A stretch of 64,000 nt of DNA from Allosphingosinicella sp. (GTDB lineage: Bacteria; Pseudomonadota; Alphaproteobacteria; Sphingomonadales; Sphingomonadaceae). Positions 1 to 64,000 of this stretch are shown piece by piece (the stretch's first letter is position 1; every line of letters starts with the position of its first letter). Under the pieces are notes generated by a model. That model searched no databases. It was given only the letters and a program-made list of their open reading frames with translations, and was not told where the DNA came from. The stretch spans positions 1,295 to 65,294 of the forward strand of contig DASQLT010000070.1 of the NCBI GenBank assembly GCA_035629855.1, read 5' to 3'. The translations under genes were made by a program, and so were the position numbers.

Positions 1-729
1 GATTGAAGAAGCGCGGCGGGGTGCCCAGGCGGTTGGCCCCGTCATATCCCCAGTAGATTCCGATGAGCGTATCCAATGCCGTTCGGCGCTTGTTGACCAG
101 GGCCGTGGGCAAGTTAGCCGTCAGGTCCGGCCGGATGCCGCGCGCCCGAACATCGCGCAGCGCCTGCAAATATTTCGGATCGGCGCCATTGGCGAAGGGC
201 GGGGCGACAATCCAGGCCTGGCGGAGACCGCGAAAGTTTGCGTCTGGGCACCGTAAAACGGCGCATGAAACCCTTGGCCTGGATTATCCGGGTCGGGACG
301 ATGCCGTCCCCGCCCCATCGAGGGAACGTAACCGCAGGCGCGCGCGTCCATGTCGTTGGCGCGCCGGTTGAGAAGAACGCTGCCGGCGAGCTGTCCGGTT
401 TGGAAGCTCGGGCTCGCGGTATCGAAGCAGTTCAGCTGCGCGTTGAAGACGTCGAGCTGGGCGCTGTAAAGGAACGACAATGTTCTGAAGGCTGCGCCCG
501 CGATGGCGTCGCGGGCGGACGTCGAGCCCGGAAACACGAAAGACGGCGGGTTCAAATAGCGCGGGGAGGCCGTCACCGCGGCGAATGCGTCGTACATCGC
601 CAGATGCACGATAGCCAATGCCCGCGCCGAGAGCACCGGCCCGTTCTGCTGCCGTTTGTCGGGATCGCTGTGGCTGATGCGGCTGGCTTCGAGGGCGACC
701 GCGTTCCAGAATAGAATGGCGTCCTGCAT
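1..729 (-). pseudogene. vanadium-dependent haloperoxidase / PAP2-superfamily-like protein; N-terminal part, runs off the left edge, reading frame broken near 215-235
   Basis: From the ATG at 729 (AGGAGA upstream) the ORF reads MQDAILFWNAVALEASRISH...LSARALAIVHLAMYDAF...GFHAPFYG. My hand translation of the minus strand of 1-200 in a different frame continues PPFANGADPKYLQALRDVRARG...IGIYWGYDGANRLGTPPRFFN. The two conserved halves are therefore in different frames. Confidence 0.6.
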
Positions 730-893
730 CGCTGATTCTCCTGAGAGGGAACGCGTTACAAGGCAGCCTGACCCTGGGCCCAAACGGCTCGTTGGGCGAG
801 CCTAACCTGCTCCATTTCGGACGGGCGGGGTCCTTGCCGGGGACCCGGACCTTTCCCAAAGGCCAGGAAGCCGGAAGGGCGACATCCGCGGGG

Positions 894-971
894 TAAACAG
901 TGACAGTATACATTTATCGTAAAGTACATGGCCGGGCCGGCGGGAAGGTAAATGTATACTGTCACTGTTTA
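894..971. repeat. 78-bp element with perfect 23-bp inverted repeats TAAACAGTGACAGTATACATTTA (894-916 / 949-971) around a 32-bp spacer; second copy at 53152-53228
   Basis: Read directly from the sequence. Arms are identical between the two loci except one base, and the interiors are unrelated. It lies about 165 bp upstream of the minus-strand haloperoxidase-like start. Confidence 0.9.
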
Positions 972-1281
972 ACCCGTGCCAAAGTCAGCAGCGCTCGGTC
1001 TTCAAGTTCCCCGCTTCGCCATAAGCCCGGATCTGCGCGTCGCGCCCTGATCTAGGCCTCGCGGCTGGCGGCCGGCGCCGGGGGCCGCTCCTATCGGCGG
1101 GTGGTCGTCGGGGTCGATCCCCCGGCCTCGCAGGGCGGAACCTGCGCTCCCGGATGTGGCTGAACAGTGCGGGGCATTGTTCACCTGCTCATGGTCTGGG
1201 CCGTGACCGAGCTGGCGGTGAAGCCGCAACGGGCCGAGCCTCGGACTCGGAGGCTCTAATTCGCTGCGCTGAAAATGCTTT

Positions 1282-1307
1282 GGTACCCCAAGGCTCGGGG
1301 GGGCGTT
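1282..1307 (+). promoter_or_regulatory. candidate EcfG-like general-stress promoter upstream of katE (GGTAC-N17-CGTT, one mismatch in the -35)
   Basis: GGTAC at 1282-1286 and CGTT at 1304-1307, about 30 nt before the katE ATG. The consensus GGAAC-N16/17-CGTT is established for alphaproteobacterial EcfG. Confidence 0.25.
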
Positions 1308-1337
1308 TACGGAAGCTCAACCAGATCGAGGACGAGC

Positions 1338-3548
1338 ATGGCACGCAAGGGCGACAAGGGCGACAAGGGCGACACGGGCAAGATCAAGGGCGACACGGGC
1401 AAGATCAAGGGCCAGACCAGGAAGAAGGTGCCCGACGATCTTCCGGGCGGTTCGGATCTTCCCACCCATTATGACGAGCCCCGAGGCGCCGGCGGCGAGA
1501 CCCACCAGTCGACCCGCGATCCGGCGCGGACGATGACCAGCCAGCAGGGCATCCCGGTGTCCGACGGCCAGAACAGCCTTCGAATCGGCGCCCGCGGACC
1601 GACCCTGCTCGAGGATTTCCAGCTTCGCGAGAAAATCTTCCATTTCGACCATGAGCGCATTCCGGAGCGGGTCGTCCATGCCCGAGGCTACGGCGCGCGC
1701 GGCTTCTTCGAGCTCACCAAGTCGCTCTCCGAATATACCCGCGCCGACATCCTCTCGACGGTGGGCCGAAGGACCGAGGCTTTCGTCCGCTTCTCGACCG
1801 TTGCGGGCCGGGCCGGATCGCGCGACCTCGCCCGCGACGTTCGCGGCTTCGCGGTCAAGATGTACACGCGCGAAGGCAATTGGGACCTTGTCGGAAACAA
1901 TATCCCCGTCTTCTTCATCCAGGACGCGATCAAGTTCCCGGACCTGGTCCACGCCGCCAAGGAGGAGCCCGACCGCGCCTTCCCGCAGGCGGCGACCGCG
2001 CACGACAATTTCTGGGACTTCGCGAGCCTGACCCCGGAAGCCTGGCACATGATCATGTGGACCATGTCGGACCGCGCCCTTCCGCGCTCGTTCCGGACAA
2101 TGGAAGGCTTTGGAGTCCACAGCTTCCGGCTGGTCGACGCCGAGGGCGCCTCGACCTTCGTCAAATTCCACTGGAAGCCCAAGCAGGGCCTTCAGTCGGT
2201 GCTGTGGAACGAGGCGGTCAAGATCAGCGGCGCCGATCCCGATTTCCACCGGCGCGATTTGTGGGAGGCGATCGAATCCGGCGACTTTCCGGAATGGGAG
2301 CTGGGGGTGCAATTGTTCGACGACGAGATCGCCGCGAAGCTGCCCTTCGACCATCTCGATTCGACGAAGCTCATTCCCGAGGAGCTGGTGCCGGTCCGGA
2401 TCGTCGGCCGGCTGGTGCTGAACAGCAATGTCGACAATTTCTTCGCAGAGACCGAGCAGGTCGCCTTCTGCACCCAGAACGTTCCGCCGGGAATCGACTT
2501 CAGCGACGACCCGTTGCTACACGGCCGCAATTTTTCCTACCTCGACACGCAGCTCAAGCGGCTCGGCGGGCCGAACTTCACCCACATTCCGGTCAACGCG
2601 CCGCGATGCCCGGTCATGAACTTCCAGCAGGACGGTCACATGGCGATGACCAACCCCAAGGGGCGGGTCAATTATGAGCCGAACAGCTGGGGCGAGAACG
2701 CCGGCCCGCGCGAGAATCCGGAAATCGGCCACACCAGCTTCGCCGCACCGGTCGAGGGCGTGAAGCAGCGCGTCCGCTCGGAGACCTTCGCCGATCATTA
2801 CAGCCAGGCGCGGCAATTCTACGTCAGCCAGCAGAAGATCGAGCAGAAGCATATCGGGGACGCGCTCGTGTTCGAGCTCAGCAAGGTCGACCGGGTCGAC
2901 ATCCGCGCCCGCTCCGTCTCGCACCTTCGCAACATCGACGAGGATTTGGCGGCGACGGTGGCCGACGGCCTCGGAATGGCCCTGCCAAAGGCCGCGGTGG
3001 CGGCGAAGCCGACCCTCGACCTGCCGCCGTCGGCCAAGCTCAGCATCATCGCCAACGGTCCGGACAGCTTCAAGGGCCGAAAGATGGGGCTGCTCCTGAC
3101 CGACGGTTCGGATTCGGAGCTGTTCAACGCCCTGACCAAGGCGCTCGATCGCGCCGGCGCCGTCTGGGAAGTAATCGCCCCGAAGATCGGGGGCGTCGTC
3201 CTGAGCGACGGCACCGCGGTCGCGGCGAAGCACAAGATCGACGGCGGGCCCTCGGTATTGTTCGACGCGGTGGCGATCCTGCCTTCGAGCGAGGGCGCCG
3301 CCCTGCTCGCCGGCGACGCCGCGGCCAAGGACTTCGTCTCCGACGCCTACGGCCATTGCAAATATATTGGCCACAATTCGGAAGCGAAGGCGCTCTTCGC
3401 TGAAGCGCGGGTGCCGCCGGAGCTGGACGAGGGCTTCGTCGCTTTGAAGAAGGCCGGCAACGCCAAGGCCTTCGTCGCGACCTGTGCGAGGCTTCGCTAC
3501 TGGCCTCGCGAGATGGAGGTCGATCTGGACGCGGCTTCGGTCCGGTAG
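1338..3548 (+). CDS. katE: large-subunit monofunctional catalase (HPII type) with C-terminal DJ-1/PfpI-like domain
   Basis: Catalase core motifs [20 protein letters not shown] and [12 protein letters not shown]. About 736 aa from the ATG at 1338, with a long C-terminal extension typical of HPII. Confidence 0.93.
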
Positions 3549-3560
3549 GGCGGATTCATT

Positions 3561-3695
3561 CCTCGCCCGCTTTCGCGGGCGAGGAGGGGCCCGCCGCGAA
3601 GCGGTGGGAGGCGAGGGTCTTGCTGAGTCTGCGGTACAGACCCTCACCTCCCAAGCTTCGCTTGGGCCCCTCCTCTCCCGTAAAGACGGGAGAGG
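3561..3695. repeat. REP-like palindromic element, family A (core ...CCCTCACCTCCCA..CTTCGC..GGGCCCCTCCTCTCCCG-loop-CGGGAGAGG)
   Basis: Imperfect palindrome of about 135 bp built from two terminal hairpins and two GGGAGG/CCCTCA arms. Nearly the same element occurs at 43267-43407. Confidence 0.85.
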
Positions 3696-4618
3696 AGCTT
3701 ATGCCGCTCGGGCGGCCGCACGGCGGTCAGCGCCTTTCGCGCCGCCAGGGTCTCGGGAGTCCGGATGTTCCAGGCGAGGCCGAGGCGCTCGAGCAGGCGG
3801 ATGAACAGCCAGCCCCAGTCGGCCTGGCCGGGGTAGAGGCCGATCTTCGCGGAGCCGGGGAAAGCGTGGTGGTTGTTGTGCCACGCCTCGCCCATCGTCG
3901 GGATCGCGGCCCAGGGGACGTCGTGGGCCTGGACTCCGGCACCGTCGACCAGCCAGCTCTGCGGACCTCGGCGATGCGCGAGATGGCCGACGAACCAATG
4001 CCCGGTAACGGAGGCGGCGACCCGAGCGCAGACGCCCCAGGCGACGAAAGACCAGCCTCCGAGCCAGAACAAGGCGAGCGCGATCGGCACCTGCTGGAGC
4101 ATCCAGGTCCGCTCGAGGAAGCGGTAGAAGGGATCACGGCCGATCCGTCCCAGATCGAAGGAAGGCGGACGGTCGAGGTCCAGGCGGCAGTGGATCTGCC
4201 ACCAGGCGTCGACGATCATCGGGCGGCGGTGGGCGAGATAATCGTGGCAATGCGGCTGGCGCTGCGCCCAGTCGCGCAGATCGTGGGTGCGGATCATCCA
4301 GAAGGGGCCGCTCATTCCGACGGCGGTGCCGAACCAGACCAGGGTCCGCTCCAGCCACAAAGGGCAATCGAAGCTTCCGTGGATCAGCCGGCGATGGAAG
4401 CCGACGGAATGGCCGAGAAGGAGGCCGGCGCCCGTGGTCAGCAGGAAGGCCGCGAAGGCCGCCGGGGAGAAGGTCGGCGGACCCAGGATCAGCGCCGCCG
4501 CGAGCATCGCCCCGTTCCACAGCGAATGAATGGGCTCCCACCGCACCCGCCCCGCCGACGGATCGGCATATCCGGCGCGAAGCGAATTCACGGCGTGAGG
4601 GTCTTCCGAATCGGTCAT
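3644..4618 (-). CDS. membrane fatty-acid desaturase family protein
   Basis: Histidine boxes HSVGFHRRLIH, HDYLAH and HNNHH plus hydrophobic segments. The last ~17 codons run into REP element A1, so the C-terminus is uncertain. Confidence 0.8.
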   Translation of the reverse strand: MTDSEDPHAVNSLRAGYADPSAGRVRWEPIHSLWNGAMLAAALILGPPTFSPAAFAAFLLTTGAGLLLGHSVGFHRRLIHGSFDCPLWLERTLVWFGTAVGMSGPFWMIRTHDLRDWAQRQPHCHDYLAHRRPMIVDAWWQIHCRLDLDRPPSFDLGRIGRDPFYRFLERTWMLQQVPIALALFWLGGWSFVAWGVCARVAASVTGHWFVGHLAHRRGPQSWLVDGAGVQAHDVPWAAIPTMGEAWHNNHHAFPGSAKIGLYPGQADWGWLFIRLLERLGLAWNIRTPETLAARKALTAVRPPERHKLLSRLYGRGGAQAKLGR

Positions 4619-4636
4619 CCCGAAACTCCTGAAGCA

Positions 4637-4654
4637 ATTAAGTCATCACTTAAT
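4637..4654. promoter_or_regulatory. candidate operator: palindrome ATTAAGT-CATC-ACTTAAT in the desaturase/ArsR divergent intergenic region
   Basis: Perfect 7-bp arms read from the sequence, followed by a TCACTTA direct repeat. It sits between the divergent starts at 4618 and 4707. Confidence 0.35.
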
Positions 4655-4706
4655 CACTTACGCGATGGGCTTGCAAGTGGTAAAGCGACTGCTTAAATGC
4701 TTTTTC

Positions 4707-5039
4707 ATGCAGCGCGTCTTCGAAGCCCTCTCGTCAACCGTCCGGCGCAAGATCCTCGCCTATCTGGCCCATGCCGACCTCACCGCCGGCGAGATCGCCG
4801 CGCGCTTTGACATCTCCAAGTCGGCGGTGTCCCAGCATCTGGGGATACTCGAGAATGCCGGGCTGGTGACGAGCGAGAAGAAGGGGCAGTTCGTTCATTA
4901 TGCGCTGGTGCCGGACAGCGTGGCCAACACCTTGAACACCTATCTCCAGCAGGTCTGCCCGGTCTCGGGGCCGCTCAAGAAGGAAAGCGCCGAGATTGCG
5001 GCCAAGCGGGTTTCTGGCGAGGGGTCCGCAGGCGACTAG
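4707..5039 (+). CDS. ArsR/SmtB family transcriptional regulator
   Basis: RRKILAYLAHADLTAGEIAARFDISKSAVSQHLGILENAGLV is a typical ArsR winged HTH. I prefer the ATG at 4707 over the upstream ORF start. Confidence 0.85.
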   Translation: MQRVFEALSSTVRRKILAYLAHADLTAGEIAARFDISKSAVSQHLGILENAGLVTSEKKGQFVHYALVPDSVANTLNTYLQQVCPVSGPLKKESAEIAAKRVSGEGSAGD

Positions 5040-5078
5040 GTCGGCGCGCGCTGGCGCTGGGTAGAAGCGAGAGCTTAG

Positions 5079-6422
<1,344 letters not shown>

Positions 6423-6558
6423 GGTTTTGACCCATTTGAGGTAGAGAGCGGCTTGGTGGAAATTCCAGGATCTTCGGCGCGACGAGGGACCGACCGGTCG
6501 GCCTCGCGCTTGCCATGGATCGGCGGTCGCAATAGAGCGCCCGTCCTTTCCGGAGTAG

Positions 6559-7785
6559 TTGATGTCGTCGAACGAACTCGTGATGCGCCGTCCGTTCCTG
6601 CCCCGGCTTCCGGGGCTGAGGCATTGGCTCGCCTCGGCCGTTCTCGCGACCACGGCCGGCCTCTACCTGATCGCGGGACTTAGCGTCGCCTGGTTCGAGC
6701 CGGCCAGCGCCACCCCGAACGCACGCTTCGCCAACAACGTCCGCGGGATTCCGGGGCTGGGCATTCCGCCCCAGCCCGAGCCGCTCCAGTTCCGCGAGAT
6801 CGCGCCTCAGGACGCCGTGACGATCAACGCCGCGGTGGCGCTTTCCACGCTTCCGAACCCCGCCGCCCGGCCGTTCGGCGCCGCTTTCGCGACCCCCGCC
6901 GACCGGTTGCGCGCGGTCGAGTGCCTGACCGCCGCCGTTTATTACGAAGCGGCGGTCGAGGCGACGGCCGGCCAGCAGGCGGTCGCCCAGGTCGTCCTCA
7001 ACCGCGCCCGCCACCCGGCCTATCCGCGAACCGTGTGCGGAGTCGTCTTCCAGGGGCAGGAGCGGGCGACGGGCTGCCAGTTCACCTTCACCTGCGACGG
7101 CGCGCTTCGGCGAACGCCTTCCGCGTCCGGCTGGGCCCGCGCCCGCCGGGTCGCCGAGGAAGCGCTCGCCGGCAAGGTCTACGCGCCGGTGGGCTGGGCG
7201 ACCCATTACCACACCAATTGGGTCGTTCCTTATTGGAGCTCCAGCCTGACCAAGCTCGCCAATGTCGGCACCCACATCTTCTACCGCTGGGAGGGCGGTT
7301 GGGGCAAACCGGCGGCGTTCCGCTTCGGCCCGGGCCGGGTCGAGCCGCAGGTCGCCAAGATGCGAAGCCTGACTTCGGATCCCACCAGCCTCGCCGACGC
7401 TCCGTCGATCGACGAGGCCGCCGCTCTGGCCGCGGCCGAGGCCGCCGCCGCGGCGGCCGCCGCGGTGGAGGTGGGGACCAAGCCCCCGGGCAGCATCGAC
7501 AGCTTCACCCGCGCCGTTCTTCGCCGCTACGAGCCGCCGACCGCCGAGGCGTCCACCGCCGCGGTCCAGGTCCGTTCCGGCAAGCCGCTCTCGGCGAGCA
7601 CGCATTGGGCGCTCTCCGGAGTGCCGGCCAAGACCGAGGCCGGCGGCGCCGCCGCCAAGCCGCCCGCCCCGGCGTCGGCCAAGCCGGCGGCGACGGCCGC
7701 CCCGGAAACGGCGCCGAAGTGCCTCGACGGCGTTCGCCGGGTGCTGAGCGGCAAGGCGGTTTCGGAGAAGACCCCGGGCTGTTGA
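6559..7785 (+). CDS. cell-wall hydrolase, SleB/Hydrolase_2 family, with Ala/Pro-rich C-terminal region
   Basis: Core AVECLTAAVYYEA...AQVVLNRARHPAYPRTVCGVVFQG...QFTFTCDG. N-terminal membrane anchor. Confidence 0.8.
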   Translation: MMSSNELVMRRPFLPRLPGLRHWLASAVLATTAGLYLIAGLSVAWFEPASATPNARFANNVRGIPGLGIPPQPEPLQFREIAPQDAVTINAAVALSTLPNPAARPFGAAFATPADRLRAVECLTAAVYYEAAVEATAGQQAVAQVVLNRARHPAYPRTVCGVVFQGQERATGCQFTFTCDGALRRTPSASGWARARRVAEEALAGKVYAPVGWATHYHTNWVVPYWSSSLTKLANVGTHIFYRWEGGWGKPAAFRFGPGRVEPQVAKMRSLTSDPTSLADAPSIDEAAALAAAEAAAAAAAAVEVGTKPPGSIDSFTRAVLRRYEPPTAEASTAAVQVRSGKPLSASTHWALSGVPAKTEAGGAAAKPPAPASAKPAATAAPETAPKCLDGVRRVLSGKAVSEKTPGC

Positions 7786-7790
7786 AAACG

Positions 7791-7965
7791 CGTCGCCCCA
7801 GCGCAGGCTGGGGCCCCGGGGGGTGAAGGGCGCGGGCGGTCTTCACCCGCTGGGATGATGACGTTCCATTCCCGTCATTCCGGCGAAGGCCGGAATCCAT
7901 GGACACCGCTGGCCGGGACGTCACGCTTCCGTGTTCATGGATCCCGGCCTACGCCGGGATGACGG
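7791..7965. repeat. REP-like element, family C (compound copy; CGTCGCCCCAGCG.AGGCTGGGGCC ... GTCATTCCGGCGAAGGCCGGAATCC ... GGATCCCGGCCTACGCCGGGATGACGG)
   Basis: Several stem-loops of the GCGAAGGC type fill the whole SleB / CoA-ligase convergent gap. Confidence 0.85.
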
Positions 7966-7966
7966 A

Positions 7967-9553
7967 TCAGTCTCTCAGCGCAAACCGCTGCAATTTCCCC
8001 GTCGCCGTCTTTGGAAGCGCTTCGACGAATTCCAGGTCGCGCGGATATTTGTAGGGGGCGATGACCGCCTTCACATGGTCCTGAAGCTCGCGGGCGAGCG
8101 CCTCGTCCGGCTCCCGGCCCGGGGCGGCGACCACATAGGCTTTCACCTTCTGGCCGCGCGCCTCGCAAGGCACTCCGATCACGGCGCATTCCTGGACGGC
8201 TTGGTGGGCGTAGAGGGCGTTCTCGACCTCCGGAGCGGCGATGTTGTAGCCGGCCGAGACGATCATGTCGTCCGAGCGGGCGACGTACCAGAAATAGCCC
8301 TGCTCGTCGGCGCGGTAGGTGTCGCCGGTGACGTTCCATCCGTCCTCGACGTAATCCGACTGGCGCTCGTCGTCGAAATAGCGGCAGCCGGTCGGCCCCT
8401 TGACGGCCAGCCGGCCGATACCGTGGGGCAGGGGCTTGCCCGCCTCGTCGAGCACGCAGGCTCGGTAGCCGGGAACGGCCCTGCCGGTGGCGCCGGGGCG
8501 GATGTCGTCGCCGGACGCGGAGATGAAGATGTGCATCATCTCGGTCGCGCCGATGCCGTCGATTATGCGAAGGCCGGTGGCGTCGTTCCAGGCCTGCCAG
8601 GTCGCGGCCGGCAGATGCTCGCCGGCGGAGACGCAGGTGTCGAGGGTGGAGATGTCGGAACCGTCTTGCAGGAGCCCCAGCATCGCCTTGTAGGCGGTGG
8701 GGGCGGTGGCCAGGGTCGTCACTCCGAACTTCGCGATCGCCTCAAGCAGCGGCTTGGGTCCCGGCTGCTCGATCGTCACCGCCGCACCCCCGAAGCGCCA
8801 CGGGAAGATGAGCAGCATGCCGAGTCCGAAGGTGAAGGCGATCGGGGCCGAGCAGGCCCAGCGGCCGCCGGCCCGGGGCTTCAGGATCCGGCGGGCGAAG
8901 CTGTCGGCGGGGGCGAGTATGTCGCGATGGTAATGGACGCAGCCCTTGGGACGGCCCGTCGTCCCGGAAGTGAAGGCGATCAGGGCGACGTCGTCGCGGC
9001 GGGTTTCGACCGGAGCGAAGCCGGGACGGACCGATTCCAGCCGCCCCTCGAGCCGCCCGCCGCCGGAATCGCCGGCATAGGTGAGGAGGGAGCGGATCAG
9101 CCCGGTGTCGTCCGCGGCCTTCATGAAGTCGTCGAGGAAGCGATCGTCGACGATGGCGTGACGGACCCGAGCGCGTTCGAGGATCGTCGCCACCTCGCCC
9201 GGGCGGAGCATCGGCATGGTCGCGACGACGATGCCGCCGGCCTTGAGCACTCCGAGCCAGCAGGCGAACAGCATCGCCCCGTTCGGACCGCGCAGGAGCA
9301 CTCGGTCGCCGGGGCGGAGATCCTCCTCTTCGGCGAGCAGGCGCGCGATCCGGTCGCTGAGGCCTCGCATCTCGCCATAGGTCCAGCGGCCCTCGTCGTT
9401 GATCACCGCCAAGGCGTCGGGGTCGCCCTTGTCGATCAGCTCGACCGCGGCGTTCAGATATTCGGGATATTGGAGCTCGGGCAGGTCGAACAGGAATTCG
9501 GGCTGGGCCTCCGGCGGGGGGAGGCGGTCGCGGACGAAGGCGTCGATTACCAT
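7967..9553 (-). CDS. AMP-dependent aryl/acyl-CoA ligase (benzoate/salicylate/aminobenzoate-CoA ligase-like)
   Basis: AMP-binding motifs FTSGTTGRPKG, GATEMMH and TGDTY, with a C-terminal PKTATGKLQR. Confidence 0.85.
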   Translation of the reverse strand: MVIDAFVRDRLPPPEAQPEFLFDLPELQYPEYLNAAVELIDKGDPDALAVINDEGRWTYGEMRGLSDRIARLLAEEEDLRPGDRVLLRGPNGAMLFACWLGVLKAGGIVVATMPMLRPGEVATILERARVRHAIVDDRFLDDFMKAADDTGLIRSLLTYAGDSGGGRLEGRLESVRPGFAPVETRRDDVALIAFTSGTTGRPKGCVHYHRDILAPADSFARRILKPRAGGRWACSAPIAFTFGLGMLLIFPWRFGGAAVTIEQPGPKPLLEAIAKFGVTTLATAPTAYKAMLGLLQDGSDISTLDTCVSAGEHLPAATWQAWNDATGLRIIDGIGATEMMHIFISASGDDIRPGATGRAVPGYRACVLDEAGKPLPHGIGRLAVKGPTGCRYFDDERQSDYVEDGWNVTGDTYRADEQGYFWYVARSDDMIVSAGYNIAAPEVENALYAHQAVQECAVIGVPCEARGQKVKAYVVAAPGREPDEALARELQDHVKAVIAPYKYPRDLEFVEALPKTATGKLQRFALRD

Positions 9554-9942
9554 TCCTCCACCACCGCGGTCGTTTCGATCTCGATCCGGGCCCGAGGCTC
9601 GACCAGGGCGCCGACCTCGACCACCGCCATCGCCGGGAAGTGCCGGCCGATCACTTCCTTGTAGACGGCGCCGATCCCGGCGAGGCCCAGGCGATATTCG
9701 TCCACGTCGACGACGTACCAGGTCATCCGGACGATATGCTCCGGCCCGGCCCCGCCCTCGGCGAGGATGGCGAGGGTGTTGAGAAGGATCTGGCGAAGCT
9801 GGCCGGCGAGATCGTCGGCGACGATCGTCCCGTTTTCGTCCCAGCCGATGATCCCGGCGGTGAACAGCATCCGTCCCTTGGCCGAGACGCCGTTGGAAAA
9901 GCCGCTCGGCCGCGGCCAGCCGGGGGGGAGCAGGGTCTTCAC
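9547..9942 (-). CDS. RidA/YjgF family protein
   Basis: 131 aa with the YjgF-like pattern FTAGIIG...MTWYVVD...[12 protein letters not shown]. It overlaps both neighbours (operon). Confidence 0.85.
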
Positions 9943-11123
9943 TTCCGATACTCCGCGAGATGGGCCCGGGCGATCACCACTTTCTGCACCTCCGACGCCC
10001 CCTCGTAAATGCGAAGCGCCCTGATCTCGCGGTAGAGCCGCTCGACCGGAACGCCCCTCGTCACGCCCAGTCCGCCGAACATCTGCACCGCCTTGTCGAT
10101 GACGCTCTGGGCGCTGTCGGTGGCGTGGAGCTTGGCGAGCGCGGCCTCGCGGCTGTTACGGACGCCCCGGACGTCGCGAAGCCAGGCGGCGCGATAGACG
10201 AGAAGGGCGGAGGTCTCGACGTCGAGCACCATCTCGGCGAGCTTCGACTGGGTGATGGCATTGTCGGCCAGGGTGCCGCTTCCGAGCCTTCGCCCCAGCG
10301 CCCGCCGGGTCGCCTCGTCGAGCGCCCGGCGGGCGAAGCCGAGGGCCGCCGCCCCGACGGTGGTGCGGAAGATGTCGAGGGTCGCCATCGCCGAAGCGAA
10401 GCCGCGGCCGCGCTCCCCGAGCAAGGCGGAGGCGGGGAGGCGGGCGTCGGCGAACTTGAGGGTCGCGAGCGGATGCGGCGCGATCACCTCGATCCGCTCG
10501 CTGTCGTCCAGCCCCGGAGTGCCGCGATCGACGATGAAGGCGGAGATGCCCTTCGCTCCGGGCGCTTCGCCGGTTCGGGCGAAGAGGATGTAATAATCGG
10601 CGATTCCGCCGTTCGAGATATAGGTCTTGGCGCCATTCAGGACCCATCCGCCAGCCGCTTCTTCGGCGGTCGTCTCGATGGAGGCGACGTCGGAGCCCGA
10701 AGCCGGCTCGGTGAGCGCGAAGGCGGCGATCTTCTCGCCCCGGGCCACGGCAGGGAGGTAAGCCGCCTTCTGGGCGTCAGTTCCGAACAGGGAGATGGTC
10801 CCGGATCCGAGGCCCTGCATGGCGAAGGCGAAGTCGGCGAGGCCGTTGTGGCGGGCGAGGGTCTCCCGGATCAGCGCGAGCGAGCGGACGTCGAGCTTGC
10901 CGGATTCGTCGGGGATGCAATGGCGGAGCCAGCCGCCCTCGCCGAGCCTGCGGACGAGGTCGCGGCAGGCCTGATCGAGGTCCTCGGGCTCATTGTCATC
11001 GAGCTCGGCTTCGCACCAGCGCTCGAGGCTCTCGGCAAGGGCGCGGTGGCTGTCGTCGAAGAAGGGCCAGTCGAGGAAGGCGCGGTCGCTTCCACCCCCG
11101 TCATGCTGAACTTGTTTCAGCAT
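9939..11123 (-). CDS. acyl-CoA dehydrogenase
   Basis: ACAD pattern [11 protein letters not shown]...YISNGGIAD...[10 protein letters not shown]. The first codons (MLKQVQHDG) derive from REP B1, so the true start is uncertain. Confidence 0.9.
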
Positions 11124-11182
11124 CCAGTCCTCCGCTCATAGGACGGGTGTCCAGCTAGACCCTGAAACAAGTTCAGGGTGAC
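11100..11182. repeat. REP-like element, family B (GTCATGCTGAACTTGTTTCAGCATCC ... GACCCTGAAACAAGTTCAGGGTGAC)
   Basis: Two hairpins, CTGAA(A)C..GTTTCAG. Other copies are at 36399-36480, 41993-42075 and 49291-49372. Confidence 0.9.
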
Positions 11183-11198
11183 GGCTCTCCCGCTTCGG

Positions 11199-12008
11199 TC
11201 AATCACCCTGGAACTCCGGTTTCCGCTTCGCCGCGAAGGCTTCGAAGGCGCGCTTGAAGTCGTTCGTGGCCATGCAGATGGCCTGGGCCTGGGCTTCCAT
11301 CTCGATCGCCGTCTCCAGGCTGACGTTCCATTCCTGATTGAGCTGCGTCTTGGTGATCCTGTGCGCGAAGGTCGGGCCCGAAGCCAGGGTTCGGGCCAGC
11401 GCCCGGGCTTCGTCGAGCAAGTCCTCGCTCGGCACGAGACGGTTGTGGAAGCCCCAATTCTCGCCCTCCTGCGCGGTCATGACCCGGCCGGTGTAGAGCA
11501 ATTCCGCCGCCCGGCCCTGGCCGACGATCCGCGGCAGGATTGCGCAGGCGCCCATGTCGCAGCCGGCGAGGCCGACCCGGGTGAAGAGGAAGGCGGTCTT
11601 CGACTCGGGCGTGGCGAGGCGCAGGTCCGAAGCCATGGCGAGGATCGCTCCGGCGCCGACGCAGATGCCGTCGATCGCCGCGACGATGGGCTGCGGACAG
11701 GCACGCATCGCCTTGACGAGATCGCCCGTCATCCGGGTGAAATCGAGCAGGCCGGGCATGTCCATCCGGGTGAGCGGCCCGATGATCTCGTGGACGTCGC
11801 CGCCCGAGCTGAAATTGCCGCCGGCGCCGGCGACCACGACCGCCTTCACCTCGCGGGCGTAGACGAGAGCCCGGAAGGTATCGCGAAGCTCGGCATAGCT
11901 TTCGAAGGTGAGCGGGTTCTTCCGCTCGGGGCGGTCGAGGGTGATCGTGGCGACGCCGTCGGCATAATCCCACAGGAAGTGCTCGGGCGCGAAGGCTTCA
12001 GGGTTCAT
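11199..12008 (-). CDS. enoyl-CoA hydratase/isomerase (crotonase) family protein
   Basis: Crotonase fold pattern [15 protein letters not shown]...[21 protein letters not shown]. Confidence 0.9.
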
Positions 12009-12742
12009 GCGATCTCCACCGTCTCACCGTTCCGCTCCGAGACGACGAGGTCAAGCACCGCGGCCGCAACCTCTTCCGGAACGATCAGTCGGCCCGACGG
12101 GTTCAGCCGGGCCAGCTCCTCTCGAGCCGTCTCTTCGCTGCGCCCGGTCTTGGCGGCGATGTTCGAGACGGATTGCACGGTCATGTCGGTGTCGACGAAG
12201 CCCGGGCAGACCGCGTTCACCCGCAAATTCCCTCGCCCATATTCGGCGGCGAGGGCGCGGGTGAGGCCGACCGCGCCGTGCTTGGCGGCGATATAAGGCG
12301 AAGCGTAAGCGAAGCCGTGAAGGCCGGCCATCGACGCGATCGTGACGATCCGGCCGGCGGGGGCGGCGAGCAGGTCGGGCAAGGCGGCCTGGCAGCAATG
12401 GAACATGCCGTCCAGGTTGACCGCCATGATGTCGCGCCAGAAGGCCTCGGTGACCTTCGCGAACGGCATGCCCGCCGCCGCTCCGGCGTTGTTGACGAGG
12501 ATCGTGACCGGCCCCTGCGCCTCGCGGGCGAGTGCGAAGGCGGCGTCGACTTCTTTCCGGACGGTGACGTCGGCGGGGGCGACGAAGGCGTCGAATTCGC
12601 CGGCCACCTCTTCGAGCTTGTCGCGGCGGCGGCCGACCAGGGTAAGCTTCGCGCCCTCGGCCCCGAGCGCCCGGGCGATGGCGGCACCGATGCCGGTACC
12701 GCCACCGGTGACGATTGCGTGGTGGTTTTCGAGGCGTCTCAC
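12005..12742 (-). CDS. SDR family NAD(P)-dependent oxidoreductase (3-hydroxyacyl-CoA dehydrogenase-like)
   Basis: [16 protein letters not shown] and YIAAKHG (YxxxK). GTG start at 12742 overlaps the stop of the upstream DUF559 ORF (GTGA). Confidence 0.9.
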
Positions 12743-13188
12743 TTGCTCTCACCCTCCCACCGCTTCGCGGCGGGCCCCTCCCTCTCCCCTGCAGGGAGAG
12801 GGGTTATTCGTCCCTCTCCCTGCAGGGGAGAGGGACACGCAGCCCGCAAAGCGGGATGCGAGGGTGAGGGCAGTGCGTTCGCGATGACGGTCAGCACGCC
12901 TTCCAGATTTTCGTTGATCTCGTTGTTCCAGAAACGGAGCGTGCGCCAGCCCAGGCGGGCGAAAGCGCGTTCGCGGGCCGCGTCGTAAGCCTCCTCGTCC
13001 ACATGCTGGCTTCCATCCGCTTCCACGACCAGCCGCGCTTCAGGACAGGCGAAGTCGGCGATGTAGCCGTCGAGCCACATCGGCTTGCGGAATTTGAAAC
13101 CTTCAAAGCGTCGTCCTCGCAATTGGCCCCAAAGCAGCCTTTCCTGCGGGGTCCTGTCGCGGCGAAGCTGCCGGGCGCGGGTGAGCAT
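12739..13188 (-). CDS. DUF559 / Vsr-like endonuclease-domain protein with REP-derived C-terminal tail
   Basis: MLTRARQLRRDRTPQERLLWGQLRGRRFEGFKFRKPMWLDGYIADFACPEARLVVEADGSQH...LRFWNNEI is the DUF559 pattern. The ORF stays open through REP A3 up to the SDR start. Confidence 0.7.
   Translation of the reverse strand: MLTRARQLRRDRTPQERLLWGQLRGRRFEGFKFRKPMWLDGYIADFACPEARLVVEADGSQHVDEEAYDAARERAFARLGWRTLRFWNNEINENLEGVLTVIANALPSPSHPALRAACPSPLQGEGRITPLPAGEREGPAAKRWEGESK
12748..12870. repeat. REP-like palindromic element, family A
   Basis: CTCACCCTCCCACCGCTTCGCGGCGGGCCCCTCCCTCTCCCCTGCAGGGAGAGGGG ... GGGAGAGGG ... CGAGGGTGAGGG. Its first ~45 nt are identical to the start of copy A4. Confidence 0.9.
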
Positions 13189-13213
13189 GTCGTCGCCTGG
13201 CGGCCTCCTCACG

Positions 13214-13354
13214 CCCTCACCCTCCCACCGCTTCGCGGCGGGCCCCTCCCTCTCCCCTAGAGGGAGAGGGGGAAGGTAAGGCTGCGGTACTAAAACCCCT
13301 CTCCCTGTAGGGGAGAGGGAGGGGCCCATTGCGCCAGCAATGGGAGGGTGAGGG
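13214..13354. repeat. REP-like palindromic element, family A
   Basis: Same 5-prime arm as A3, then two GGGAGAGGG hairpins and a closing GGGAGGGTGAGGG arm. It lies between the DUF559 start and the hydroxylase stop. Confidence 0.9.
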
Positions 13355-13362
13355 CAGTGCGG

Positions 13363-15654
13363 TCACGCCTTGAGCTCCGCCTCGCGCGCAAGATTGCGCG
13401 CCAGCTGGCCCATTCCGCTGAGATATTGCGGCGGCACCTGCACTCCCCGATAGTCGGCGGCGGCGGCGGCTCGCAACGTCCACATCGGGTCGACCAGATG
13501 CGGCCGGGCGAGGGCGACCAGGTCGGCGCGGCCGGCGGCGAGGATCGAGTTGACGTGGTCGCTCTCGTAGATGTTGCCCACCGCCATGGTCGCGACCCGG
13601 CCCTCGTTGCGGACCTGGTCGGCGAAGGGCGTCTGGAACATCCGGCCGTAGACGGGAGCGCACTCGGCCCAGGTCTGGCCGGCCGAGACGTCGATCAGGT
13701 CGGCGCCGGCCTCCGCGAAGGCGCGGCCGATCATGACCGCCTCGTCCGGAGTGACGCCCTGATCCCCCATCCAGTCGTTGGCCGAGATCCGGACCGACAT
13801 CGGCCTTTCCGCCGGCCAGGCGGCACGCATCGCCCGGAATATCTCGAGCGGGAAGCGAAGCCTGTTCTCCAGGCTGCCGCCATATTCGTCGGTCCGCTTG
13901 TTGGTGAGGGGGGTGATGAAGCTGGAGAGGAGATAGCCGTGGGCGGCGTGGAGCTCGACCATGTCGAACCCCGCCTCGAGGCCCATCAGAACCGAGGCCA
14001 CGAACCGACGGCGAACCTCGTCCATGTCGGCACGGGTCATCGGCCGGGGTATCTGGTTGCGCTCCGACCACGGAACGTCCGACGCCGCCACGATCGGCCA
14101 GTTGCCGCTCTCGAGCGGGACGTCATAGCCTTCCCAGCCCACTCTCGTGCTGCCCTTCGGTCCCGAATGGCCGAGCTGTAGGCAGAATTTCGCCTTGGTG
14201 TTGGAATGGACGAAGTCGACGATCCGCTTCCAGGCCCCGACATGCTCGGCCGCATAAAGGCCGGCGCAGCCCGGGGTGATTCGGCCCTCCTCGGAAACGC
14301 AGGTCATCTCGGTATAGACGAGGCCGGCGCCGCCCTGGGCCCGGGTGCCGTAATGGACGAGGTGGAAGTCGTTCGGCACCCCGTTTTCGGCCGAATACAT
14401 CGCCATCGGCGACACCACGATCCGGTTGGCGAGGGTCAGCTCGCGGAGGCGGTAGGGCGTGAACATCGGCGGGGCGGGGTGGTTGACGGGGACTCCCGTC
14501 GCCTTCGACTGGAACCAGCGCTCGACCCCCTCCAGCCAGGGCCCGTCGCGAAGGCGAAGATTCTCGTGGCTGACCCGCTGCGATCGGGTCAGCAGCGAAT
14601 AAGCGAATTGGATCGGCTCGAAGTGAAGGTAGCGATCGAGCGTCTCGAACCATTCGGTCGAGTTGCGGGCGCTGTTCTGGAGCTTGAGCACCTCGACCTG
14701 GCGCTCTTCGCGATATTCGCCCAGGGCCGCCTCGCGGGTCAGGCCGGGCCGGTTGAGCACTTCGGCGAGCTTGATCGAATCCTCGATCGCGAGCTTGGTG
14801 CCGGAGCCGATCGAGAAATGCGCCGTGTGGGCGGCGTCGCCGAGCAGGATCAGGTTGCGGTAGGACCAGCGCTCGCAAATGATCCGGCGGAACTGGAGCC
14901 AGGCCTCCGGCCCCTCGAGATGGGCGGCGTTGGACATGAGCGCCTTGCCGCCCAAATGGCGGTCGAAGATCCGCTCGCACAAGGCGATCGCTTGCCGCTG
15001 GTCCATCCGGTCGAGGCCGAGCCGCTGCCAGGTGTCCGGCGCCATCTCGACGATGAAGGTCGATAGGCCCTCGCCGAAGCGATAGGCATGGGCCCACACC
15101 CAGCCCGCCTCCGTCTCCTCGAAAGCGAAGGTGAAGGCCTCGAACACCTTCTCGGTCCCGAACCAGAAGAATTTGTTCCTGCGGACCTGGACGTCGACTC
15201 CGAAATGCTCGGCATAAGCGTTGCGGATCCGGCTGTTGGCGCCGTCGGCGGCGATGACCAGATCGTAGCCGGCATAGGAATCGAGGTCGGCGCTCGCCTC
15301 GTGCTCGAAGTGGAGGCGGACGCCGAGCTCGTGAGCCCGATCCTGAAGGATGCCCAGGAGGCGCCGGCGGCCGATGCCGATGAAGCCGTGCCCCGACGAA
15401 CGCATCGTCTCGCCGTGGATATGGACTTCGATATCGTCCCAATGGGCGAACTCGCCGCGGATGACGGCGCCCGACACGGGATCGTTGGCCATCAGATTCT
15501 CGACCGTCTGGTCGGAGAAGACGACTCCCCAGCCGAACGTGTCGTCGGGCCGGTTGCGCTCATAAAGGTCGATGTCGTGCGCCGGGTGGCGCAGCTTCAT
15601 CGAAATCGCGAAATACAGCCCGGCCGGTCCCCCGCCCAGGCAGGCGATGCGCAT
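13363..15654 (-). CDS. bifunctional FAD monooxygenase / Old-Yellow-Enzyme-type flavin oxidoreductase (salicylyl-CoA 5-hydroxylase or 2-aminobenzoyl-CoA monooxygenase-reductase-like)
   Basis: N-terminal [16 protein letters not shown] (FAD fold) and [17 protein letters not shown]. The C-terminal half is NADH:flavin oxidoreductase-like ([14 protein letters not shown]). 763 aa. Confidence 0.85.
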
Positions 15655-15722
15655 CGCTCTCTCCCTTGCCAGGCCCCGGCCTAAGTTAGCGGCGAAGGGG
15701 AGGCAAGGGTGGGTAGGACCCT

Positions 15723-15810
15723 CGTCATCCCAGCGAAGGCTGGGATCCCGGCGGGTGAAAGGCGCCCGGGCCCTTCACCCCTTGGGGCCCCAGCCTTCGC
15801 TGGGGCGACG
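15723..15810. repeat. REP-like element, family C
   Basis: CGTCATCCCAGCGAAGGCTGGGATCC ... GGGGCCCCAGCCTTCGCTGGGGCGACG. Confidence 0.9.
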
Positions 15811-15819
15811 GATTCGCCG

Positions 15820-16749
15820 TCAAGGCTTGTCGGGCTTGTTCGGATCGGACTGCTGGTCGTCCTTTTTCTTGTCCTGCTGCTGCTGCTGCTGCTGAGACTC
15901 GCCCTTCTTCTTGCCGCCGAGAAGCATCGCGCCACCGATGACGGCGCCGACGGCCGCCGCGCCGAGCAGCGCGTCGCGCGTCCCGTTCCCCTTCTTGCCG
16001 CCGCCGCCGCCGGGTTCGGCGGTGGTTCGAAGCAGCGACTGAAGGGCCTGGAGGCCCGCCGCCGAGATCGGGAACGGGCCGATCGGCGGCGCTCCGACGC
16101 GAGGGGCGTAAAGCGCCAGGCCGGGACGGTCGAGGGTGACGACGCTCGCTCCGACCGTCACGTCGACCGCTCCGGGCCGGGTGTCGCCCTGCGTGCGAGG
16201 GCCCGGGCCGCGGAGCACGATCAGCGACGCTTCGTCCTTCTTCGACTTGACCTTCCGCCCGACCGCGGGCTCGCGCTCGGCGATCTCGATCGCGTCCTCG
16301 CCGACCACGCCCTCGAAGATGGTCCCGCGAATGCCGATGGTGGCGACCGGCGTGCGCACCGACACCGGGCCGGAAGGGCTCCGGAGAGTGCGTCCGGACA
16401 TGAAGCGGAAGGCGCCGCGGGTGACGCTGACCCCGGTCGAGCGGCTGTTCCTCGCCGGGTCGTAGACGAACCGGTCGACGGCGACCCGTGCGTTCGCGCC
16501 GACGGTGAAGGTGGTTCGGTCGAGCAAAAGGATCTGGAGCTGGCTCGCCGCGGCGGTCCTCACCTCGTCGTTGAGGTTCACCCTTTCCCGAACCACGGCC
16601 GGACGCGCCTTCTTCGTCCCGGCGCCGACGATCACCACCTTGTTGCGGACCGCGGCGTTGACCCCGACCGCCTGGGCAAAGGCCGGCGAGGCGGCGAGGC
16701 TGGCGGCCGCCACGGCCGCGGCGGCCTTGCCCAGGGGGCCCGGTCTCAT
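15820..16749 (-). CDS. FecR-domain-like secreted protein with Gly/Lys/Gln-rich C-terminal tail
   Basis: Signal peptide AASLAASPAFAQA and a beta-rich core TRGAFRFMSG...IGIRGTIFE. It is adjacent to a CHASE2 cyclase, as in the common FecR/CHASE2 arrangement. ATG at 16749 overlaps the upstream stop (ATGA). Confidence 0.65.
   Translation of the reverse strand: MRPGPLGKAAAAVAAASLAASPAFAQAVGVNAAVRNKVVIVGAGTKKARPAVVRERVNLNDEVRTAAASQLQILLLDRTTFTVGANARVAVDRFVYDPARNSRSTGVSVTRGAFRFMSGRTLRSPSGPVSVRTPVATIGIRGTIFEGVVGEDAIEIAEREPAVGRKVKSKKDEASLIVLRGPGPRTQGDTRPGAVDVTVGASVVTLDRPGLALYAPRVGAPPIGPFPISAAGLQALQSLLRTTAEPGGGGGKKGNGTRDALLGAAAVGAVIGGAMLLGGKKKGESQQQQQQQDKKKDDQQSDPNKPDKP
15874..15894. repeat. (CTG)7 trinucleotide repeat, encoding Q7 on the minus strand
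   Basis: Counted directly. It lies in the C-terminal tail (ESQQQQQQQDKKK) of the FecR-like ORF. Confidence 0.95.
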
Positions 16750-17144
16750 CGCCGTTTCCCCCGCCTGGGCGACCCGGGCCGCGGCACCGGCCCGCAGGCC
16801 GAGGCGACCCCGGCCCAGTCCGAATCGGCGATCGGCCTTCCGGCGAGCAGGCCCAGCTCCAGCTCGGCGCCCTGGCGATCGTCGAGGCGGCACAGCAGGG
16901 CGGCGTAGAGGAGGCGGGGCGGAGCGGCTTCGGGGTAGGCGAACAGCACACGCTCGAGGGTTCCGATCGCGCCCGGCAGGTCGGAGGCGCCGATCTGCCG
17001 GCGGGCGAGCGCCATTCCGCTGTCGAGCTGCCGGGTCGCGGCCGCCAGCGAACCGGGGTCGTCCTGCGCCCGAGCGGCGGACGACAGCGTTACGCCGGCC
17101 AACAGAGCGAGCGAGAAGCGCAATATCCTACCGGTCATCGGCAA
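16746..17144 (-). CDS. small secreted helical (TPR-like) protein, first gene of the FecR module
   Basis: Signal peptide LALLAGVTLSSAARAQ. 132 aa, translationally coupled to the FecR-like gene. Confidence 0.45.
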   Translation of the reverse strand: MPMTGRILRFSLALLAGVTLSSAARAQDDPGSLAAATRQLDSGMALARRQIGASDLPGAIGTLERVLFAYPEAAPPRLLYAALLCRLDDRQGAELELGLLAGRPIADSDWAGVASACGPVPRPGSPRRGKRR

Positions 17145-17221
17145 CGTCCCTTCCGGGGAGCCTCATTTGACTAAGGGCTATCATTCGCCCACCTTTCCGG
17201 CAACTTCATTTCAGCGCCGGG

Positions 17222-19513
17222 ATGAACTCCCGTCCGGCGCGAAAAGGGGCCGCGGGGATCATGCTGGGCATCGGGCGCAGGAGGGCAGCGACGGCCACGC
17301 GCCGGCCGATCATAATGCTCGCCGGGCTGGCAGCCGTCTTGCTGGTGGCGCTGGCGAGGCTCGCCGCGCCCGCTTTGTTCGACCAGGCGAGCGGCCTCGT
17401 CTTCGATCGTTATCAGCGCCTCTCGCCCCGCCCTTACCGGGATGCGGGCGTTCGGGTCGTCGATATTGACGATGAGAGCATAGCCCGGCTCGGCCAATGG
17501 CCCTGGCCGCGCACCGAGTTGGCCGCCCTGGGCGAGGCGATCGCGAAAGCGGGCGCCGCGGCGATCGCCTACGACATCGTCTTTTCGGAAGCCGACCGCA
17601 CCTCTCCCCGCTTCCTCGCCGAGTATCAGGCGCGCTCGGGCGCAAGTGCGGCGCAGATCGCAATGCTGAAGTCGCTTCCGGATCATGATGCGCGTTTCGC
17701 CGCGAACCTCGCCGCGACGCCCTCGACGCTCGGCTTCTTCCTGACCCGGGACCGGCCGGGCGCACAGGTCCGGCCCAAGGCGGGCTTCGCCGTCGCCGGC
17801 ACGCAAGCCGGAGCGAGCCTCACCGATTATTCCGGCGCGATCCTGCCGTTGCCGCAATTCCAGGAGTCGGCGGCCGGGCTGGGCTTCGTTTCGCACAGGG
17901 GCGATTCCGACGGCATCGTTCGCCGAGCGCCCCTGGTCGCGCGGGCCAACGGAATCCTCGTCCCGTCCCTCTCCGCGGAAGTCCTGCGCGTCGCCCAAGG
18001 CGCCGGCAGCCTGATCGTTCGGAGCAGCGACGCCAGCGGCGAAACCAATGCCGGCGCTCCCGAGATGGTCGGGCTCAAGATCGGCGAGGCGGAGGTGCCG
18101 GTCACCGAGCGCGGCGAGATCTGGCTGCATTACGGCCTGCCGGCGCCGGAGCGGACGGTGCCGGCGTGGAAGATCCTGTCGGGGCGGGTGGCGCCGGCCG
18201 AAATGGAGCGGCTGTTTTCCGGACGGATCGTCCTGGTCGGCGCCGGCGCGATCGGCCTTCGCGACCTGGTCGCGACCCCGATGCGCGAGCGCGAGCTCGG
18301 CGTGGTCGTCCACGCCCAGGCGGTCGAGCAGATGGTGCTCGGGGAATTCCTCGAACGGCCGGACTGGGCCGCGGGGCTCGAGATGGCGGTCCTGCTCGGC
18401 GCAGGGATATTGCTCGCCCTCCTGATGCCGTCGATCGGCGCACTGCCGGGCGCTTTTCTGGCGGGCGGACTGATGTCGGCGGTGGCGGGCGGCAGCTGGT
18501 ACGCGTTCGAGGCGGAGCGCCTGCTAATCGATCCGACCGCGCCGATGCTGGCCCTGCTCGGCTGCTATCTGGTGGTGACCCTGTTCACCTATCTGCGTGA
18601 GGAGAAGCAGCGGCGCTACATCCACGGCGCCTTCGACCGCTATCTCTCGCCCGAGCTGGTCCGTCGGATCACCGACGATCCCAGCCGCCTCGAGCTCGGC
18701 GGGGAGGTGCGCGAGATGACCGTCCTGTTCTGCGACATCCGCGGCTTCTCGCGCATCTCGGAGCAGATGGGGCCGCAGGAGATCATCCGCTTCCTGATCG
18801 CCTTCCTGACGCCGATGGCCGACCTCCTCCTCGCCCGCCGGGCGACCATCGACAAATATATCGGCGACGCCATTCTCGCCTTCTGGAACGCCCCGCTCGA
18901 CGATCCCGACCAGCACGAAAATGCCGCTCGAGCGGCGCTCGAGATGATCGAGGGGCTCGAGCGGCTCAACGAGACCATGCCGGAGCGCAAGGATTCGTCG
19001 TGGCCGGGACGGGTCGAAATCGGAATCGGCCTCAATGCCGGGCCCTGCTGCGTCGGCAACATGGGCTCCGCCCAGAGGCTTTCTTATTCGCTGATCGGCG
19101 ACACGGTGAACCTCGCCTCGCGGATAGAGGGGCTGACAAAGGCCTATGGCGTTCGAATCCTGATGGGCGAGGAGCTGGCCCGGGAGCTGCCGGGCTTCGC
19201 GACCTTGGAGGTGGACCGGGTCCGGGTGGTCGGGCGGGAGAAGCCGGCGACGATCCATGCCCTGCTCGGCGACGAAAACCTCGCCGGCGCCCCCGCCTTC
19301 GCCGCCTTCGCGGAGCGCCACGCGAGGTTTCTTGACGATTATCGGGGCCGCCGGTGGAACGAGGCGGAGGAGGCGCTCGCCCTGAACGCGGAAGCGGCGG
19401 CGGGCCATGGCCTCGCCTTGCTCTACGCCCGCTACCGCCTCTCGATCCGCGCGTGCCGCGAGCACCCTCCCGGCGACGGCTGGGACGGGGTCACGATCGC
19501 CGAGACCAAATGA
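17222..19513 (+). CDS. CHASE2 sensor domain-containing class III adenylate/guanylate cyclase
   Basis: N-terminal periplasmic CHASE2-like region, three TM segments, then the cyclase domain VLFCDIRGFS...GDAILAFWNAP...YSLIGDTVNLASRIE. Confidence 0.9.
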   Translation: MNSRPARKGAAGIMLGIGRRRAATATRRPIIMLAGLAAVLLVALARLAAPALFDQASGLVFDRYQRLSPRPYRDAGVRVVDIDDESIARLGQWPWPRTELAALGEAIAKAGAAAIAYDIVFSEADRTSPRFLAEYQARSGASAAQIAMLKSLPDHDARFAANLAATPSTLGFFLTRDRPGAQVRPKAGFAVAGTQAGASLTDYSGAILPLPQFQESAAGLGFVSHRGDSDGIVRRAPLVARANGILVPSLSAEVLRVAQGAGSLIVRSSDASGETNAGAPEMVGLKIGEAEVPVTERGEIWLHYGLPAPERTVPAWKILSGRVAPAEMERLFSGRIVLVGAGAIGLRDLVATPMRERELGVVVHAQAVEQMVLGEFLERPDWAAGLEMAVLLGAGILLALLMPSIGALPGAFLAGGLMSAVAGGSWYAFEAERLLIDPTAPMLALLGCYLVVTLFTYLREEKQRRYIHGAFDRYLSPELVRRITDDPSRLELGGEVREMTVLFCDIRGFSRISEQMGPQEIIRFLIAFLTPMADLLLARRATIDKYIGDAILAFWNAPLDDPDQHENAARAALEMIEGLERLNETMPERKDSSWPGRVEIGIGLNAGPCCVGNMGSAQRLSYSLIGDTVNLASRIEGLTKAYGVRILMGEELARELPGFATLEVDRVRVVGREKPATIHALLGDENLAGAPAFAAFAERHARFLDDYRGRRWNEAEEALALNAEAAAGHGLALLYARYRLSIRACREHPPGDGWDGVTIAETK

Positions 19514-19537
19514 CGAGCCGGACGGTGGACGTGCCTA

Positions 19538-20431
19538 TCAGCTCGAACCGGGGCCGAAGCCGACTTCGACGCGCCGGTTCTGCGGCTCGCGGACACCGTC
19601 GGCCGTCTCCACCAGCGGCCGGCTCTCGCCGGACGCTTCCGTGGTCATGACGCCGTCGGGGATGCCCCTGCCGGCCAGGTACGAACGGACGTTCGCGGCG
19701 CGACGCTGCGAGAGACCGACGTTGTACTGGTCCGGACCCGAACGATCGGCGTGGCCCGCGATCATCACCTGGGCCTGGGGGCCGCAGGTCTGATAAGCGG
19801 AAGCCGCATTGTCGAGGGTCGCCGAAGCCTGCGGAGCGATCTCGTCGCGATCCCAGTCGAAGAAGACCATGAACGGACCCGCGACGCAGGGCGGCGGAGG
19901 CGGCGGAGGAGTCGGCTCGACCGGCGGTGGGACCGGCACCGGCGGTGGTACAAGGGGCGGCGGCGGCGAGGGCGGCGGCCCACTGGCGCCAATAGTCTGC
20001 TGCAGATGCTGCGCGGCTTGCCGGGCGGCCAGCAGTTGGTGGCTGCAATAAGCGGCGGGTCCCGTGCATTTCACCGACTTTTGAACGGTCGATCGACCGG
20101 TCGTCTCGGTCACGGTGCTTTCCACCTGAACCGTCGCCATCCCTCCGCCTTGATTGGCCGGGGGTGAAGTGGCCGCTGCCTGCGGTCCCGAAGGCGCGGG
20201 AACTGCCGGCACGGCCCCGCCTGCCAGGACGTTGCCGGTTTCCGCCGATGGCGAAGGCCTTCCGGATTGCCCGAAGGAAAATAATCCCGAGTAGACCGCA
20301 AGTCCGCCCAGACCGCCCAAGCTGCCGAACGCGGTGACGAGAGTCGCCCAAGCCTTCAGCCGCTCGGTCCGGCGCTCATATTGCGCACCGGATTGCTGGC
20401 TATCGCGGCGAACCTTTGCCTTCCTTGCCAC
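19538..20431 (-). CDS. OmpA-family peptidoglycan-binding protein with membrane anchor and Pro-rich linker
   Basis: C-terminal OmpA-like domain FDWDRDEI...IAGHADRSGPDQYNVGLSQRRA...NRRVEV. PPPP-rich linker. Confidence 0.85.
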   Translation of the reverse strand: MARKAKVRRDSQQSGAQYERRTERLKAWATLVTAFGSLGGLGGLAVYSGLFSFGQSGRPSPSAETGNVLAGGAVPAVPAPSGPQAAATSPPANQGGGMATVQVESTVTETTGRSTVQKSVKCTGPAAYCSHQLLAARQAAQHLQQTIGASGPPPSPPPPLVPPPVPVPPPVEPTPPPPPPPCVAGPFMVFFDWDRDEIAPQASATLDNAASAYQTCGPQAQVMIAGHADRSGPDQYNVGLSQRRAANVRSYLAGRGIPDGVMTTEASGESRPLVETADGVREPQNRRVEVGFGPGSS

Positions 20432-20571
20432 GGATCACCTCCCCCCGAGGGTGAAGCGGAAAGATATACTACAAAAGAGGGCGGCAAGACAAAGCGCGAT
20501 TACCTTATCGAGGCTACGTCCCTGCCGGCGCCCGCGAGCGGCGAGAAAAAAGCGCTCGGGGATTCCGGTGA

Positions 20572-20647
20572 CTGTCACCAGCAGGAGAATTCGGAGACGC
20601 CGGTGGCTGTCATCAGTCTTTTGAGGCGGCTGTCACCCGACTGTACG
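20572..20647 (+). promoter_or_regulatory. four same-strand CTGT(C/A)(A/C) heptamer repeats with ~11-bp phasing (Pho-box-like)
   Basis: CTGTCAC at 20572, CTGTCAT at 20607, then CTGTCAC-CCGA-CTGTACG at 20630-20647. Spacings are 35, 23 and 11 nt. The first sits inside the palindrome GGTGACTGTCACC (20567-20579). Confidence 0.25.
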
Positions 20648-20655
20648 GCGAGAAG

Positions 20656-20737
20656 CCGGAATCCATGGACACGGACCCTCCGAAGATAGTCTTATCGCGC
20701 GGCAGTCATGGATGCCGGGTAGAGCCCGGCATGACGG
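20656..20737. repeat. REP-like element, family C (partial)
   Basis: CCGGAATCCATGGAC ... GTCATGGATGCCGGGTAGAGCCCGGCATGACGG. Confidence 0.75.
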
Positions 20738-20748
20738 AAGGGAGGCGA

Positions 20749-21393
20749 ATGCGCGCGCTGGTGAAATGGACCGCGGCCGGGCTGGTTCTCCTCGCCCTGA
20801 TCCTGGGTCCGTTTCTTCTGTTCGAGGGGCAGGTCGCCGGATTTACGGGCGGGCTGCTCGGAACTGGCGCTCAGGCCGGAGCCCTGCTCGCCCTCCTCAT
20901 CCTTGCCCTGTTCGCCGGCGACGTCTTCCTGCCGGTGCCGTCCAGCCTGGTCAGCGTCGCGGCGGTGGCGCTGTTCGGATGGGCGGGCGGAGTGCTGATC
21001 TGGGTCGGAATGACGATCGGCTGCGGCCTGGGCTATTGGCTCGGAAGCCGGGCCGGTCGGCCGCTGGCGGAGCGCTTCATCGGCCCGGACGAGGTCGCCC
21101 GCGCCGAGCGCATCGCCGCGAACCTGGGGCCGGCGACCCTCGTCCTCGCCCGCGCCGTGCCGGTGCTGGCCGAGGTCTCGACCGTGGCCGCGGGCCTCGC
21201 GGCGATGCCCCCCGGCCGTTTCGCTCTGGCCACCGGGCTCGCCAATGCGGGCATCGCGCTCGTCTATGTCGCGTGGGGCGCCGCAGCGGCGGGCTCGGCC
21301 GGATCCTTCGTCATCCTGTTCCTGGCCGCCGTCGCCGTCCCGGCCTTCGGCTGGGCCGCTCTACGGCTTTTCACCCGGTTTCGAACTCTCTGA
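20749..21393 (+). CDS. DedA/VTT family membrane protein
   Basis: Multi-pass hydrophobic protein with FLPVPSS and GYWLGSRAGRPL motifs. ATG at 20749 is preceded by GGAAGGGAGG. Confidence 0.75.
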   Translation: MRALVKWTAAGLVLLALILGPFLLFEGQVAGFTGGLLGTGAQAGALLALLILALFAGDVFLPVPSSLVSVAAVALFGWAGGVLIWVGMTIGCGLGYWLGSRAGRPLAERFIGPDEVARAERIAANLGPATLVLARAVPVLAEVSTVAAGLAAMPPGRFALATGLANAGIALVYVAWGAAAAGSAGSFVILFLAAVAVPAFGWAALRLFTRFRTL

Positions 21394-21400
21394 GCAGGGC

Positions 21401-21438
21401 AAAAAAAAGGCTCCCGCGACGGCGACGCCGCGGGAGCC
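21401..21438 (-). terminator. rho-independent terminator of the protease gene
   Basis: 10-bp GC stem GGCTCCCGCG / CGCGGGAGCC with a 10-nt loop, followed on the minus strand by T8 (A-run 21401-21408). Confidence 0.8.
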
Positions 21439-21456
21439 CGAGAGAGATTGCTCAGA

Positions 21457-23808
21457 TCAGACGAACAGGAAGTCGCTCGCCGTCAGATTGACGTTCTGGG
21501 TCACGAACGAGAAGTCGGCGACCCCGTCGTTGTTGACGTCGACGAAGACGTTGCCGCCCGAGCCGAAGGTCACGTCGCCGGCATCGATTCCGAACGCCTT
21601 CAGGTCGATCTTGTCCTGGCCGCGCTTGAAGTCTTCGATCACGTCCGCACCGCCGACGCTGTCGGAGCCGAAGCGGAAGATGTCGTTGCCGTTGTCGCCG
21701 CGGAGACGATCGTTGCCCGCGCCGCCGTCGACAATGTCGTTGCCGTTGCCGGCTTCGAGGACGTCGTCGCCGAGACCGCCGAGGAGAACGTCGTTGCCGT
21801 TGTCGCCCGTGAGGCGATCGACGCCGGCTCCGCCGTCGACCTGATCGTCGCCGTTACCGGCGTCGAGGATGTCGTCGCCGAGACCGCCGAGGAGACCGTC
21901 ATTGCCGTTGCCGCCGGTGAGGCGATCGTTGTCGGCGCCGCCGTCGAGCTGATCGTTGCCGTTGCCGCCATCGAGCAGATCGCTCCCGGCAAGCCCGCTC
22001 AGGCGATCGTTGCCGTTGCTGCCACCGAGGATGTCGGCGAAGTTGCTGCCCTCGACGCCTTCGATCGAGATCAGCTTGTCGCCGGTGGCGTACCCGCCGC
22101 TGACGGTGCCCGAGAGGTTGACGTTCACTCCGGAAGTCGACTCACGGTAGCTGACCGTGTCGAAGCCGGCACCGCCGTTGATCACGTTGGCGACGGCATT
22201 GGCCACGATCAGATTGTCGAGCCCGTTGCCGGTGCCGTTGGCGGCGGAGCCGGTGAGGATCAGATTCTCGACATTGTTGCCCAGAGTGTAGCTGATCCCG
22301 CTGGACACGGTGTCGGTGCCTTCGCCGGCCAGCTCGGAGACCGAATCGCCGACAGCGTCGATGAAGTAGGTATCGTTGCCGGTACCGCCCGTCATCGAAT
22401 CGTTGCCGACGCCGCCGTCGAGCGAGTCGTCGCCGACGTTGCCGTTCAGGGTGTCGTCGCCGGCGAGGCCGTTGAGAACGTCGTTGCCGGCATTGCCGGT
22501 GAGGACGTTGGCGACCTCGTTGCCGAACATCGTGTCCGCGCCGCTGCCGCCGATCGCATTCTCGATCGTGACGCCATAAGCGATCCCGAAGTTATCGGTC
22601 AGACGGCCGACCACCGGGTTGGCGAGCAACGCCGCCATGTTGGAGTTGTAGGTGGTCAGAGCGACGGGGGCGAGGCCCTCGGCGGCCCGGTTGGCGTTCA
22701 CCTGAGCGAGCGTCGGAGCGGTGTCGTAGGTGACTCCGCCGATGCTCGAGAGCGAACCGGCCCGAAGGTCGATCAGCTGCGTGGTGGCGAAACCCGAGGT
22801 ATCGAGCGTGTCGATCCCGCCGGCATCCCAGATCGCGCCGATCGGGGCCGGGGTCTTGACGAAGTCGAACGCGTCACGGCCGGCAGTGCTGTTGAAGCCG
22901 TAGACGGTGTCGCCGGTCCGGGTGGTCATGTCGGCACCGTAGACGCGCTGGGCCGCCAGGATGTCGTGGATCAGCGGAGCGCCCGCATAAGCGGTCGTCG
23001 ACATGTGGAAGTCGAAGTGCCGGGCGCCCAGCGAGCTCGCCTCGAAATAGGACATGATCGAATAGGCGCGAGTGTCCTGCGCATATTCGGCATTGGCGCC
23101 GTAGGTGATCGAGAGGCCGGGAGCGGCGTTGTAGGCGCCCGGGTGCGAAAGGCCGAGCGCGTGGCCGATCTCGTGCGCCATCGTCTGCATGCCGTAGCGG
23201 CCTTCGTCGAGCTGAAGGTTGCTGGGCTGGCTCAGCGAAATCCAGACGTCGCCGCCGACTTCGAGGATCTGCGCGTTGATGTCCGGGTTGGACGTCAGCA
23301 CCGGGCGCGGCACATAGGCATAGGCCTGGGTGGTCGGAGCGCTGGCGAGATTGCCGAAGGCGATGTCGGCGGAGTCGATGTCGCTCTCGACGAGGCTGAC
23401 GGCGATGAGGTCGTCCCAGGACTGGAGAGCCTCGCGGGCGGCCGCCTTCTGGGCGTCGTTAAACTGCGCGAAGTTGAAATATTCGGAGAAAGCGAAACCG
23501 TTGTCGCCGACGAAATAGACGTAGCCGTTGTCCTGAAGGCTCTGCTGGCCGGTGTGGAAGCCGAACTTGATCACCGACAGGTCGGAATCGCTCTGCGGGC
23601 CGGCCTGGGGGCCGCCGTGGAAACCGCCGCCGGTGCGGTTGAAATAGGCCGCTACCTGCTCGGGCGTCCAGATCGGCTTGCCGTTGGGGTGGCTAGTGCC
23701 GCCCTGCGGATCCAGGGAGACGAACTCGGACCCGGGTTCGCCGTGGCCGTGGCCGTCGCCGGACTGCTCGATCTGGAGTTCGGACAGGTTATAATTTTGT
23801 TCTGGCAT
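21457..23808 (-). CDS. serralysin-like M10 zinc metalloprotease with long RTX (GGxGxD) repeat domain
   Basis: HEIGHALGLSHP zinc site, SIMSY Met-turn, more than a dozen GGxGxD nonapeptides and a C-terminal ...SDFLFV typical of T1SS substrates. ATG at 23808 is preceded by AGGAGG. Confidence 0.9.
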   Translation of the reverse strand: MPEQNYNLSELQIEQSGDGHGHGEPGSEFVSLDPQGGTSHPNGKPIWTPEQVAAYFNRTGGGFHGGPQAGPQSDSDLSVIKFGFHTGQQSLQDNGYVYFVGDNGFAFSEYFNFAQFNDAQKAAAREALQSWDDLIAVSLVESDIDSADIAFGNLASAPTTQAYAYVPRPVLTSNPDINAQILEVGGDVWISLSQPSNLQLDEGRYGMQTMAHEIGHALGLSHPGAYNAAPGLSITYGANAEYAQDTRAYSIMSYFEASSLGARHFDFHMSTTAYAGAPLIHDILAAQRVYGADMTTRTGDTVYGFNSTAGRDAFDFVKTPAPIGAIWDAGGIDTLDTSGFATTQLIDLRAGSLSSIGGVTYDTAPTLAQVNANRAAEGLAPVALTTYNSNMAALLANPVVGRLTDNFGIAYGVTIENAIGGSGADTMFGNEVANVLTGNAGNDVLNGLAGDDTLNGNVGDDSLDGGVGNDSMTGGTGNDTYFIDAVGDSVSELAGEGTDTVSSGISYTLGNNVENLILTGSAANGTGNGLDNLIVANAVANVINGGAGFDTVSYRESTSGVNVNLSGTVSGGYATGDKLISIEGVEGSNFADILGGSNGNDRLSGLAGSDLLDGGNGNDQLDGGADNDRLTGGNGNDGLLGGLGDDILDAGNGDDQVDGGAGVDRLTGDNGNDVLLGGLGDDVLEAGNGNDIVDGGAGNDRLRGDNGNDIFRFGSDSVGGADVIEDFKRGQDKIDLKAFGIDAGDVTFGSGGNVFVDVNNDGVADFSFVTQNVNLTASDFLFV

Positions 23809-23836
23809 TGAAATACCCCTCCTAAAGGCATTGGAA

Positions 23837-24352
23837 TCAGCGAATGGGTCGTGCACCGGCCGGGCGGCTCAGCCACGGCAGGGTTTCGGACAAGGCGGCG
23901 CCGAGCGCGGCCTCGAATTCTTTTGCGGGCCGGGCCGGGCCGGCGAGCGCAACCGCCCGCGGCGCCGCGGTGAACAGCAAGGCCTCGCCGGAATTGCGGT
24001 ACGGCCGGATTGAAAAGGCGAGCATTCCGCTTCGGGCCGAGGCCTGGACGAGCAGGGTCACGCTGCCCGGAGCGAGAACCGCCGGATCGCCCGGGGCGAT
24101 GATCCCGACCGGCGCCGGCGAGCCGGCCGCGGCCGCATCGCGCACGCCGTTGCAGATACGGTCGTGGAGCGCGCCGCGCTCGACCCCGAGATCGGTTTGC
24201 ACGAGGCACAGGACATTCACACGGGCGACGTCGCGCCAGATCAGGGGTGGGGTCGAGGCTTCGGCACGCGCGGCGGTCACCGGTTCGGCTCCGCAAGCGG
24301 AGAGCAGGGCGAGCGCGATGCACGCACGTGCAAATGATCCAACAAATTGCAT
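23837..24352 (-). CDS. hypothetical lipoprotein upstream of the protease
   Basis: Lipobox ALALLSAC. No recognisable domain. Confidence 0.5.
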   Translation of the reverse strand: MQFVGSFARACIALALLSACGAEPVTAARAEASTPPLIWRDVARVNVLCLVQTDLGVERGALHDRICNGVRDAAAAGSPAPVGIIAPGDPAVLAPGSVTLLVQASARSGMLAFSIRPYRNSGEALLFTAAPRAVALAGPARPAKEFEAALGAALSETLPWLSRPAGARPIR

Positions 24353-24635
24353 GGCTTAATGCCCCACGGCCCCGGCAAACGGCGATACGCTCACCACGGC
24401 GACCCCATTTGCTAAGTGGTTCGCTTAATTAGAAAAATTCCGCCCGTCAATTCTCGATAATGCAGAGTCTTAATATTTATCCTCCGCTAAGCCGATAAAC
24501 CGGTCAACCTGGCGCAATTGACCCATTGTCCCGGGATCGGACGCGGTCGGGCCGCTTCGCAACGGGCCGGGTCGGCACGCCGCCCGGGAGGAATGGCTTG
24601 CACGGCGCCCGCCATCGGCGCTAGTCCGCGCGGCC

Positions 24636-25022
24636 ATGGGCGTTCTCAAAAAGCTCTTCACCTGGTGGGACGGGGCGACCCTGACGACCTCGCTTCACCT
24701 GCGCCGCCACGGCCGCAAGGTCGGCAGCGATTCGAGCGGCAATATCTATTACGCCTCGAAGAAGGGGAGCCGCCGATTCGTCTCCTACGAAGGCGCCAAC
24801 GATCCCAGCCGGATCCCGCCCGAATGGTATAGCTGGCTTCACCACCAGATCGAGGACGTACCGGACGAATCGATGCCGCCGCCTCCGAAATTCCTCAGGG
24901 AGCCGGAGCCCAATCGCACCGGCACCCCGCTCGCTTATCGTCCCTCGGGCGCGCTGGAGCTGGGCGCACAGCGTCCGGCGGCGAGCGGCGACTATGAGGC
25001 CTGGACTCCGGACCAGGCATGA
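24636..25022 (+). CDS. NADH:ubiquinone oxidoreductase subunit NDUFA12-like protein
   Basis: MGVLKKLFTWWDG...GNIYY...IPPEWYSWLHH pattern of the NDUFA12 family. Confidence 0.85.
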   Translation: MGVLKKLFTWWDGATLTTSLHLRRHGRKVGSDSSGNIYYASKKGSRRFVSYEGANDPSRIPPEWYSWLHHQIEDVPDESMPPPPKFLREPEPNRTGTPLAYRPSGALELGAQRPAASGDYEAWTPDQA

Positions 25023-25660
25023 GGCTTCCGCTCGGCGTCGCTCTCCTGCTCGCGACCGCGCTCGCCGGCTGTGACGGGGGCGCTGAACGGAGGGCCGAGG
25101 GCGCACGCCAGGCGGCCGGCGAGCCGCGCACGGTGGACATTCCGCAAAACGTGACCGCGGTTGCGCCGGGCACGACTCCGATGGCGGAGCGGGTGGCGGT
25201 GATCGGACTTCTCAACAAGCGCAACGGAATCTCGCGCACAATCACCCTCAAGCCCGGCCAGGCCGTGCGCCTGGGGGACGCGATCGTCAGGCTGCGCGCT
25301 TGCGAGACGGCCGCGCCTTGGGAAGTGCAGGCCCTGACCGGGGCCTTCGTCCAGCTCGACGTCCGCAACCCTCAGGGCCGCTGGCAGCGCGTCTTCTCGG
25401 GCTGGCTCTACAAGGAGACCCCGTCGCTCAACGTCGTCGAGCATCCGATCTACGACGTCTGGCCCAAGAGCTGCGCGATGACGCACCCGGAAGCGGGCGA
25501 GTCGACGGTTCGGGCGGAGTCCGCGGCGAGCAGCCGGTCGAGAGCGCCGAATTCGGCGCCGACGCCTCGTCCTTCGAGCCCGGCGACCCCGGGTCCCGCC
25601 CCGTCCCCCGAGCCGTCCGGAGCGCCCACCGACAGCGCGGATTCCAACAGCGCCAGATAA
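25019..25660 (+). CDS. DUF2155-like lipoprotein with low-complexity C-terminal extension
   Basis: Lipobox LAGC and core LNKRNGISRTITLKPGQAVRLGDAIVRLRACE...SGWLYKETPSLN. This is the usual partner of the NDUFA12-like gene. The last ~70 codons overlap aat on the other strand. Confidence 0.7.
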   Translation: MRLPLGVALLLATALAGCDGGAERRAEGARQAAGEPRTVDIPQNVTAVAPGTTPMAERVAVIGLLNKRNGISRTITLKPGQAVRLGDAIVRLRACETAAPWEVQALTGAFVQLDVRNPQGRWQRVFSGWLYKETPSLNVVEHPIYDVWPKSCAMTHPEAGESTVRAESAASSRSRAPNSAPTPRPSSPATPGPAPSPEPSGAPTDSADSNSAR

Positions 25661-26190
25661 TCTTCCTGAGTGACCTCGACCGCGCCGAGGCTTCGCAGAT
25701 GATCGGTCATGAACTGGCAGTCGAGCAGCCGGTAGCCGCCGACCTTCAGCCGCGCCACCAGCCAGGCCAGAGCCACCTTGGAGGCGTCGCGCCGGGCCGA
25801 GAACATGCTCTCGCCGAAGAAGGCCGCGCCGAGGCCGACTCCGTAAAGTCCGCCGGCGAGCTTGCCCTCATGCCAGCATTCGATCGAATGGGCGTGGCCG
25901 CGGTCGTGGAGCAGGCCGTAGCTCGCCTCGATATCGGCATTGATCCAGGTTTCCTCGCGTTCGGCGCAATGCCGGACGATTTCGGCGAAGGCGGTGTCGT
26001 GAGTGATCCGATATTCGCCCGAACGGACCGTCTTCCTCAGCGAGCGCGAGAGCCTGAAGCGATCGAGCGGAAGGATCGCGCGCCGCCGCGGCTCGACCCA
26101 GAAAACCTCCGCGGCGTCGCGGCTGTCCGACATCGGGAACACCCCGATCGCATAGGCGCGCAGCAGAAGGTCCGGATCGATCGCCGCCAT
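25450..26190 (-). CDS. aat: leucyl/phenylalanyl-tRNA--protein transferase
   Basis: LLRAYAIGVFPM...FWVEPRRRAILPL...ECWHEGKLAGGLYGVGLGAAFFGESMF pattern. Confidence 0.9.
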   Translation of the reverse strand: MAAIDPDLLLRAYAIGVFPMSDSRDAAEVFWVEPRRRAILPLDRFRLSRSLRKTVRSGEYRITHDTAFAEIVRHCAEREETWINADIEASYGLLHDRGHAHSIECWHEGKLAGGLYGVGLGAAFFGESMFSARRDASKVALAWLVARLKVGGYRLLDCQFMTDHLRSLGAVEVTQEDYLALLESALSVGAPDGSGDGAGPGVAGLEGRGVGAEFGALDRLLAADSARTVDSPASGCVIAQLLGQTS

Positions 26191-26244
26191 CGCTGCCCGT
26201 CTAGCGGCACGCGGAGGCGGACAGAAGCCGTGGATTTCTCCGGA

Positions 26245-26580
26245 TCAGAGGATTTCGCGGACCCTGTCCTGCGGCCGGCACAGCCGCACGCCCTTCTCGG
26301 TTTCGACCAAAGGGCGCTCGATGAGTGCGGGATTGCCCATCATCGCGTCGAGCACGACCTCGTCGCCGGCCTCCGCCACTTCGGCGGCGCCCTCTTCCTT
26401 GCGCCGCAGGCCCTCGGCCGGAGAGAGCCCGGCACGCTCGTAGAGCCGACGAAGCTCGTCACGGGCCGGCGGGGTCTTGAGATATTCGACGACAATTATG
26501 TCGGCGCCGCTCTCCTGAAGGATATCCAGCGTCTTGCGCGAGGTGCCGCAAGCGGGGTTGTGCCAGATCGTCGCCTTCAT
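26245..26580 (-). CDS. arsC: ArsC/Spx-family arsenate reductase-like protein
   Basis: MKATIWHNPACGTSRK N-terminus and IERPLV. ATG at 26580 is preceded by GGAG. Confidence 0.8.
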   Translation of the reverse strand: MKATIWHNPACGTSRKTLDILQESGADIIVVEYLKTPPARDELRRLYERAGLSPAEGLRRKEEGAAEVAEAGDEVVLDAMMGNPALIERPLVETEKGVRLCRPQDRVREIL

Positions 26581-26690
26581 TCTGTACTCCTGCAGGCTGT
26601 CGCCTACGCTGTAGGGCGGCCAGGGGCGTCTGTCTTTTCTTCCGTTCAGGGCGAACGGAGGCGGTAATGGTTCCTCGCCGATCCCGCCGC

Positions 26691-28418
26691 TCAGATCGAT
26701 TTCAGATATTCGAGCAGCGCCCGCTTTTCCGAGTCCGCGAGGCTGGTGCCATATTCGTGCCCGCACCGGCTCTCGCCCGAATCGAGGTCGCCGCAGCCCT
26801 TGGTGTCGCGCTCCTTGGCCGAAGGGCCCTGGTCCCGGGCGAGCCCGACCAGAGCCGTGTCGTAGCGGTTGCCGAGACGGAACGCCTTGGGCCGGTCGCC
26901 GGCCGGCTTGAGCAGGTCGGCGAGCGTGGGGACCGAGCCGTTGTGCAGATAGGGGGCGGCCGCCCAGATGCCTTCGAGGACCCGGGATTCATATTTGATC
27001 GGTCCGCCTTCCTTGCCGCAGCCCTGCGACGTGGGGGGTGCGTAGGTGCCGAGCAGCTGCGACAGCGGCGATATTCCGGAAGCCGAGCTCGCCGCTTCGG
27101 CCGGGGGAGGGGACTGGCCGTATTTGAAGATGTTGAGCTTGAGGCGCTTCTGCGCGATCGAGCCGATGACGGAGGTCGACAGCAGCTGGAAGGTGTCGGC
27201 GGTCGGGCCGATCGGTTTGCCGAAGGGGGGCCTGGCGCCCTCGTAGACCCCGGACTTCACCGTCCGGTGAAGGATCTTATATTGCTTCGAATCGGTGCCG
27301 ACGTCGCACAAAGGCGTGTCCCAGGTCGAGCTCGGCGGAATGAAGCGGAACGCGCCGGAGCGCTTGCCGTGGCAACCGACGCAGCCGCCCTGCCGCCAGT
27401 CGGCGCGGTCGAAAATCTTCTTGCCGTCGGCGGCGAGCCGAGCGTCATAGGCCCAGGGCCAGCGCGGCCAGCCGATCTTCTGGACGAGCGTCTCGATCCG
27501 CTCGAGCCCGTCCCAATCGGCGCTGTTGTTGACGAGGAAGTCGACATGGTCGCCCCGCCTCTGCGGCTGGAACACGCCGAAGACCCCGTAGACCTGCCCC
27601 AGGTTGCGGGCCATCGCGAACAGGCGGTCGCCGTTCTTGGCGAAGCCCGGCCATTGCGTCCTGTCCTGCTTGGGCGCGTTCCACAGGAAGGGATAGCGCA
27701 CCGGCGCGTCGGCGGGCGCGATGTTGCCTGGGATCAGGAAGCTCGGCGGCGGGCCGATGTCGAGCCCGACCAGGCGGTTGTAGATCATGCTGACCGCGTC
27801 GAGCCGGCCGAGCCCCCAGTCGACGCCCGCCAGCGAGCGGCTGATGAGCGCATGCTGGCGTTCGTACCAGGCCTCGACCTTCGGCCTCAGCGCGGCGGCG
27901 CTTCCCGACGGATCCCCGTTGGCGAGCGCGGCGGAGGCGAAGGCCGCGAAGGCGGCGTCGTCGGCGAGCACGCCGCCCACGGCCGAGTCGAGATCGCGAA
28001 GGAACGCCCCGAAATCGGCCAAAGCGGGGCCACCGTCGATTCGATATACCCGCCCCTCCGCGACGATCTGCCGAGTGTGGCACGCCGCACAGTTCATGCC
28101 GGCGTCGCGGTCCCGCGGGCCGGTCGGCATGAAGCCGACCGGAAGGTTGAACTTTCCGCCCGGATTCGGGAGATAGCCGTAGCGGGCGAGGCCATCGCCG
28201 AGGAACGGAGCGCCGTTCGCGGTCTTGAGCGAACGAAGCCAGGCCAGCGGGATGATCGGCGATCCCTGGTCGCGCGTGTAGAAATCGGCGCGATGGCTTG
28301 GCTTCCAATCCTTGCCCTGGGCGACGTAGATCGGATCGGCCGCCGTCGAGGCCTGGGGCGCCATCGCGGTCGCCGCGGCCAATATCCCGATTCCGAAAGC
28401 GAAACGTGTCGCGCGCAT
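26691..28418 (-). CDS. secreted di-haem c-type cytochrome (peroxidase/oxygenase-like)
   Basis: Two CxxCH motifs (CAACH, CVGCH) and a signal peptide AAATAMAPQASTA. The start (28418 or 28424) is uncertain. Confidence 0.6.
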   Translation of the reverse strand: MRATRFAFGIGILAAATAMAPQASTAADPIYVAQGKDWKPSHRADFYTRDQGSPIIPLAWLRSLKTANGAPFLGDGLARYGYLPNPGGKFNLPVGFMPTGPRDRDAGMNCAACHTRQIVAEGRVYRIDGGPALADFGAFLRDLDSAVGGVLADDAAFAAFASAALANGDPSGSAAALRPKVEAWYERQHALISRSLAGVDWGLGRLDAVSMIYNRLVGLDIGPPPSFLIPGNIAPADAPVRYPFLWNAPKQDRTQWPGFAKNGDRLFAMARNLGQVYGVFGVFQPQRRGDHVDFLVNNSADWDGLERIETLVQKIGWPRWPWAYDARLAADGKKIFDRADWRQGGCVGCHGKRSGAFRFIPPSSTWDTPLCDVGTDSKQYKILHRTVKSGVYEGARPPFGKPIGPTADTFQLLSTSVIGSIAQKRLKLNIFKYGQSPPPAEAASSASGISPLSQLLGTYAPPTSQGCGKEGGPIKYESRVLEGIWAAAPYLHNGSVPTLADLLKPAGDRPKAFRLGNRYDTALVGLARDQGPSAKERDTKGCGDLDSGESRCGHEYGTSLADSEKRALLEYLKSI

Positions 28419-28506
28419 GCCCATCCCCCCGAACAGAGCGGCGATGCTATCATGACCGCCGCCCGTCCTCAATCGGATGGCGGCCGCTACTTCCGTTTCG
28501 GCCCGA

Positions 28507-28839
28507 TTATTCCGCCTTGGGCCGCTCGCGCTGCTTGACCTTGCGGACTTCGGCGAGCTGGCCCTTGAGGATGGCGAGCGCGTCGGCCTCCTCGCGGCTT
28601 AGCCCGTCCAGCTTCACATGGTCGATCAGCACCTCGAGCGCATCCCCGATCCGCCCGAGCTGGCGCCCGTAGCTGCCGACCTCGTCGAGCAATTTCTGCT
28701 CGATGTCCGGCCGCGGCGTCTGGCCGAGATTGACGTTGATCAGCCCGAGCTGAGCGCCCTGGTTCATGAAGGTCCAGGGATTGATCGCCTGCCAGAGCTT
28801 CTCGGGGGCGACGGAGAACTGGAATTTGCTGTCGGTCAT
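28507..28839 (-). CDS. hypothetical protein (about 110 aa)
   Basis: High-GC ORF with codon bias like its neighbours. No recognisable motif. The start is chosen at MTDSKFQF. Confidence 0.4.
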   Translation of the reverse strand: MTDSKFQFSVAPEKLWQAINPWTFMNQGAQLGLINVNLGQTPRPDIEQKLLDEVGSYGRQLGRIGDALEVLIDHVKLDGLSREEADALAILKGQLAEVRKVKQRERPKAE

Positions 28840-28960
28840 TGTCCAACCTTTCGCAGCTTGTGCTTTGATGTACAAAAGGGGCCAAATCGCGGGACGCGAC
28901 TTGGCGCTGGGCGGAATCCCGGCCTATGATGTGCCATCTGCGACATTCCAAAGGCTGAAC

Positions 28961-29848
28961 ATGGATTGCGACGTCTTTATCAGCTACGCTCACGAAGACA
29001 ATATTTGGGACCGTAATAATATATCTCATTTAGTGACGCAGCTTCGCGCTGCGCTCGGTGTTTTATCGCGAGACCGGGTGCAGTTCTTTATAGACCAGAA
29101 TATTAAGTGGGGTGATGTGTGGCAAGAGTCCGTAGATAAGAGTCTAGCCGGCTCAAAGTTTATGATTGCATTTTTATCGCCATCCTATTTCAAAAGTACC
29201 AACTGTCACAACGAATGGATGACGTTCAGAGATTTAGAACGGCAGCTAAGCTGTAATAATCTTATCCTACCTATATACTATCGGCTAGACCGGGAGTTCG
29301 ATGCGTACATAAAGGGTGAGCTGCTGGATGTAATCCCGCTGATCGAAGATTTGGCCGCTCGACAATATATCGATTGGCGCGATTTTCGGGATATGGATTC
29401 GAAGGGGAAGCGGCTGAAAATGGAAATCGAGGCCATGGCGGTCAAGATTGCGGACCGCATCGGAGAGATTTCCCCGGCCTTCAGCGCAAACCGCAGTACC
29501 GAAAAAGCCGAGCAACCTAGCCATGGAGAGATCGAATCAGTCGATCCGACTCTGGAGACAGAGTTCGTCCTGCGATTTAACGGCCTTACCAGCACTCAGA
29601 AATGTGTGCTTCGGCTAATCTACGAACGACCCCATAACGGCGAAATCAGCATCGATAAACTCGGTGAGATGCTCCGGGGAGTTGAGGAGGTATCCAGCAT
29701 GTCTGGTGACGAGCTTTACTACCGAGCAAAAGATTTGTCCAATCAAGGATTTATCGACTTCCGTTCGACCGGTCTAAAGCAAACGTCTATTGTAATTTTG
29801 CAGGCAGTGCAATTCGTCATGCATAAAAACAAATTGCTAAAAACCTGA
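28961..29848 (+). CDS. TIR-domain protein with C-terminal winged-helix-like domain
   Basis: MDCDVFISYAHEDN...FFIDQNIKWGDVW...FMIAFLSPSYFKSTNCHNEW is a TIR fold with the conserved Glu (E85). The last ~95 aa look like a wHTH (TQKCVLRLIYE...ISIDKLGEML...DELYYRAKDLSNQGFIDF). Low GC. The stop overlaps the next start (TGATG). Confidence 0.8.
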   Translation: MDCDVFISYAHEDNIWDRNNISHLVTQLRAALGVLSRDRVQFFIDQNIKWGDVWQESVDKSLAGSKFMIAFLSPSYFKSTNCHNEWMTFRDLERQLSCNNLILPIYYRLDREFDAYIKGELLDVIPLIEDLAARQYIDWRDFRDMDSKGKRLKMEIEAMAVKIADRIGEISPAFSANRSTEKAEQPSHGEIESVDPTLETEFVLRFNGLTSTQKCVLRLIYERPHNGEISIDKLGEMLRGVEEVSSMSGDELYYRAKDLSNQGFIDFRSTGLKQTSIVILQAVQFVMHKNKLLKT

Positions 29849-30645
29849 TGCCTACTTGTGTCGAGGTGCATGAGCATCTTATGCAGACGATGCCTGATTA
29901 CAGTCAGGCATGGCTAACCTACTATTCCGGACGTCAAAAGGAGATCATTGACAGCTGGCGGAGAGTAGATACTCGTATAGGCGAAGCTGGACCTGAATTG
30001 GAGGCGCTGGTTGTTACTGCTGAGAAGCATTTGCAAAAACTTTTCGTAAGAGTCGCGGAACGAGACCATCAGAACACTCAAGTGCGGAGTGACCTTGGAA
30101 GACTGGCATCGAACCAAGCTATTCTTGAACAGAAGTTTGCTTATTTTATGAACGAACTTTCAAAGTTTACGGCAACGTTGCACCGGCCCTCCGTTCTCTA
30201 CGGAAGTGTAAAGGAACTTGAGTCCCTTCAAGATTCCGCCGTTCGTCAATACAAAACCCGAGGAACAGGAGCTAAGCATCTTAATACGGACTATCGAGAC
30301 CTAGTAAGGTTTAGGCTCGTCTGTGATAGTATGCATGCTTTGCTAATAACTTGTACTCAATTCTGGGAATTCTTTTTTGACAATGTGATATCCTGTAAAA
30401 ACTATTATTTTGCGCCAGTGGCTAATTCTAAGGTTCGACCTTATCGAGGTATTCACTATCTGATCATAGACCGAACTGGATTTCCAAGCGAAATCCAGAT
30501 CATCTCCGCAGTCCGCGAAGCGGTGGGCGTCCTCGACCATAAGCTATTGTACAAATCGGATACCCACGGCGTACCGGACGATTATGTGGAATATGTTACG
30601 AAGTCCTCGATGTGCTCGAATCTACTGGATTTCGAGACGCCCTAG
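29848..30645 (+). CDS. RelA/SpoT-like (RSH, small-alarmone-synthetase-type) nucleotide pyrophosphokinase with N-terminal helical region
   Basis: DLVRFRLVC (D151xxRxR), KNYYFAPVANSKVRPYRGIHYLI, SEIQIIS (E215) and DHKLLYK align by eye with the synthetase motifs DxxGxR / YxSxH / E(V/I)QIRT / HxxxYK. Confidence 0.65.
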   Translation: MPTCVEVHEHLMQTMPDYSQAWLTYYSGRQKEIIDSWRRVDTRIGEAGPELEALVVTAEKHLQKLFVRVAERDHQNTQVRSDLGRLASNQAILEQKFAYFMNELSKFTATLHRPSVLYGSVKELESLQDSAVRQYKTRGTGAKHLNTDYRDLVRFRLVCDSMHALLITCTQFWEFFFDNVISCKNYYFAPVANSKVRPYRGIHYLIIDRTGFPSEIQIISAVREAVGVLDHKLLYKSDTHGVPDDYVEYVTKSSMCSNLLDFETP

Positions 30646-31398
30646 CAATTCGTCTCGCAGTCGGCGATACGAAGCGTAGCTCGCCTGCATCAAGGGGGCG
30701 GCATCGTCCAGGTCCACGCTTTGCCCGATTTCGACGCCAAATCTGCTGACGGAACGCCGCATCGCGACAACTCGCGACGCCAGGGCTAGCGCTTCGGCAA
30801 GGTGAACGGCTTCGCTTCGACTGAAGTGCAGCTCCCTCGCGGATGAATGCTGAATCAGGATTCTGAGGAAGGTTTGCAGATGTGCGGCGCCAGGGCCAAA
30901 TTTTAGCATGGCAGAGATTGACGCCAACTGGCGGCGCAATGGCCTGTTCAAGTCGTCGGAATCGTAAAGCGCGAAGAGCAGTGGGGTAGGTATTTGCGCC
31001 AGGCTGGTTTGGAAATCAGCCTTATATGTGTCAAAGGCACGTCGATCACCGGCAATAAAGGAAAGCGAAAAGACCTCGAAGATTTCAGTGAGCCACAACT
31101 CCTGAGACGGGGGAGGTCCTTTCAACCAGAACTTGATTGCCAGGGGCAAATCGAGATGGGCATTGTAAAGCGCCAGCCGAGTCTGCTCAAGCTCCGCCGG
31201 GCTGAGCATCCCGACGATCACGAGGTCCACGTCCGAATTGGCGCTCTCTTCGCCGCGCCCCATTGAACCCGACAAAGCGAGGAATTCCACCCGGTCGAGC
31301 CGCCCGAGTCGCCGATCGAATGCCTGGGCTAGACGTTTTCGGACAAGATCCTGGCCGAGCGGGCTGGACCGTCCGGCTGAACTGTCCAAGTCAGGCAC
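30622..31398 (-). CDS. MNT-type (Pol-beta superfamily) nucleotidyltransferase with C-terminal helical domain carrying an Rx4H motif
   Basis: LSGSMGRGEESANSDVDLVIV is the GSxxRGE...SDxD NTase signature. The C-terminal ~150 aa is all-helical with R194SEAVH199. GTG start at 31398 has no clear RBS. The 3-prime end overlaps the RSH-like gene by 24 bp. Confidence 0.7.
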   Translation of the reverse strand: MPDLDSSAGRSSPLGQDLVRKRLAQAFDRRLGRLDRVEFLALSGSMGRGEESANSDVDLVIVGMLSPAELEQTRLALYNAHLDLPLAIKFWLKGPPPSQELWLTEIFEVFSLSFIAGDRRAFDTYKADFQTSLAQIPTPLLFALYDSDDLNRPLRRQLASISAMLKFGPGAAHLQTFLRILIQHSSARELHFSRSEAVHLAEALALASRVVAMRRSVSRFGVEIGQSVDLDDAAPLMQASYASYRRLRDELLGRLEIQ

Positions 31399-31491
31399 GA
31401 CAGAAGCAAGCGCCAGTTCGAGTAGCCCTCGTCCTTTTTCTCAACATTCCAGCGCTCCACGCCTGTCCCGGCCAAGGCGCACCGCGGCTCT

Positions 31492-32838
31492 CTACCCGCT
31501 GTCCCGAGCCAGCCACTCTTCCAACCACTTGATCGTATAATTCCCCGCCAGGAAATCCGGCTCGTTGATCAGCTTCTGGTGCAAGGGGATGGTCGTCTTC
31601 ATGCCCTCGATCACGAATTCCTCAAGGGCCCGCCGAAGCCGCATGATGCAGCGTTCGCGGCTCGAGCCGTAGACGATCAGCTTGGCGATCATGCTGTCGT
31701 AATAAGGCGGCACCTTGTAGCCGACATAGAGGCCGCTATCGACCCGGACGTGCATTCCGCCGGGGGCGTGGAAGCCTTTGACGGTGCCGGGGGAGGGGGC
31801 GAAGGTCTGCGGATCCTCGGCGTTGATCCGGCATTCGATCGCGTGGCCTCGGAAGCTGATTTGCTCCTGGGTGCAGGAGAGCGGCTCGCCGGCGGCGATC
31901 CTGATCTGCTCGCGGACGAGGTCGATCCCGGTGATATATTCGGTGACCGGATGCTCGACCTGGAGCCGGGTGTTCATCTCGATGAAGAAGAACTCTCCAT
32001 TCTCGTAGAGGAACTCGATCGTCCCGGCGCCGCGATAGCCCATGTCGGCCATCGCCCGGGCGACGATCCCGCCCATTCGGTCGCGCTCCTGCGGAGTGAT
32101 GACGGGCGAGCCCGCTTCCTCGAGAACCTTCTGGTGGCGGCGCTGGAGCGAGCAGTCGCGCTCGCCGAGATGGATGGCGTTGCCCTTGCCGTCGCCGAAC
32201 ACCTGGAATTCGATGTGGCGCGGGTCGCCGAGATATTTCTCGATATAGACGGTGTCGTCGCCGAACGCGTTCTTCGCTTCCGAGCGTGCCTGGCTGAGCT
32301 GGCTGTCGAGCTCCTCCTCGCTCCGGACGATCTTCATGCCCCGACCGCCGCCGCCCGACGCCGCCTTGACGAGCAGGGGATAGCCCGTCGCCGCCGCCAC
32401 TTCGCGGGCCTCTTCCGGCCCTTCGACCGGCCCGTCGGAGCCGGGCACCAGGGGCAGGCCGAGCTTGGCGGCGGTGCGCTTGGCCTCGACCTTGTCGCCC
32501 ATCACCCGGATATGCTCGGGCTTGGGGCCGATCCAGATGATGTTGTGGAGCTCGACGATCTCCGCGAAGCGGGCGTTTTCGGACAGGAAGCCGTAGCCCG
32601 GATGGATGGCGTCGGCATGGCTGATCTCGGCCGCGGAGATGATCGCGGGGATGTTGAGATAGGAATCCGCCGCCGCCGGCGGGCCGATGCAGATCGCCTC
32701 GTCGGCAAGGCGCACGTGCATCGCGTCGGTATCGGCGGTGGAATGGACCGCGACCGTCTTGATGCCCATTTCGTGGCAGGCACGGTGGATTCGAAGCGCG
32801 ATCTCGCCGCGATTGGCGATGAGGACCTTCTTGATCAT
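31492..32838 (-). CDS. accC: acetyl-CoA carboxylase biotin carboxylase subunit
   Basis: [17 protein letters not shown]...GGGGRGM...[14 protein letters not shown]. Confidence 0.97.
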
Positions 32839-32845
32839 GGGCGTT

Positions 32846-32934
32846 GCGTCGCCCCAGCGAAGGCTGGGGCCCCGGCGGGTGAAAAGCGCGGCGTTCGTAT
32901 TTTCCTGGGACCCCAGCCTTCGCTGGGGTGACGC
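32846..32934. repeat. REP-like element, family C
   Basis: GCGTCGCCCCAGCGAAGGCTGGGGCC ... GGGACCCCAGCCTTCGCTGGGGTGACGC between accB and accC. Confidence 0.9.
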
Positions 32935-32956
32935 GAGGTGGCTACGTCCAATCGCG

Positions 32957-33439
32957 TCATTCGAGGATCACCAGCGGCTGGTCGTATTCGACCGGCTGGG
33001 CGTCGAGGACGAGCACCTGGCTGACGGTGCCGGAGCGCGGCGCGATGATCGGGTTCATCACCTTCATCGCCTCGATGATCAGCAGGGTGTCGCCTTCCCT
33101 GACCGACTGGCCGGGCGACACGAAGGGCTTCGCACCGGGCTCACCCGCCAGGAAGACGGTACCGACCATGGGCGACTTGACTGCGCCGGGGTGGTTGGCG
33201 GGAGCGACGGCCAAGTCCGGCGCCGGGGCCGCTGCAGGAGCCGCGGCGGGCGCGGCGGCGGCGAGGGCCGGGGCCGGCGGGGCGGCGACCATGACATTGC
33301 GCTTGACGACGATCTTGCGGTCGCCGTCCTCGACCTCGATCTCGGTCAGATCGTTCTGGTTGAGAAGCTCGGCGAGCTGCCGCACCAGATCGGCCTCGAT
33401 CCGCATGCCGCTTGCCGGTGCGCCTTCTTCATCGCTCAT
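32957..33439 (-). CDS. accB: acetyl-CoA carboxylase biotin carboxyl carrier protein
   Basis: Ala/Pro linker and biotinyl domain with EAMKVMN. Confidence 0.95.
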
Positions 33440-33492
33440 TTCGAAGTCTCTTTCTACGCGTTCGGTGCCGCGGCCCGAAGCGCGGCTTCCTG

Positions 33493-33933
33493 TCAGAGAC
33501 GGGCCGCCGCGTCCAGAGCCAGCAGATAGGAGAGGGCGCCGAAGCCGGCGATGACGCCCTTCGCGGCGGGCGCGATCAGGCTCCTTCGACGGAAGCGCTC
33601 GCGCGCCTGGGGGTTGGAAAGATGGACCTCGATCACCGGCGTCGAGACGGCTTTCACCGCATCGAGCAGTGCGACCGAGCTGTGGGTGAAGCCGGCCGCG
33701 TTGAGGATCACCGCCTTCGCGCCCTCGGCCTGCGCCTCGTGAAGCCAGTCGATGAGATGCCCTTCATGGTTGGACTGGCGGATTTCGACCTCCACCCCCA
33801 GCGCCCGTGCCCGGTCCTCGAGTCGGCCGGCGATCTCGTCGAGCGTGTCGGGACCGTAGATTTCGGGCTCGCGGGTACCGAGCAGGTTGAGATTGGGTCC
33901 GTTCAGTACATAGATGATGGGTGGCTTGGCCAT
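33493..33933 (-). CDS. aroQ: type II 3-dehydroquinate dehydratase
   Basis: [21 protein letters not shown]...HSSVALLDA...IEVHLSN. Conserved aroQ-accB-accC order. Confidence 0.95.
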
Positions 33934-33971
33934 GGCGAGGGCTATAAGGCGGGGCCGCGAGGAGCGCAAAG

Positions 33972-34184
33972 GTGGACGAGACGGCTTCGATCACGGTCAA
34001 CGGCCAGCATCGGCGGGTGCCCCAGGGCATCAGCGTCGCCGACCTGGCGCTCGAGCTCGGCCTCGAGCCGACCCGGGTCGCGGTCGAGCGTAACCTCGAG
34101 ATCGTTCCGCGCTCCACGCTCGGGCAGGTCATGGTCGAGGACGGCGACGATTACGAGATCGTGACGTTCGTTGGCGGGGGTTGA
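33972..34184 (+). CDS. thiS: sulfur carrier protein ThiS
   Basis: 70 aa ending in GG (VTFVGGG). GTG start. Followed by thiG. Confidence 0.85.
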
Positions 34185-34209
34185 GGCCGGATCTTCAACG
34201 GCCCCGGTA

Positions 34210-34293
34210 CGTCACCCCGGACTTGATCCGGGGTCCGCCTTCCTGCTTTGGCTGCGGCTAGAAGATGGATGCCGGATCAAGTCCGGCATGACG
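34210..34293. repeat. REP-like element, family C variant
   Basis: CGTCACCCCGGACTTGATCCGGGGT ... GATGCCGGATCAAGTCCGGCATGACG between thiS and thiG. Confidence 0.85.
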
Positions 34294-34309
34294 AATTGGA
34301 ATCGCAAGA

Positions 34310-35101
34310 ATGAACGTCCCTCACCCCATTCCCCAGGACAATTGGACCGTCGCCGGCCGTAATTTCACCTCCCGGCTGATCGTCGGGACCGGCAAGTATA
34401 AGGATTTCGCCCAGAACGCCGCGGCGGTGGAAGCGTCGGGCGCCGAGATCGTCACCGTGGCGGTGCGGAGGGTCAACGTCTCCGATCCCAAGCAGCCGTT
34501 GCTGATGGACTTCATCGACCCGAAGAAGATCACCTATCTGCCCAACACCGCCGGCTGCTTCACGGCGGACGAGGCGGTCCGGACCCTTCGGCTGGCGCGG
34601 GAGGCCGGCGGCTGGAACCTGGTGAAGCTGGAAGTGCTGGGCGAGGCGAAGACGCTCTATCCCGACATGCGCGAGACCCTGAAGGCGACCGAGACCCTGG
34701 CCAAGGAGGGATTCGAGCCGATGGTCTATTGCGTCGACGATCCGATCGCCGCGAAGCAGCTCGAAGAGGCCGGCGCGGTGGCGGTCATGCCGCTCGGCGC
34801 TCCGATCGGGTCCGGCCTCGGGATCCAGAACCGGGTGACGATCCGGCTCATCGTCGAGGGCGCCAAGGTGCCGGTGCTGGTCGACGCGGGGGTCGGCACG
34901 GCGTCCGACGCGGCGGTGGCGATGGAGCTGGGCTGCGACGGAGTGCTGATGAACACCGCGATCGCGGAAGCCAAGGACCCGGCGGCGATGGCGCGGGCGA
35001 TGCGGCTCGCCGTCGAGGCGGGCCGGATCGCCTATCGCGCCGGCCGGATGGGCCAGCGCCGCTATGCCGACCCCTCCAGTCCCCTTGCGGGACTCATCTA
35101 G
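34310..35101 (+). CDS. thiG: thiazole synthase
   Basis: [10 protein letters not shown]...LPNTAGC...[14 protein letters not shown]...[11 protein letters not shown]. Confidence 0.95.
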
Positions 35102-35110
35102 GCTCGGCGC

Positions 35111-35135
35111 GGAACCTAACTCAGATTATCACGTT
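35111..35135 (+). promoter_or_regulatory. EcfG-type general-stress-response promoter (GGAAC-N16-CGTT, perfect match)
   Basis: GGAAC at 35111-35115, a 16-nt spacer, CGTT at 35132-35135. It starts 10 nt after the thiG stop and is the only perfect match I found scanning GGAAC/GTTCC by eye. Confidence 0.55.
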
Positions 35136-35141
35136 CCACAG

Positions 35142-35215
35142 GGCGGTCGAGCCTCCACCGGTCACGCGGGGCTCCCATGGACGCCTCAGCCCCAAGTCGC
35201 TGGGGCGTCCTTTTG
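35142..35215 (+). ncRNA. candidate ~70-nt stress-induced sRNA or 5-prime leader (promoter to terminator)
   Basis: Bounded by the EcfG-type promoter and the intrinsic terminator at 35179-35215. The 5-prime end is only predicted from -10 spacing. Confidence 0.2.
35179..35215 (+). terminator. rho-independent terminator or attenuator
   Basis: 12-bp stem (GGACGCCTCAGC / GCTGGGGCGTCC with one GU pair), an 8-nt loop, then TTTTGTT. It ends 29 nt before the ATG at 35244. Confidence 0.7.
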
Positions 35216-35243
35216 TTCAGGGACCGAAAAGAGGGGAATAAGA

Positions 35244-35513
35244 ATGAAGCTCACTATGAAAGCCGCGCTCGCCGCGGGCCTGCTCTCGCTCGCCGCCTGT
35301 GGCGGCCAGGGCGATGACAGCCTCGGCGACAACATCGCCGACAATGCCGACGCCGTCGCCGAGAATATCGAAGCGGTGGGCGAAGCCAGCGGCAACGAGG
35401 CCGTCGACGACGCCGCCGAGGCCAAGGCCGAGGTCGTTCGCGAAACGGGCGAGGCCAAGGAAGAGGCGATCGACGACGCCGACGTCAACGCCGCAGCCGT
35501 CAACCTCCAGTAA
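35244..35513 (+). CDS. small acidic Ala/Asp/Glu-rich lipoprotein
   Basis: Lipobox LSLAAC. 89 aa. GAGGGG upstream of the ATG. Confidence 0.6.
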   Translation: MKLTMKAALAAGLLSLAACGGQGDDSLGDNIADNADAVAENIEAVGEASGNEAVDDAAEAKAEVVRETGEAKEEAIDDADVNAAAVNLQ

Positions 35514-35542
35514 GGTCGCGACTTCTCCCTTTCGCGCGATCG

Positions 35543-35580
35543 GGCGCCCCGGGGCGTATCTCCCGGGGCGCCGTTTTTTT
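35543..35580 (+). terminator. rho-independent terminator of the small lipoprotein gene
   Basis: 11-bp GC stem GGCGCCCCGGG / CCCGGGGCGCC, an 8-nt loop, then G + T7. Confidence 0.8.
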
Positions 35581-35610
35581 GACGGGCGCACGTCCCAGAG
35601 GACATGCGCC

Positions 35611-35698
35611 CGTCATCCCGGCGAAGGCCGGGATCCCAGCGGGTGAAAGGCGCCGGGCTTTTCACCCCCCTGGGGCCCCAGCCTTCGCTGGGGCGACG
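35611..35698. repeat. REP-like element, family C
   Basis: CGTCATCCCGGCGAAGGCCGGGATCC ... GGGGCCCCAGCCTTCGCTGGGGCGACG. Confidence 0.9.
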
Positions 35699-35701
35699 TT
35701 T

Positions 35702-36322
35702 TTACTTCAGCCGCTCGATCTTCTGCGCCGCCTCGTCGAGGATGGCGGCAATTTCGTGAAGGCGCTCCTCGCTCGTGTCGTCGGCCGTGACCCGGTGCCA
35801 AAGGGCCGAGAGGAGATTGCCGACGGCGCGCTGGATCGGCTTGCCGCCGGCTCTGCGCTTGCCCTCGCCGGCGCCGGTGAGCCGCTCGAAAAGCGCCTCC
35901 ACTTCGTCCGACCGCTCGGCGAGATGCGCCTGGCCTTCGGGCGTGATCGAAAAGGCCTTGCGGGTTCCGTCCGCCGCCGCTTCCTGGATCAGTCCCATGT
36001 CCTGGAGCATGGTCAGGGTCGGGTAGATGACGCCCGGGCTGGGCGCGTAGCTGCCGTGGGTGAGCTCCTCGATCGCCCGGATGAGGTCGTAGCCGTGACG
36101 CGGCTGGTCCGCGATCAGCTTGAGGAGAACGAGCCGAAGCTCGCCCGATTCGAACATCCGCCTCTTGCCGCGGCCGCCGCGTCCGCGTCCGAACTCGGCG
36201 CTCCAGTCGCCGCCTTCCCATCCGCCGCCGCCGCCGCCCCAGCCGCGGGGGCCAAAGCCCATCGCCAGCAGGCCGGGCGGGATGTCGCGGAAGGTGAAAC
36301 GGGGCCCACAACCGATCCTCAT
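35702..36322 (-). CDS. PadR family transcriptional regulator with Gly-rich N-terminal extension
   Basis: LRLVLLKLIADQPRHGYDLIRAIEELTHGSYAPSPGVIYPTLTMLQDMGLI. The start (36322 or the internal MGFGP) is uncertain. Confidence 0.85.
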   Translation of the reverse strand: MRIGCGPRFTFRDIPPGLLAMGFGPRGWGGGGGGWEGGDWSAEFGRGRGGRGKRRMFESGELRLVLLKLIADQPRHGYDLIRAIEELTHGSYAPSPGVIYPTLTMLQDMGLIQEAAADGTRKAFSITPEGQAHLAERSDEVEALFERLTGAGEGKRRAGGKPIQRAVGNLLSALWHRVTADDTSEERLHEIAAILDEAAQKIERLK

Positions 36323-36398
36323 GTGCTGTCTCCTATGTATCTAGAGCTAGCTGAGATATATCTTAGACGCATCTGAGTCAATCGCTGCGCACCCCTCC

Positions 36399-36480
36399 GT
36401 CATGCTGAACTTGTTTCAGCATCCAGAGACGAGCCGCCTCGCGGATGGAGGACTGGACCCTGAAACGCGTTCAGGGTGAC
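36399..36480. repeat. REP-like element, family B
   Basis: GTCATGCTGAACTTGTTTCAGCATCC ... GGACCCTGAAACGCGTTCAGGGTGAC. Confidence 0.9.
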
Positions 36481-36550
36481 GGCTTGGGCTCAGCCGACAG
36501 CGGACGACTTAGCGGTTCAACTAGGGCCCGTACCGCTCTAGAAGCCGGCC

Positions 36551-37876
36551 ATGGCCGATCTGTTCGCCGGCGATCCGCCGCCTCCTTCGCCCTCCGCAGC
36601 GCCGCCCGAGGGCGCGCCGCTCGCCGACCGGCTGCGGCCGCGCGCCTTGGGCGAAGTGGTCGGGCAGGACCATCTCACCGGGCCGGAAGGCGCGATCGGG
36701 CGGATGGTCGCCGCGGGCAAGCTCGCCTCGATGGTCCTGTGGGGACCGCCCGGCACCGGCAAGACCACGGTCGCGCGTTTGCTCGCCGACGCCGTGGGAA
36801 TGCGGTTCGTCGCCATCTCCGCGGTCTTTTCCGGAGTCGCGGACCTCAAGAAGGTGTTCGCGGAGGCGCGCGACCATGCGAAGCTCGGGCGCCAGACCTT
36901 GCTGTTCGTAGACGAGATCCACCGCTTCAACCGCGCCCAGCAGGACGGCTTCCTGCCTTATGTCGAGGACGGCACCGTCGTCCTGGTCGGCGCCACCACC
37001 GAAAATCCTTCGTTCGAGCTCAACGCGGCCCTGCTGTCGCGGGCCCAGGTGCTGATCCTGAACCGTCTGGACCATTCGGCCTTGTGCAAGTTGCTCGACC
37101 GTGCGGAGGCGATCATGGAGCGTTCGCTTCCGTTGACCGCCGAGGCTCGCGACGCGCTCGTCGCCACCGCCGACGGCGACGGACGCTTCCTTCTCAACCA
37201 GGCGGAAACGCTTTTCTCGGTCGACCTGCCCGAGCCGCTCGACCCCGCCCGGCTTTCAGCCCTGCTCCATCGCCGGGTCGCCGTCTACGACAAGGACCGG
37301 GAGGGCCATTACAACCTCATCTCCGCGCTTCACAAAGCCATTCGCGGGTCCGATCCGCAGGCGGCGCTTTATTATCTGGCTCGGATGCTGACCGCGGGCG
37401 AACAGCCGCTGTTCCTGCTGCGTCGGCTGGTCCGGGCGGCGGTCGAGGATATCGGCCTCGCCGATCCGCAGGCCCTCGTCCAGTGCATCGCCGCCAAGGA
37501 CACCTACGATTTCCTCGGCTCGCCCGAAGGCGAGCTCGCCATCGCCCAGGCCTGCCTCTATCTCGCCACCGCGCCCAAATCGAACGCCGTCTACGTCGCC
37601 CAGAAAGCGGCCTGGCGTTCGGCGCGCGACACCGGCTCGCTGATGCCGCCCAAGAACATCCTGAACGCCCCGACCAAGCTGATGAAGGAGGTCGGCTACG
37701 GCAAGGGCTACCGATACGACCATGACTCCGAGGGCGGCTTCTCCGGCGACAATTACTGGCCCGAGGAAATGGAGCCGCAGACTTTCTACACGCCTACGGA
37801 CCGGGGCTTCGAGAAAAGGCTCGCCGAGCGCCTCGCCTGGTGGGACGAGCAGAGGAAGGCGAAGCGCGATGAATGA
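36551..37876 (+). CDS. rarA: replication-associated recombination protein A (MgsA/RarA AAA+ ATPase)
   Basis: LRPRALGEVVGQDHL...GPPGTGKTT...LFVDEIHRFN...ALHKAIRGSDPQAALYYLARML. Confidence 0.95.
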   Translation: MADLFAGDPPPPSPSAAPPEGAPLADRLRPRALGEVVGQDHLTGPEGAIGRMVAAGKLASMVLWGPPGTGKTTVARLLADAVGMRFVAISAVFSGVADLKKVFAEARDHAKLGRQTLLFVDEIHRFNRAQQDGFLPYVEDGTVVLVGATTENPSFELNAALLSRAQVLILNRLDHSALCKLLDRAEAIMERSLPLTAEARDALVATADGDGRFLLNQAETLFSVDLPEPLDPARLSALLHRRVAVYDKDREGHYNLISALHKAIRGSDPQAALYYLARMLTAGEQPLFLLRRLVRAAVEDIGLADPQALVQCIAAKDTYDFLGSPEGELAIAQACLYLATAPKSNAVYVAQKAAWRSARDTGSLMPPKNILNAPTKLMKEVGYGKGYRYDHDSEGGFSGDNYWPEEMEPQTFYTPTDRGFEKRLAERLAWWDEQRKAKRDE

Positions 37877-39254
37877 GGGGATTAAGCTCGCCCTCGCCTT
37901 GCTGATCGGGGCAGTGCCGGCAGCCGCGCAACAGCCGCCGCGAGAGCCGACGACATACGACCGCGCCATCGCCGCCGGCTACAAGGCGCTGACCTTGTGC
38001 AGCGGCATCTTCAACGCGCGCCGGACACAGGCGCAGGTCGAGGCGCTCGAGCTGACCGGCATCTATCCCGAATTTGATAAGATCGTGCCCGCCCTTCCCG
38101 CCACGGTCGAGAGCAAAATCAACCGGGTGACCGTCAAGTTCGACGAGGCGCTCCCACCGCGGGTCGCAGTGTCTCGTGGCCATGCCGGCTGTTTTCTCTA
38201 TCCGATCGGCTCACCGCTCGATCCCCTTCTTCAGACACTTCCGCCGGTCCTGTTCGCCGAATTCCACTCCAATCCTAATTGGCCCTACGGCGATTCGGGA
38301 GCGATAGCGCGTCCCCGAGGGAATGCGCGTGCGCTCAGCCGAGGCGTGGATGCCGCCTTCGCCGCCGGCTTCGGCGAAGGGACGCGCACGACGGGGATAG
38401 TGGTCGTGCAGGGCAGGAAGATCGTCGCCGAACGCTATGCCGAAGGCTTTGGAATCCACACCAGCCAGCGCACTTGGTCGGTGGCCAAGAGCTTGGCCGG
38501 CACCCTGATCGGAGTGGCCGTTCAAAAGGGTCTGATTGATCCCGCCGCGCCGGCGCCGGTACCGCAATGGCAGTCGGAGGGCGATCCACGGGCAACGATC
38601 ACGCTCGATCAGCTGATGCGGATGGCGAGCGGACTCCACAGCGCAACGGCTGGCAATCGCACCGATTCGGTCTATTTCGGGGGAACGGCGGTCACCGAGG
38701 AGACGGTCGCCTGGCCGCTGGAAGTCCCGCCCGGGACGCGCTTTCGCTACGCCAACAACGACATTTTGCTCGCCGTCCATGCGCTCGCCTCGAAGTTGGG
38801 AAATTATCAGGACAAATCGGTCCCGAATGCCTTCTTCCACTGGCAGGTCTACATGAGGAACACGGTCGCCGAGACGGACTGGAAGGGAAATTACATCCTC
38901 TCCAGCCAGGTCTGGTCGACCGCCCGCGACCTCGCTCGGTTCGGGATGCTCTATCTCGACAACGGCATGTGGGGGAGCGAACGGATTCTCCCGGAGACCT
39001 GGCGCGACTACGTGACCCGGCCGGCGGGCCCGCAGCCGGAAGGAGAGTTCGGCTACGGCGCCACCTTCTGGCTGATGAACAAAAGTCCCGGCGTCCCGAC
39101 CGACACCTTTGCCGCTTTCGGCAATCGCGGCCAATATGTCGTCATCGTTCCGAGCCGGAAAATCGTCATCGTCCGCCGCGGCGAGGATCCGGCAGGCGCC
39201 CGCTTCGACGTCGCCAAATTTTCCGCCGAGATCCTCGCGGCGCTCCGGCCATGA
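37869..39254 (+). CDS. serine hydrolase, beta-lactamase/transpeptidase-like family
   Basis: Signal peptide and SxxK motif (WSVAKSL). The ATG overlaps the rarA stop (ATGAATGA). Confidence 0.8.
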   Translation: MNEGIKLALALLIGAVPAAAQQPPREPTTYDRAIAAGYKALTLCSGIFNARRTQAQVEALELTGIYPEFDKIVPALPATVESKINRVTVKFDEALPPRVAVSRGHAGCFLYPIGSPLDPLLQTLPPVLFAEFHSNPNWPYGDSGAIARPRGNARALSRGVDAAFAAGFGEGTRTTGIVVVQGRKIVAERYAEGFGIHTSQRTWSVAKSLAGTLIGVAVQKGLIDPAAPAPVPQWQSEGDPRATITLDQLMRMASGLHSATAGNRTDSVYFGGTAVTEETVAWPLEVPPGTRFRYANNDILLAVHALASKLGNYQDKSVPNAFFHWQVYMRNTVAETDWKGNYILSSQVWSTARDLARFGMLYLDNGMWGSERILPETWRDYVTRPAGPQPEGEFGYGATFWLMNKSPGVPTDTFAAFGNRGQYVVIVPSRKIVIVRRGEDPAGARFDVAKFSAEILAALRP

Positions 39255-39610
39255 AAGATTGGGAGGAGGCCGTCGCCTTCGCGCTCACGCTGGACGATAC
39301 CGAACTGTCGACCAGCTACGGCAAGCCGGCGGTCAAGGTGAACGGCCGAGCCTTCCTCTACACCGGCCGCGAGGAGGGCTCGTTCGGAGTGGCAATCGAT
39401 CTCGACACGGTCGAGATGCTCAAGGAAACCGATCCCGCCACCTTCTGGCAATCGGCACATTACGAAGGCTGGCCCGCAGTGCTCGTCCGTTACAGTAGCG
39501 AGGATCCCGAGCGGGTCCTTGGCATCATCGAACGCTCTCACGCATGGACTGCCGCCAAGCCCAGGCTCAAGTCCGGAAATGCCAGGCTCAAGTCCGGGAA
39601 AAGTAAGTGA
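39251..39610 (+). CDS. MmcQ/YjbR family DNA-binding protein
   Basis: MKDWEEAVAFALTLDDTELSTSYGKPAVKVNGRAF... pattern. ATGA overlap with the upstream gene. Confidence 0.75.
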   Translation: MKDWEEAVAFALTLDDTELSTSYGKPAVKVNGRAFLYTGREEGSFGVAIDLDTVEMLKETDPATFWQSAHYEGWPAVLVRYSSEDPERVLGIIERSHAWTAAKPRLKSGNARLKSGKSK

Positions 39611-39777
39611 CGTCGAGGCCTCGTCCGCCGCGGCCATGACGGCCCCGGCGCCGGCTTCGATCCCGCGCCTCTCGCCGGAGGCGTGCGCGCCGCTTTGCGC
39701 TGAATGGAACCGCCGCGAGCCCCCGCCATTATGCGGAGAGCGGCGGCGCGGCCGCTTTGCAGCAAGGGGACAGGCAC

Positions 39778-41091
39778 ATGTACGGCAACGATGGCGGCAA
39801 CGCCGATTACTGGCAGGCCCAGCTCATGTTCTGGGGCCCGAGGATACTCGCGGCCGTCGCCATCCTCGTCATCGCCTGGCTGCTCGCCCGAGCGGCCAAA
39901 TGGGCCATCGCCAAGGTCGTCGACCGGGTGCCGGCGCTGAAGAAGCATTATGAGGCGGAGCCGGGCCGGACGCTCGGCAGCCTGATCGGCGACATCGCCT
40001 TCTGGCTCATCATCCTCATCGGAATCATGCTCGCCCTTCAGCCGCTTCAGCTCGGCGGGGTGCTCGATCCGGTCCGCCAGCTCACCACCAACGCGCTCGC
40101 CTTCATCCCGAACGTGGTCGGCGCGGGGCTCATCTTCTTCATCGGCCTGATCGTCGCCCGGATCGTTCGGCGGCTCGTCGAAGGATCGCTCCTGGCCGCC
40201 AATGCGGACGGATGGCTTCGCAAGACCGGCCTTTCGGAAAATGCTGGAACCGCTCCGGCGAGTCCGCAGGGCGCCGCTCCCAGCGTCGCCGGCGGCCGAA
40301 CGTCGATCAGCCGCTCGGTCGGGATGGTCGTCTTCTTCCTGATCATGATCCCGGTCACCATCTCGGCGCTGGACGCGCTCCGGATCGAGGCGATCTCGGG
40401 GCCGGCGACCCAGATGCTCCGCACCATCCTGGATTCGATCCCGCTGGTGCTCGGCGCCCTCATCCTGCTCGCGATCGGCTATTTCGTCGGCAAGCTCGCC
40501 AAGCAGGCCATCGAGCAATTGCTGCCCTCGATGGGCTTCGACCGGGCGGTCGGCGCGATCGGCATCTCCACCGAAGGCGGCACGCCGTCGCGCACCGTCG
40601 GCACCGCCGTGATGATCGCCATCCTCATCTTCTTCGCGATCAAGGCGGCCGAATTGCTTCAGTCGCCGATCATCGCGGCGATGCTCGCCCAGGTGCTGGA
40701 GCTCGGCAGCCGGGTGCTGTTCGGAGCGGTGATCATCCTGGGCGGAGTCGCGATCGCCAGGATCGTCTCCAACCTGGTGAGCGGTGCCGGCACCGAGGGC
40801 TGGCTGCCGACGATCCTCAGGTGGTCGATCGTCGCTCTCGCGGTGGCGATGGGCCTGACGTTCATGGGGCTCGCCAACGAGATCGTGATCATCGCCTTCT
40901 CCGCGATCATCGGCTCGGCGGCGATCGCGAGCGCGCTCGCCTTCGGCCTCGGCGGGCGGCCCACCGCCCACAAGCTCCTCGAGCGCTGGACCGGTGACAA
41001 TTCCGTTCCCGTGCCGCCCTCCAAGCCCCGGCCTCCGAAAGCGCCGCTGCCGCCGAGGCCGCCCGAGGACAGCCAGCCGCCTCTGGTGTGA
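39778..41091 (+). CDS. conserved-TM-helix repeat membrane protein (mechanosensitive-channel-related)
   Basis: Repeated modules of the type IPNVVGAGLIFFIGLIVARIV and LGALILLAIGYFVGKLA. Pro-rich C-terminus. Confidence 0.6.
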   Translation: MYGNDGGNADYWQAQLMFWGPRILAAVAILVIAWLLARAAKWAIAKVVDRVPALKKHYEAEPGRTLGSLIGDIAFWLIILIGIMLALQPLQLGGVLDPVRQLTTNALAFIPNVVGAGLIFFIGLIVARIVRRLVEGSLLAANADGWLRKTGLSENAGTAPASPQGAAPSVAGGRTSISRSVGMVVFFLIMIPVTISALDALRIEAISGPATQMLRTILDSIPLVLGALILLAIGYFVGKLAKQAIEQLLPSMGFDRAVGAIGISTEGGTPSRTVGTAVMIAILIFFAIKAAELLQSPIIAAMLAQVLELGSRVLFGAVIILGGVAIARIVSNLVSGAGTEGWLPTILRWSIVALAVAMGLTFMGLANEIVIIAFSAIIGSAAIASALAFGLGGRPTAHKLLERWTGDNSVPVPPSKPRPPKAPLPPRPPEDSQPPLV

Positions 41092-41945
41092 CGGAGAGGT
41101 TCGCCCGCTTCGTCGCGATCGACTGGTCGGGCGCGAAGGGCAGGCGCCACAAGGGGATCGCCGTCGCCGTCGCCGAGGCGGGGGCGGCGGCCCCCCGCCT
41201 GGCCCGGCCCGGTCATGTCTGGTCGCGCACCGAGGTGCTCGACTGGCTGCTCGTCGAGGCGGCGGCGGCGCCGACCCTGTTCGGCTTCGACTTCAGCTTC
41301 GCCCCGCCGATCGCGGAGCGCGGCGAATATCTGCCGGGCGAGCCCGACGTCCCTTCGACGGCTCGGGAATTCTGGGCCTATGTCGACCGCCGGAGCGAGG
41401 ACGAGGATCTTGGCGCCGCCGGCTTCCTCGAGCGCTCGCACCGCCGCCATTTCTATTTCGGGATCGCCGACGGCGAGAAGGCCCGCTTCATGCATTTCCG
41501 CCAGTGCGACGCCCGGCTCAACGCTTTGGGCGGGCGCAAGACGGCGAGCGCCTACGACGCGATCGGCGCCGCCCAGGTCGCCAAGGCGAGCTTCGCCGGC
41601 ATGCGGTTCCTTCACCATTTGCAGGGGAGGGTCGCGGTCTGGCCGATGGACGAATTGCCAAGCCAAGGCAGCGCCGTCGTCGAGATCTATACGCGCATCT
41701 ATCTGCGCCGGGCCGGCCTTCCCGGCACCAAGCTGAGGTCCCGGGCCGAGCTGGATACCGCGCTCGTCGCGCTCGGCAGCCGCCCGGCGCGGCTCCGTTT
41801 CGAGCCCAACGACCACCAGACCGACGCCCTCGTCACCGCGGCCGGAATGCGCGCGCTCGCCGCCACGGAGCCGCGCGCCTTCGCCCCGCAAGGCCTGACC
41901 CCGGAGCTCGCCCGAAGCGAAGGCTGGACGTTCGGGATCCTCTAG
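41088..41945 (+). CDS. conserved hypothetical protein (possible RNase-H-fold, DUF429-like; weak)
   Basis: GTG start overlaps the upstream stop (GTGA). FVAIDWSGAKG N-terminus. No firm motif. Confidence 0.45.
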   Translation: MTERFARFVAIDWSGAKGRRHKGIAVAVAEAGAAAPRLARPGHVWSRTEVLDWLLVEAAAAPTLFGFDFSFAPPIAERGEYLPGEPDVPSTAREFWAYVDRRSEDEDLGAAGFLERSHRRHFYFGIADGEKARFMHFRQCDARLNALGGRKTASAYDAIGAAQVAKASFAGMRFLHHLQGRVAVWPMDELPSQGSAVVEIYTRIYLRRAGLPGTKLRSRAELDTALVALGSRPARLRFEPNDHQTDALVTAAGMRALAATEPRAFAPQGLTPELARSEGWTFGIL

Positions 41946-41992
41946 CGCGTGATCGCTTGAGAATGAATCGCGGACTTTTTCCCGACATCGGC

Positions 41993-42075
41993 GTCACCCT
42001 GAACTTGTTTCAGGGTCCAGCTGGTCGCTCGCCCGGGAAGCGGAAAGCTGGATGCTGAAACAAGTTCAGCATGAC
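41993..42075. repeat. REP-like element, family B
   Basis: GTCACCCTGAACTTGTTTCAGGGTCC ... GGATGCTGAAACAAGTTCAGCATGAC. Confidence 0.9.
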
Positions 42076-42116
42076 GGGATGGGACAGCGCTTCAGTCTAA
42101 AATGATCATGCTCTAA

Positions 42117-42140
42117 CCCCTCTCCCCTGCAGGGAGAGGG
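42117..42140. repeat. solo family-A hairpin (CCCCTCTCCCCTGCAGGGAGAGGG)
   Basis: Single stem-loop identical to the terminal hairpin of family A elements. Confidence 0.8.
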
Positions 42141-42219
42141 TTTATCGGGAATTCCGATCAGCCCGCCCCCGCCGTGAGGGGCTGGACCTTCGGCCGCTAA
42201 TGACCCATTTGGGCGCCGG

Positions 42220-42295
42220 GCCGGGTTAGCTCAGCTGGTAGAGCAACCGCCTTGTAAGCGGTAGGTCGTCCGTTCGAGTCGGACACTCGGCACCA
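42220..42295 (+). tRNA. tRNA-Thr (anticodon UGU)
   Basis: Hand-folded cloverleaf with acceptor GCCGGGT/ACTCGGC, D arm AGCTCAGCTGGTAGAGC, anticodon stem ACCGC/GCGGT with loop CTTGTAA, T arm GTCCG-TTCGAGT-CGGAC and an encoded CCA. Confidence 0.93.
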
Positions 42296-42449
42296 TTCCC
42301 GCGTCCGGCGGCGGTCCATTTTGCCCCCGAAACGGTTGTGAAAGCCAGCCAGGGATTTTTGGGGTATAGCCTATGGTTTGACTGCCATATCTCTTCATCC
42401 TATCCCTTCCGACAGGCCTGGCCGATCCGAAACGGAGTGAATTTCCCCG

Positions 42450-43238
42450 GTGACCATCGTCAACGACCTGAGAGCGGCGAGCCGGCAGAACGGCCTGGGG
42501 GTCGTTCAGGACTTCGTGACCCGGGCCGCGACGATCGAAGACATGGCCGGGCTTCGAAAGCTGGTCGAGGACGCCTGCGGGGCGCTGGGCTTCGACTATT
42601 TCGCGCTCGTCAACCATATCCGGTTCGGCCAGCCGTCCATTGGATATGTGCGGCTCACCAATTATCCTTTGGAATGGCTTGCGGTCGTTCGGGAGAGAGA
42701 CCAGCGGCTGGATCCCGTGCTCCGAGCCGCGGAGCGGGCTTCGAGCGGTTTCAACTGGAACCGGATCGGGTCGATGATAAAGCTGACGGCCGAAGAAAAA
42801 GCGGTGCTTCAGCAGGCCCGCGAATATGGCATCGGCGACGGGTTCACCGTCCCTAATCATATTCCCGGCGAAGTCTTCGGATCCTCCCACTTCGCCGTTG
42901 CCGACGACCAGCCGTTCCCGACCGAGAGCGTCGCGGCGGCGCAGGCCTTGGGCAACTTCGCTTTCGAAGCTGCACGGCGACTGATCGCGAAGCGCACCAT
43001 AAGGAGCGAGGAATATATCGTCCCCGCGCCGCTTTCGGATCGGCAGCGCGAGTGCCTGCTGTTCGTCGCGCGCGGCAAGAGCGACAGCGTCATCGCCCAG
43101 CTGCTCGACATTCGTCCCAGGACCGTGAACGAGCATATCGAGGCAGCCAAGCGCCGCTACGCCGTCGCTTCGCGCTCGCAATTGCTGGTGAGGGCGCTGT
43201 TCCGAAGCGAGATCTGCTTCCACGAAGTGATCGACTAA
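42450..43238 (+). CDS. LuxR-family quorum-sensing regulator (autoinducer-binding domain + HTH)
   Basis: The N-terminal domain is the length and pattern of AHL-binding domains (GFDYFAL...DPVL...GFTVP). C-terminal LSDRQRECLLFVARGKSDSVIAQLLDIRPRTVNEHI. GTG start is tentative. Confidence 0.85.
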   Translation: MTIVNDLRAASRQNGLGVVQDFVTRAATIEDMAGLRKLVEDACGALGFDYFALVNHIRFGQPSIGYVRLTNYPLEWLAVVRERDQRLDPVLRAAERASSGFNWNRIGSMIKLTAEEKAVLQQAREYGIGDGFTVPNHIPGEVFGSSHFAVADDQPFPTESVAAAQALGNFAFEAARRLIAKRTIRSEEYIVPAPLSDRQRECLLFVARGKSDSVIAQLLDIRPRTVNEHIEAAKRRYAVASRSQLLVRALFRSEICFHEVID

Positions 43239-43266
43239 GCCTTTAACGAAGAGGCCGCATTTTCTT

Positions 43267-43407
43267 CCTCTCCCGTCCTTACGGGAGAGGAGGGGCCCAA
43301 GCCGTAGGCTTGGGAGGTGAGGGTCTTCTTGCTGACTCCGGTGTACAGACCCTCACCTCCCACCGCTTCGCGGCGGGCCCCTCCTCTCCCGCGAAAAGCG
43401 GGAGAGG
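43267..43407. repeat. REP-like palindromic element, family A (near-twin of 3561-3695)
   Basis: CCTCTCCCGTCCTTACGGGAGAGG...GGGAGGTGAGGGTC...GACCCTCACCTCCCACCGCTTCGCGGCGGGCCCCTCCTCTCCCGCGAAAAGCGGGAGAGG. Confidence 0.9.
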
Positions 43408-43419
43408 GGCAGGCCGCCG

Positions 43420-44805
43420 TCAGAGTCGCCGAAGCTCGAGCCTTAGCGTGCCGCGCGGCCGGCAATTGGGCCAATGGTGCCAGCGCGGCGGTTTCGGGTC
43501 GGTGAGGATCAGCGCATGACCCTCGAGCAGGGTCCGAAGCAGGGCCCGGACCTGGAGAGAGGCGAAGTTCGCGCCCAGGCAGCCGTGAGCGCCGCCGCCG
43601 AAAGGCACGAAAGCGTAGCGGTGCCGACCCCGCGACCGTTCCGGGGAGAAGCGCTCCGGATCGAAGCTCTCCGGTGAGTCCCAGATTTCCGGAAGGAGAT
43701 GGGTCAGCATCGGATTGACTCCGGTGATCGTTCCGGCCGGAAAGGCGTGGCCTGCGAAGCGGAAGGGCCGGATGGCCCTTCGCCACAATATCGGGGCGGC
43801 GGCATTGAGCCGCGACGCCTCCTTCAAAGCCCATTCGGCCCGTTCGCAGCCGCCGAGGTCGGCGATGTCGATGGAGCCGCGATGCGGGACCCGTTCGCAT
43901 AATTCGTCCCGTACCGCCGCCTGCCATCCGGGATTGGCCGCCAGATAGTAAAGGGCGGAGAGGGTTGCTGACGACAAGGTGTCGAAAGATGCCGCGATGA
44001 CGAACGTCAGATGCGCGACGATCTCGCTTTCGTCGAGCAATCCGGCGTCCCGCATCCGGCACAAGGTAGCGAGAAGGTCGGTCCGGCCGGCCTCCGCCGG
44101 CTCCGCCAGCATCGGCCGGATCAGGCGCTCGACGTGGCGCCTGGCCCAGCTCGCCCGCCCTTCGGCCGTGCCCGGCAACGGTATTGTCACAAGCGCGGCG
44201 GCCGATCGCATCAGATAGCGGAAGGCGAGCATGTCCCGGCGGGTCGCGAGCGCCGGGTCGCGGCCGAGGAAAGCGGCATAGCCGTTGGCGAAGGTGAGCT
44301 GCTGGGCAAGCTCGTAGAGATCGAGCGAACGCCCGGACCAGCGTTCGAGCACATGCTCGTTATTGGCCGCGAAGATGTCGAGGTAGGATTGCAGCTGCTG
44401 CTGCTTGAAGGCGCCCGCGATCAGCTTGCGATGCCAATGATGGTCGGCGCCGTCGCGAAGCAGCAGCCCGCCCTCGAAATGGCGCCCGAACACCGGCCTC
44501 CACCCGCCCTCGGCGGAAAAGTTGCCGGCCTGGTCCGCCAGCACGAATTCGTTCGCTTCGGGCCCGACCAGCTGAACGTTCCAGCTGCCGCAGGCGTAGA
44601 AACGGTGCACCGGCCCGAAGCGGGCGTGCATGCGCCGGGCGAAGGCGAGCGGATCGAGCACCGCCTCCGGGAGAATTCCGACCAGCGGCAGTCCGGCCTT
44701 GCCGGGAATGGAGGCGAGATCGCGGCCCCGTACCCGCGGGAAATCGTGGCGGACGACCGCGGGTTTCTCCCGGAGGGCGATCGGCGGCAGGAAGTGGGCG
44801 GTCAA
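43420..44805 (-). CDS. cytochrome P450
   Basis: Haem-thiolate loop FVPFGGGAHGCLG and EASRL (ExxR). I place the start at TTG 44805 (AGGAG 5 nt upstream) because the longer ORF to 45063 would overlap the divergent LuxI gene. Confidence 0.85.
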   Translation of the reverse strand: MTAHFLPPIALREKPAVVRHDFPRVRGRDLASIPGKAGLPLVGILPEAVLDPLAFARRMHARFGPVHRFYACGSWNVQLVGPEANEFVLADQAGNFSAEGGWRPVFGRHFEGGLLLRDGADHHWHRKLIAGAFKQQQLQSYLDIFAANNEHVLERWSGRSLDLYELAQQLTFANGYAAFLGRDPALATRRDMLAFRYLMRSAAALVTIPLPGTAEGRASWARRHVERLIRPMLAEPAEAGRTDLLATLCRMRDAGLLDESEIVAHLTFVIAASFDTLSSATLSALYYLAANPGWQAAVRDELCERVPHRGSIDIADLGGCERAEWALKEASRLNAAAPILWRRAIRPFRFAGHAFPAGTITGVNPMLTHLLPEIWDSPESFDPERFSPERSRGRHRYAFVPFGGGAHGCLGANFASLQVRALLRTLLEGHALILTDPKPPRWHHWPNCRPRGTLRLELRRL

Positions 44806-44855
44806 AACGGCTCCTTTGGTCGGGAAGCCTACAGGGGCACGCGCGGACCCGCCCA

Positions 44856-44871
44856 CCCGGTAACTACCGGG
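44856..44871. promoter_or_regulatory. candidate lux-type box: palindrome CCCGGTA-AC-TACCGGG in the P450/LuxI divergent intergenic region
   Basis: Perfect 7-bp arms. Extends to CACCCGGTA/TACCGGGGTG with one extra G. Centred ~60 nt upstream of the LuxI ATG and ~58 nt upstream of the P450 TTG. Confidence 0.35.
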
Positions 44872-44922
44872 GTGTGAATTTGGCGGCCCATGCCCGATTT
44901 CAAAAGCGTGGAGGCTGAATGA

Positions 44923-45549
44923 ATGATTGACCTGGTTCTTCCTGAAACCCGCTTCGGCTTCGCGGCGGCGCTCATGGAGATGCATCATGATCGCAAGCAG
45001 GTTTTCGTCGATCGTCTGGGGTGGCGCCTGCCGGCAAAGGGTAGCTGGCTGGAGGTCGACCAATTCGACGACGATTACGCCATCTATCTGCTCGCCAGGT
45101 CACCTGAAGGCCGCCATCGGGGGTCAGTGAGGCTTCTCCCGTCCTCACGCCCCCACATGCTCGATACTCTCTTCAGTCAGCTCTGCCCGGGTGGGGTCCC
45201 GAGCGGGGATGACTGTTGGGAGATATCGCGCCTGGTGACCAACCCGGCCGACGCCTCGGGCAATACCGTGCTCAAGGTGCACCGGTTGCTGGCTTTGGCG
45301 CTGGTCGAGTTCGCCAACGCCAACGCGATCGCCCGCTACACGCTCGTCGCCGAGGCGCACCGGGTGCCGGCCTTGCTCTCCGTCGGGTGGCGAGTGACCC
45401 CGCTGGGGCTTCCGACGCCGGTCGAGGGCGAGACGCTCCAGGCCCTGCAGATCGACCTCGAGCCCGCGACGTTGCACGACATGCGCCGGCGGCTGCGAAT
45501 CGAGCAGCCGGTTCTGCGCGTGCTCGGCGCCCAGCGCAGGGCGGCCTGA
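44923..45549 (+). CDS. LuxI-family acyl-homoserine-lactone synthase
   Basis: HHDRKQVFVDRLGWRL...EVDQFDDDYAIYLL...GSVRLLPSSRPHML...WEISRL pattern. GGAGG is 8 nt upstream of the ATG. Confidence 0.85.
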   Translation: MIDLVLPETRFGFAAALMEMHHDRKQVFVDRLGWRLPAKGSWLEVDQFDDDYAIYLLARSPEGRHRGSVRLLPSSRPHMLDTLFSQLCPGGVPSGDDCWEISRLVTNPADASGNTVLKVHRLLALALVEFANANAIARYTLVAEAHRVPALLSVGWRVTPLGLPTPVEGETLQALQIDLEPATLHDMRRRLRIEQPVLRVLGAQRRAA

Positions 45550-46448
45550 TGCAGGCCTGCCTCGCCCGCTCCGAGACTTGCGCTCCGGAATGGGCGGCGA
45601 CTCTTCGCCGCGACGGCTATTGCGTCGTCCGGGACCTCCTGCCGGAGCCGCAGATCGAGGACCTGGACTGCGAGCTGTCGCCCCGATTCATCCGCACTTC
45701 CTTCGCCGAGGGCCCGTTCAGCGGCGCCCGCACCAAGCGCTTTCACGGCCTTCTCAAGCGCAGCCGCGGGGCCGAGGCGCTCGTCGCCCATCCGCTGGTC
45801 GTCGGGATCGCCGAGCAGATCCTGCTTCCCTATTGCGACACGCTCCAGCTGAACCTGACGCAGGCGATCGAGCTTCACCCCGGCGCCGCCGCTCAGGTGC
45901 CTCATCGGGACCAGGACATGTGGGCCGGCGAGAAGGGACGCACGGAATATCTTCTCAACGTGATGTGGCCGCTGACCCCTTTCACGCCGGAAAATGGCGG
46001 CACCGTGCTTTGGCCGGAGAGTCACAGGGGCCCGGGAGAAGGAATCATGCCGGTCGCCGATCCGGTTTCTCCGGAACTCGGGCCTGGCGACGCCCTCATG
46101 TTTCTCGGCTCCACCCTCCACGCCGGCGGGGCGAATCGAACGCTCGTTCCGCGGCGCGGGATCATCGTCAGCTACTGCCTCGGCTGGCTCAAGCCCTATG
46201 AGAATATGTGGCTGACCTATCCGCCGGAAATCGCACGCGATTTCTCGCAAGAGCTTCGCGACCTCGTCGGCTATCGGCGCCACCGGCCGAATCTCGGCAA
46301 TTATGACGGCCAATGTCCGTCGATCCTGTTCGAGGACGAGATTCCGGACTTCCTGCCTGTTACTGACGCTCTTGTGCCGGAGCAGCAGCAGCGCTTAGAA
46401 GAGTTCGTCAGCCGACAGGCGGCCGCTCCGCCGCGGCGCGGCGTTTAG
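45549..46448 (+). CDS. phytanoyl-CoA dioxygenase (PhyH) family Fe(II)/2-oxoglutarate dioxygenase
   Basis: Facial triad candidates H-R-D (VPHRDQD) and distal STLHAGGAN, plus RRGIIVSY. The ATG overlaps the LuxI stop (TGATG). Confidence 0.8.
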   Translation: MQACLARSETCAPEWAATLRRDGYCVVRDLLPEPQIEDLDCELSPRFIRTSFAEGPFSGARTKRFHGLLKRSRGAEALVAHPLVVGIAEQILLPYCDTLQLNLTQAIELHPGAAAQVPHRDQDMWAGEKGRTEYLLNVMWPLTPFTPENGGTVLWPESHRGPGEGIMPVADPVSPELGPGDALMFLGSTLHAGGANRTLVPRRGIIVSYCLGWLKPYENMWLTYPPEIARDFSQELRDLVGYRRHRPNLGNYDGQCPSILFEDEIPDFLPVTDALVPEQQQRLEEFVSRQAAAPPRRGV

Positions 46449-46459
46449 GAGGGGAGCGA

Positions 46460-46930
46460 ATGGTCGCACAGCCGACAGGCAGGCACGGGCCGGAAGATGC
46501 GAGCAGCCTCGCGACCGAAACCGAACGAATCATTCTCGAGATCGAGTCGCGGCTGCACCGGCTGATCGAGACGTCGCGCCGCGAATCGGGTCCGGCCGCG
46601 CAATCGTCGGTGCTGGCCGCCGCGGCGGAAGCCTGCGCCGCGCGCCGAAGGCTCTACGCTCTGTTCGGACGGAGGCTGTTCTGCGATCCCTCGTGGGACA
46701 TATTGCTCGAATTGTTCGTCAGCACCCTGGAAGGCCGGAAGGTCACCGTTTCGACCGCCTGCATGGCGGCTTGCGCTCCGACCACGACGGCGCTTCGCCA
46801 CATCGCCTATCTCGTTCAGGAGGGCCTGGTCGTCCGCCGTCCCCACCCGGCCGACGCCCGAAGCACCTATCTCGAGCTCACGCCTCAGGCGATCACCCGA
46901 CTGACGCAATATTTCAACGAGTCGAACTGA
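46460..46930 (+). CDS. winged-helix (MarR-like) DNA-binding protein
   Basis: C-terminal TVSTACMAACAPTTTALRHIAYLVQEGLVVRRPHPADARSTYLELT. AGGAGGGG upstream of the ATG. Same strand, 11 nt after the PhyH gene. Confidence 0.65.
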   Translation: MVAQPTGRHGPEDASSLATETERIILEIESRLHRLIETSRRESGPAAQSSVLAAAAEACAARRRLYALFGRRLFCDPSWDILLELFVSTLEGRKVTVSTACMAACAPTTTALRHIAYLVQEGLVVRRPHPADARSTYLELTPQAITRLTQYFNESN

Positions 46931-47093
46931 CCTCTGGATAGTCGCGCTGGATCGAATCGAGCGCCATCGAGACGTAGGCCGCCGCGCCGTGAAGCTCCGC
47001 CTTGTCGAGCGAATCGAGCAGATCGTTGAGTTTAGTGCGCAGGCCCTTGACCTGATGCGGCGAGGATCTCGCTTCCGATAGCTTCGAGTCCAT
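46914..47093 (-). CDS. small hypothetical protein (60 aa)
   Basis: Only an ORF with a plausible ATG (MDSKLSEARS...). No motif. May be non-coding. Confidence 0.25.
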   Translation of the reverse strand: MDSKLSEARSSPHQVKGLRTKLNDLLDSLDKAELHGAAAYVSMALDSIQRDYPEVSSTR

Positions 47094-47261
47094 CCATGGG
47101 CCTCCCCTTTGGTGCGCGTTCGTCCCAAGCTTTGCCTGGGAGTGCACCCTTCGCCCGAAACGCATCCCATCGCGCGTCCGGGCCAGAAGCCCCTGCCGCC
47201 TCTTTACGCGAACGTAAGCCGTGCGGGAAGGGGGCGTCGCAATTAGTCGATCCGTTTTGAA

Positions 47262-48233
47262 CTAATATTCGGAGGAACCGGATATCGCCGACACCGAATC
47301 CAGCCGATCCAGCTGATCGGGGGTCAGCTCCAGGATCATCGCACCGATCAACTCCTCGAGCTGCTCGACGGTTCTCGCGCTCGAGATGGGCGCGGCGACG
47401 GCGGGCTGGGCGGCGACCCAGGCGAGCGCGATCTGCGCCGGCGTCGCCTCGGTCTCGGCCGCGATCCCGTCCAGCACCGCGAGGACGGCGGGGCCTCGGC
47501 CTTCCGCATATTTGGCCATCCGGTCGCCGCGGACGCTCTTCGCGTAATCCGCCTCGGACCGGTACTTGCCGGTGAGATAGCCCGAGGCGAGGCCGTAGAA
47601 GGGCAGAACGCCGATGTCCTCGGCCAGGCAGAGCCGTTGCAGCGCCCCTTCGAGCTTTCCCCGTTCCAGCAGATGATATTCGTTCTGGAGGATTTCGTAG
47701 CGGCTCATTCCCATCTCGCCGGCCAGCGACAGGGCCCGCCCGAGCCGCTCCGCAGTGAAGTTGGAGGCGCCGAGCGCCCGCACCTTGCCGGCCCTGACCA
47801 GCTTGTCGAACGCCTCGATCACGTCCTCCATCGGCGTGTCGGGATCGTCCTGGTGCGCATAATAGAGGTCGATCGTCTCGACCCCGAGGCGCTTCAGCGA
47901 GGCCTCGGCGGCCTTCTCGATCCGCCAGGGCTCGAGCTTGCCGCCGCCGTGGCGGTGGAGCATTCCGACCTTGGTCGCGATCAGGACGTCCTCGCGCGAT
48001 CCTCGCCGTCGAAGCCACTCGCCGATCAAGGTCTCCGATTCGCCGCCCCGATGCCCGGGCACCCAGGCCGAATAGACGTCGGCGGTGTCGATCATCGTCC
48101 CGCCCGCCTCGACGAAGCGGTCGAGGATCCGGAACGCCTCCTCTCCGCTCGCCGTCCAGCCGAAGACGTTTCCGCCCAGAACCAGTCTCGGAGTCGTCAA
48201 CCCGCTGCGTCCCAGTGGGCGAAGCTCAACCAT
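47262..48233 (-). CDS. aldo/keto reductase
   Basis: GGNVFGW...IDTADVYS...LGASNF...LPFYGLASGYLTGKY pattern. Confidence 0.9.
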   Translation of the reverse strand: MVELRPLGRSGLTTPRLVLGGNVFGWTASGEEAFRILDRFVEAGGTMIDTADVYSAWVPGHRGGESETLIGEWLRRRGSREDVLIATKVGMLHRHGGGKLEPWRIEKAAEASLKRLGVETIDLYYAHQDDPDTPMEDVIEAFDKLVRAGKVRALGASNFTAERLGRALSLAGEMGMSRYEILQNEYHLLERGKLEGALQRLCLAEDIGVLPFYGLASGYLTGKYRSEADYAKSVRGDRMAKYAEGRGPAVLAVLDGIAAETEATPAQIALAWVAAQPAVAAPISSARTVEQLEELIGAMILELTPDQLDRLDSVSAISGSSEY

Positions 48234-48245
48234 CCGATTTCCCCT

Positions 48246-49244
48246 TCATATCTCCTCCCGCCGCCGGTGCCGCGCCTCGAGCGCCTCGATCGCTTCGCGG
48301 ACGCGCTGGGTCTCGCCTTTGGGGACGACCAGCACCGCGCGCTCGGTCGCGACGATGACGAGGTCCTCGACTCCGAGCGCCACCACCACCGGCCCGTCGG
48401 AGCGCACCAGGCAATTGCGGCTGTCCGGGGCGACGACGTCCCCGCTGAGCAGATTGCCGTCGCCGTCCAGCGGTCCGAGCGCGTGAAGCGACTCCCAGCT
48501 GCCGATGTCGGACCAGCCCATCGAGGCCGGAACCACCGCGACCTTGTCCGCTTTCTCCATCACCGCCGTGTCGATCGAGACGGAAGGCGCCGACTCGAAA
48601 TCGCCTTCCGCCGCCGCCAGCACCGCCGGCGAATGATTCCGAAGGGCGTCGAGCAGGGCCTCGCGCTCGAACAGGAAGATTCCGGCATTCCAGTCCCAGC
48701 CGCCCTCGGCGACCCAGGCCTGCGCCGTCGTCCGATCGGGCTTCTCGGCGAAACGGGCGGCGCGAAACGCTCCCGGGGCGAGCGCCTCGCCCCGCTTGAT
48801 GTAGCCGTAGCCGGTCTCGGCCCGGTCCGGCGTGATCCCGAACGTGACCAGCCAGCCGGCTCCGGCCAGCGGCGCCGCCGTCGCCACTGCGGCGCGGAAG
48901 GCGGCCTCGTCCTCGATATGATGGTCGCTCGGCATGACCAGGAGCAGCTCGCCCTTGCCGGCCGCCAGCGCCGCCAGGGCGACCGCCGCCGCCGTTCCGC
49001 GCGCGCAGGGCTCGAGCAGCAGGCGCGCGTCCGGAACCTCCGAGCGCACCGCCAGCGCCTGCTCCCGGGCCGCTACGACGATCGGCGGGCCCCAGCCGGC
49101 CGCCCGGCTCGCGGTGGCCTTGAGCAGGCTTTCCGAGCCGGTCAGAGCCAGGAACTGCTTGGGCCGCCCCGCCCGCGACAGCGGCCAGAGCCGGGTCCCG
49201 GCGCCGCCGGAAAGGATGACGGGCCGGATGGTGGGGATGTTCAT
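48246..49244 (-). CDS. mannose-1-phosphate guanylyltransferase-like sugar nucleotidyltransferase (no cupin/PMI domain)
   Basis: PVILSGGAGTRLWPLSRAGRPKQFL N-terminus and GYGYI. Confidence 0.8.
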   Translation of the reverse strand: MNIPTIRPVILSGGAGTRLWPLSRAGRPKQFLALTGSESLLKATASRAAGWGPPIVVAAREQALAVRSEVPDARLLLEPCARGTAAAVALAALAAGKGELLLVMPSDHHIEDEAAFRAAVATAAPLAGAGWLVTFGITPDRAETGYGYIKRGEALAPGAFRAARFAEKPDRTTAQAWVAEGGWDWNAGIFLFEREALLDALRNHSPAVLAAAEGDFESAPSVSIDTAVMEKADKVAVVPASMGWSDIGSWESLHALGPLDGDGNLLSGDVVAPDSRNCLVRSDGPVVVALGVEDLVIVATERAVLVVPKGETQRVREAIEALEARHRRREEI

Positions 49245-49290
49245 GACGGCGGTGTAGCAGAGGTCGCAGGCTTCGCCAGCCTATCGGAAC

Positions 49291-49372
49291 GTCACCCTGA
49301 ACTTGTTTCAGGGTCCAGGTCTCCACCCGCGAGGCGGCTCGCCGCTGCATGCTGAAACAAGCTCAGCATGAC
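49291..49372. repeat. REP-like element, family B
   Basis: GTCACCCTGAACTTGTTTCAGGGTCC ... GCATGCTGAAACAAGCTCAGCATGAC. Confidence 0.9.
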
Positions 49373-49377
49373 GGCCC

Positions 49378-50028
49378 TCAGGTCCGGACGATCGCCTCGC
49401 CCATCTCCAGCCTCTTGCCCTTCGTTACGATGACGACGTCGCCGAGCTTCGCCGTTCCGAACAATTTGCGGGCGAAGTCGGTCGGCACCGCGACGCAGCC
49501 GTGGGTGGCGAAGCCCGGGGCGACGCTGTCGCTGCCGTGGATGGAGATGCCGTCGTCGGTCATCCGCATCATGAAGGGCATGGACGAGCCGTAGAGGTTG
49601 GAGACGTGCTTCGCCTTCTTCTGGGTGATCGGGAAGGCGCCGAGCGGGGTCGGCTTGTCGTCGCGGCCGTAGAGGATCGCGGCGGCGCCGATCTCATAGC
49701 CGCCGCGGAAGATGGAGAGGACCTGCGCCTCGAGATCGACGGTGATCACGATCGGCCCTTCGGCCGGGGCCCCGCTCTCGTCCCAATGATGCTCGCCCAT
49801 CCTCAGCGGTCCGGGAATGTCGAGGATTCGGCGAACGACGAAATCGGGATCGGCGGGCGCCGGGGCGGGCGCGGAGGCGGCGACGACCGGAGCGGAGGCC
49901 GGGGCAGGGGCCTCGGCCGCAACCGGCGCCCGGGCGGGCGCGTCGGTGACCTCGAAGCCGACGGCCAGAAGGGCCGCGCCGGTCAGCAAGCCCGTCCCGA
50001 TCCGCATTGCGATTGTCCGTCCCGTCAT
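49378..50028 (-). CDS. L,D-transpeptidase (YkuD domain)
   Basis: C-terminal ISIHGSD...THGCVAV catalytic motif. Ala/Pro linker. ATG at 50028 chosen for the signal/anchor sequence. Confidence 0.85.
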   Translation of the reverse strand: MTGRTIAMRIGTGLLTGAALLAVGFEVTDAPARAPVAAEAPAPASAPVVAASAPAPAPADPDFVVRRILDIPGPLRMGEHHWDESGAPAEGPIVITVDLEAQVLSIFRGGYEIGAAAILYGRDDKPTPLGAFPITQKKAKHVSNLYGSSMPFMMRMTDDGISIHGSDSVAPGFATHGCVAVPTDFARKLFGTAKLGDVVIVTKGKRLEMGEAIVRT

Positions 50029-50500
50029 CGCTTTCGCCCTTGAAAGAGGCCTTTTCGAGCCTGGAAAGCTCGCTCGTTGTCGCAACCGATCCCGTTCTTC
50101 CACCCCCGCAATCGGCCTGTGCCGGCACGGGACGGCGGCCCGGCAAAGGCTAAGGCGTAGAAAGCGGGCCCGGCGCTCGCAACGGCGCCCGGCGCCCCGC
50201 CCCCCGCGAAGCGCCGGTCGTCCGGCTGACGGGCCGGGCCCGCGCCGACTCGCTTGTGGCAAGCGGCGGCAAGGGGAGATTGATCCGAATCCGGAGCCTT
50301 CGCAAGCGCGGGAAGGCGCTGATTCGAACCACTTGTTTGTAATCGTTTGAGAATCTTTGCGGCAGTATTGAATTAAAACTGGATTTGCCCTCGATCTTTA
50401 TGATATCGACGCCTTACCGAGAGTTTGGAATGGCTTCCTCTCACGGTGGGGGCCGGGAGGTTTGCTTCCACGGGCCGCCCGGCCCCCTTATCGATTTGCG

Positions 50501-50821
50501 CTACGAATTCTTCTCATGACCGGCGTCGGCCGGCCCGCGGCCGGTCGTCCCGCTGCCGGCCGCCCCGCTCCAGGCCGGCGGCGAGCCGAGATCCTTGGGC
50601 TCAGGCCTCGTGATCTCCCAATTGGCCCTTCGCAGATGCTCGGCGATGTGATCGGCGACGGCGCCGTGCACCTGCGGCTCCGAGTCATGATCCTGCCGTT
50701 TCTCGAGCGTCGCCAGCTGATATTTTTCGAGCGCCCGCCAGATCGGCTTGGGCATGACCCGAAGCCAGACCCGGATCGCCCGGGCGAGCTCTGCGGAAGT
50801 GACGGCGATTCGCGTATTCAT
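50501..50821 (-). CDS. hypothetical protein next to an SOS box
   Basis: 106-aa ORF with no motif. The annotated ATG lies only 4 nt from the GAAC-N7-GAAC box, so an internal start (MPKPIW) is possible. Confidence 0.4.
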   Translation of the reverse strand: MNTRIAVTSAELARAIRVWLRVMPKPIWRALEKYQLATLEKRQDHDSEPQVHGAVADHIAEHLRRANWEITRPEPKDLGSPPAWSGAAGSGTTGRGPADAGHEKNS

Positions 50822-50824
50822 TCA

Positions 50825-50839
50825 GAACAAATAGAGAAC
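50825..50839. promoter_or_regulatory. alphaproteobacterial LexA (SOS) box, GAAC-N7-GAAC
   Basis: GAACAAATAGAGAAC read directly. It lies in the divergent region between the 106-aa ORF and the SRAP peptidase gene. Confidence 0.55.
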
Positions 50840-51074
50840 AAACACCCGCTTCGGCAATCGATTTTTCGAATTATCGATATCAACGGCATTCCGTTTTCGG
50901 GTGCCTTATAAGCGACGCCCTCCTGAGCCACGGCCTTCACGAGCGACGCCCGTCATGGACTACGCCCTCAGGAGCGACGGGCCTGGACGTGGGAGGGTGG
51001 CCGGCGGACGGCCGGGCGAAGGCGCCCTGACCCTCCGGCTTCCCCTTCGCCGCCGCAAAAGTTAAGCCTCCCTC

Positions 51075-51671
51075 ATGTGCAATCTCTACCGTCAGCGCAG
51101 CACCGAGAATCTGGCCCGGCTGTTCGACGCCGTGGCGCTCGACCTGCCCTTCGAAGCCAGGCCCGACATCTACCCCAAATACGAAGCCTTGGTGGTCAGG
51201 AAGGAGAATGGCGAGCGCCGGCTCGATCGCATGGCGTGGGGGATTGTCCGGACGATGCCCGGCAAGAGCGGCAAGCCGATCAAGAAGGCGGTCACCAACG
51301 TCCGCAACCTCCAAAGCCCGTTTTGGCGCTCGACCATCGCCGCTCCCGCCCAGCGCTGCCTCGTCCCCTTCACCAGCTTCGCCGAGCCTCGCCCCGGCAA
51401 GGATCCCGAGACCGGCCGGCCCGCCAATTGGTGGTTCACGATCGAAGGGGAGGAATGCAGCGCCTTCGCCGGCATCTGGCGAATGAGCGAGGGCGCCAAG
51501 CGCTTCGCCTTCCTCACCTGCGACCCCAACCCGCTCGTCGCCCCGCTCCACCCCAAGGCGATGCCGGTCGTCCTCCAGCGCGAGGATTACGATTCCTGGC
51601 TCGACGGCGAGGCCGCGGACGCCTGTTCGCTCGCTTCGCCTTTTCCGAGCCAGCTGATGCGGGTGGCCTGA
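51075..51671 (+). CDS. SOS-response-associated peptidase (SRAP/YedK family, abasic-site processing)
   Basis: Starts MCNLY (catalytic Cys2), with NVRN, WFTIEG...FAGIW and HPKAMPVVL. Confidence 0.9.
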   Translation: MCNLYRQRSTENLARLFDAVALDLPFEARPDIYPKYEALVVRKENGERRLDRMAWGIVRTMPGKSGKPIKKAVTNVRNLQSPFWRSTIAAPAQRCLVPFTSFAEPRPGKDPETGRPANWWFTIEGEECSAFAGIWRMSEGAKRFAFLTCDPNPLVAPLHPKAMPVVLQREDYDSWLDGEAADACSLASPFPSQLMRVA

Positions 51672-52088
51672 GATGAAGACGCCCAGGCCTCGCGACGATC
51701 GAGCCTAGGGAGCCGGTTCACCCAAAGCACCGAAGCACCAAAGGGTTCGACGCGGCTCGGCCGGCCGCGCACGGTCGCCGGTATCCGTTCGGAAGGAGCG
51801 ACGACGTCGCTCGACGAAACCCTTCGATTCGTCCTCCAGCGCGAGGATTACGATTCCTGGCTCGACGGCGAGGCCGCGGACGCCTGCTCGCTCGCTTCGC
51901 CTTTTCCGAGCCAGCTGATGCGGGTGGCCTGAGATGCAGACGCCCGAGCATCGCGACGATCGAGGCTGAGAATCGGGTTCACCCAAAGCACCGAAGCACC
52001 AAAGGGTTCGACGCGGCTCCGCCGGCCGCGCGCGATCGCCGGTGTCCGTTCGGAAGGAGCGACGACGTCGCTCGACGAAACCCTTCGA
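51568..52088 (+). repeat. tandem duplication, 2 x ~260 bp (51568-51828 and 51829-52088), of the SRAP 3-prime end plus downstream half-REP
   Basis: Aligned by eye, with roughly 16 differences in 260 nt clustered just after the stop codon. Copy 2 keeps an orphan VLQREDYDSWLDGEAADACSLASPFPSQLMRVA* fragment. Confidence 0.9.
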
Positions 52089-52116
52089 GTCGGCTCGGGA
52101 CGGCGCGCCGCTCAGG

Positions 52117-52147
52117 CCTCTTTGGTCCTTTGGTGCTTTGGGTGAAC
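52117..52147. repeat. family D repeat arm (CCTCTTTGGTCCTTTGGTGCTTTGGGTGAAC)
   Basis: Inverted complement of GGTTCACCCAAAGCACCGAAGCACCAAAGGG at 51715-51745 and 51976-52006. Confidence 0.85.
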
Positions 52148-52364
52148 GACACCGGCCTAGCGGGGCAACGTTCCTTCCTGATGCATAGAACATCGGCAGA
52201 ACAAACGTCTCCTACAATGCGCGGGACCCCGATCGACGGGACACTGTGGTGCGGTCAGGCGACTGTCACCAGAGTGTCCCCCGCCGCGATGACAATCGGG
52301 AGTCCCGGCTTCAGCCGACTGGGTGCCGGGCGCGTGCCGGCTACGGGCCTGCACCGATCGCAGG

Positions 52365-53030
52365 CTAACGGCCGCCGTTGATATTTTTGCGGGCCTCGGC
52401 ATTCGGGTCGACCATCGGCTTGGTGCTCCCGAACGGCTGGGCCTTCATCGGCGCCGGGGCGGTGTCCCGCATCTCCTCGCGCATCTCGCCGCCCGGGCCG
52501 GAATTGCCCATTCGCGATCGCAGGCCCGCCAGATCCCCCGAGTCGAACATCTTGAGGGACTTGCCCGCCTCGATGTCCCTCGCCAGCTCGCCGAGCATCT
52601 GGCCGACCGTGAGATTGACCAGCGCCTCGGGCGCCGGGACCCACTCGCCGGTGGCGTCCGGGTCGCCGAACCGCTTGGCGAGCGCCGCCTGGTCGAGCTC
52701 GACGTCGGCGGCGAGCCGGCTCGCCGCGCCGCCCTGGTCCGGGGTCACGCTGAGATCGACCGAGCCGATCGTCCTGCCCTCGACGCTGAGCGCGAAATGC
52801 ACGGCCTTGCCGGCGTCCTTGCGGACCTCCAGGGTCATCGGCGGCCCGTCATTCTCCGCCGGGATCACCCTCGTCACCTCCGGAGCCATCGCCGAAAGCG
52901 CCGCATAGACCGCGGCCGGCGATTTCGCGACCAGCCGCTCCGCATCGTGCCCGCCCGCGAAGTCCCCCGTCATCGCAAGCCCGCCAACCCCCGCCGCCGC
53001 GAAACCGAACACCATCACCTTGAGCGACAT
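52365..53030 (-). CDS. hypothetical membrane-anchored protein
   Basis: N-terminal hydrophobic segment VMVFGFAAAGVGGLAM. 221 aa. No recognised motif. Confidence 0.5.
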   Translation of the reverse strand: MSLKVMVFGFAAAGVGGLAMTGDFAGGHDAERLVAKSPAAVYAALSAMAPEVTRVIPAENDGPPMTLEVRKDAGKAVHFALSVEGRTIGSVDLSVTPDQGGAASRLAADVELDQAALAKRFGDPDATGEWVPAPEALVNLTVGQMLGELARDIEAGKSLKMFDSGDLAGLRSRMGNSGPGGEMREEMRDTAPAPMKAQPFGSTKPMVDPNAEARKNINGGR

Positions 53031-53151
53031 AGACTTTTTCCCCTCTTGTCGGGGCCGGTCATGACGAATGAGGGTTTAAGAAAGCGTTTGCGGCGGGGCG
53101 TGTGGCGATGCTCGTGCGGACGACCGCCTGGGAGACGGTCGGATCGAGGAG

Positions 53152-53228
53152 ATAAACAGTGACAGTATACGTTTAGAACACGTGGATCCGGCGGCGTCGG
53201 CGTCGATAAATGTATACTGTCACTGTTT
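53152..53228. repeat. second copy of the 23-bp inverted-repeat element (TAAACAGTGACAGTATACGTTTA - 31 bp - TAAATGTATACTGTCACTGTTTA)
   Basis: One mismatch between the arms (G at 53170). The interior is unrelated to copy 1. It lies ~120 bp upstream of the minus-strand start at 53030. Confidence 0.9.
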
Positions 53229-53285
53229 ACCCGCCTGCGTGGACGCAGGGGCGAGGGCGCCCGGACCGCGCCCGGCCCCCCTCGG

Positions 53286-53317
53286 CCTCTTTTGTGCTTA
53301 GGCGCTTCGGGTGAAAC
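53286..53317. repeat. family D repeat arm (diverged)
   Basis: CCTCTTTTGTGCTTAGGCGCTTCGGGTGAAAC. Confidence 0.6.
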
Positions 53318-53332
53318 CACGGCGCACGGCGC

Positions 53333-53707
53333 TCAATAGGCGCTCGCCTCGAAGGTCTCGGCCTTCGGGCCGCAGGCCTCGACGTGCCGATCGCACGAAT
53401 AATGGCCCTTGGCCATTTCACATTCGATGCTGACGGTGCCGCTCACCTCCCCGACGGGAGCTTCCTCGCCGGCCTCATGGTAGAGCGCGCCGTCGTCCGG
53501 ATAATGGAAGGCCCACCACACCCGGCGGACGATGAAATCCTCCGTCCCGACATCGGCTCTCTCGACAGGTTCCTCGCGATCCCGGATGACGGTAAGATAG
53601 TCGCCTTCGCGGGGCAACGCCGGGACCTGCATCCGAAGGCTGTATTCCGCCTCGCCGCCGCCCGGCGGAACGACCACCAAAGTCACCTCGAACATATCCA
53701 CCTCCAA
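53333..53707 (-). CDS. hypothetical small protein
   Basis: 124-aa ORF (or from MFEVTL at 53695). Cys/His-containing C-terminus. No motif recognised. Confidence 0.45.
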   Translation of the reverse strand: MEVDMFEVTLVVVPPGGGEAEYSLRMQVPALPREGDYLTVIRDREEPVERADVGTEDFIVRRVWWAFHYPDDGALYHEAGEEAPVGEVSGTVSIECEMAKGHYSCDRHVEACGPKAETFEASAY

Positions 53708-53853
53708 TGCCCCGAATCGGCCGCACCGCCGTCATTCCCGACGAGGTATATTCTTGTTTTGTTCCAAATGCAACCGGCGGCCGCTCCGCGATGAAGGAGC
53801 GGCTGCGCCGCTCGACGATATCTTCGGGTTCCGCGGCGTCCGAGGTGCCCCGG

Positions 53854-53885
53854 CCTCTTTGGCCCTTTGGTGCTTTAGGTGAAAC
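53854..53885. repeat. family D repeat arm
   Basis: CCTCTTTGGCCCTTTGGTGCTTTAGGTGAAAC. Confidence 0.8.
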
Positions 53886-54155
53886 GAGGGCGCCGCGCCG
53901 CGCCCTGAGCGACGCGGCCGGGCTCAGCAGCGTCGCCGTGAAGCGCCCCGGGCTTTCACCCGGCCGATTTTCATGGGCTCTCGACCGGACGAGCCATGCA
54001 CTTCGATGGCGTGCATGGCCGTGATTTCGTATTCGCGCCACAGGCCGCCGGGGCTGCGCCGGCGGCCCGACGGACGGTTTTCACGCTTTCTTTGTCAATT
54101 TGAGCGACACTAAGACCCTGTCGGCAGAACTTACACTCCGCGAGGCGCACGTCCT

Positions 54156-55544
54156 TTGATCCGGTTGTTCAAGCATTACGTCCCCCACAGCGTTCTGATG
54201 CTGGGCGTGATCGACTTCCTTATGCTGCTCGCGGCCGGGGAGGCGGGCTGGCTTTTGCGCCTGTGGCAGATCGAGGGCGGAGCCGACCCCGACGTCCAGC
54301 GGCTTCCGCATCTGCTCACCTTCGCGATCGTCCTGCAGCTCGCCATGGTCGGGGTCGGCGCCTACGGGGTCGACGCGCTTCGCTCGATGCGGCTGGCGGC
54401 GGCCCGGCTCATGGTCTCGGTGTCGCTCGGGGTGCTTCTGCTGGCGCTCGTCTTCTTCGTCTTCCCGGCGCTGACCTTCTGGCGCTCGAACCTGCTCTAC
54501 GCGATGGGCTTCGCGCTCGTCCTGCTGTTCGTCGCCCGGCTGGCCTTCGGCCGGGTGCTCGGCCACGAGGCGTTCAAGCGGCGGATCCTCGTCCTCGGCG
54601 CGGGCCCGCGGGCGGCCCGGCTCGAGGCTCTGGCCCGGACCGAGGGCGCGGGCTTCGCCATCGCCGGCTACGTCGGGATGAACGACGGGCCGCAGGCGGT
54701 TGCGAACGCGGTCAACCGCGACGACATCGCCAATCTCTCCGCCCATGTCGTCCGGCTGCGGGTGGCGGAAGTGGTGCTGGCCCTCGAGGAGCGGCGCAAC
54801 GCGCTTCCGCTCGCCGACCTGCTGCGGATCAAGACGACCGGAGTCCATGTCAACGAATTCTCCTCCTTCATCGAGCGCGAGACCGGGCGGGTCGATCTCG
54901 ACAGCGTCAATCCGAGCTGGTTGATCTTTTCCGACGGCTTCTCGTCGGGGCGGCGGCTGTCGGCGGCGGGCAAGAGGCTGTTCGACATCATCGTCTCGGG
55001 CCTGATCCTCTTTCTCTTCGCGCCGCTCATCCTCCTGACCGCGCTCGCGGTGAAGCTGGAGAGCAAGGGGCCCGCTTTCTTCCGCCAGCGCCGGGTCGGC
55101 CTCTACGGGGAGAGCTTCGAGCTGGTGAAGCTTCGCTCGATGCGCGAGGATGCGGAGGTCGGCGGCAAGGCGGTCTGGGCGCAGAAGGACGATCCGCGGG
55201 TGACCCGGGTCGGCTCGGTCATCCGCAAGCTGAGGATCGACGAGCTTCCCCAGGCCTGGACCGTCCTGACCGGCCGGATGAGCCTGGTCGGCCCCCGGCC
55301 CGAACGCCCGCAATTCGTCGCCGATCTCGAGGCCCGGCTGCCTTATTATGCCGAGCGCCACGTCGTGAAGCCGGGAATCACCGGCTGGGCCCAGATCAAC
55401 TTCCCCTACGGCGCAAGCGTCGAGGACGCGAGGCAGAAGCTCGAGTTCGACCTTTACTATGCCAAAAATTACACCCCTTTCTTGGACCTCCTGATCCTCC
55501 TTCAAACGGTTCGGGTGGTTCTGTTTCCGGAGGGGGCGCGGTGA
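54156..55544 (+). CDS. PEP-CTERM/exosortase-system-associated polyprenyl-phosphate sugar transferase (TIGR03013-like)
   Basis: Family-typical N-terminus MIRLFKHY (TTG start). C-terminal bacterial sugar-transferase domain [24 protein letters not shown]...GITGWAQI. Confidence 0.8.
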
Positions 55545-57601
55545 TCGTCCTGCTCGGTTTTTGGACTCATGCGCTCGCTGCCCTGCTCTACGGGGCGCTG
55601 GCCCTGTGGCAGCTGCGGCGTTGGAACGAGGACCGCGGCAACCGCCGCCTCGTCGCCGCCTTCGCGATCACGTCCGCCTGGGCGATCTTCATCGCGCTTC
55701 AGGGGCCGCACAGCCTCGGCGCCGGAATCGTGGAAGCGGCGCGCAACTTCGCCTTCCTGGGCTTCATGTACGCGATCGTCGGCCGGGCGGCGGACGAGCG
55801 CGGGCAGCAGGGGGTCAAGCTTCTCTACACGGTGGTCGCCGGGGTGATCGGGCTCCAGCTCACCCTGGCCGGAGTGACCCCGCAATTCGCCGGCAACCCT
55901 GCCCTCTACGACGCGCTTACCTCTACGTTCCAGGTGATCGGGCTCACCCTGGCCGCCGGGGCCCTGGTCCTCGTCCACAATCTCTACGGCCAGGCGGCGC
56001 ACGAGAGCCGCTGGGGCCTGAGGCTGCCGACGATCGCGCTCGCCGGCCTGTGGGCCTACGATCTTCATCTCTACACGGTCGGCTGGCTGACCCGGGGCCC
56101 GGTCGACGACCTCTATGCGATGCGCGGCGCCGTCCTCGCGATGCTCGTGCCCTTGTTCGCCCTCGCCAGCCGCCGCAACGCCGGCTGGCGGATGCAATTG
56201 TCGCGGGCCGCCACCTTCCAGTCGCTGTCCCTGATCGCCATCCTCGGCTACCTCATCCTCATGATGACCGCGAGCCGGGCGCTCGAGGTGGTGGGCGGCG
56301 ACTGGGTCCGGATCGGGCAGGTCGGCCTGGTCTTCGCGATCACCGTCGCGGCCGTGATCCTTCTGCCTTCCGGGCGGATGCGGGCCTGGTCGAGGGTGAT
56401 CGTCGCCAAGCATTTCTTCGAGCATCGCTACGATTACCGCGAGGAATGGCTTCGCTTCACCCGAACCGTCGGCGGCGACGCACCGCTCGGCGAACGGATC
56501 ATCAAGGCGATCGCCGACATCGCCGAATCGCCGTCGGGCCTCCTGCTGGTTCCGGAAGGGGGGCGGTTGAGCGTCGCCGCGCGGTGGAACTGGCGCGACG
56601 ACCTGCCCCAGCCCAGCACCGACGACGCGATCCTGATCTCCTTCCTCGAGAAGAGCGGCCACGTCGTCGATTTCACGGGTCTGCGCGGAAGGCTCCGGAC
56701 GGACGAAGCGCAGGTGCCGGCGGCGCTGGCCGGACTGGACGGACTGTGGGCCGGGGTTCCACTGATCCACGGCGACCGCCTGGTCGGGCTGGTCCTGCTC
56801 GAGCATCCGCTCGTCCGGCGACCGCTGGACTGGGAGGATTTCGACCTGTTCCGGACGGTCGGGATCCAGGCGGCCAGCTACCTTGCCGAAGCGCACACCC
56901 AGGACGCGCTGGCCGATGCCCGGCGGTTCGATGAATTCAACCGGCGCTTCGCCTTCATCATCCACGACATCAAGAATCTGGTCAGCCAGCTCAGCCTGGT
57001 GGTTCGGAATGCGGAGCGGCACGCCGACAAGCCGGAGTTTCGCGAGGACATGATCGCGACCCTGGAGAGTTCGGTCAAAAAGATGAACGACCTGCTCGCC
57101 CGCCTCCATCGCGGCGGCGCCAACGTCGAGTCGGAGCCGGTGCGGGCAATCCCGCTCCGGCAGGCGGTCGCGGCGGTGGCCGGGGTCAAGAACCGGGTCC
57201 ACCCGGTCGAGGTCGAAGGCGACCCGGCGGTCGCGGCGGTGGCCGATCCGGTCCGGCTCGAGCAGGCGCTCGCCCATCTCGTCCAAAATGCGATCGACGC
57301 CAGCCCGAGCGGGGCCATTGTCCGGATTGGCTGCGGCCGGCGGGGCGGCGAGGCGACGATCGAGATCGCCGACCGCGGCGAAGGCATGTCGGCCGACTTC
57401 ATCCGGACCCGTCTCTTCCAGCCTTTCGCCTCGACCAAGGAGACCGGCTTCGGAGTCGGCGCCTTCGAGGCGCGAAGCCTGATCGCGGCCATGGGCGGGC
57501 GGATCGAGGTCGACAGCCGCGAAGGCGAGGGCAGTCGATTCACTGTGTTCCTACCGCTGGGCGAGACCGGCGGATTCGAGATCGGACGGTTGCGGGCATG
57601 A
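55541..57601 (+). CDS. prsK: PEP-CTERM system histidine kinase
   Basis: Polytopic N-terminal half, a GAF-like region, H-box FIIHDIKNLVSQLS and an ATPase domain with GFGVGAFEARS. GTG start overlaps the upstream stop (GTGA). Confidence 0.8.
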   Translation: MIVLLGFWTHALAALLYGALALWQLRRWNEDRGNRRLVAAFAITSAWAIFIALQGPHSLGAGIVEAARNFAFLGFMYAIVGRAADERGQQGVKLLYTVVAGVIGLQLTLAGVTPQFAGNPALYDALTSTFQVIGLTLAAGALVLVHNLYGQAAHESRWGLRLPTIALAGLWAYDLHLYTVGWLTRGPVDDLYAMRGAVLAMLVPLFALASRRNAGWRMQLSRAATFQSLSLIAILGYLILMMTASRALEVVGGDWVRIGQVGLVFAITVAAVILLPSGRMRAWSRVIVAKHFFEHRYDYREEWLRFTRTVGGDAPLGERIIKAIADIAESPSGLLLVPEGGRLSVAARWNWRDDLPQPSTDDAILISFLEKSGHVVDFTGLRGRLRTDEAQVPAALAGLDGLWAGVPLIHGDRLVGLVLLEHPLVRRPLDWEDFDLFRTVGIQAASYLAEAHTQDALADARRFDEFNRRFAFIIHDIKNLVSQLSLVVRNAERHADKPEFREDMIATLESSVKKMNDLLARLHRGGANVESEPVRAIPLRQAVAAVAGVKNRVHPVEVEGDPAVAAVADPVRLEQALAHLVQNAIDASPSGAIVRIGCGRRGGEATIEIADRGEGMSADFIRTRLFQPFASTKETGFGVGAFEARSLIAAMGGRIEVDSREGEGSRFTVFLPLGETGGFEIGRLRA

Positions 57602-58962
57602 GCGTGGATACCAGGGCGAAACTGCTGATCGTCGAGGACGACGAGGGGCTTCAGCGGCAGCTCCGCTGGGCGTATGACGATTACCAAGTGCTGGTCGCCT
57701 CCAACCGCGACTCCGCGATCAACCTGTTGCGGTCCGAGGAGCCGCCGGTCGTCACGCTCGACCTCGGCCTTCCGCCCGATCCCAACGGAGTCACCGAAGG
57801 CTTCGCGACCCTCGAGACGATCCTCTCATTGAAGCCCGAGACCAAGGTGATCGTCGCGTCCGGGCACGGCGCCCGCGAGAGCGCGTTGCGGGCAATCGCG
57901 TCTGGCGCCTATGATTTCTACCAGAAACCGGTCGACATCGACCAGCTCGGTCTGATCGTTCGCCGCGCCTTTCAGCTTCACGGAATCGAGACGGAGAACC
58001 GCAAGCTCGAAGAACGGGTCGGCGAGGACCAGACGGTGCTCGGAACCATGATCACCTCCGCCCCCGAGATGCTCAAGGTGGCGCGGACGATCGAGCGGGT
58101 CGCCAATACCGGCGTTTCGGTGATGCTTCTGGGCGCGAGCGGCACCGGCAAGGAGCTGCTCGCCCGGGGCCTTCATCAGGCCAGCAACCGCGCCGGCGGC
58201 GGCTTCGTGGCGATCAACTGCGCGGCCATTCCGGAGAATCTGCTCGAGGCCGAGCTGTTCGGCTACGAGAAGGGCGCCTTCACCGGGGCCATCAAGACGA
58301 CCGAGGGCAAGATCGAGCTCGCCCATGGCGGAACCCTGTTTCTCGACGAGGTCGGCGACATCCCGCTGCCGCTCCAGGTCAAGCTTCTCCGATTCATCCA
58401 GGAAAGGGTGATCGAGCGGATCGGCGGCCGCAAGCCGATCGCCGTGGACACGAGGATCGTTAGCGCCACCCATCAGGATCTGCCGCAGATGATCCAGGCC
58501 GGCAGCTTCCGGGAGGACCTTTACTACCGCCTGGCCGAGATCGTCGTCCGCATTCCAAGCCTCGCCGAGCGGCACGGCGATTCGGTGCTTCTCGCCAAGC
58601 ATTTCCTTCATCGCTTCGCCCGCGAGATGAATCCGCACGTCAAGGGCTTCAGCCCAGGCGCCCTGGCCGCGATCGACGAATGGCCCTGGCCCGGCAACGT
58701 CCGCGAGCTCGAGAACAGGATGAAGCGGGCCGTCATCATGGCCGACGGCAAGCTTGTGACCGCCGAGGATCTCGACCTCGAGCCCCGGACCGAAGCGGCG
58801 CTTCCGGTCAATCTCAAGTCGGCGCGCGAGTTGGCCGACCGCCGGGCGATCCGCCAGGTGCTGGCGCGGACGGAGAACAATATCTCGAGCTCGGCCAAGC
58901 TGCTCGGAATCAGCCGGCCGACGCTTTACGACCTCATGAAACAATATGATCTGCAGCCGTGA
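57598..58962 (+). CDS. prsR: PEP-CTERM-box sigma-54-dependent response regulator
   Basis: Receiver domain (LLIVEDDEGL...VVTLDLGLPPD), AAA+ core with GASGTGKE and GAFTGA, and a C-terminal HTH. ATGA overlap with prsK. Confidence 0.88.
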   Translation: MSVDTRAKLLIVEDDEGLQRQLRWAYDDYQVLVASNRDSAINLLRSEEPPVVTLDLGLPPDPNGVTEGFATLETILSLKPETKVIVASGHGARESALRAIASGAYDFYQKPVDIDQLGLIVRRAFQLHGIETENRKLEERVGEDQTVLGTMITSAPEMLKVARTIERVANTGVSVMLLGASGTGKELLARGLHQASNRAGGGFVAINCAAIPENLLEAELFGYEKGAFTGAIKTTEGKIELAHGGTLFLDEVGDIPLPLQVKLLRFIQERVIERIGGRKPIAVDTRIVSATHQDLPQMIQAGSFREDLYYRLAEIVVRIPSLAERHGDSVLLAKHFLHRFAREMNPHVKGFSPGALAAIDEWPWPGNVRELENRMKRAVIMADGKLVTAEDLDLEPRTEAALPVNLKSARELADRRAIRQVLARTENNISSSAKLLGISRPTLYDLMKQYDLQP

Positions 58963-60884
58963 GCGCCCGCTTCGCCTTGATCGCCCTGTTACTGGTCGGC
59001 GCCTCGGGCTGCTCCGGCCCGGGGCCGGAATCGGCCGACCAAGCCTATAAGCGCGGGCTGCAGGCTTTGGCCCAGGGGCAGCCGCGGACGGCGCGCATCG
59101 AGTTCCTGAACGCGATCGAGGCGGCGCCCGACAACAAGGTTCTTCGGCTTGCCCAGGCCCGCACCTATCTTCTGCTCGGCGACGGCGCCGCGGCCGAGGC
59201 CGAGCTCAAGCGGGCGAAGGCGCTCGGAATGGCCGACAGCGAAACCGGCCATCTGCTCGCGCACGCCCTGCTCCTCCAGGGGCAGGCGGAGGGCGCCGCC
59301 AAGGCGGCTTTGAAGGCCGGCCCCGCTTACGCGGCTTATGCGGACCGGATGCTGGGCCGGGCCTTCCAGCTGACCGGCAAGCTCGAGGAGGCCGCGGCGG
59401 CCTTCGACCGCGCCCTGGCGGCGGCTCCGAACGATTCGGGATTGTGGACCGACATCGCCGACTTCCGCCGCGCCACCGGCGAAACGGCCGGGGCCATCGC
59501 GGCCGCCGACCGCGCCGTCGCGCTCGGGCCTCGCAACGTCGAGGCGCTGAGGCTGCGCGGAGAGCTCACCCGAAGCCAATACGGCCTGTCGGCGGCCATG
59601 CCCTGGTTCGACCGAGCGCTCGAGATCGATCCCGCGAACCTCGCCGCCCTGATCGAGCGCGCCGCCACCCTGGGCGATCTGGGCCGGACCCGAGCGATGC
59701 TGGCCGACACCAGGCGGATCCTCGGCGTCTCTTCGAACAACCCGTCCGCTTATTATCTTCAGGCCATGCTCGCCGCCCGCGGCCGCGACTACGCGCTGGC
59801 CCGAAGCCTCTACCGGCGCACCGGCGGCGCTTTCGACAATCGTCCGGCGGCGATGCTTCTCGCCGGTACGATCGAGCTCGATACCGGCAATGCGTCGCTG
59901 GCCATGGGGCCTCTGAAGCGATTGCTGAAGGCGCAGCCCGGCAATATCAAGGCCCGGCGCCTGCTCGGCTCGGCCCAATGGCAAAGCGGGGACGCAAGGG
60001 CCGCGATCGGAACGCTTCGGCCGCTCGCCGATCGTGCCGATGCGGACGCCTATACCCTCAGCATCATCGGCAAGGCTTTCGCCCGGCTCGGCGACGAGGC
60101 CGCGGCGGCGGGCTATCTCGGCCGGGCCTCCGCGCCGCGTCCTTCCGCCATCGCTCCGCTCGACGATCTCGTCGGCGACGGCCAGCTTGCGGCCATACGC
60201 CGCGACGCCGAAGCCTGGCCCGACGCCGCGGCGCCCCAGGTCGTCCTCATCCGCGCCCTGCTCGGCCGCGGGCTCGGACCCGAGGCGCTGCAGCGGGCGC
60301 GCCAGCTCCAGGCCGCGGCTCCGGGCGCTCCCGACGCCCACGTCCTCGTCGGCGATGCGCTTGCGATTCAGGGCGATTATGCCGCCGCCGCCGGCGCCTA
60401 CCGCCGGGCCGCGAACCTCGCCTTCAACGAGCCGGTGGCGCTTCGCCTGGTCGAGGCGCTTCGCAATTCGGGAGACGACCAGGGGGCTTCGAAAGTGCTG
60501 ACCCTCTTCCTTCAGCAGAATCCGCAGAACGTTTCCGCTCAGACCATGGCCGCGAACGCCTATCTGCAGGCGAAGAGCTGGCCGGAAGCGATCGCGCTCT
60601 ACGAAGGGGTGCGCAGGCGCCTCGGCGACAATGACGCGACTTTGCTGAACAACCTGGCCTGGGCCTATGCCGAGACCGGCGATTACGACCGGGCGCTCCC
60701 GATCGCCCGCCGCGCCTGGGCGCTCGATCCGCACAACCCGGTGACCGCGGATACCTTGGGCTGGCTGCTGTTCAGGAGCGGCAAGGACCGGGTGCGGGGC
60801 GTCGCCTTGCTCGAGCAGGCCGCCCGCGGAGCGCCGACCGACGAGGAGATACGGGCGCATCTGAGGCACGCTCGGGGGGCGTAG
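58959..60884 (+). CDS. prsT: PEP-CTERM system TPR-repeat lipoprotein
   Basis: Lipobox LVGASGC and TPR repeats throughout. GTGA overlap with prsR. Confidence 0.75.
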   Translation: MSARFALIALLLVGASGCSGPGPESADQAYKRGLQALAQGQPRTARIEFLNAIEAAPDNKVLRLAQARTYLLLGDGAAAEAELKRAKALGMADSETGHLLAHALLLQGQAEGAAKAALKAGPAYAAYADRMLGRAFQLTGKLEEAAAAFDRALAAAPNDSGLWTDIADFRRATGETAGAIAAADRAVALGPRNVEALRLRGELTRSQYGLSAAMPWFDRALEIDPANLAALIERAATLGDLGRTRAMLADTRRILGVSSNNPSAYYLQAMLAARGRDYALARSLYRRTGGAFDNRPAAMLLAGTIELDTGNASLAMGPLKRLLKAQPGNIKARRLLGSAQWQSGDARAAIGTLRPLADRADADAYTLSIIGKAFARLGDEAAAAGYLGRASAPRPSAIAPLDDLVGDGQLAAIRRDAEAWPDAAAPQVVLIRALLGRGLGPEALQRARQLQAAAPGAPDAHVLVGDALAIQGDYAAAAGAYRRAANLAFNEPVALRLVEALRNSGDDQGASKVLTLFLQQNPQNVSAQTMAANAYLQAKSWPEAIALYEGVRRRLGDNDATLLNNLAWAYAETGDYDRALPIARRAWALDPHNPVTADTLGWLLFRSGKDRVRGVALLEQAARGAPTDEEIRAHLRHARGA

Positions 60885-60890
60885 CTAACT

Positions 60891-61028
60891 CATCCTCCCT
60901 GCCGCGAAGCGGTGGGGAGGGGGACCGCCCGAAGGGTGGTGGAGGGGTAGCTGGCGGAAGCCTCGCCAATTACCCCTCCACCATGCTTCGCATGGTCCCC
61001 CTCCCCATCGCTGCGCGCTGGGGAGGAT
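60891..61028. repeat. REP-like palindromic element, family E (CCTCCCTGCCGCGAAGCGGTGGGGAGGGGGACC.CCCGAAGGGTGGTGGAGGGG ... CCCCTCCACCATGCTTCGCATGGTCC.CCTCCCCAT)
   Basis: Read directly. Its twin is at 62753-62917. Confidence 0.9.
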
Positions 61029-61089
61029 AATGGCGGACCTTGCCCAAAGCCGCCGACGATGTAGAGGCGACAAGACGCTCTCAGGGGGA

Positions 61090-62733
61090 ATGCTCATGAA
61101 ACTGGCCAGGCTCGCCGCTTTGCTCGCCCTTCCTCTCGCCGCCGCCGCGGCCCACTCGGCGGAACGGCCGAAGCTGATCGTCGCCATCTCCGTCGACCAA
61201 TTCTCGGCCGACCTGTTCGGCCAGTATCGCCGGCATTTCGACGGCGGCCTCCGGCGCCTTTCGGAAGGGGTCGTGTTCCCGAACGGCTATCAGGGCCATA
61301 ACGCCACGGAGACCTGCCCGGGTCATTCGACCATCCTCACCGGCTCGCGGCCGGCGCGGACCGGAATCATCGCCAACAATTGGTTCAACCTCGGCCTGCC
61401 GCGCGAGGACAAGGGGGTCTATTGCTCCGAGGATCCGCGGGTTCCGGGCAGCAGCTCCAAGGGCGGCCAGTACACCGTGTCCTCCTACCATCTGAAGGTG
61501 CCCGCGCTCGGCGATCATATGAAGCGCTCCAACCCCGCCAGCCGGGTCGCCGTGGTCTCGGGCAAGGACCGCGCCGCGATCATGATGGGGGGCTATCGTC
61601 CCGACGAGCGCTGGTGGTGGGATCACGACGCCAAGGCCTTCGTCAATCCCGGCGCGCCCGCGACTCCGCGGGCGGTCGCTTCGGCCAATGACGGGGTGAA
61701 GGACTTGCTTTCCCGGGCCCGACCCGCCCGGGACCTTCCCCGCCTCTGCGAGCCGCACAGCCGGGCGATCCCGGTGGCGGGCGGCGGCAAGCCGGTGGGG
61801 ACCGGTCGCTTCGCGCGCGAGGCGGACGACAAGAACGGCTTCCGCGCCTCGCCCGAGTTCGACCGGGCCGTCCTCGGCATGGGTGAAGCGCTTCGGCGCG
61901 AGATGAAGCTCGGCGAGGGCTCGGCGACCGACCTGCTCATCCTCGGACTTTCCGCCACCGACTATGTCGGCCACACCTTCGGGACCCAGGGCAGCGAGAT
62001 GTGCATCCAGCTGATGGCGCTGGACGAGGCGCTGGGCGGCTTCTTCCGCGACCTCGACGCGACCGGGATCGACTATCTGGTCATGCTCACCGCCGACCAT
62101 GGCGGCCACGACATTCCCGAGCGCCACCGCGAGCATTCCGCCGGCGACGCGGTCCGGGTCGATCCGGCGCTCAACCCCGGGATCATGGCCAAGTCGCTCG
62201 CTTCGAGGCTGAGGCTGAAAGGCGATCTGCTCTACGGCGACGGCGCGTTCGGCGACATGTATGTCGACCGCAAGCTGACCGTGGCCCAGCGGGCCCGGGT
62301 GCTTCGCGAAGCGGTGGCGACCTACCGGCGCCACCCGCAGGTGGCGGCCGTGTTCACCAAGGCCGAGCTCGCGGCGGCGCCGGGACCTTCCGGGCCGCCC
62401 GACACCTGGAGCCTGATCCAGCGCGCCAAGGCCAGCTTCGACCCCGAGCGCTCGGGCGATTTCATCGTGCTCCTGAAGCCGCGCGTGACTCCGATCGCCG
62501 ACACGAGCCGAGGCTATGTCTCCACCCACGGCAGCCCCTGGGATTACGATCGCAAGGTGCCGATCCTGTTTTGGCGCAAGGGAATGACTCCGTTCGAGCA
62601 GTCGCTGGCGGTGGAGACGGCGGACATTTTGCCGACATTGGCGGCGACGATCGGGGTGACGATCCCGATGGGGTCGATCGACGGGCGGTGCCTGGATCTT
62701 GACGAGGGGCCGAGGACGAGCTGCGTGCGATAG
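61090..62733 (+). CDS. secreted alkaline-phosphatase-superfamily phosphodiesterase/nucleotide pyrophosphatase-like protein
   Basis: Signal peptide. SVDQFSAD, ETCPGHSTILTG, TGIIANNWF and LTADHGGHD metal-site motifs. Confidence 0.8.
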   Translation: MLMKLARLAALLALPLAAAAAHSAERPKLIVAISVDQFSADLFGQYRRHFDGGLRRLSEGVVFPNGYQGHNATETCPGHSTILTGSRPARTGIIANNWFNLGLPREDKGVYCSEDPRVPGSSSKGGQYTVSSYHLKVPALGDHMKRSNPASRVAVVSGKDRAAIMMGGYRPDERWWWDHDAKAFVNPGAPATPRAVASANDGVKDLLSRARPARDLPRLCEPHSRAIPVAGGGKPVGTGRFAREADDKNGFRASPEFDRAVLGMGEALRREMKLGEGSATDLLILGLSATDYVGHTFGTQGSEMCIQLMALDEALGGFFRDLDATGIDYLVMLTADHGGHDIPERHREHSAGDAVRVDPALNPGIMAKSLASRLRLKGDLLYGDGAFGDMYVDRKLTVAQRARVLREAVATYRRHPQVAAVFTKAELAAAPGPSGPPDTWSLIQRAKASFDPERSGDFIVLLKPRVTPIADTSRGYVSTHGSPWDYDRKVPILFWRKGMTPFEQSLAVETADILPTLAATIGVTIPMGSIDGRCLDLDEGPRTSCVR

Positions 62734-62752
62734 GGGCGGCGGCGCGGACCTT

Positions 62753-62917
62753 TGCCTCCCTGCCACGAAGCGGTGGGGAGGGGGACCACCCGAAGGGTGG
62801 TGGAGGGGTAATTGGCGCAGGCCCGATGGGTTCGCGCGCGAACTGCGGCTTCCGCGCTTTCCACCCCTCCACCATGCTTCGCATGGTCCTCCTCCCCATG
62901 CTGCGCATGGGGAGGCA
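62753..62917. repeat. REP-like palindromic element, family E
   Basis: The left ~60 nt are almost identical to E1. Same orientation. Confidence 0.9.
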
Positions 62918-62919
62918 AA

Positions 62920-64000
62920 TCAGCCCGCCAATGCTTCCGCCTTCTCCGCCAGCTCCAGCCACCTTTCCTCCGCCGAGTCCCGCTCCGCCCGCGCCTCGTC
63001 GATCGCGGCGGTCAGCGATTCGAAGCGTTTCGGGTCCCGCGTGTAGAGATCGGGATCGTGAAGCGCCGCCTCGTCGCGGACGATCTGCGCCTCCAGCGCA
63101 TGGATCCGGTCGGGGAGGAGGTCGTAGTCGCGCTGATCCTTGTAGGTGAGCTTGGTCTGGACCTTGGGCGCGGCGGGCGCGGGCCTGGCCTGCGAGGAGG
63201 CCTTCGCCGCGGCCGGCGGCGCGCGCCTTTTCTGCCAATCCTCATAGCCGCCGGCGACGATGTCGACCTTGCCCGAGCCGTCGAGGCCGAGCGTGATGGT
63301 GACGGTGTTGTCGAGGAAGTCGCGGTCGTGGCTGACGATGAGGACGGTGCCGTCGTAATCGGCGATCACTTCCTGCAGTAGGTCGAGGGTCTCCAGATCG
63401 AGGTCGTTGGTCGGCTCGTCGAGCACGAGCAGGTTCGAGCGGCGGGCGAACTCGCGGGCGAGGAGCAGTCGCGAGCGCTCGCCGCCGGAAAGCGTGCCGA
63501 TCTTCGCGTCGACCAAATTCGGCTCGAACAGGAATTCCTTGAGATAGCCCTGGACGTGCTTCTTGTGACCCCGGACCTCGATCCAGTCGCCGCCGTCGGC
63601 GAGGATGTCGCGGACGCTCTTGTCGGGGTCGAGCAGGCGGCGCTGCTGGTCGATCATGATCCCCTGCAGGGTCTTGGCACGGGCGATCCGGCCCTCGTCC
63701 GGCTCGATCTCCCCGGTCAGAAGCCTGAGCAAAGTGGTCTTGCCGGTGCCGTTGGCGCCGACGACCCCGATCCGGTCGCCACGCTGGATGCGCAGGGTGA
63801 AGTCGCGGATGATGGCGCGGTCCGCGAAGCTCTTCGCGACCTTCTGGGCGTCGATCACCATCTTGGTCTTCACGTCGTCATTCTCGAGGCCGAGCTTCGC
63901 GGCGCCGGCGGGGCCGAGCATGGACGCGCGCGCCGCGCGCATGTCGTGGAGCTTGGCGAGGCGGCCCTGGTTGCGCTTGCGGCGGGCGGTGACTCCGCGC
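62920..64000 (-). CDS. ABC-F family ATPase (Uup-like), C-terminal part; runs off the right edge
   Basis: Second ABC cassette GANGTGKTT...LSGGERSRLLLA...LVLDEPTNDLD, followed by a Lys/Ala linker and a C-terminal coiled-coil DNA-binding-type tail. Confidence 0.9.
   Translation of the reverse strand, partial: RGVTARRKRNQGRLAKLHDMRAARASMLGPAGAAKLGLENDDVKTKMVIDAQKVAKSFADRAIIRDFTLRIQRGDRIGVVGANGTGKTTLLRLLTGEIEPDEGRIARAKTLQGIMIDQQRRLLDPDKSVRDILADGGDWIEVRGHKKHVQGYLKEFLFEPNLVDAKIGTLSGGERSRLLLAREFARRSNLLVLDEPTNDLDLETLDLLQEVIADYDGTVLIVSHDRDFLDNTVTITLGLDGSGKVDIVAGGYEDWQKRRAPPAAAKASSQARPAPAAPKVQTKLTYKDQRDYDLLPDRIHALEAQIVRDEAALHDPDLYTRDPKRFESLTAAIDEARAERDSAEERWLELAEKAEALAG

Follow-up and report, generated by a model that had tools for sequence, protein, structure and literature searches.

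The 265-aa product of ORF2, encoded within the 64,000-nucleotide window of Allosphingosinicella sp. DNA analysed here, belongs, by family profile and structure model, to a rare and as yet unnamed branch of the RelA/SpoT (RSH) enzymes. Its gene lies in a compact three-gene cassette, between the gene of a TIR protein (ORF1) and the convergent gene of a pol-β nucleotidyltransferase (NTase, ORF3), and the cassette resembles an anti-phage or signalling system of a kind not yet described. The island and its genes are as follows.

28840..31501, no strand: three-gene island of 2.66 kb, horizontally acquired (low GC and an empty site in relatives)
28881..28905, minus strand: terminator-like hairpin at the left island edge, with an 11-bp stem and then a T-rich tail (pattern match only)
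28901..28930, plus strand: promoter-like site 5' of the TIR gene (consensus scan 9/12, pattern match only)
28961..29848, plus strand: ORF1, TIR plus C-terminal winged-helix-like protein, 295 aa from the Met at 28961, proposed effector
29848..30645, plus strand: ORF2, 265 aa, RSH / small-alarmone-synthetase-like, predicted pyrophosphokinase, the focal gene
30622..30645, no strand: 24-bp overlap of the convergent ORF2 and ORF3 3' ends, from the coordinates
30622..31398, minus strand: ORF3, GlnD-like pol-β NTase, 258 aa (Pfam NTP_transf_2, 8e-5)

The sequence of ORF2 alone gave no match to Pfam RelA_SpoT at E ≤ 1, and direct scans of Pfam, NCBIfam and PADLOC and a single-sequence search of the PDB returned nothing relevant. 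Two full-length homologues (50 and 46% identity) scored 32.3 and 26 bits against RelA_SpoT (PF04607, gathering score 27), their matches spanning profile positions 3–111 of 113, and 37 of 52 family members matched this Pfam entry. A family profile built from 52 sequences matched every RelP and RelQ crystal structure in the PDB (RelP 6e-9, RelQ 1e-5), as well as long RelA at about 5e-3. The AF2 model, which also used 52 sequences, had a pLDDT of 93.3 and a pTM of 0.90. When this model was compared with the PDB by Foldseek, RelP and RelQ came first (E 5e-7, TM-to-target 0.6–0.7), followed by the N-terminal halves of Rel, and the best 50 matches were all RelP, RelQ, Rel or RelA. Phage RelA/SpoT proteins were among the BFVD matches. 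These results agreed with the sequence-only reading of ORF2 as a divergent RSH-like enzyme, and the remote-homology check, set beforehand as a possible refutation, assigned it to the RSH synthetase fold.

A word-indexed homologue search was insensitive for this family (3, 5, and 3 matches), and an exhaustive profile search was used. The family is small, numbering 145 clusters at 50% identity in a collection of 1.84 billion representatives, and no relatives were found in the viral contigs, plasmids, and phage genomes searched. Its members are annotated as ‘hypothetical protein', and neither PADLOC nor the NCBIfam names nor the literature searched include it.

The ATG of ORF2 shares one base with the TGA of the upstream TIR gene (TGATG). 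This long start is favoured because residues 1–11 align with homologues; one public annotation, P0001, opens the gene at Met12, giving 254 aa. The layout of the protein is given below.

29848..30087, plus strand: N-terminal helical extension, family-specific, about residues 1–80
30091..30636, plus strand: SAS-like synthetase core, about residues 82–263, by RelP/RelQ profile and fold matches
30211-13, plus strand: codon of K122, in YGSVK(122)ELES
30298-30315, plus strand: D151–R156, D(151)LVR(154)FR(156)
30442-30456, plus strand: Y199–H203, Y(199)RGIH(203)
30490-30507, plus strand: E215–S220, ‘EIQIIS', E(215)IQ(217)IIS

The N-terminus had been described as a helical extension of 120 aa. It is helical in the AF2 model (residues 4–14, 16–25, 27–66, and 90–108; pLDDT 93), but the length was overestimated. 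The first three of these helices fall outside the RelP/RelQ alignments, both by sequence profile and by Foldseek, and since RelQ residue 11 aligns with ORF2 residue 82, the family-specific module that ORF2 adds to the RelP/RelQ fold is about 70–80 aa. The mean pairwise identity within the family was 20% in this extension compared to 37.5% in the catalytic core. The module may be a regulatory or input domain.

The nearest profile and fold matches of ORF2 were RelP (SAS2; 6ewz/6ex0/6fgk) and RelQ (SAS1; 5dec/5ded) of Firmicutes. The identity to these enzymes is just 17–20%, while the single-domain synthetase fold and the RSH catalytic set are the same: the β1 Lys (K122), the Mg-binding Asp (D151), the β2 Arg (R156), the G-loop Tyr-x-x-x-His (Y199, H203), and Glu-x-Gln (E215, Q217), then a D/E-H ... 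K helix. Over 134 family members, K122, D151, and E215 were 100% conserved, and Y199, H203, Q217, R154, R156, and N185 at least 98%. The core motifs, called recognisable but divergent from the sequence, were all found in the reading frame, and their conservation goes far beyond what chance would give. With the roles of the catalytic residues taken from FaRel2 (PMC11782079), K122, D151, E215, Y199, and Q217 map onto its K66, D90, E145, Y128, and Q147, and R156 onto R95.

Three positions set ORF2 apart from RelP and RelQ. The replacement of EVQIRT by EIQIIS had been read correctly and is family-wide: position 219 was hydrophobic (M, L, V, or I) in 132/132 sequences with a residue there, and never Arg. 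Position 220 was Thr in 104/132 and Ser in 26/132, so the Thr/Ser half of the motif is retained. Moreover, the donor-adenine-stacking Arg of β1 (FaRel2 R64, in R-x-K) is Ser120 in ORF2, and position 120 was Gly in 85, Asn in 19, Ser in 8, and Arg in 3 of 121 members. Since this Arg is missing family-wide, ATP as the donor is only assumed. The third position is a β2 Gly (FaRel2 G93), which is Arg154 in 98% of the family. On the other hand, the hydrophobic stretch FWEFFFDNVISC, earlier considered unusual, is indeed present but is no oddity of ORF2: in the family alignment and the AF2 model it matches the family motif WxxFFDxIxRCRNYY and covers strand β3 together with the conserved end of a core helix.

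Several basic residues common to the wider family are gone from the clade of ORF2 (K130 to S, R182 to S, and R/K191 to V), and ORF2 may for this reason have a different substrate or an altered or weaker activity. Together with the lack of a Pfam match, these losses could be taken to mean that ORF2 is a decayed or non-enzymatic RSH remnant whose motif divergence reflects loss of function. This is barely credible, as the reading frame is intact, the AF2 model is confident and compact, and the catalytic residues are invariant over 134 sequences from several phyla; we rejected it on this conservation. Because the deviations from the canonical motifs are themselves conserved in the family, they point to selection and not to decay. 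Judged from the alignment, the active site is remodelled yet under selection, and ORF2 is probably active as a predicted pyrophosphotransferase.

The GC content of the island is 46–58%, compared to about 65% in the flanks. It lies between accC and a 110-aa gene. In two Allosphingosinicella relatives (L008 and L009), these two genes share a 4-bp overlap and the synteny is identical on both sides; homology to them ends at window position 28838 and restarts at 31502. This empty site indicated that the cassette moves as a unit, whereas RelP and RelQ are stand-alone housekeeping genes. A search at the insertion (28840..31501) gave no integrase, no tRNA, and no terminal repeats. The cassette of the window sits among housekeeping genes.

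The identification of the neighbours of ORF2 as a TIR protein and a convergent pol-β NTase was confirmed by Pfam (TIR/TIR_2 and NTP_transf_2/Polbeta). The triad of a TIR-or-TM protein, an RSH-like protein, and an NTase was present in 15 distinct loci, the window counted (the others being L001, L004–L007, L010, L012, L013, L015, L028, L030, L034, L035, and L036), and three further loci were interrupted by contig ends. Alpha- and Gammaproteobacteria, Verrucomicrobiota, and Bacteroidetes are represented among these loci, and the convergent RSH/NTase 3'-end overlap is similar in L001, L030, and L031. The two neighbours, first regarded as merely candidate partners, are thus co-inherited and obligate in this cassette. 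The idea that all members of the ORF2 family are tied to TIR and NTase genes was rejected, since a divergent sister subgroup (L017–L027) lacks them; it adjoins sensor kinases, anti-sigma modules, and σ54 activators. Around the cassettes we found integrases (L004, L015), transposases (L005, L006, L028), HerA-like ATPases (L004, L028), a TIR-LD_cluster2 protein (L034), and a type I R-M system with DUF4238 (L035), a genomic context that suggests a role in defence. The cassette is absent from PADLOC, and no TIR + RSH + NTase system was found in the open-access papers and preprints searched.

The middle protein of the cassette, ORF1 in the window, consists of a variable head and a constant tail.

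28973..29416, plus strand: TIR domain of ORF1 (Pfam)
29213-29215, plus strand: codon of the putative catalytic Glu85 of ORF1, within the motif SPSYFKSTNCHNEW
29543..29845, plus strand: C-terminal domain of ORF1 of about 100 aa (TQK ... ELYYRxKDL), winged-helix-like, constant part

ORF1 matched TIR_2 (3.4e-16) and TIR (7.6e-12) in Pfam and is 43% identical to its Asticcacaulis orthologue from the Met at 28961. The TIR gene lies directly upstream of the RSH-like gene in 13 TIR-type cassettes, and the column of Glu85 is E in 13/13 TIR-type middle proteins; by analogy with known TIR NADases, this Glu may be catalytic. In L007 and L036 the gene is likewise placed, and two TM helices stand in place of the TIR domain. 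The C-terminal domain is kept both in these variants and in L010, where the TIR is degenerate, with E-values of 1e-13 to 1e-41 across cassettes. The winged-helix hints for it are sub-threshold (MarR 0.37, Cdc6-WH, TFIIIC B-block) and the assignment is tentative; to our knowledge, winged-helix domains have no established role as nucleotide-messenger sensors. The constant parts of the cassette are the RSH-like protein, the NTase, and this domain. That the TIR/TM head is the part that varies points to the middle protein, and not ORF2, as the effector. The L010 middle protein has a Glu-less TIR and is accompanied by an extra TIR protein of the CAP12/PycTIR type (PF10137, 2e-29), which also occurs in L011. 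TIRs of this type are a class of second-messenger-activated effectors. The TM swap was observed in two loci and the CAP12-TIR variant in two to three.

The third protein, ORF3, carries two conserved motifs.

31225-31269, minus strand: G44-S45 ... D56-x-D58 motif of ORF3, pol-β core
30889-30903, minus strand: K166-x-G168-x-G170 motif of ORF3, in the helical domain after the core

Among ORF3-type NTases, G44, S45, D56, D58, and G170 are invariant, and K166 and G168 are at least 90% conserved. ORF3 aligned by hhalign with residues 88–233 of E. coli GlnD (Prob 87%, E 3.9e-6) over 130 columns, which include both the GS...DxD motif of the pol-β core and the K-x-x-GG motif of the following helical domain. 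GlnE was ruled out as a relative, since only a 23-column core matched (Prob 6%). No HD, ACT, or further Pfam domain was found in the 258 aa of ORF3. Its N-terminal half matched MNT, ANT, KNTase, MntA, and HalB structures in the PDB. The likeness to MntA (type VII antitoxin) and HalB (Hailong) is weak and lies in this half, with a pol-β core in common, and the scores are far under the curated cut-offs (MntA model of NCBIfam, 17.8 bits against 60; PDB 5yep, 0.015). Furthermore, neither a HEPN toxin, as in the type VII toxin-antitoxin pairing, nor a HalA channel was found near ORF3.

MntA neutralises HepT by nucleotidylylation in type VII systems, and GlnD-like enzymes are a protein-modifying class. 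ORF2 could accordingly be a toxSAS that is neutralised by nucleotidylylation through the NTase or by binding of the TIR-WH protein, in an addiction or abortive-infection system with no diffusible signal. The weak MntA similarity, the one-base overlap with the TIR gene, and the 24-bp overlap with the NTase gene would fit such a pair. The toxSAS enzymes (FaRel, FaRel2, PhRel2, CapRel, Tas1) also have an RSH synthetase fold with a fused accessory domain, which in CapRel is a C-terminal sensor/antitoxin domain, and are encoded in tightly packed two- or three-gene operons in a mobile or defence context; the three-gene form is known for FaRel (PMC7229694). We nevertheless consider this improbable. 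No toxSAS chain, including the CapRel, FaRel2, and Tas1 structures, was matched by the family profile at E ≤ 1, and none was among the best 50 folds. The partners of ORF2 are a TIR/TM-WH protein and a GlnD-like NTase, whereas the antitoxins of toxSAS are pZFD, Tis1, Panacea, and SAH, and no known toxSAS antitoxin type was found by Pfam among the neighbours. The MntA score is well under its cut-off, a toxin-antitoxin pair leaves a conserved third enzyme and a swappable TIR/TM head unexplained, and the sister subgroup is partner-less beside signalling genes. The earlier view of ORF2 as a toxSAS without an obvious antitoxin was therefore not upheld. With RelP and RelQ nearest, a sister subgroup among signalling genes, and a pI of 6.6, i.e., not basic, ORF2 would be a signal-maker and not a toxin.

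RSH synthetases move pyrophosphate from ATP to a ribose 3'-OH. Our best explanation of the whole, held tentatively and at somewhat less than an even chance, is an anti-phage signalling module of the abortive-infection type, in which the RSH-like enzyme signals, the TIR/TM protein is the effector, and the NTase regulates. ORF2 would make a 3'-pyrophosphorylated nucleotide, an alarmone-type second messenger, and this signal would turn the effector on, either directly or via a complex held by the winged-helix-like domain. The TIR domain (as an NADase) or the TM domain of the middle protein would then act, and the GlnD-like NTase may regulate one partner, covalently or at the nucleotide level. CBASS and Pycsar/Pucsar offer an analogy, as there too a nucleotide-generating enzyme adjoins a TIR-or-TM effector in a mobile or defence-island context. 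Like their effectors, the middle protein would carry interchangeable killing domains on a constant domain (TIR in 13 loci, TM in L007/L036), and a CAP12/PycTIR-type TIR occurs in the L010/L011 variant. However, the generator in those systems is a CD-NTase or a cyclase, whereas the candidate here is an RSH pyrophosphokinase, and no cassette protein matched a CD-NTase or nucleotide cyclase in Pfam, PADLOC, or NCBIfam. In addition, the cassette has the GlnD-like NTase as an obligatory second enzyme, and the constant effector domain is winged-helix-like rather than SAVED, STING, or cNMP-binding. Two nucleotide-generating enzymes per cassette are unexplained by a simple generator-effector scheme.

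Stand-alone TIRs may also make signals, like ThsB in Thoeris, and the direction of signalling would then flip. The TIR-WH protein would sense infection and make an NAD-derived signal, the N-terminal module of ORF2 would be its receptor, and ORF2 would be a toxic effector restrained by the NTase, acting by ATP depletion via (pp)pApp or by pyrophosphorylation of tRNA 3' ends. As in Thoeris, a stand-alone TIR with a conserved, putatively catalytic Glu adjoins a second protein with an enzymatic domain. The N-terminal module varies more than the rest of ORF2. The best PADLOC match of ORF1 was PDC-S66 (2.8e-14), and its TIR is weakly similar to the ThsB type (PADLOC ThsB1, 3e-5; NCBIfam ThcB4, 0.005, with 15.8 bits against a cut-off of 220). 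In Thoeris, signals are made by stand-alone TIRs whose Glu is intact (preprint 10.64898/2025.12.03.692087), and RSH enzymes are proven toxic effectors (PMC7229694, PMC11782079). Even so, we hold this polarity to be unlikely. The TIR is dispensable in two cassettes, L007 and L036, which keep the RSH-like enzyme and the NTase and would lack a signal maker, and the TIR of L010 is Glu-less and stands beside a CAP12-type effector TIR. Moreover, the third gene is obligatory, the N-terminal module is unlike any known cADPR or His-ADPR sensor, and no known Thoeris effector or signal-binding domain (SLOG, Macro) was found in ORF2 or ORF3 by Pfam, PADLOC, or NCBIfam. No RSH effector was among the approximately 29 Thoeris effector types in the survey text and supplements, and the ORF2 family is nearest to the non-toxic RelP and RelQ.

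Each of the three proteins is a predicted nucleotide-modifying enzyme whose catalytic motifs are intact, and this would also suit a nucleotide-tailoring pathway. The TIR would cleave or cyclise NAD+, the RSH-like enzyme would pyrophosphorylate the product at its ribose 3'-OH, and an NMP would be added by the NTase; the composite nucleotide would target something outside the cassette, in signalling or inter-bacterial conflict and not necessarily in phage defence. Both the EVQIRT Arg and the β1 Arg are lost family-wide, a hint of non-canonical substrates, and the sister subgroup adjoins signal-transduction genes. This proposal is decidedly improbable, as the TM-for-TIR variants drop one ‘enzyme' while the rest is retained, a constant winged-helix-like domain is unexpected on a soluble pathway enzyme, and the cassettes are set among integrases, transposases, and R-M genes.

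RSH enzymes are known as alarmone synthetases in the stringent response and as toxSAS toxins, which produce (pp)pApp or attach pyrophosphate to tRNA. That the cassette represents a new immune class, with a messenger made by an RSH enzyme in place of a CD-NTase, cyclase, TIR, or Cas10, a new winged-helix-like sensor on interchangeable TIR or membrane effectors, and a GlnD-like safety switch, is for now rather doubtful. The cassette hypothesis is directly testable because it involves just 2.5 kb and three clear catalytic-site mutants. If true, it would be a third, conserved deployment of RSH enzymes and would broaden RSH research as well as the known range of nucleotide-based immune systems. Should the outcome be the conservative one, namely a new SAS subfamily that has obligatory partners, the classification of RSH enzymes would still be extended.

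The RSH-like gene, encoding a RelA/SpoT homologue, lies between a TIR gene and a nucleotidyltransferase (NTase) gene on the opposite strand:

28961-29848, + strand, ORF1, TIR protein of 295 aa
29848-30645, + strand, ORF2, RSH-like protein of 265 aa
30622-31398, - strand, ORF3, GlnD-like pol-β NTase of 258 aa

The ATG of ORF2 and the stop codon of the TIR gene have one base in common (TGATG), and the last 24 bp of ORF2 overlap the 3' end of the convergent NTase gene. The island forms a GC trough (TIR gene 47%, ORF2 46%, NTase gene 58%) between flanks of about 65%. The start of ORF2 differs between public annotations (window 29848-29880), being Met12 in P0001 (254 aa) and Met1 in P0153 (265 aa); the longer form is favoured because residues 1-11 are conserved in homologues.

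ORF2 alone gave no relevant match at E<=1 in Pfam, NCBIfam or PADLOC, and searching the PDB with the single sequence gave no result. Among 5.8 billion proteins, a word-indexed search returned just two homologues, 50 and 46% identical, both of which were recognised by Pfam RelA_SpoT over nearly the whole profile with 32.3 and 26 bits (gathering score 27). HMMER, run exhaustively over 1.84 billion cluster representatives with a three-sequence profile, yielded 145 proteins (107 at E<=1e-10), mostly of 260-300 aa and matched over their full length. The ORF2 family is very rare. RelA_SpoT matched 37 of 52 aligned members, and the profile built from these 52 sequences matched every small alarmone synthetase (SAS) crystal structure in the PDB, including RelP (6e-9), 2be3 and 3l9d (about 1e-7) and RelQ (1e-5). 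The long RelA/Rel structures followed at about 5e-3 to 0.2, and no toxSAS structure was matched at E<=1. The AlphaFold2 model of ORF2 reached pLDDT 93.3 and pTM 0.90 with 52 sequences. The best 50 Foldseek matches in the PDB were all RelP, RelQ, Rel or RelA (TM to target <=0.70), and the BFVD matches were phage proteins annotated as RelA/SpoT. Assignment to an unrelated family by remote-homology tools had been named in the sequence-only reading as a possible refutation; profile, PDB and Foldseek comparisons all led to RSH proteins instead. The RSH assignment of ORF2 was thus confirmed, since its homologues, family profile and fold match RelA_SpoT and the small alarmone synthetases.

The motifs on which that reading was based were all present in ORF2 (YGSVK122, D151-LVR154-F-R156, Y199-RGI-H203 and E215-I-Q217-IIS). 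To read the active site, 134 family sequences were aligned to the family HMM, and the columns were compared with the functions assigned to residues in FaRel2 and other alarmone synthetases (PMC11782079).

Active-site residues of ORF2, their FaRel2 counterparts and their conservation among 134 family sequences
K122, FaRel2 K66, 100%
S126, FaRel2 S70, Ser or Ala in 84%
D151, FaRel2 D90 (Mg2+), 100%
R156, FaRel2 R95, 98%
Y199, FaRel2 Y128 (acceptor base), 99%
H203, no FaRel2 equivalent mapped, 98.5%
E215, FaRel2 E145, 100%
Q217, FaRel2 Q147, 98%

That ORF2 is a pseudoenzyme is hardly credible. Stacking on the donor adenine is the role of a β1 Arg in FaRel2 (R64; PMC11782079); the family has Gly, Asn or Ser there (Ser120 in the window protein), and in place of the β2 Gly (FaRel2 G93) 98% of members have Arg (Arg154). 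The loss of the EVQIRT Arg proposed from the sequence also held, position 219 being hydrophobic in every family sequence and followed by Thr or Ser. Because these departures from the canonical pattern are systematic across the family, EIQIIS is, on the evidence of the alignment, a family signature under selection and not a product of decay. Moreover, three basic residues common in the family are missing from the clade of the window (K130 to S, R182 to S and R/K191 to V). An association of basic-patch size at the acceptor site with di- or triphosphate acceptors has been described (PMC11782079), so the acceptor of this clade may differ.

Two peculiarities ascribed to ORF2 were revised. The segment FWEFFFDNVISC, described as unusually hydrophobic, is the end of a core helix plus strand β3 and carries the conserved family motif WxxFFDxIxRCRNYY. 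The N-terminal extension, put at 120 aa, is shorter; residue 11 of RelQ pairs with residue 82 of ORF2 in the comparison of the family profile with the PDB, which leaves a family-specific module of about 75 aa. In the AlphaFold2 model this module consists of three helices, one of 40 residues. It has diverged about twice as far as the catalytic core (mean pairwise identity 20% compared to 37.5%).

Loci from genome and metagenome scans and contig look-ups were screened with profiles of all three cassette proteins. The complete triad was present in 15 distinct loci (the window, L001, L004, L005, L006, L007, L010, L012, L013, L015, L028, L030, L034, L035 and L036), and three more cassettes were cut by contig ends (L002, L011 and L031). 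The taxa include Sphingomonadales, Caulobacterales, MAGs of Methylomagnum, Verrucomicrobiota and Bacteroidetes, and a MAG labelled Nanoarchaeia. Asticcacaulis solisilvae has the TIR, RSH-like and convergent NTase genes in the same order within a neighbourhood unrelated to that of the window, and its three proteins share 43, 46 and 30% identity with their window counterparts, respectively. Judged from these loci, the TIR and NTase neighbours are obligate partners of the RSH-like enzyme in the cassette.

The NTase gene is downstream and convergent in the clade of the window (window, L001, L002, L028, L030 and L031), and the remaining three-gene cassettes are tightly packed co-directional operons in the order NTase-TIR-RSH. 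The inversion relative to these operons, together with the GC content of the NTase gene (30622-31398; 58% versus 46-47% for 28961-30645), hints that the NTase gene has a history of its own or was rearranged. A 1038-bp Logan contig from a different sequencing run encodes a protein 77% identical to the window NTase (P0170), which would indicate a second, closer copy of the cassette. In L036 the NTase is split into two overlapping ORFs (663-1100 and 943-1599; L036:663-1599), which either a frameshifted pseudogene or an error in the assembly would explain. The 9.3-kb contig of L004 (JANQNB010000017.1, 55% GC), binned as 'Candidatus Nanoarchaeia archaeon', carries a complete cassette, a phage-type integrase, a GP88-like gene and a HerA-like ATPase; its archaeal label could reflect mis-binning or a mobile element.

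The cassette is mobile, as two Allosphingosinicella assemblies with the same flanking genes show. In both, accC shares 4 bp with a conserved 110-aa gene, and the two genes are probably translationally coupled. Homology of the window to these assemblies stops at 28838 and restarts at 31502, and the three genes are therefore a 2.66-kb insertion into the operon junction. The features around it are:

28507-28839, - strand, 110-aa gene, widespread among sphingomonads and without a Pfam family
28881-28905, - strand, terminator-like hairpin (11-bp stem, T-rich tail) between the island and the start of the 110-aa gene
28901-28930, + strand, promoter-like site of the TIR gene, overlapped by the hairpin
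31492-32838, - strand, accC, whose product has final residues unlike those of relatives

No integrase, tRNA or terminal repeat was found at the window insertion. Elsewhere, integrases (L004, L015), transposases (L005, L006, L028), HerA-like ATPases (L004, L028), a type I R-M system with DUF4238 (L035) and a TIR-LD_cluster2 protein (L034) adjoin the cassette. The cassette was not found in the viral contigs, plasmids or phage genomes searched, and the window island was present in one soil-metagenome run only.

All NTase members share GS ... S-D-x-D and, about 110 residues on, K-x-G-x-G-G. The N-terminal half matches the MNT-type proteins ANT(4'), KNTase, MntA and HalB (E 3e-4 to 0.03). Profile comparison with E. 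coli GlnD covered 130 columns (Prob 87%, E 3.9e-6), and both motifs fell inside the alignment, pairing with GlnD GGYGRGELHPLSDVDLLIL and DIKSSPGGLRDIH. GlnE was also considered as a relative, and only a 23-residue core aligned. GlnD and MntA nucleotidylylate protein tyrosines, which makes a covalent regulatory role for the NTase plausible. A pathway in which all three enzymes tailor nucleotides is improbable.

The middle protein of the cassette combines an N-terminal TIR domain, whose putative catalytic Glu (S-x-x-Y-x-x-S-x-x-C-x-x-E) is kept in 13/13 TIR-type members, with a constant C-terminal domain of about 100 aa (motif TQK ... ELYYRxKDL) whose winged-helix matches were all sub-threshold. 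Two cassettes have strongly hydrophobic helices instead of the TIR (Kyte-Doolittle 19-residue maximum 2.3-2.4) and keep the C-terminal domain (E 4e-40 in L007 and 8.5e-24 in L036). In L010 the middle protein has a TIR-like part with Arg replacing the Glu, and an extra CAP12/PycTIR-type TIR protein adjoins the RSH-like gene in L010 (PF10137, 2e-29), L011 and a third contig.

L007:3154-3816, middle protein with two transmembrane helices and no TIR
L036:1589-2308, middle protein of the same type, also with a Pro-rich PPPVAPQDN repeat linker
L010:858-4280 and L011:1176-2416, four-gene variant in the order RSH-like gene, helical N-terminal domain with CAP12/PycTIR-type TIR, middle protein without the Glu, NTase

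Thus the RSH-like enzyme, the NTase and the C-terminal domain are constant across cassettes, and the TIR or TM head varies. In CBASS and Pycsar, a variable killing-type head on constant parts marks the effector. Mainly because the cassette shows the same pattern, the TIR or TM head would be the killing-type part and the middle protein the effector, with ORF2 acting upstream of it and not as a toxin. The opposite, Thoeris-like polarity, with the TIR as signal maker and ORF2 as toxic effector, is rather unlikely and is weakened by the two TIR-less cassettes. A toxSAS toxin-antitoxin pair in which the NTase would act as antitoxin in a type VII-like manner is improbable; it leaves unexplained both the third, swappable component and the closeness of ORF2 to RelP/RelQ.

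More divergent members of the family, 27-36% identical in the catalytic domain and with a recognisable N-terminal motif, are encoded at about seven distinct metagenomic loci (L017-L027). Neither a TIR/WH nor an NTase partner was detected at these loci. Examples are:

L024:78-4388
L018:838-1287
L022:2866-4233

Their neighbours are FIST-GAF-HATPase sensor kinases, an RsbW-like kinase with a zf-HC2 anti-sigma factor, and σ54 activators, which fit a signalling-nucleotide role of the family. This subgroup may represent a housekeeping signalling use, and its gene context argues against an intrinsically toxic enzyme.

A full-text search of open-access papers and preprints found no description of a triad of TIR, RSH/alarmone synthetase/toxSAS and nucleotidyltransferase. 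A 2025 survey of TIR-based systems gives 29 effector types, and no RelA/SpoT or NTase term occurs in its text or available supplements. Neighbours of TIR or NTase type go unmentioned in the toxSAS discovery paper (PMC7229694), and in Kaur et al. (2020) RelA domains figure solely as rare fusions within other conflict systems. PADLOC v2 and NCBIfam 20 hold no model for ORF2, and the family may correspond to an SAS subfamily already among the 30 of Jimmy et al. What appears to be new here is a subfamily of SAS-like enzymes whose donor site is remodelled and whose genes belong to a three-gene association not described before. The best supported reading of this association, which we hold tentatively, is a signalling cassette of defence type, in which the RSH-like enzyme would produce a 3'-pyrophosphorylated nucleotide, this product would activate the TIR/TM effector, and the GlnD-like NTase would serve as a regulator within the cassette.
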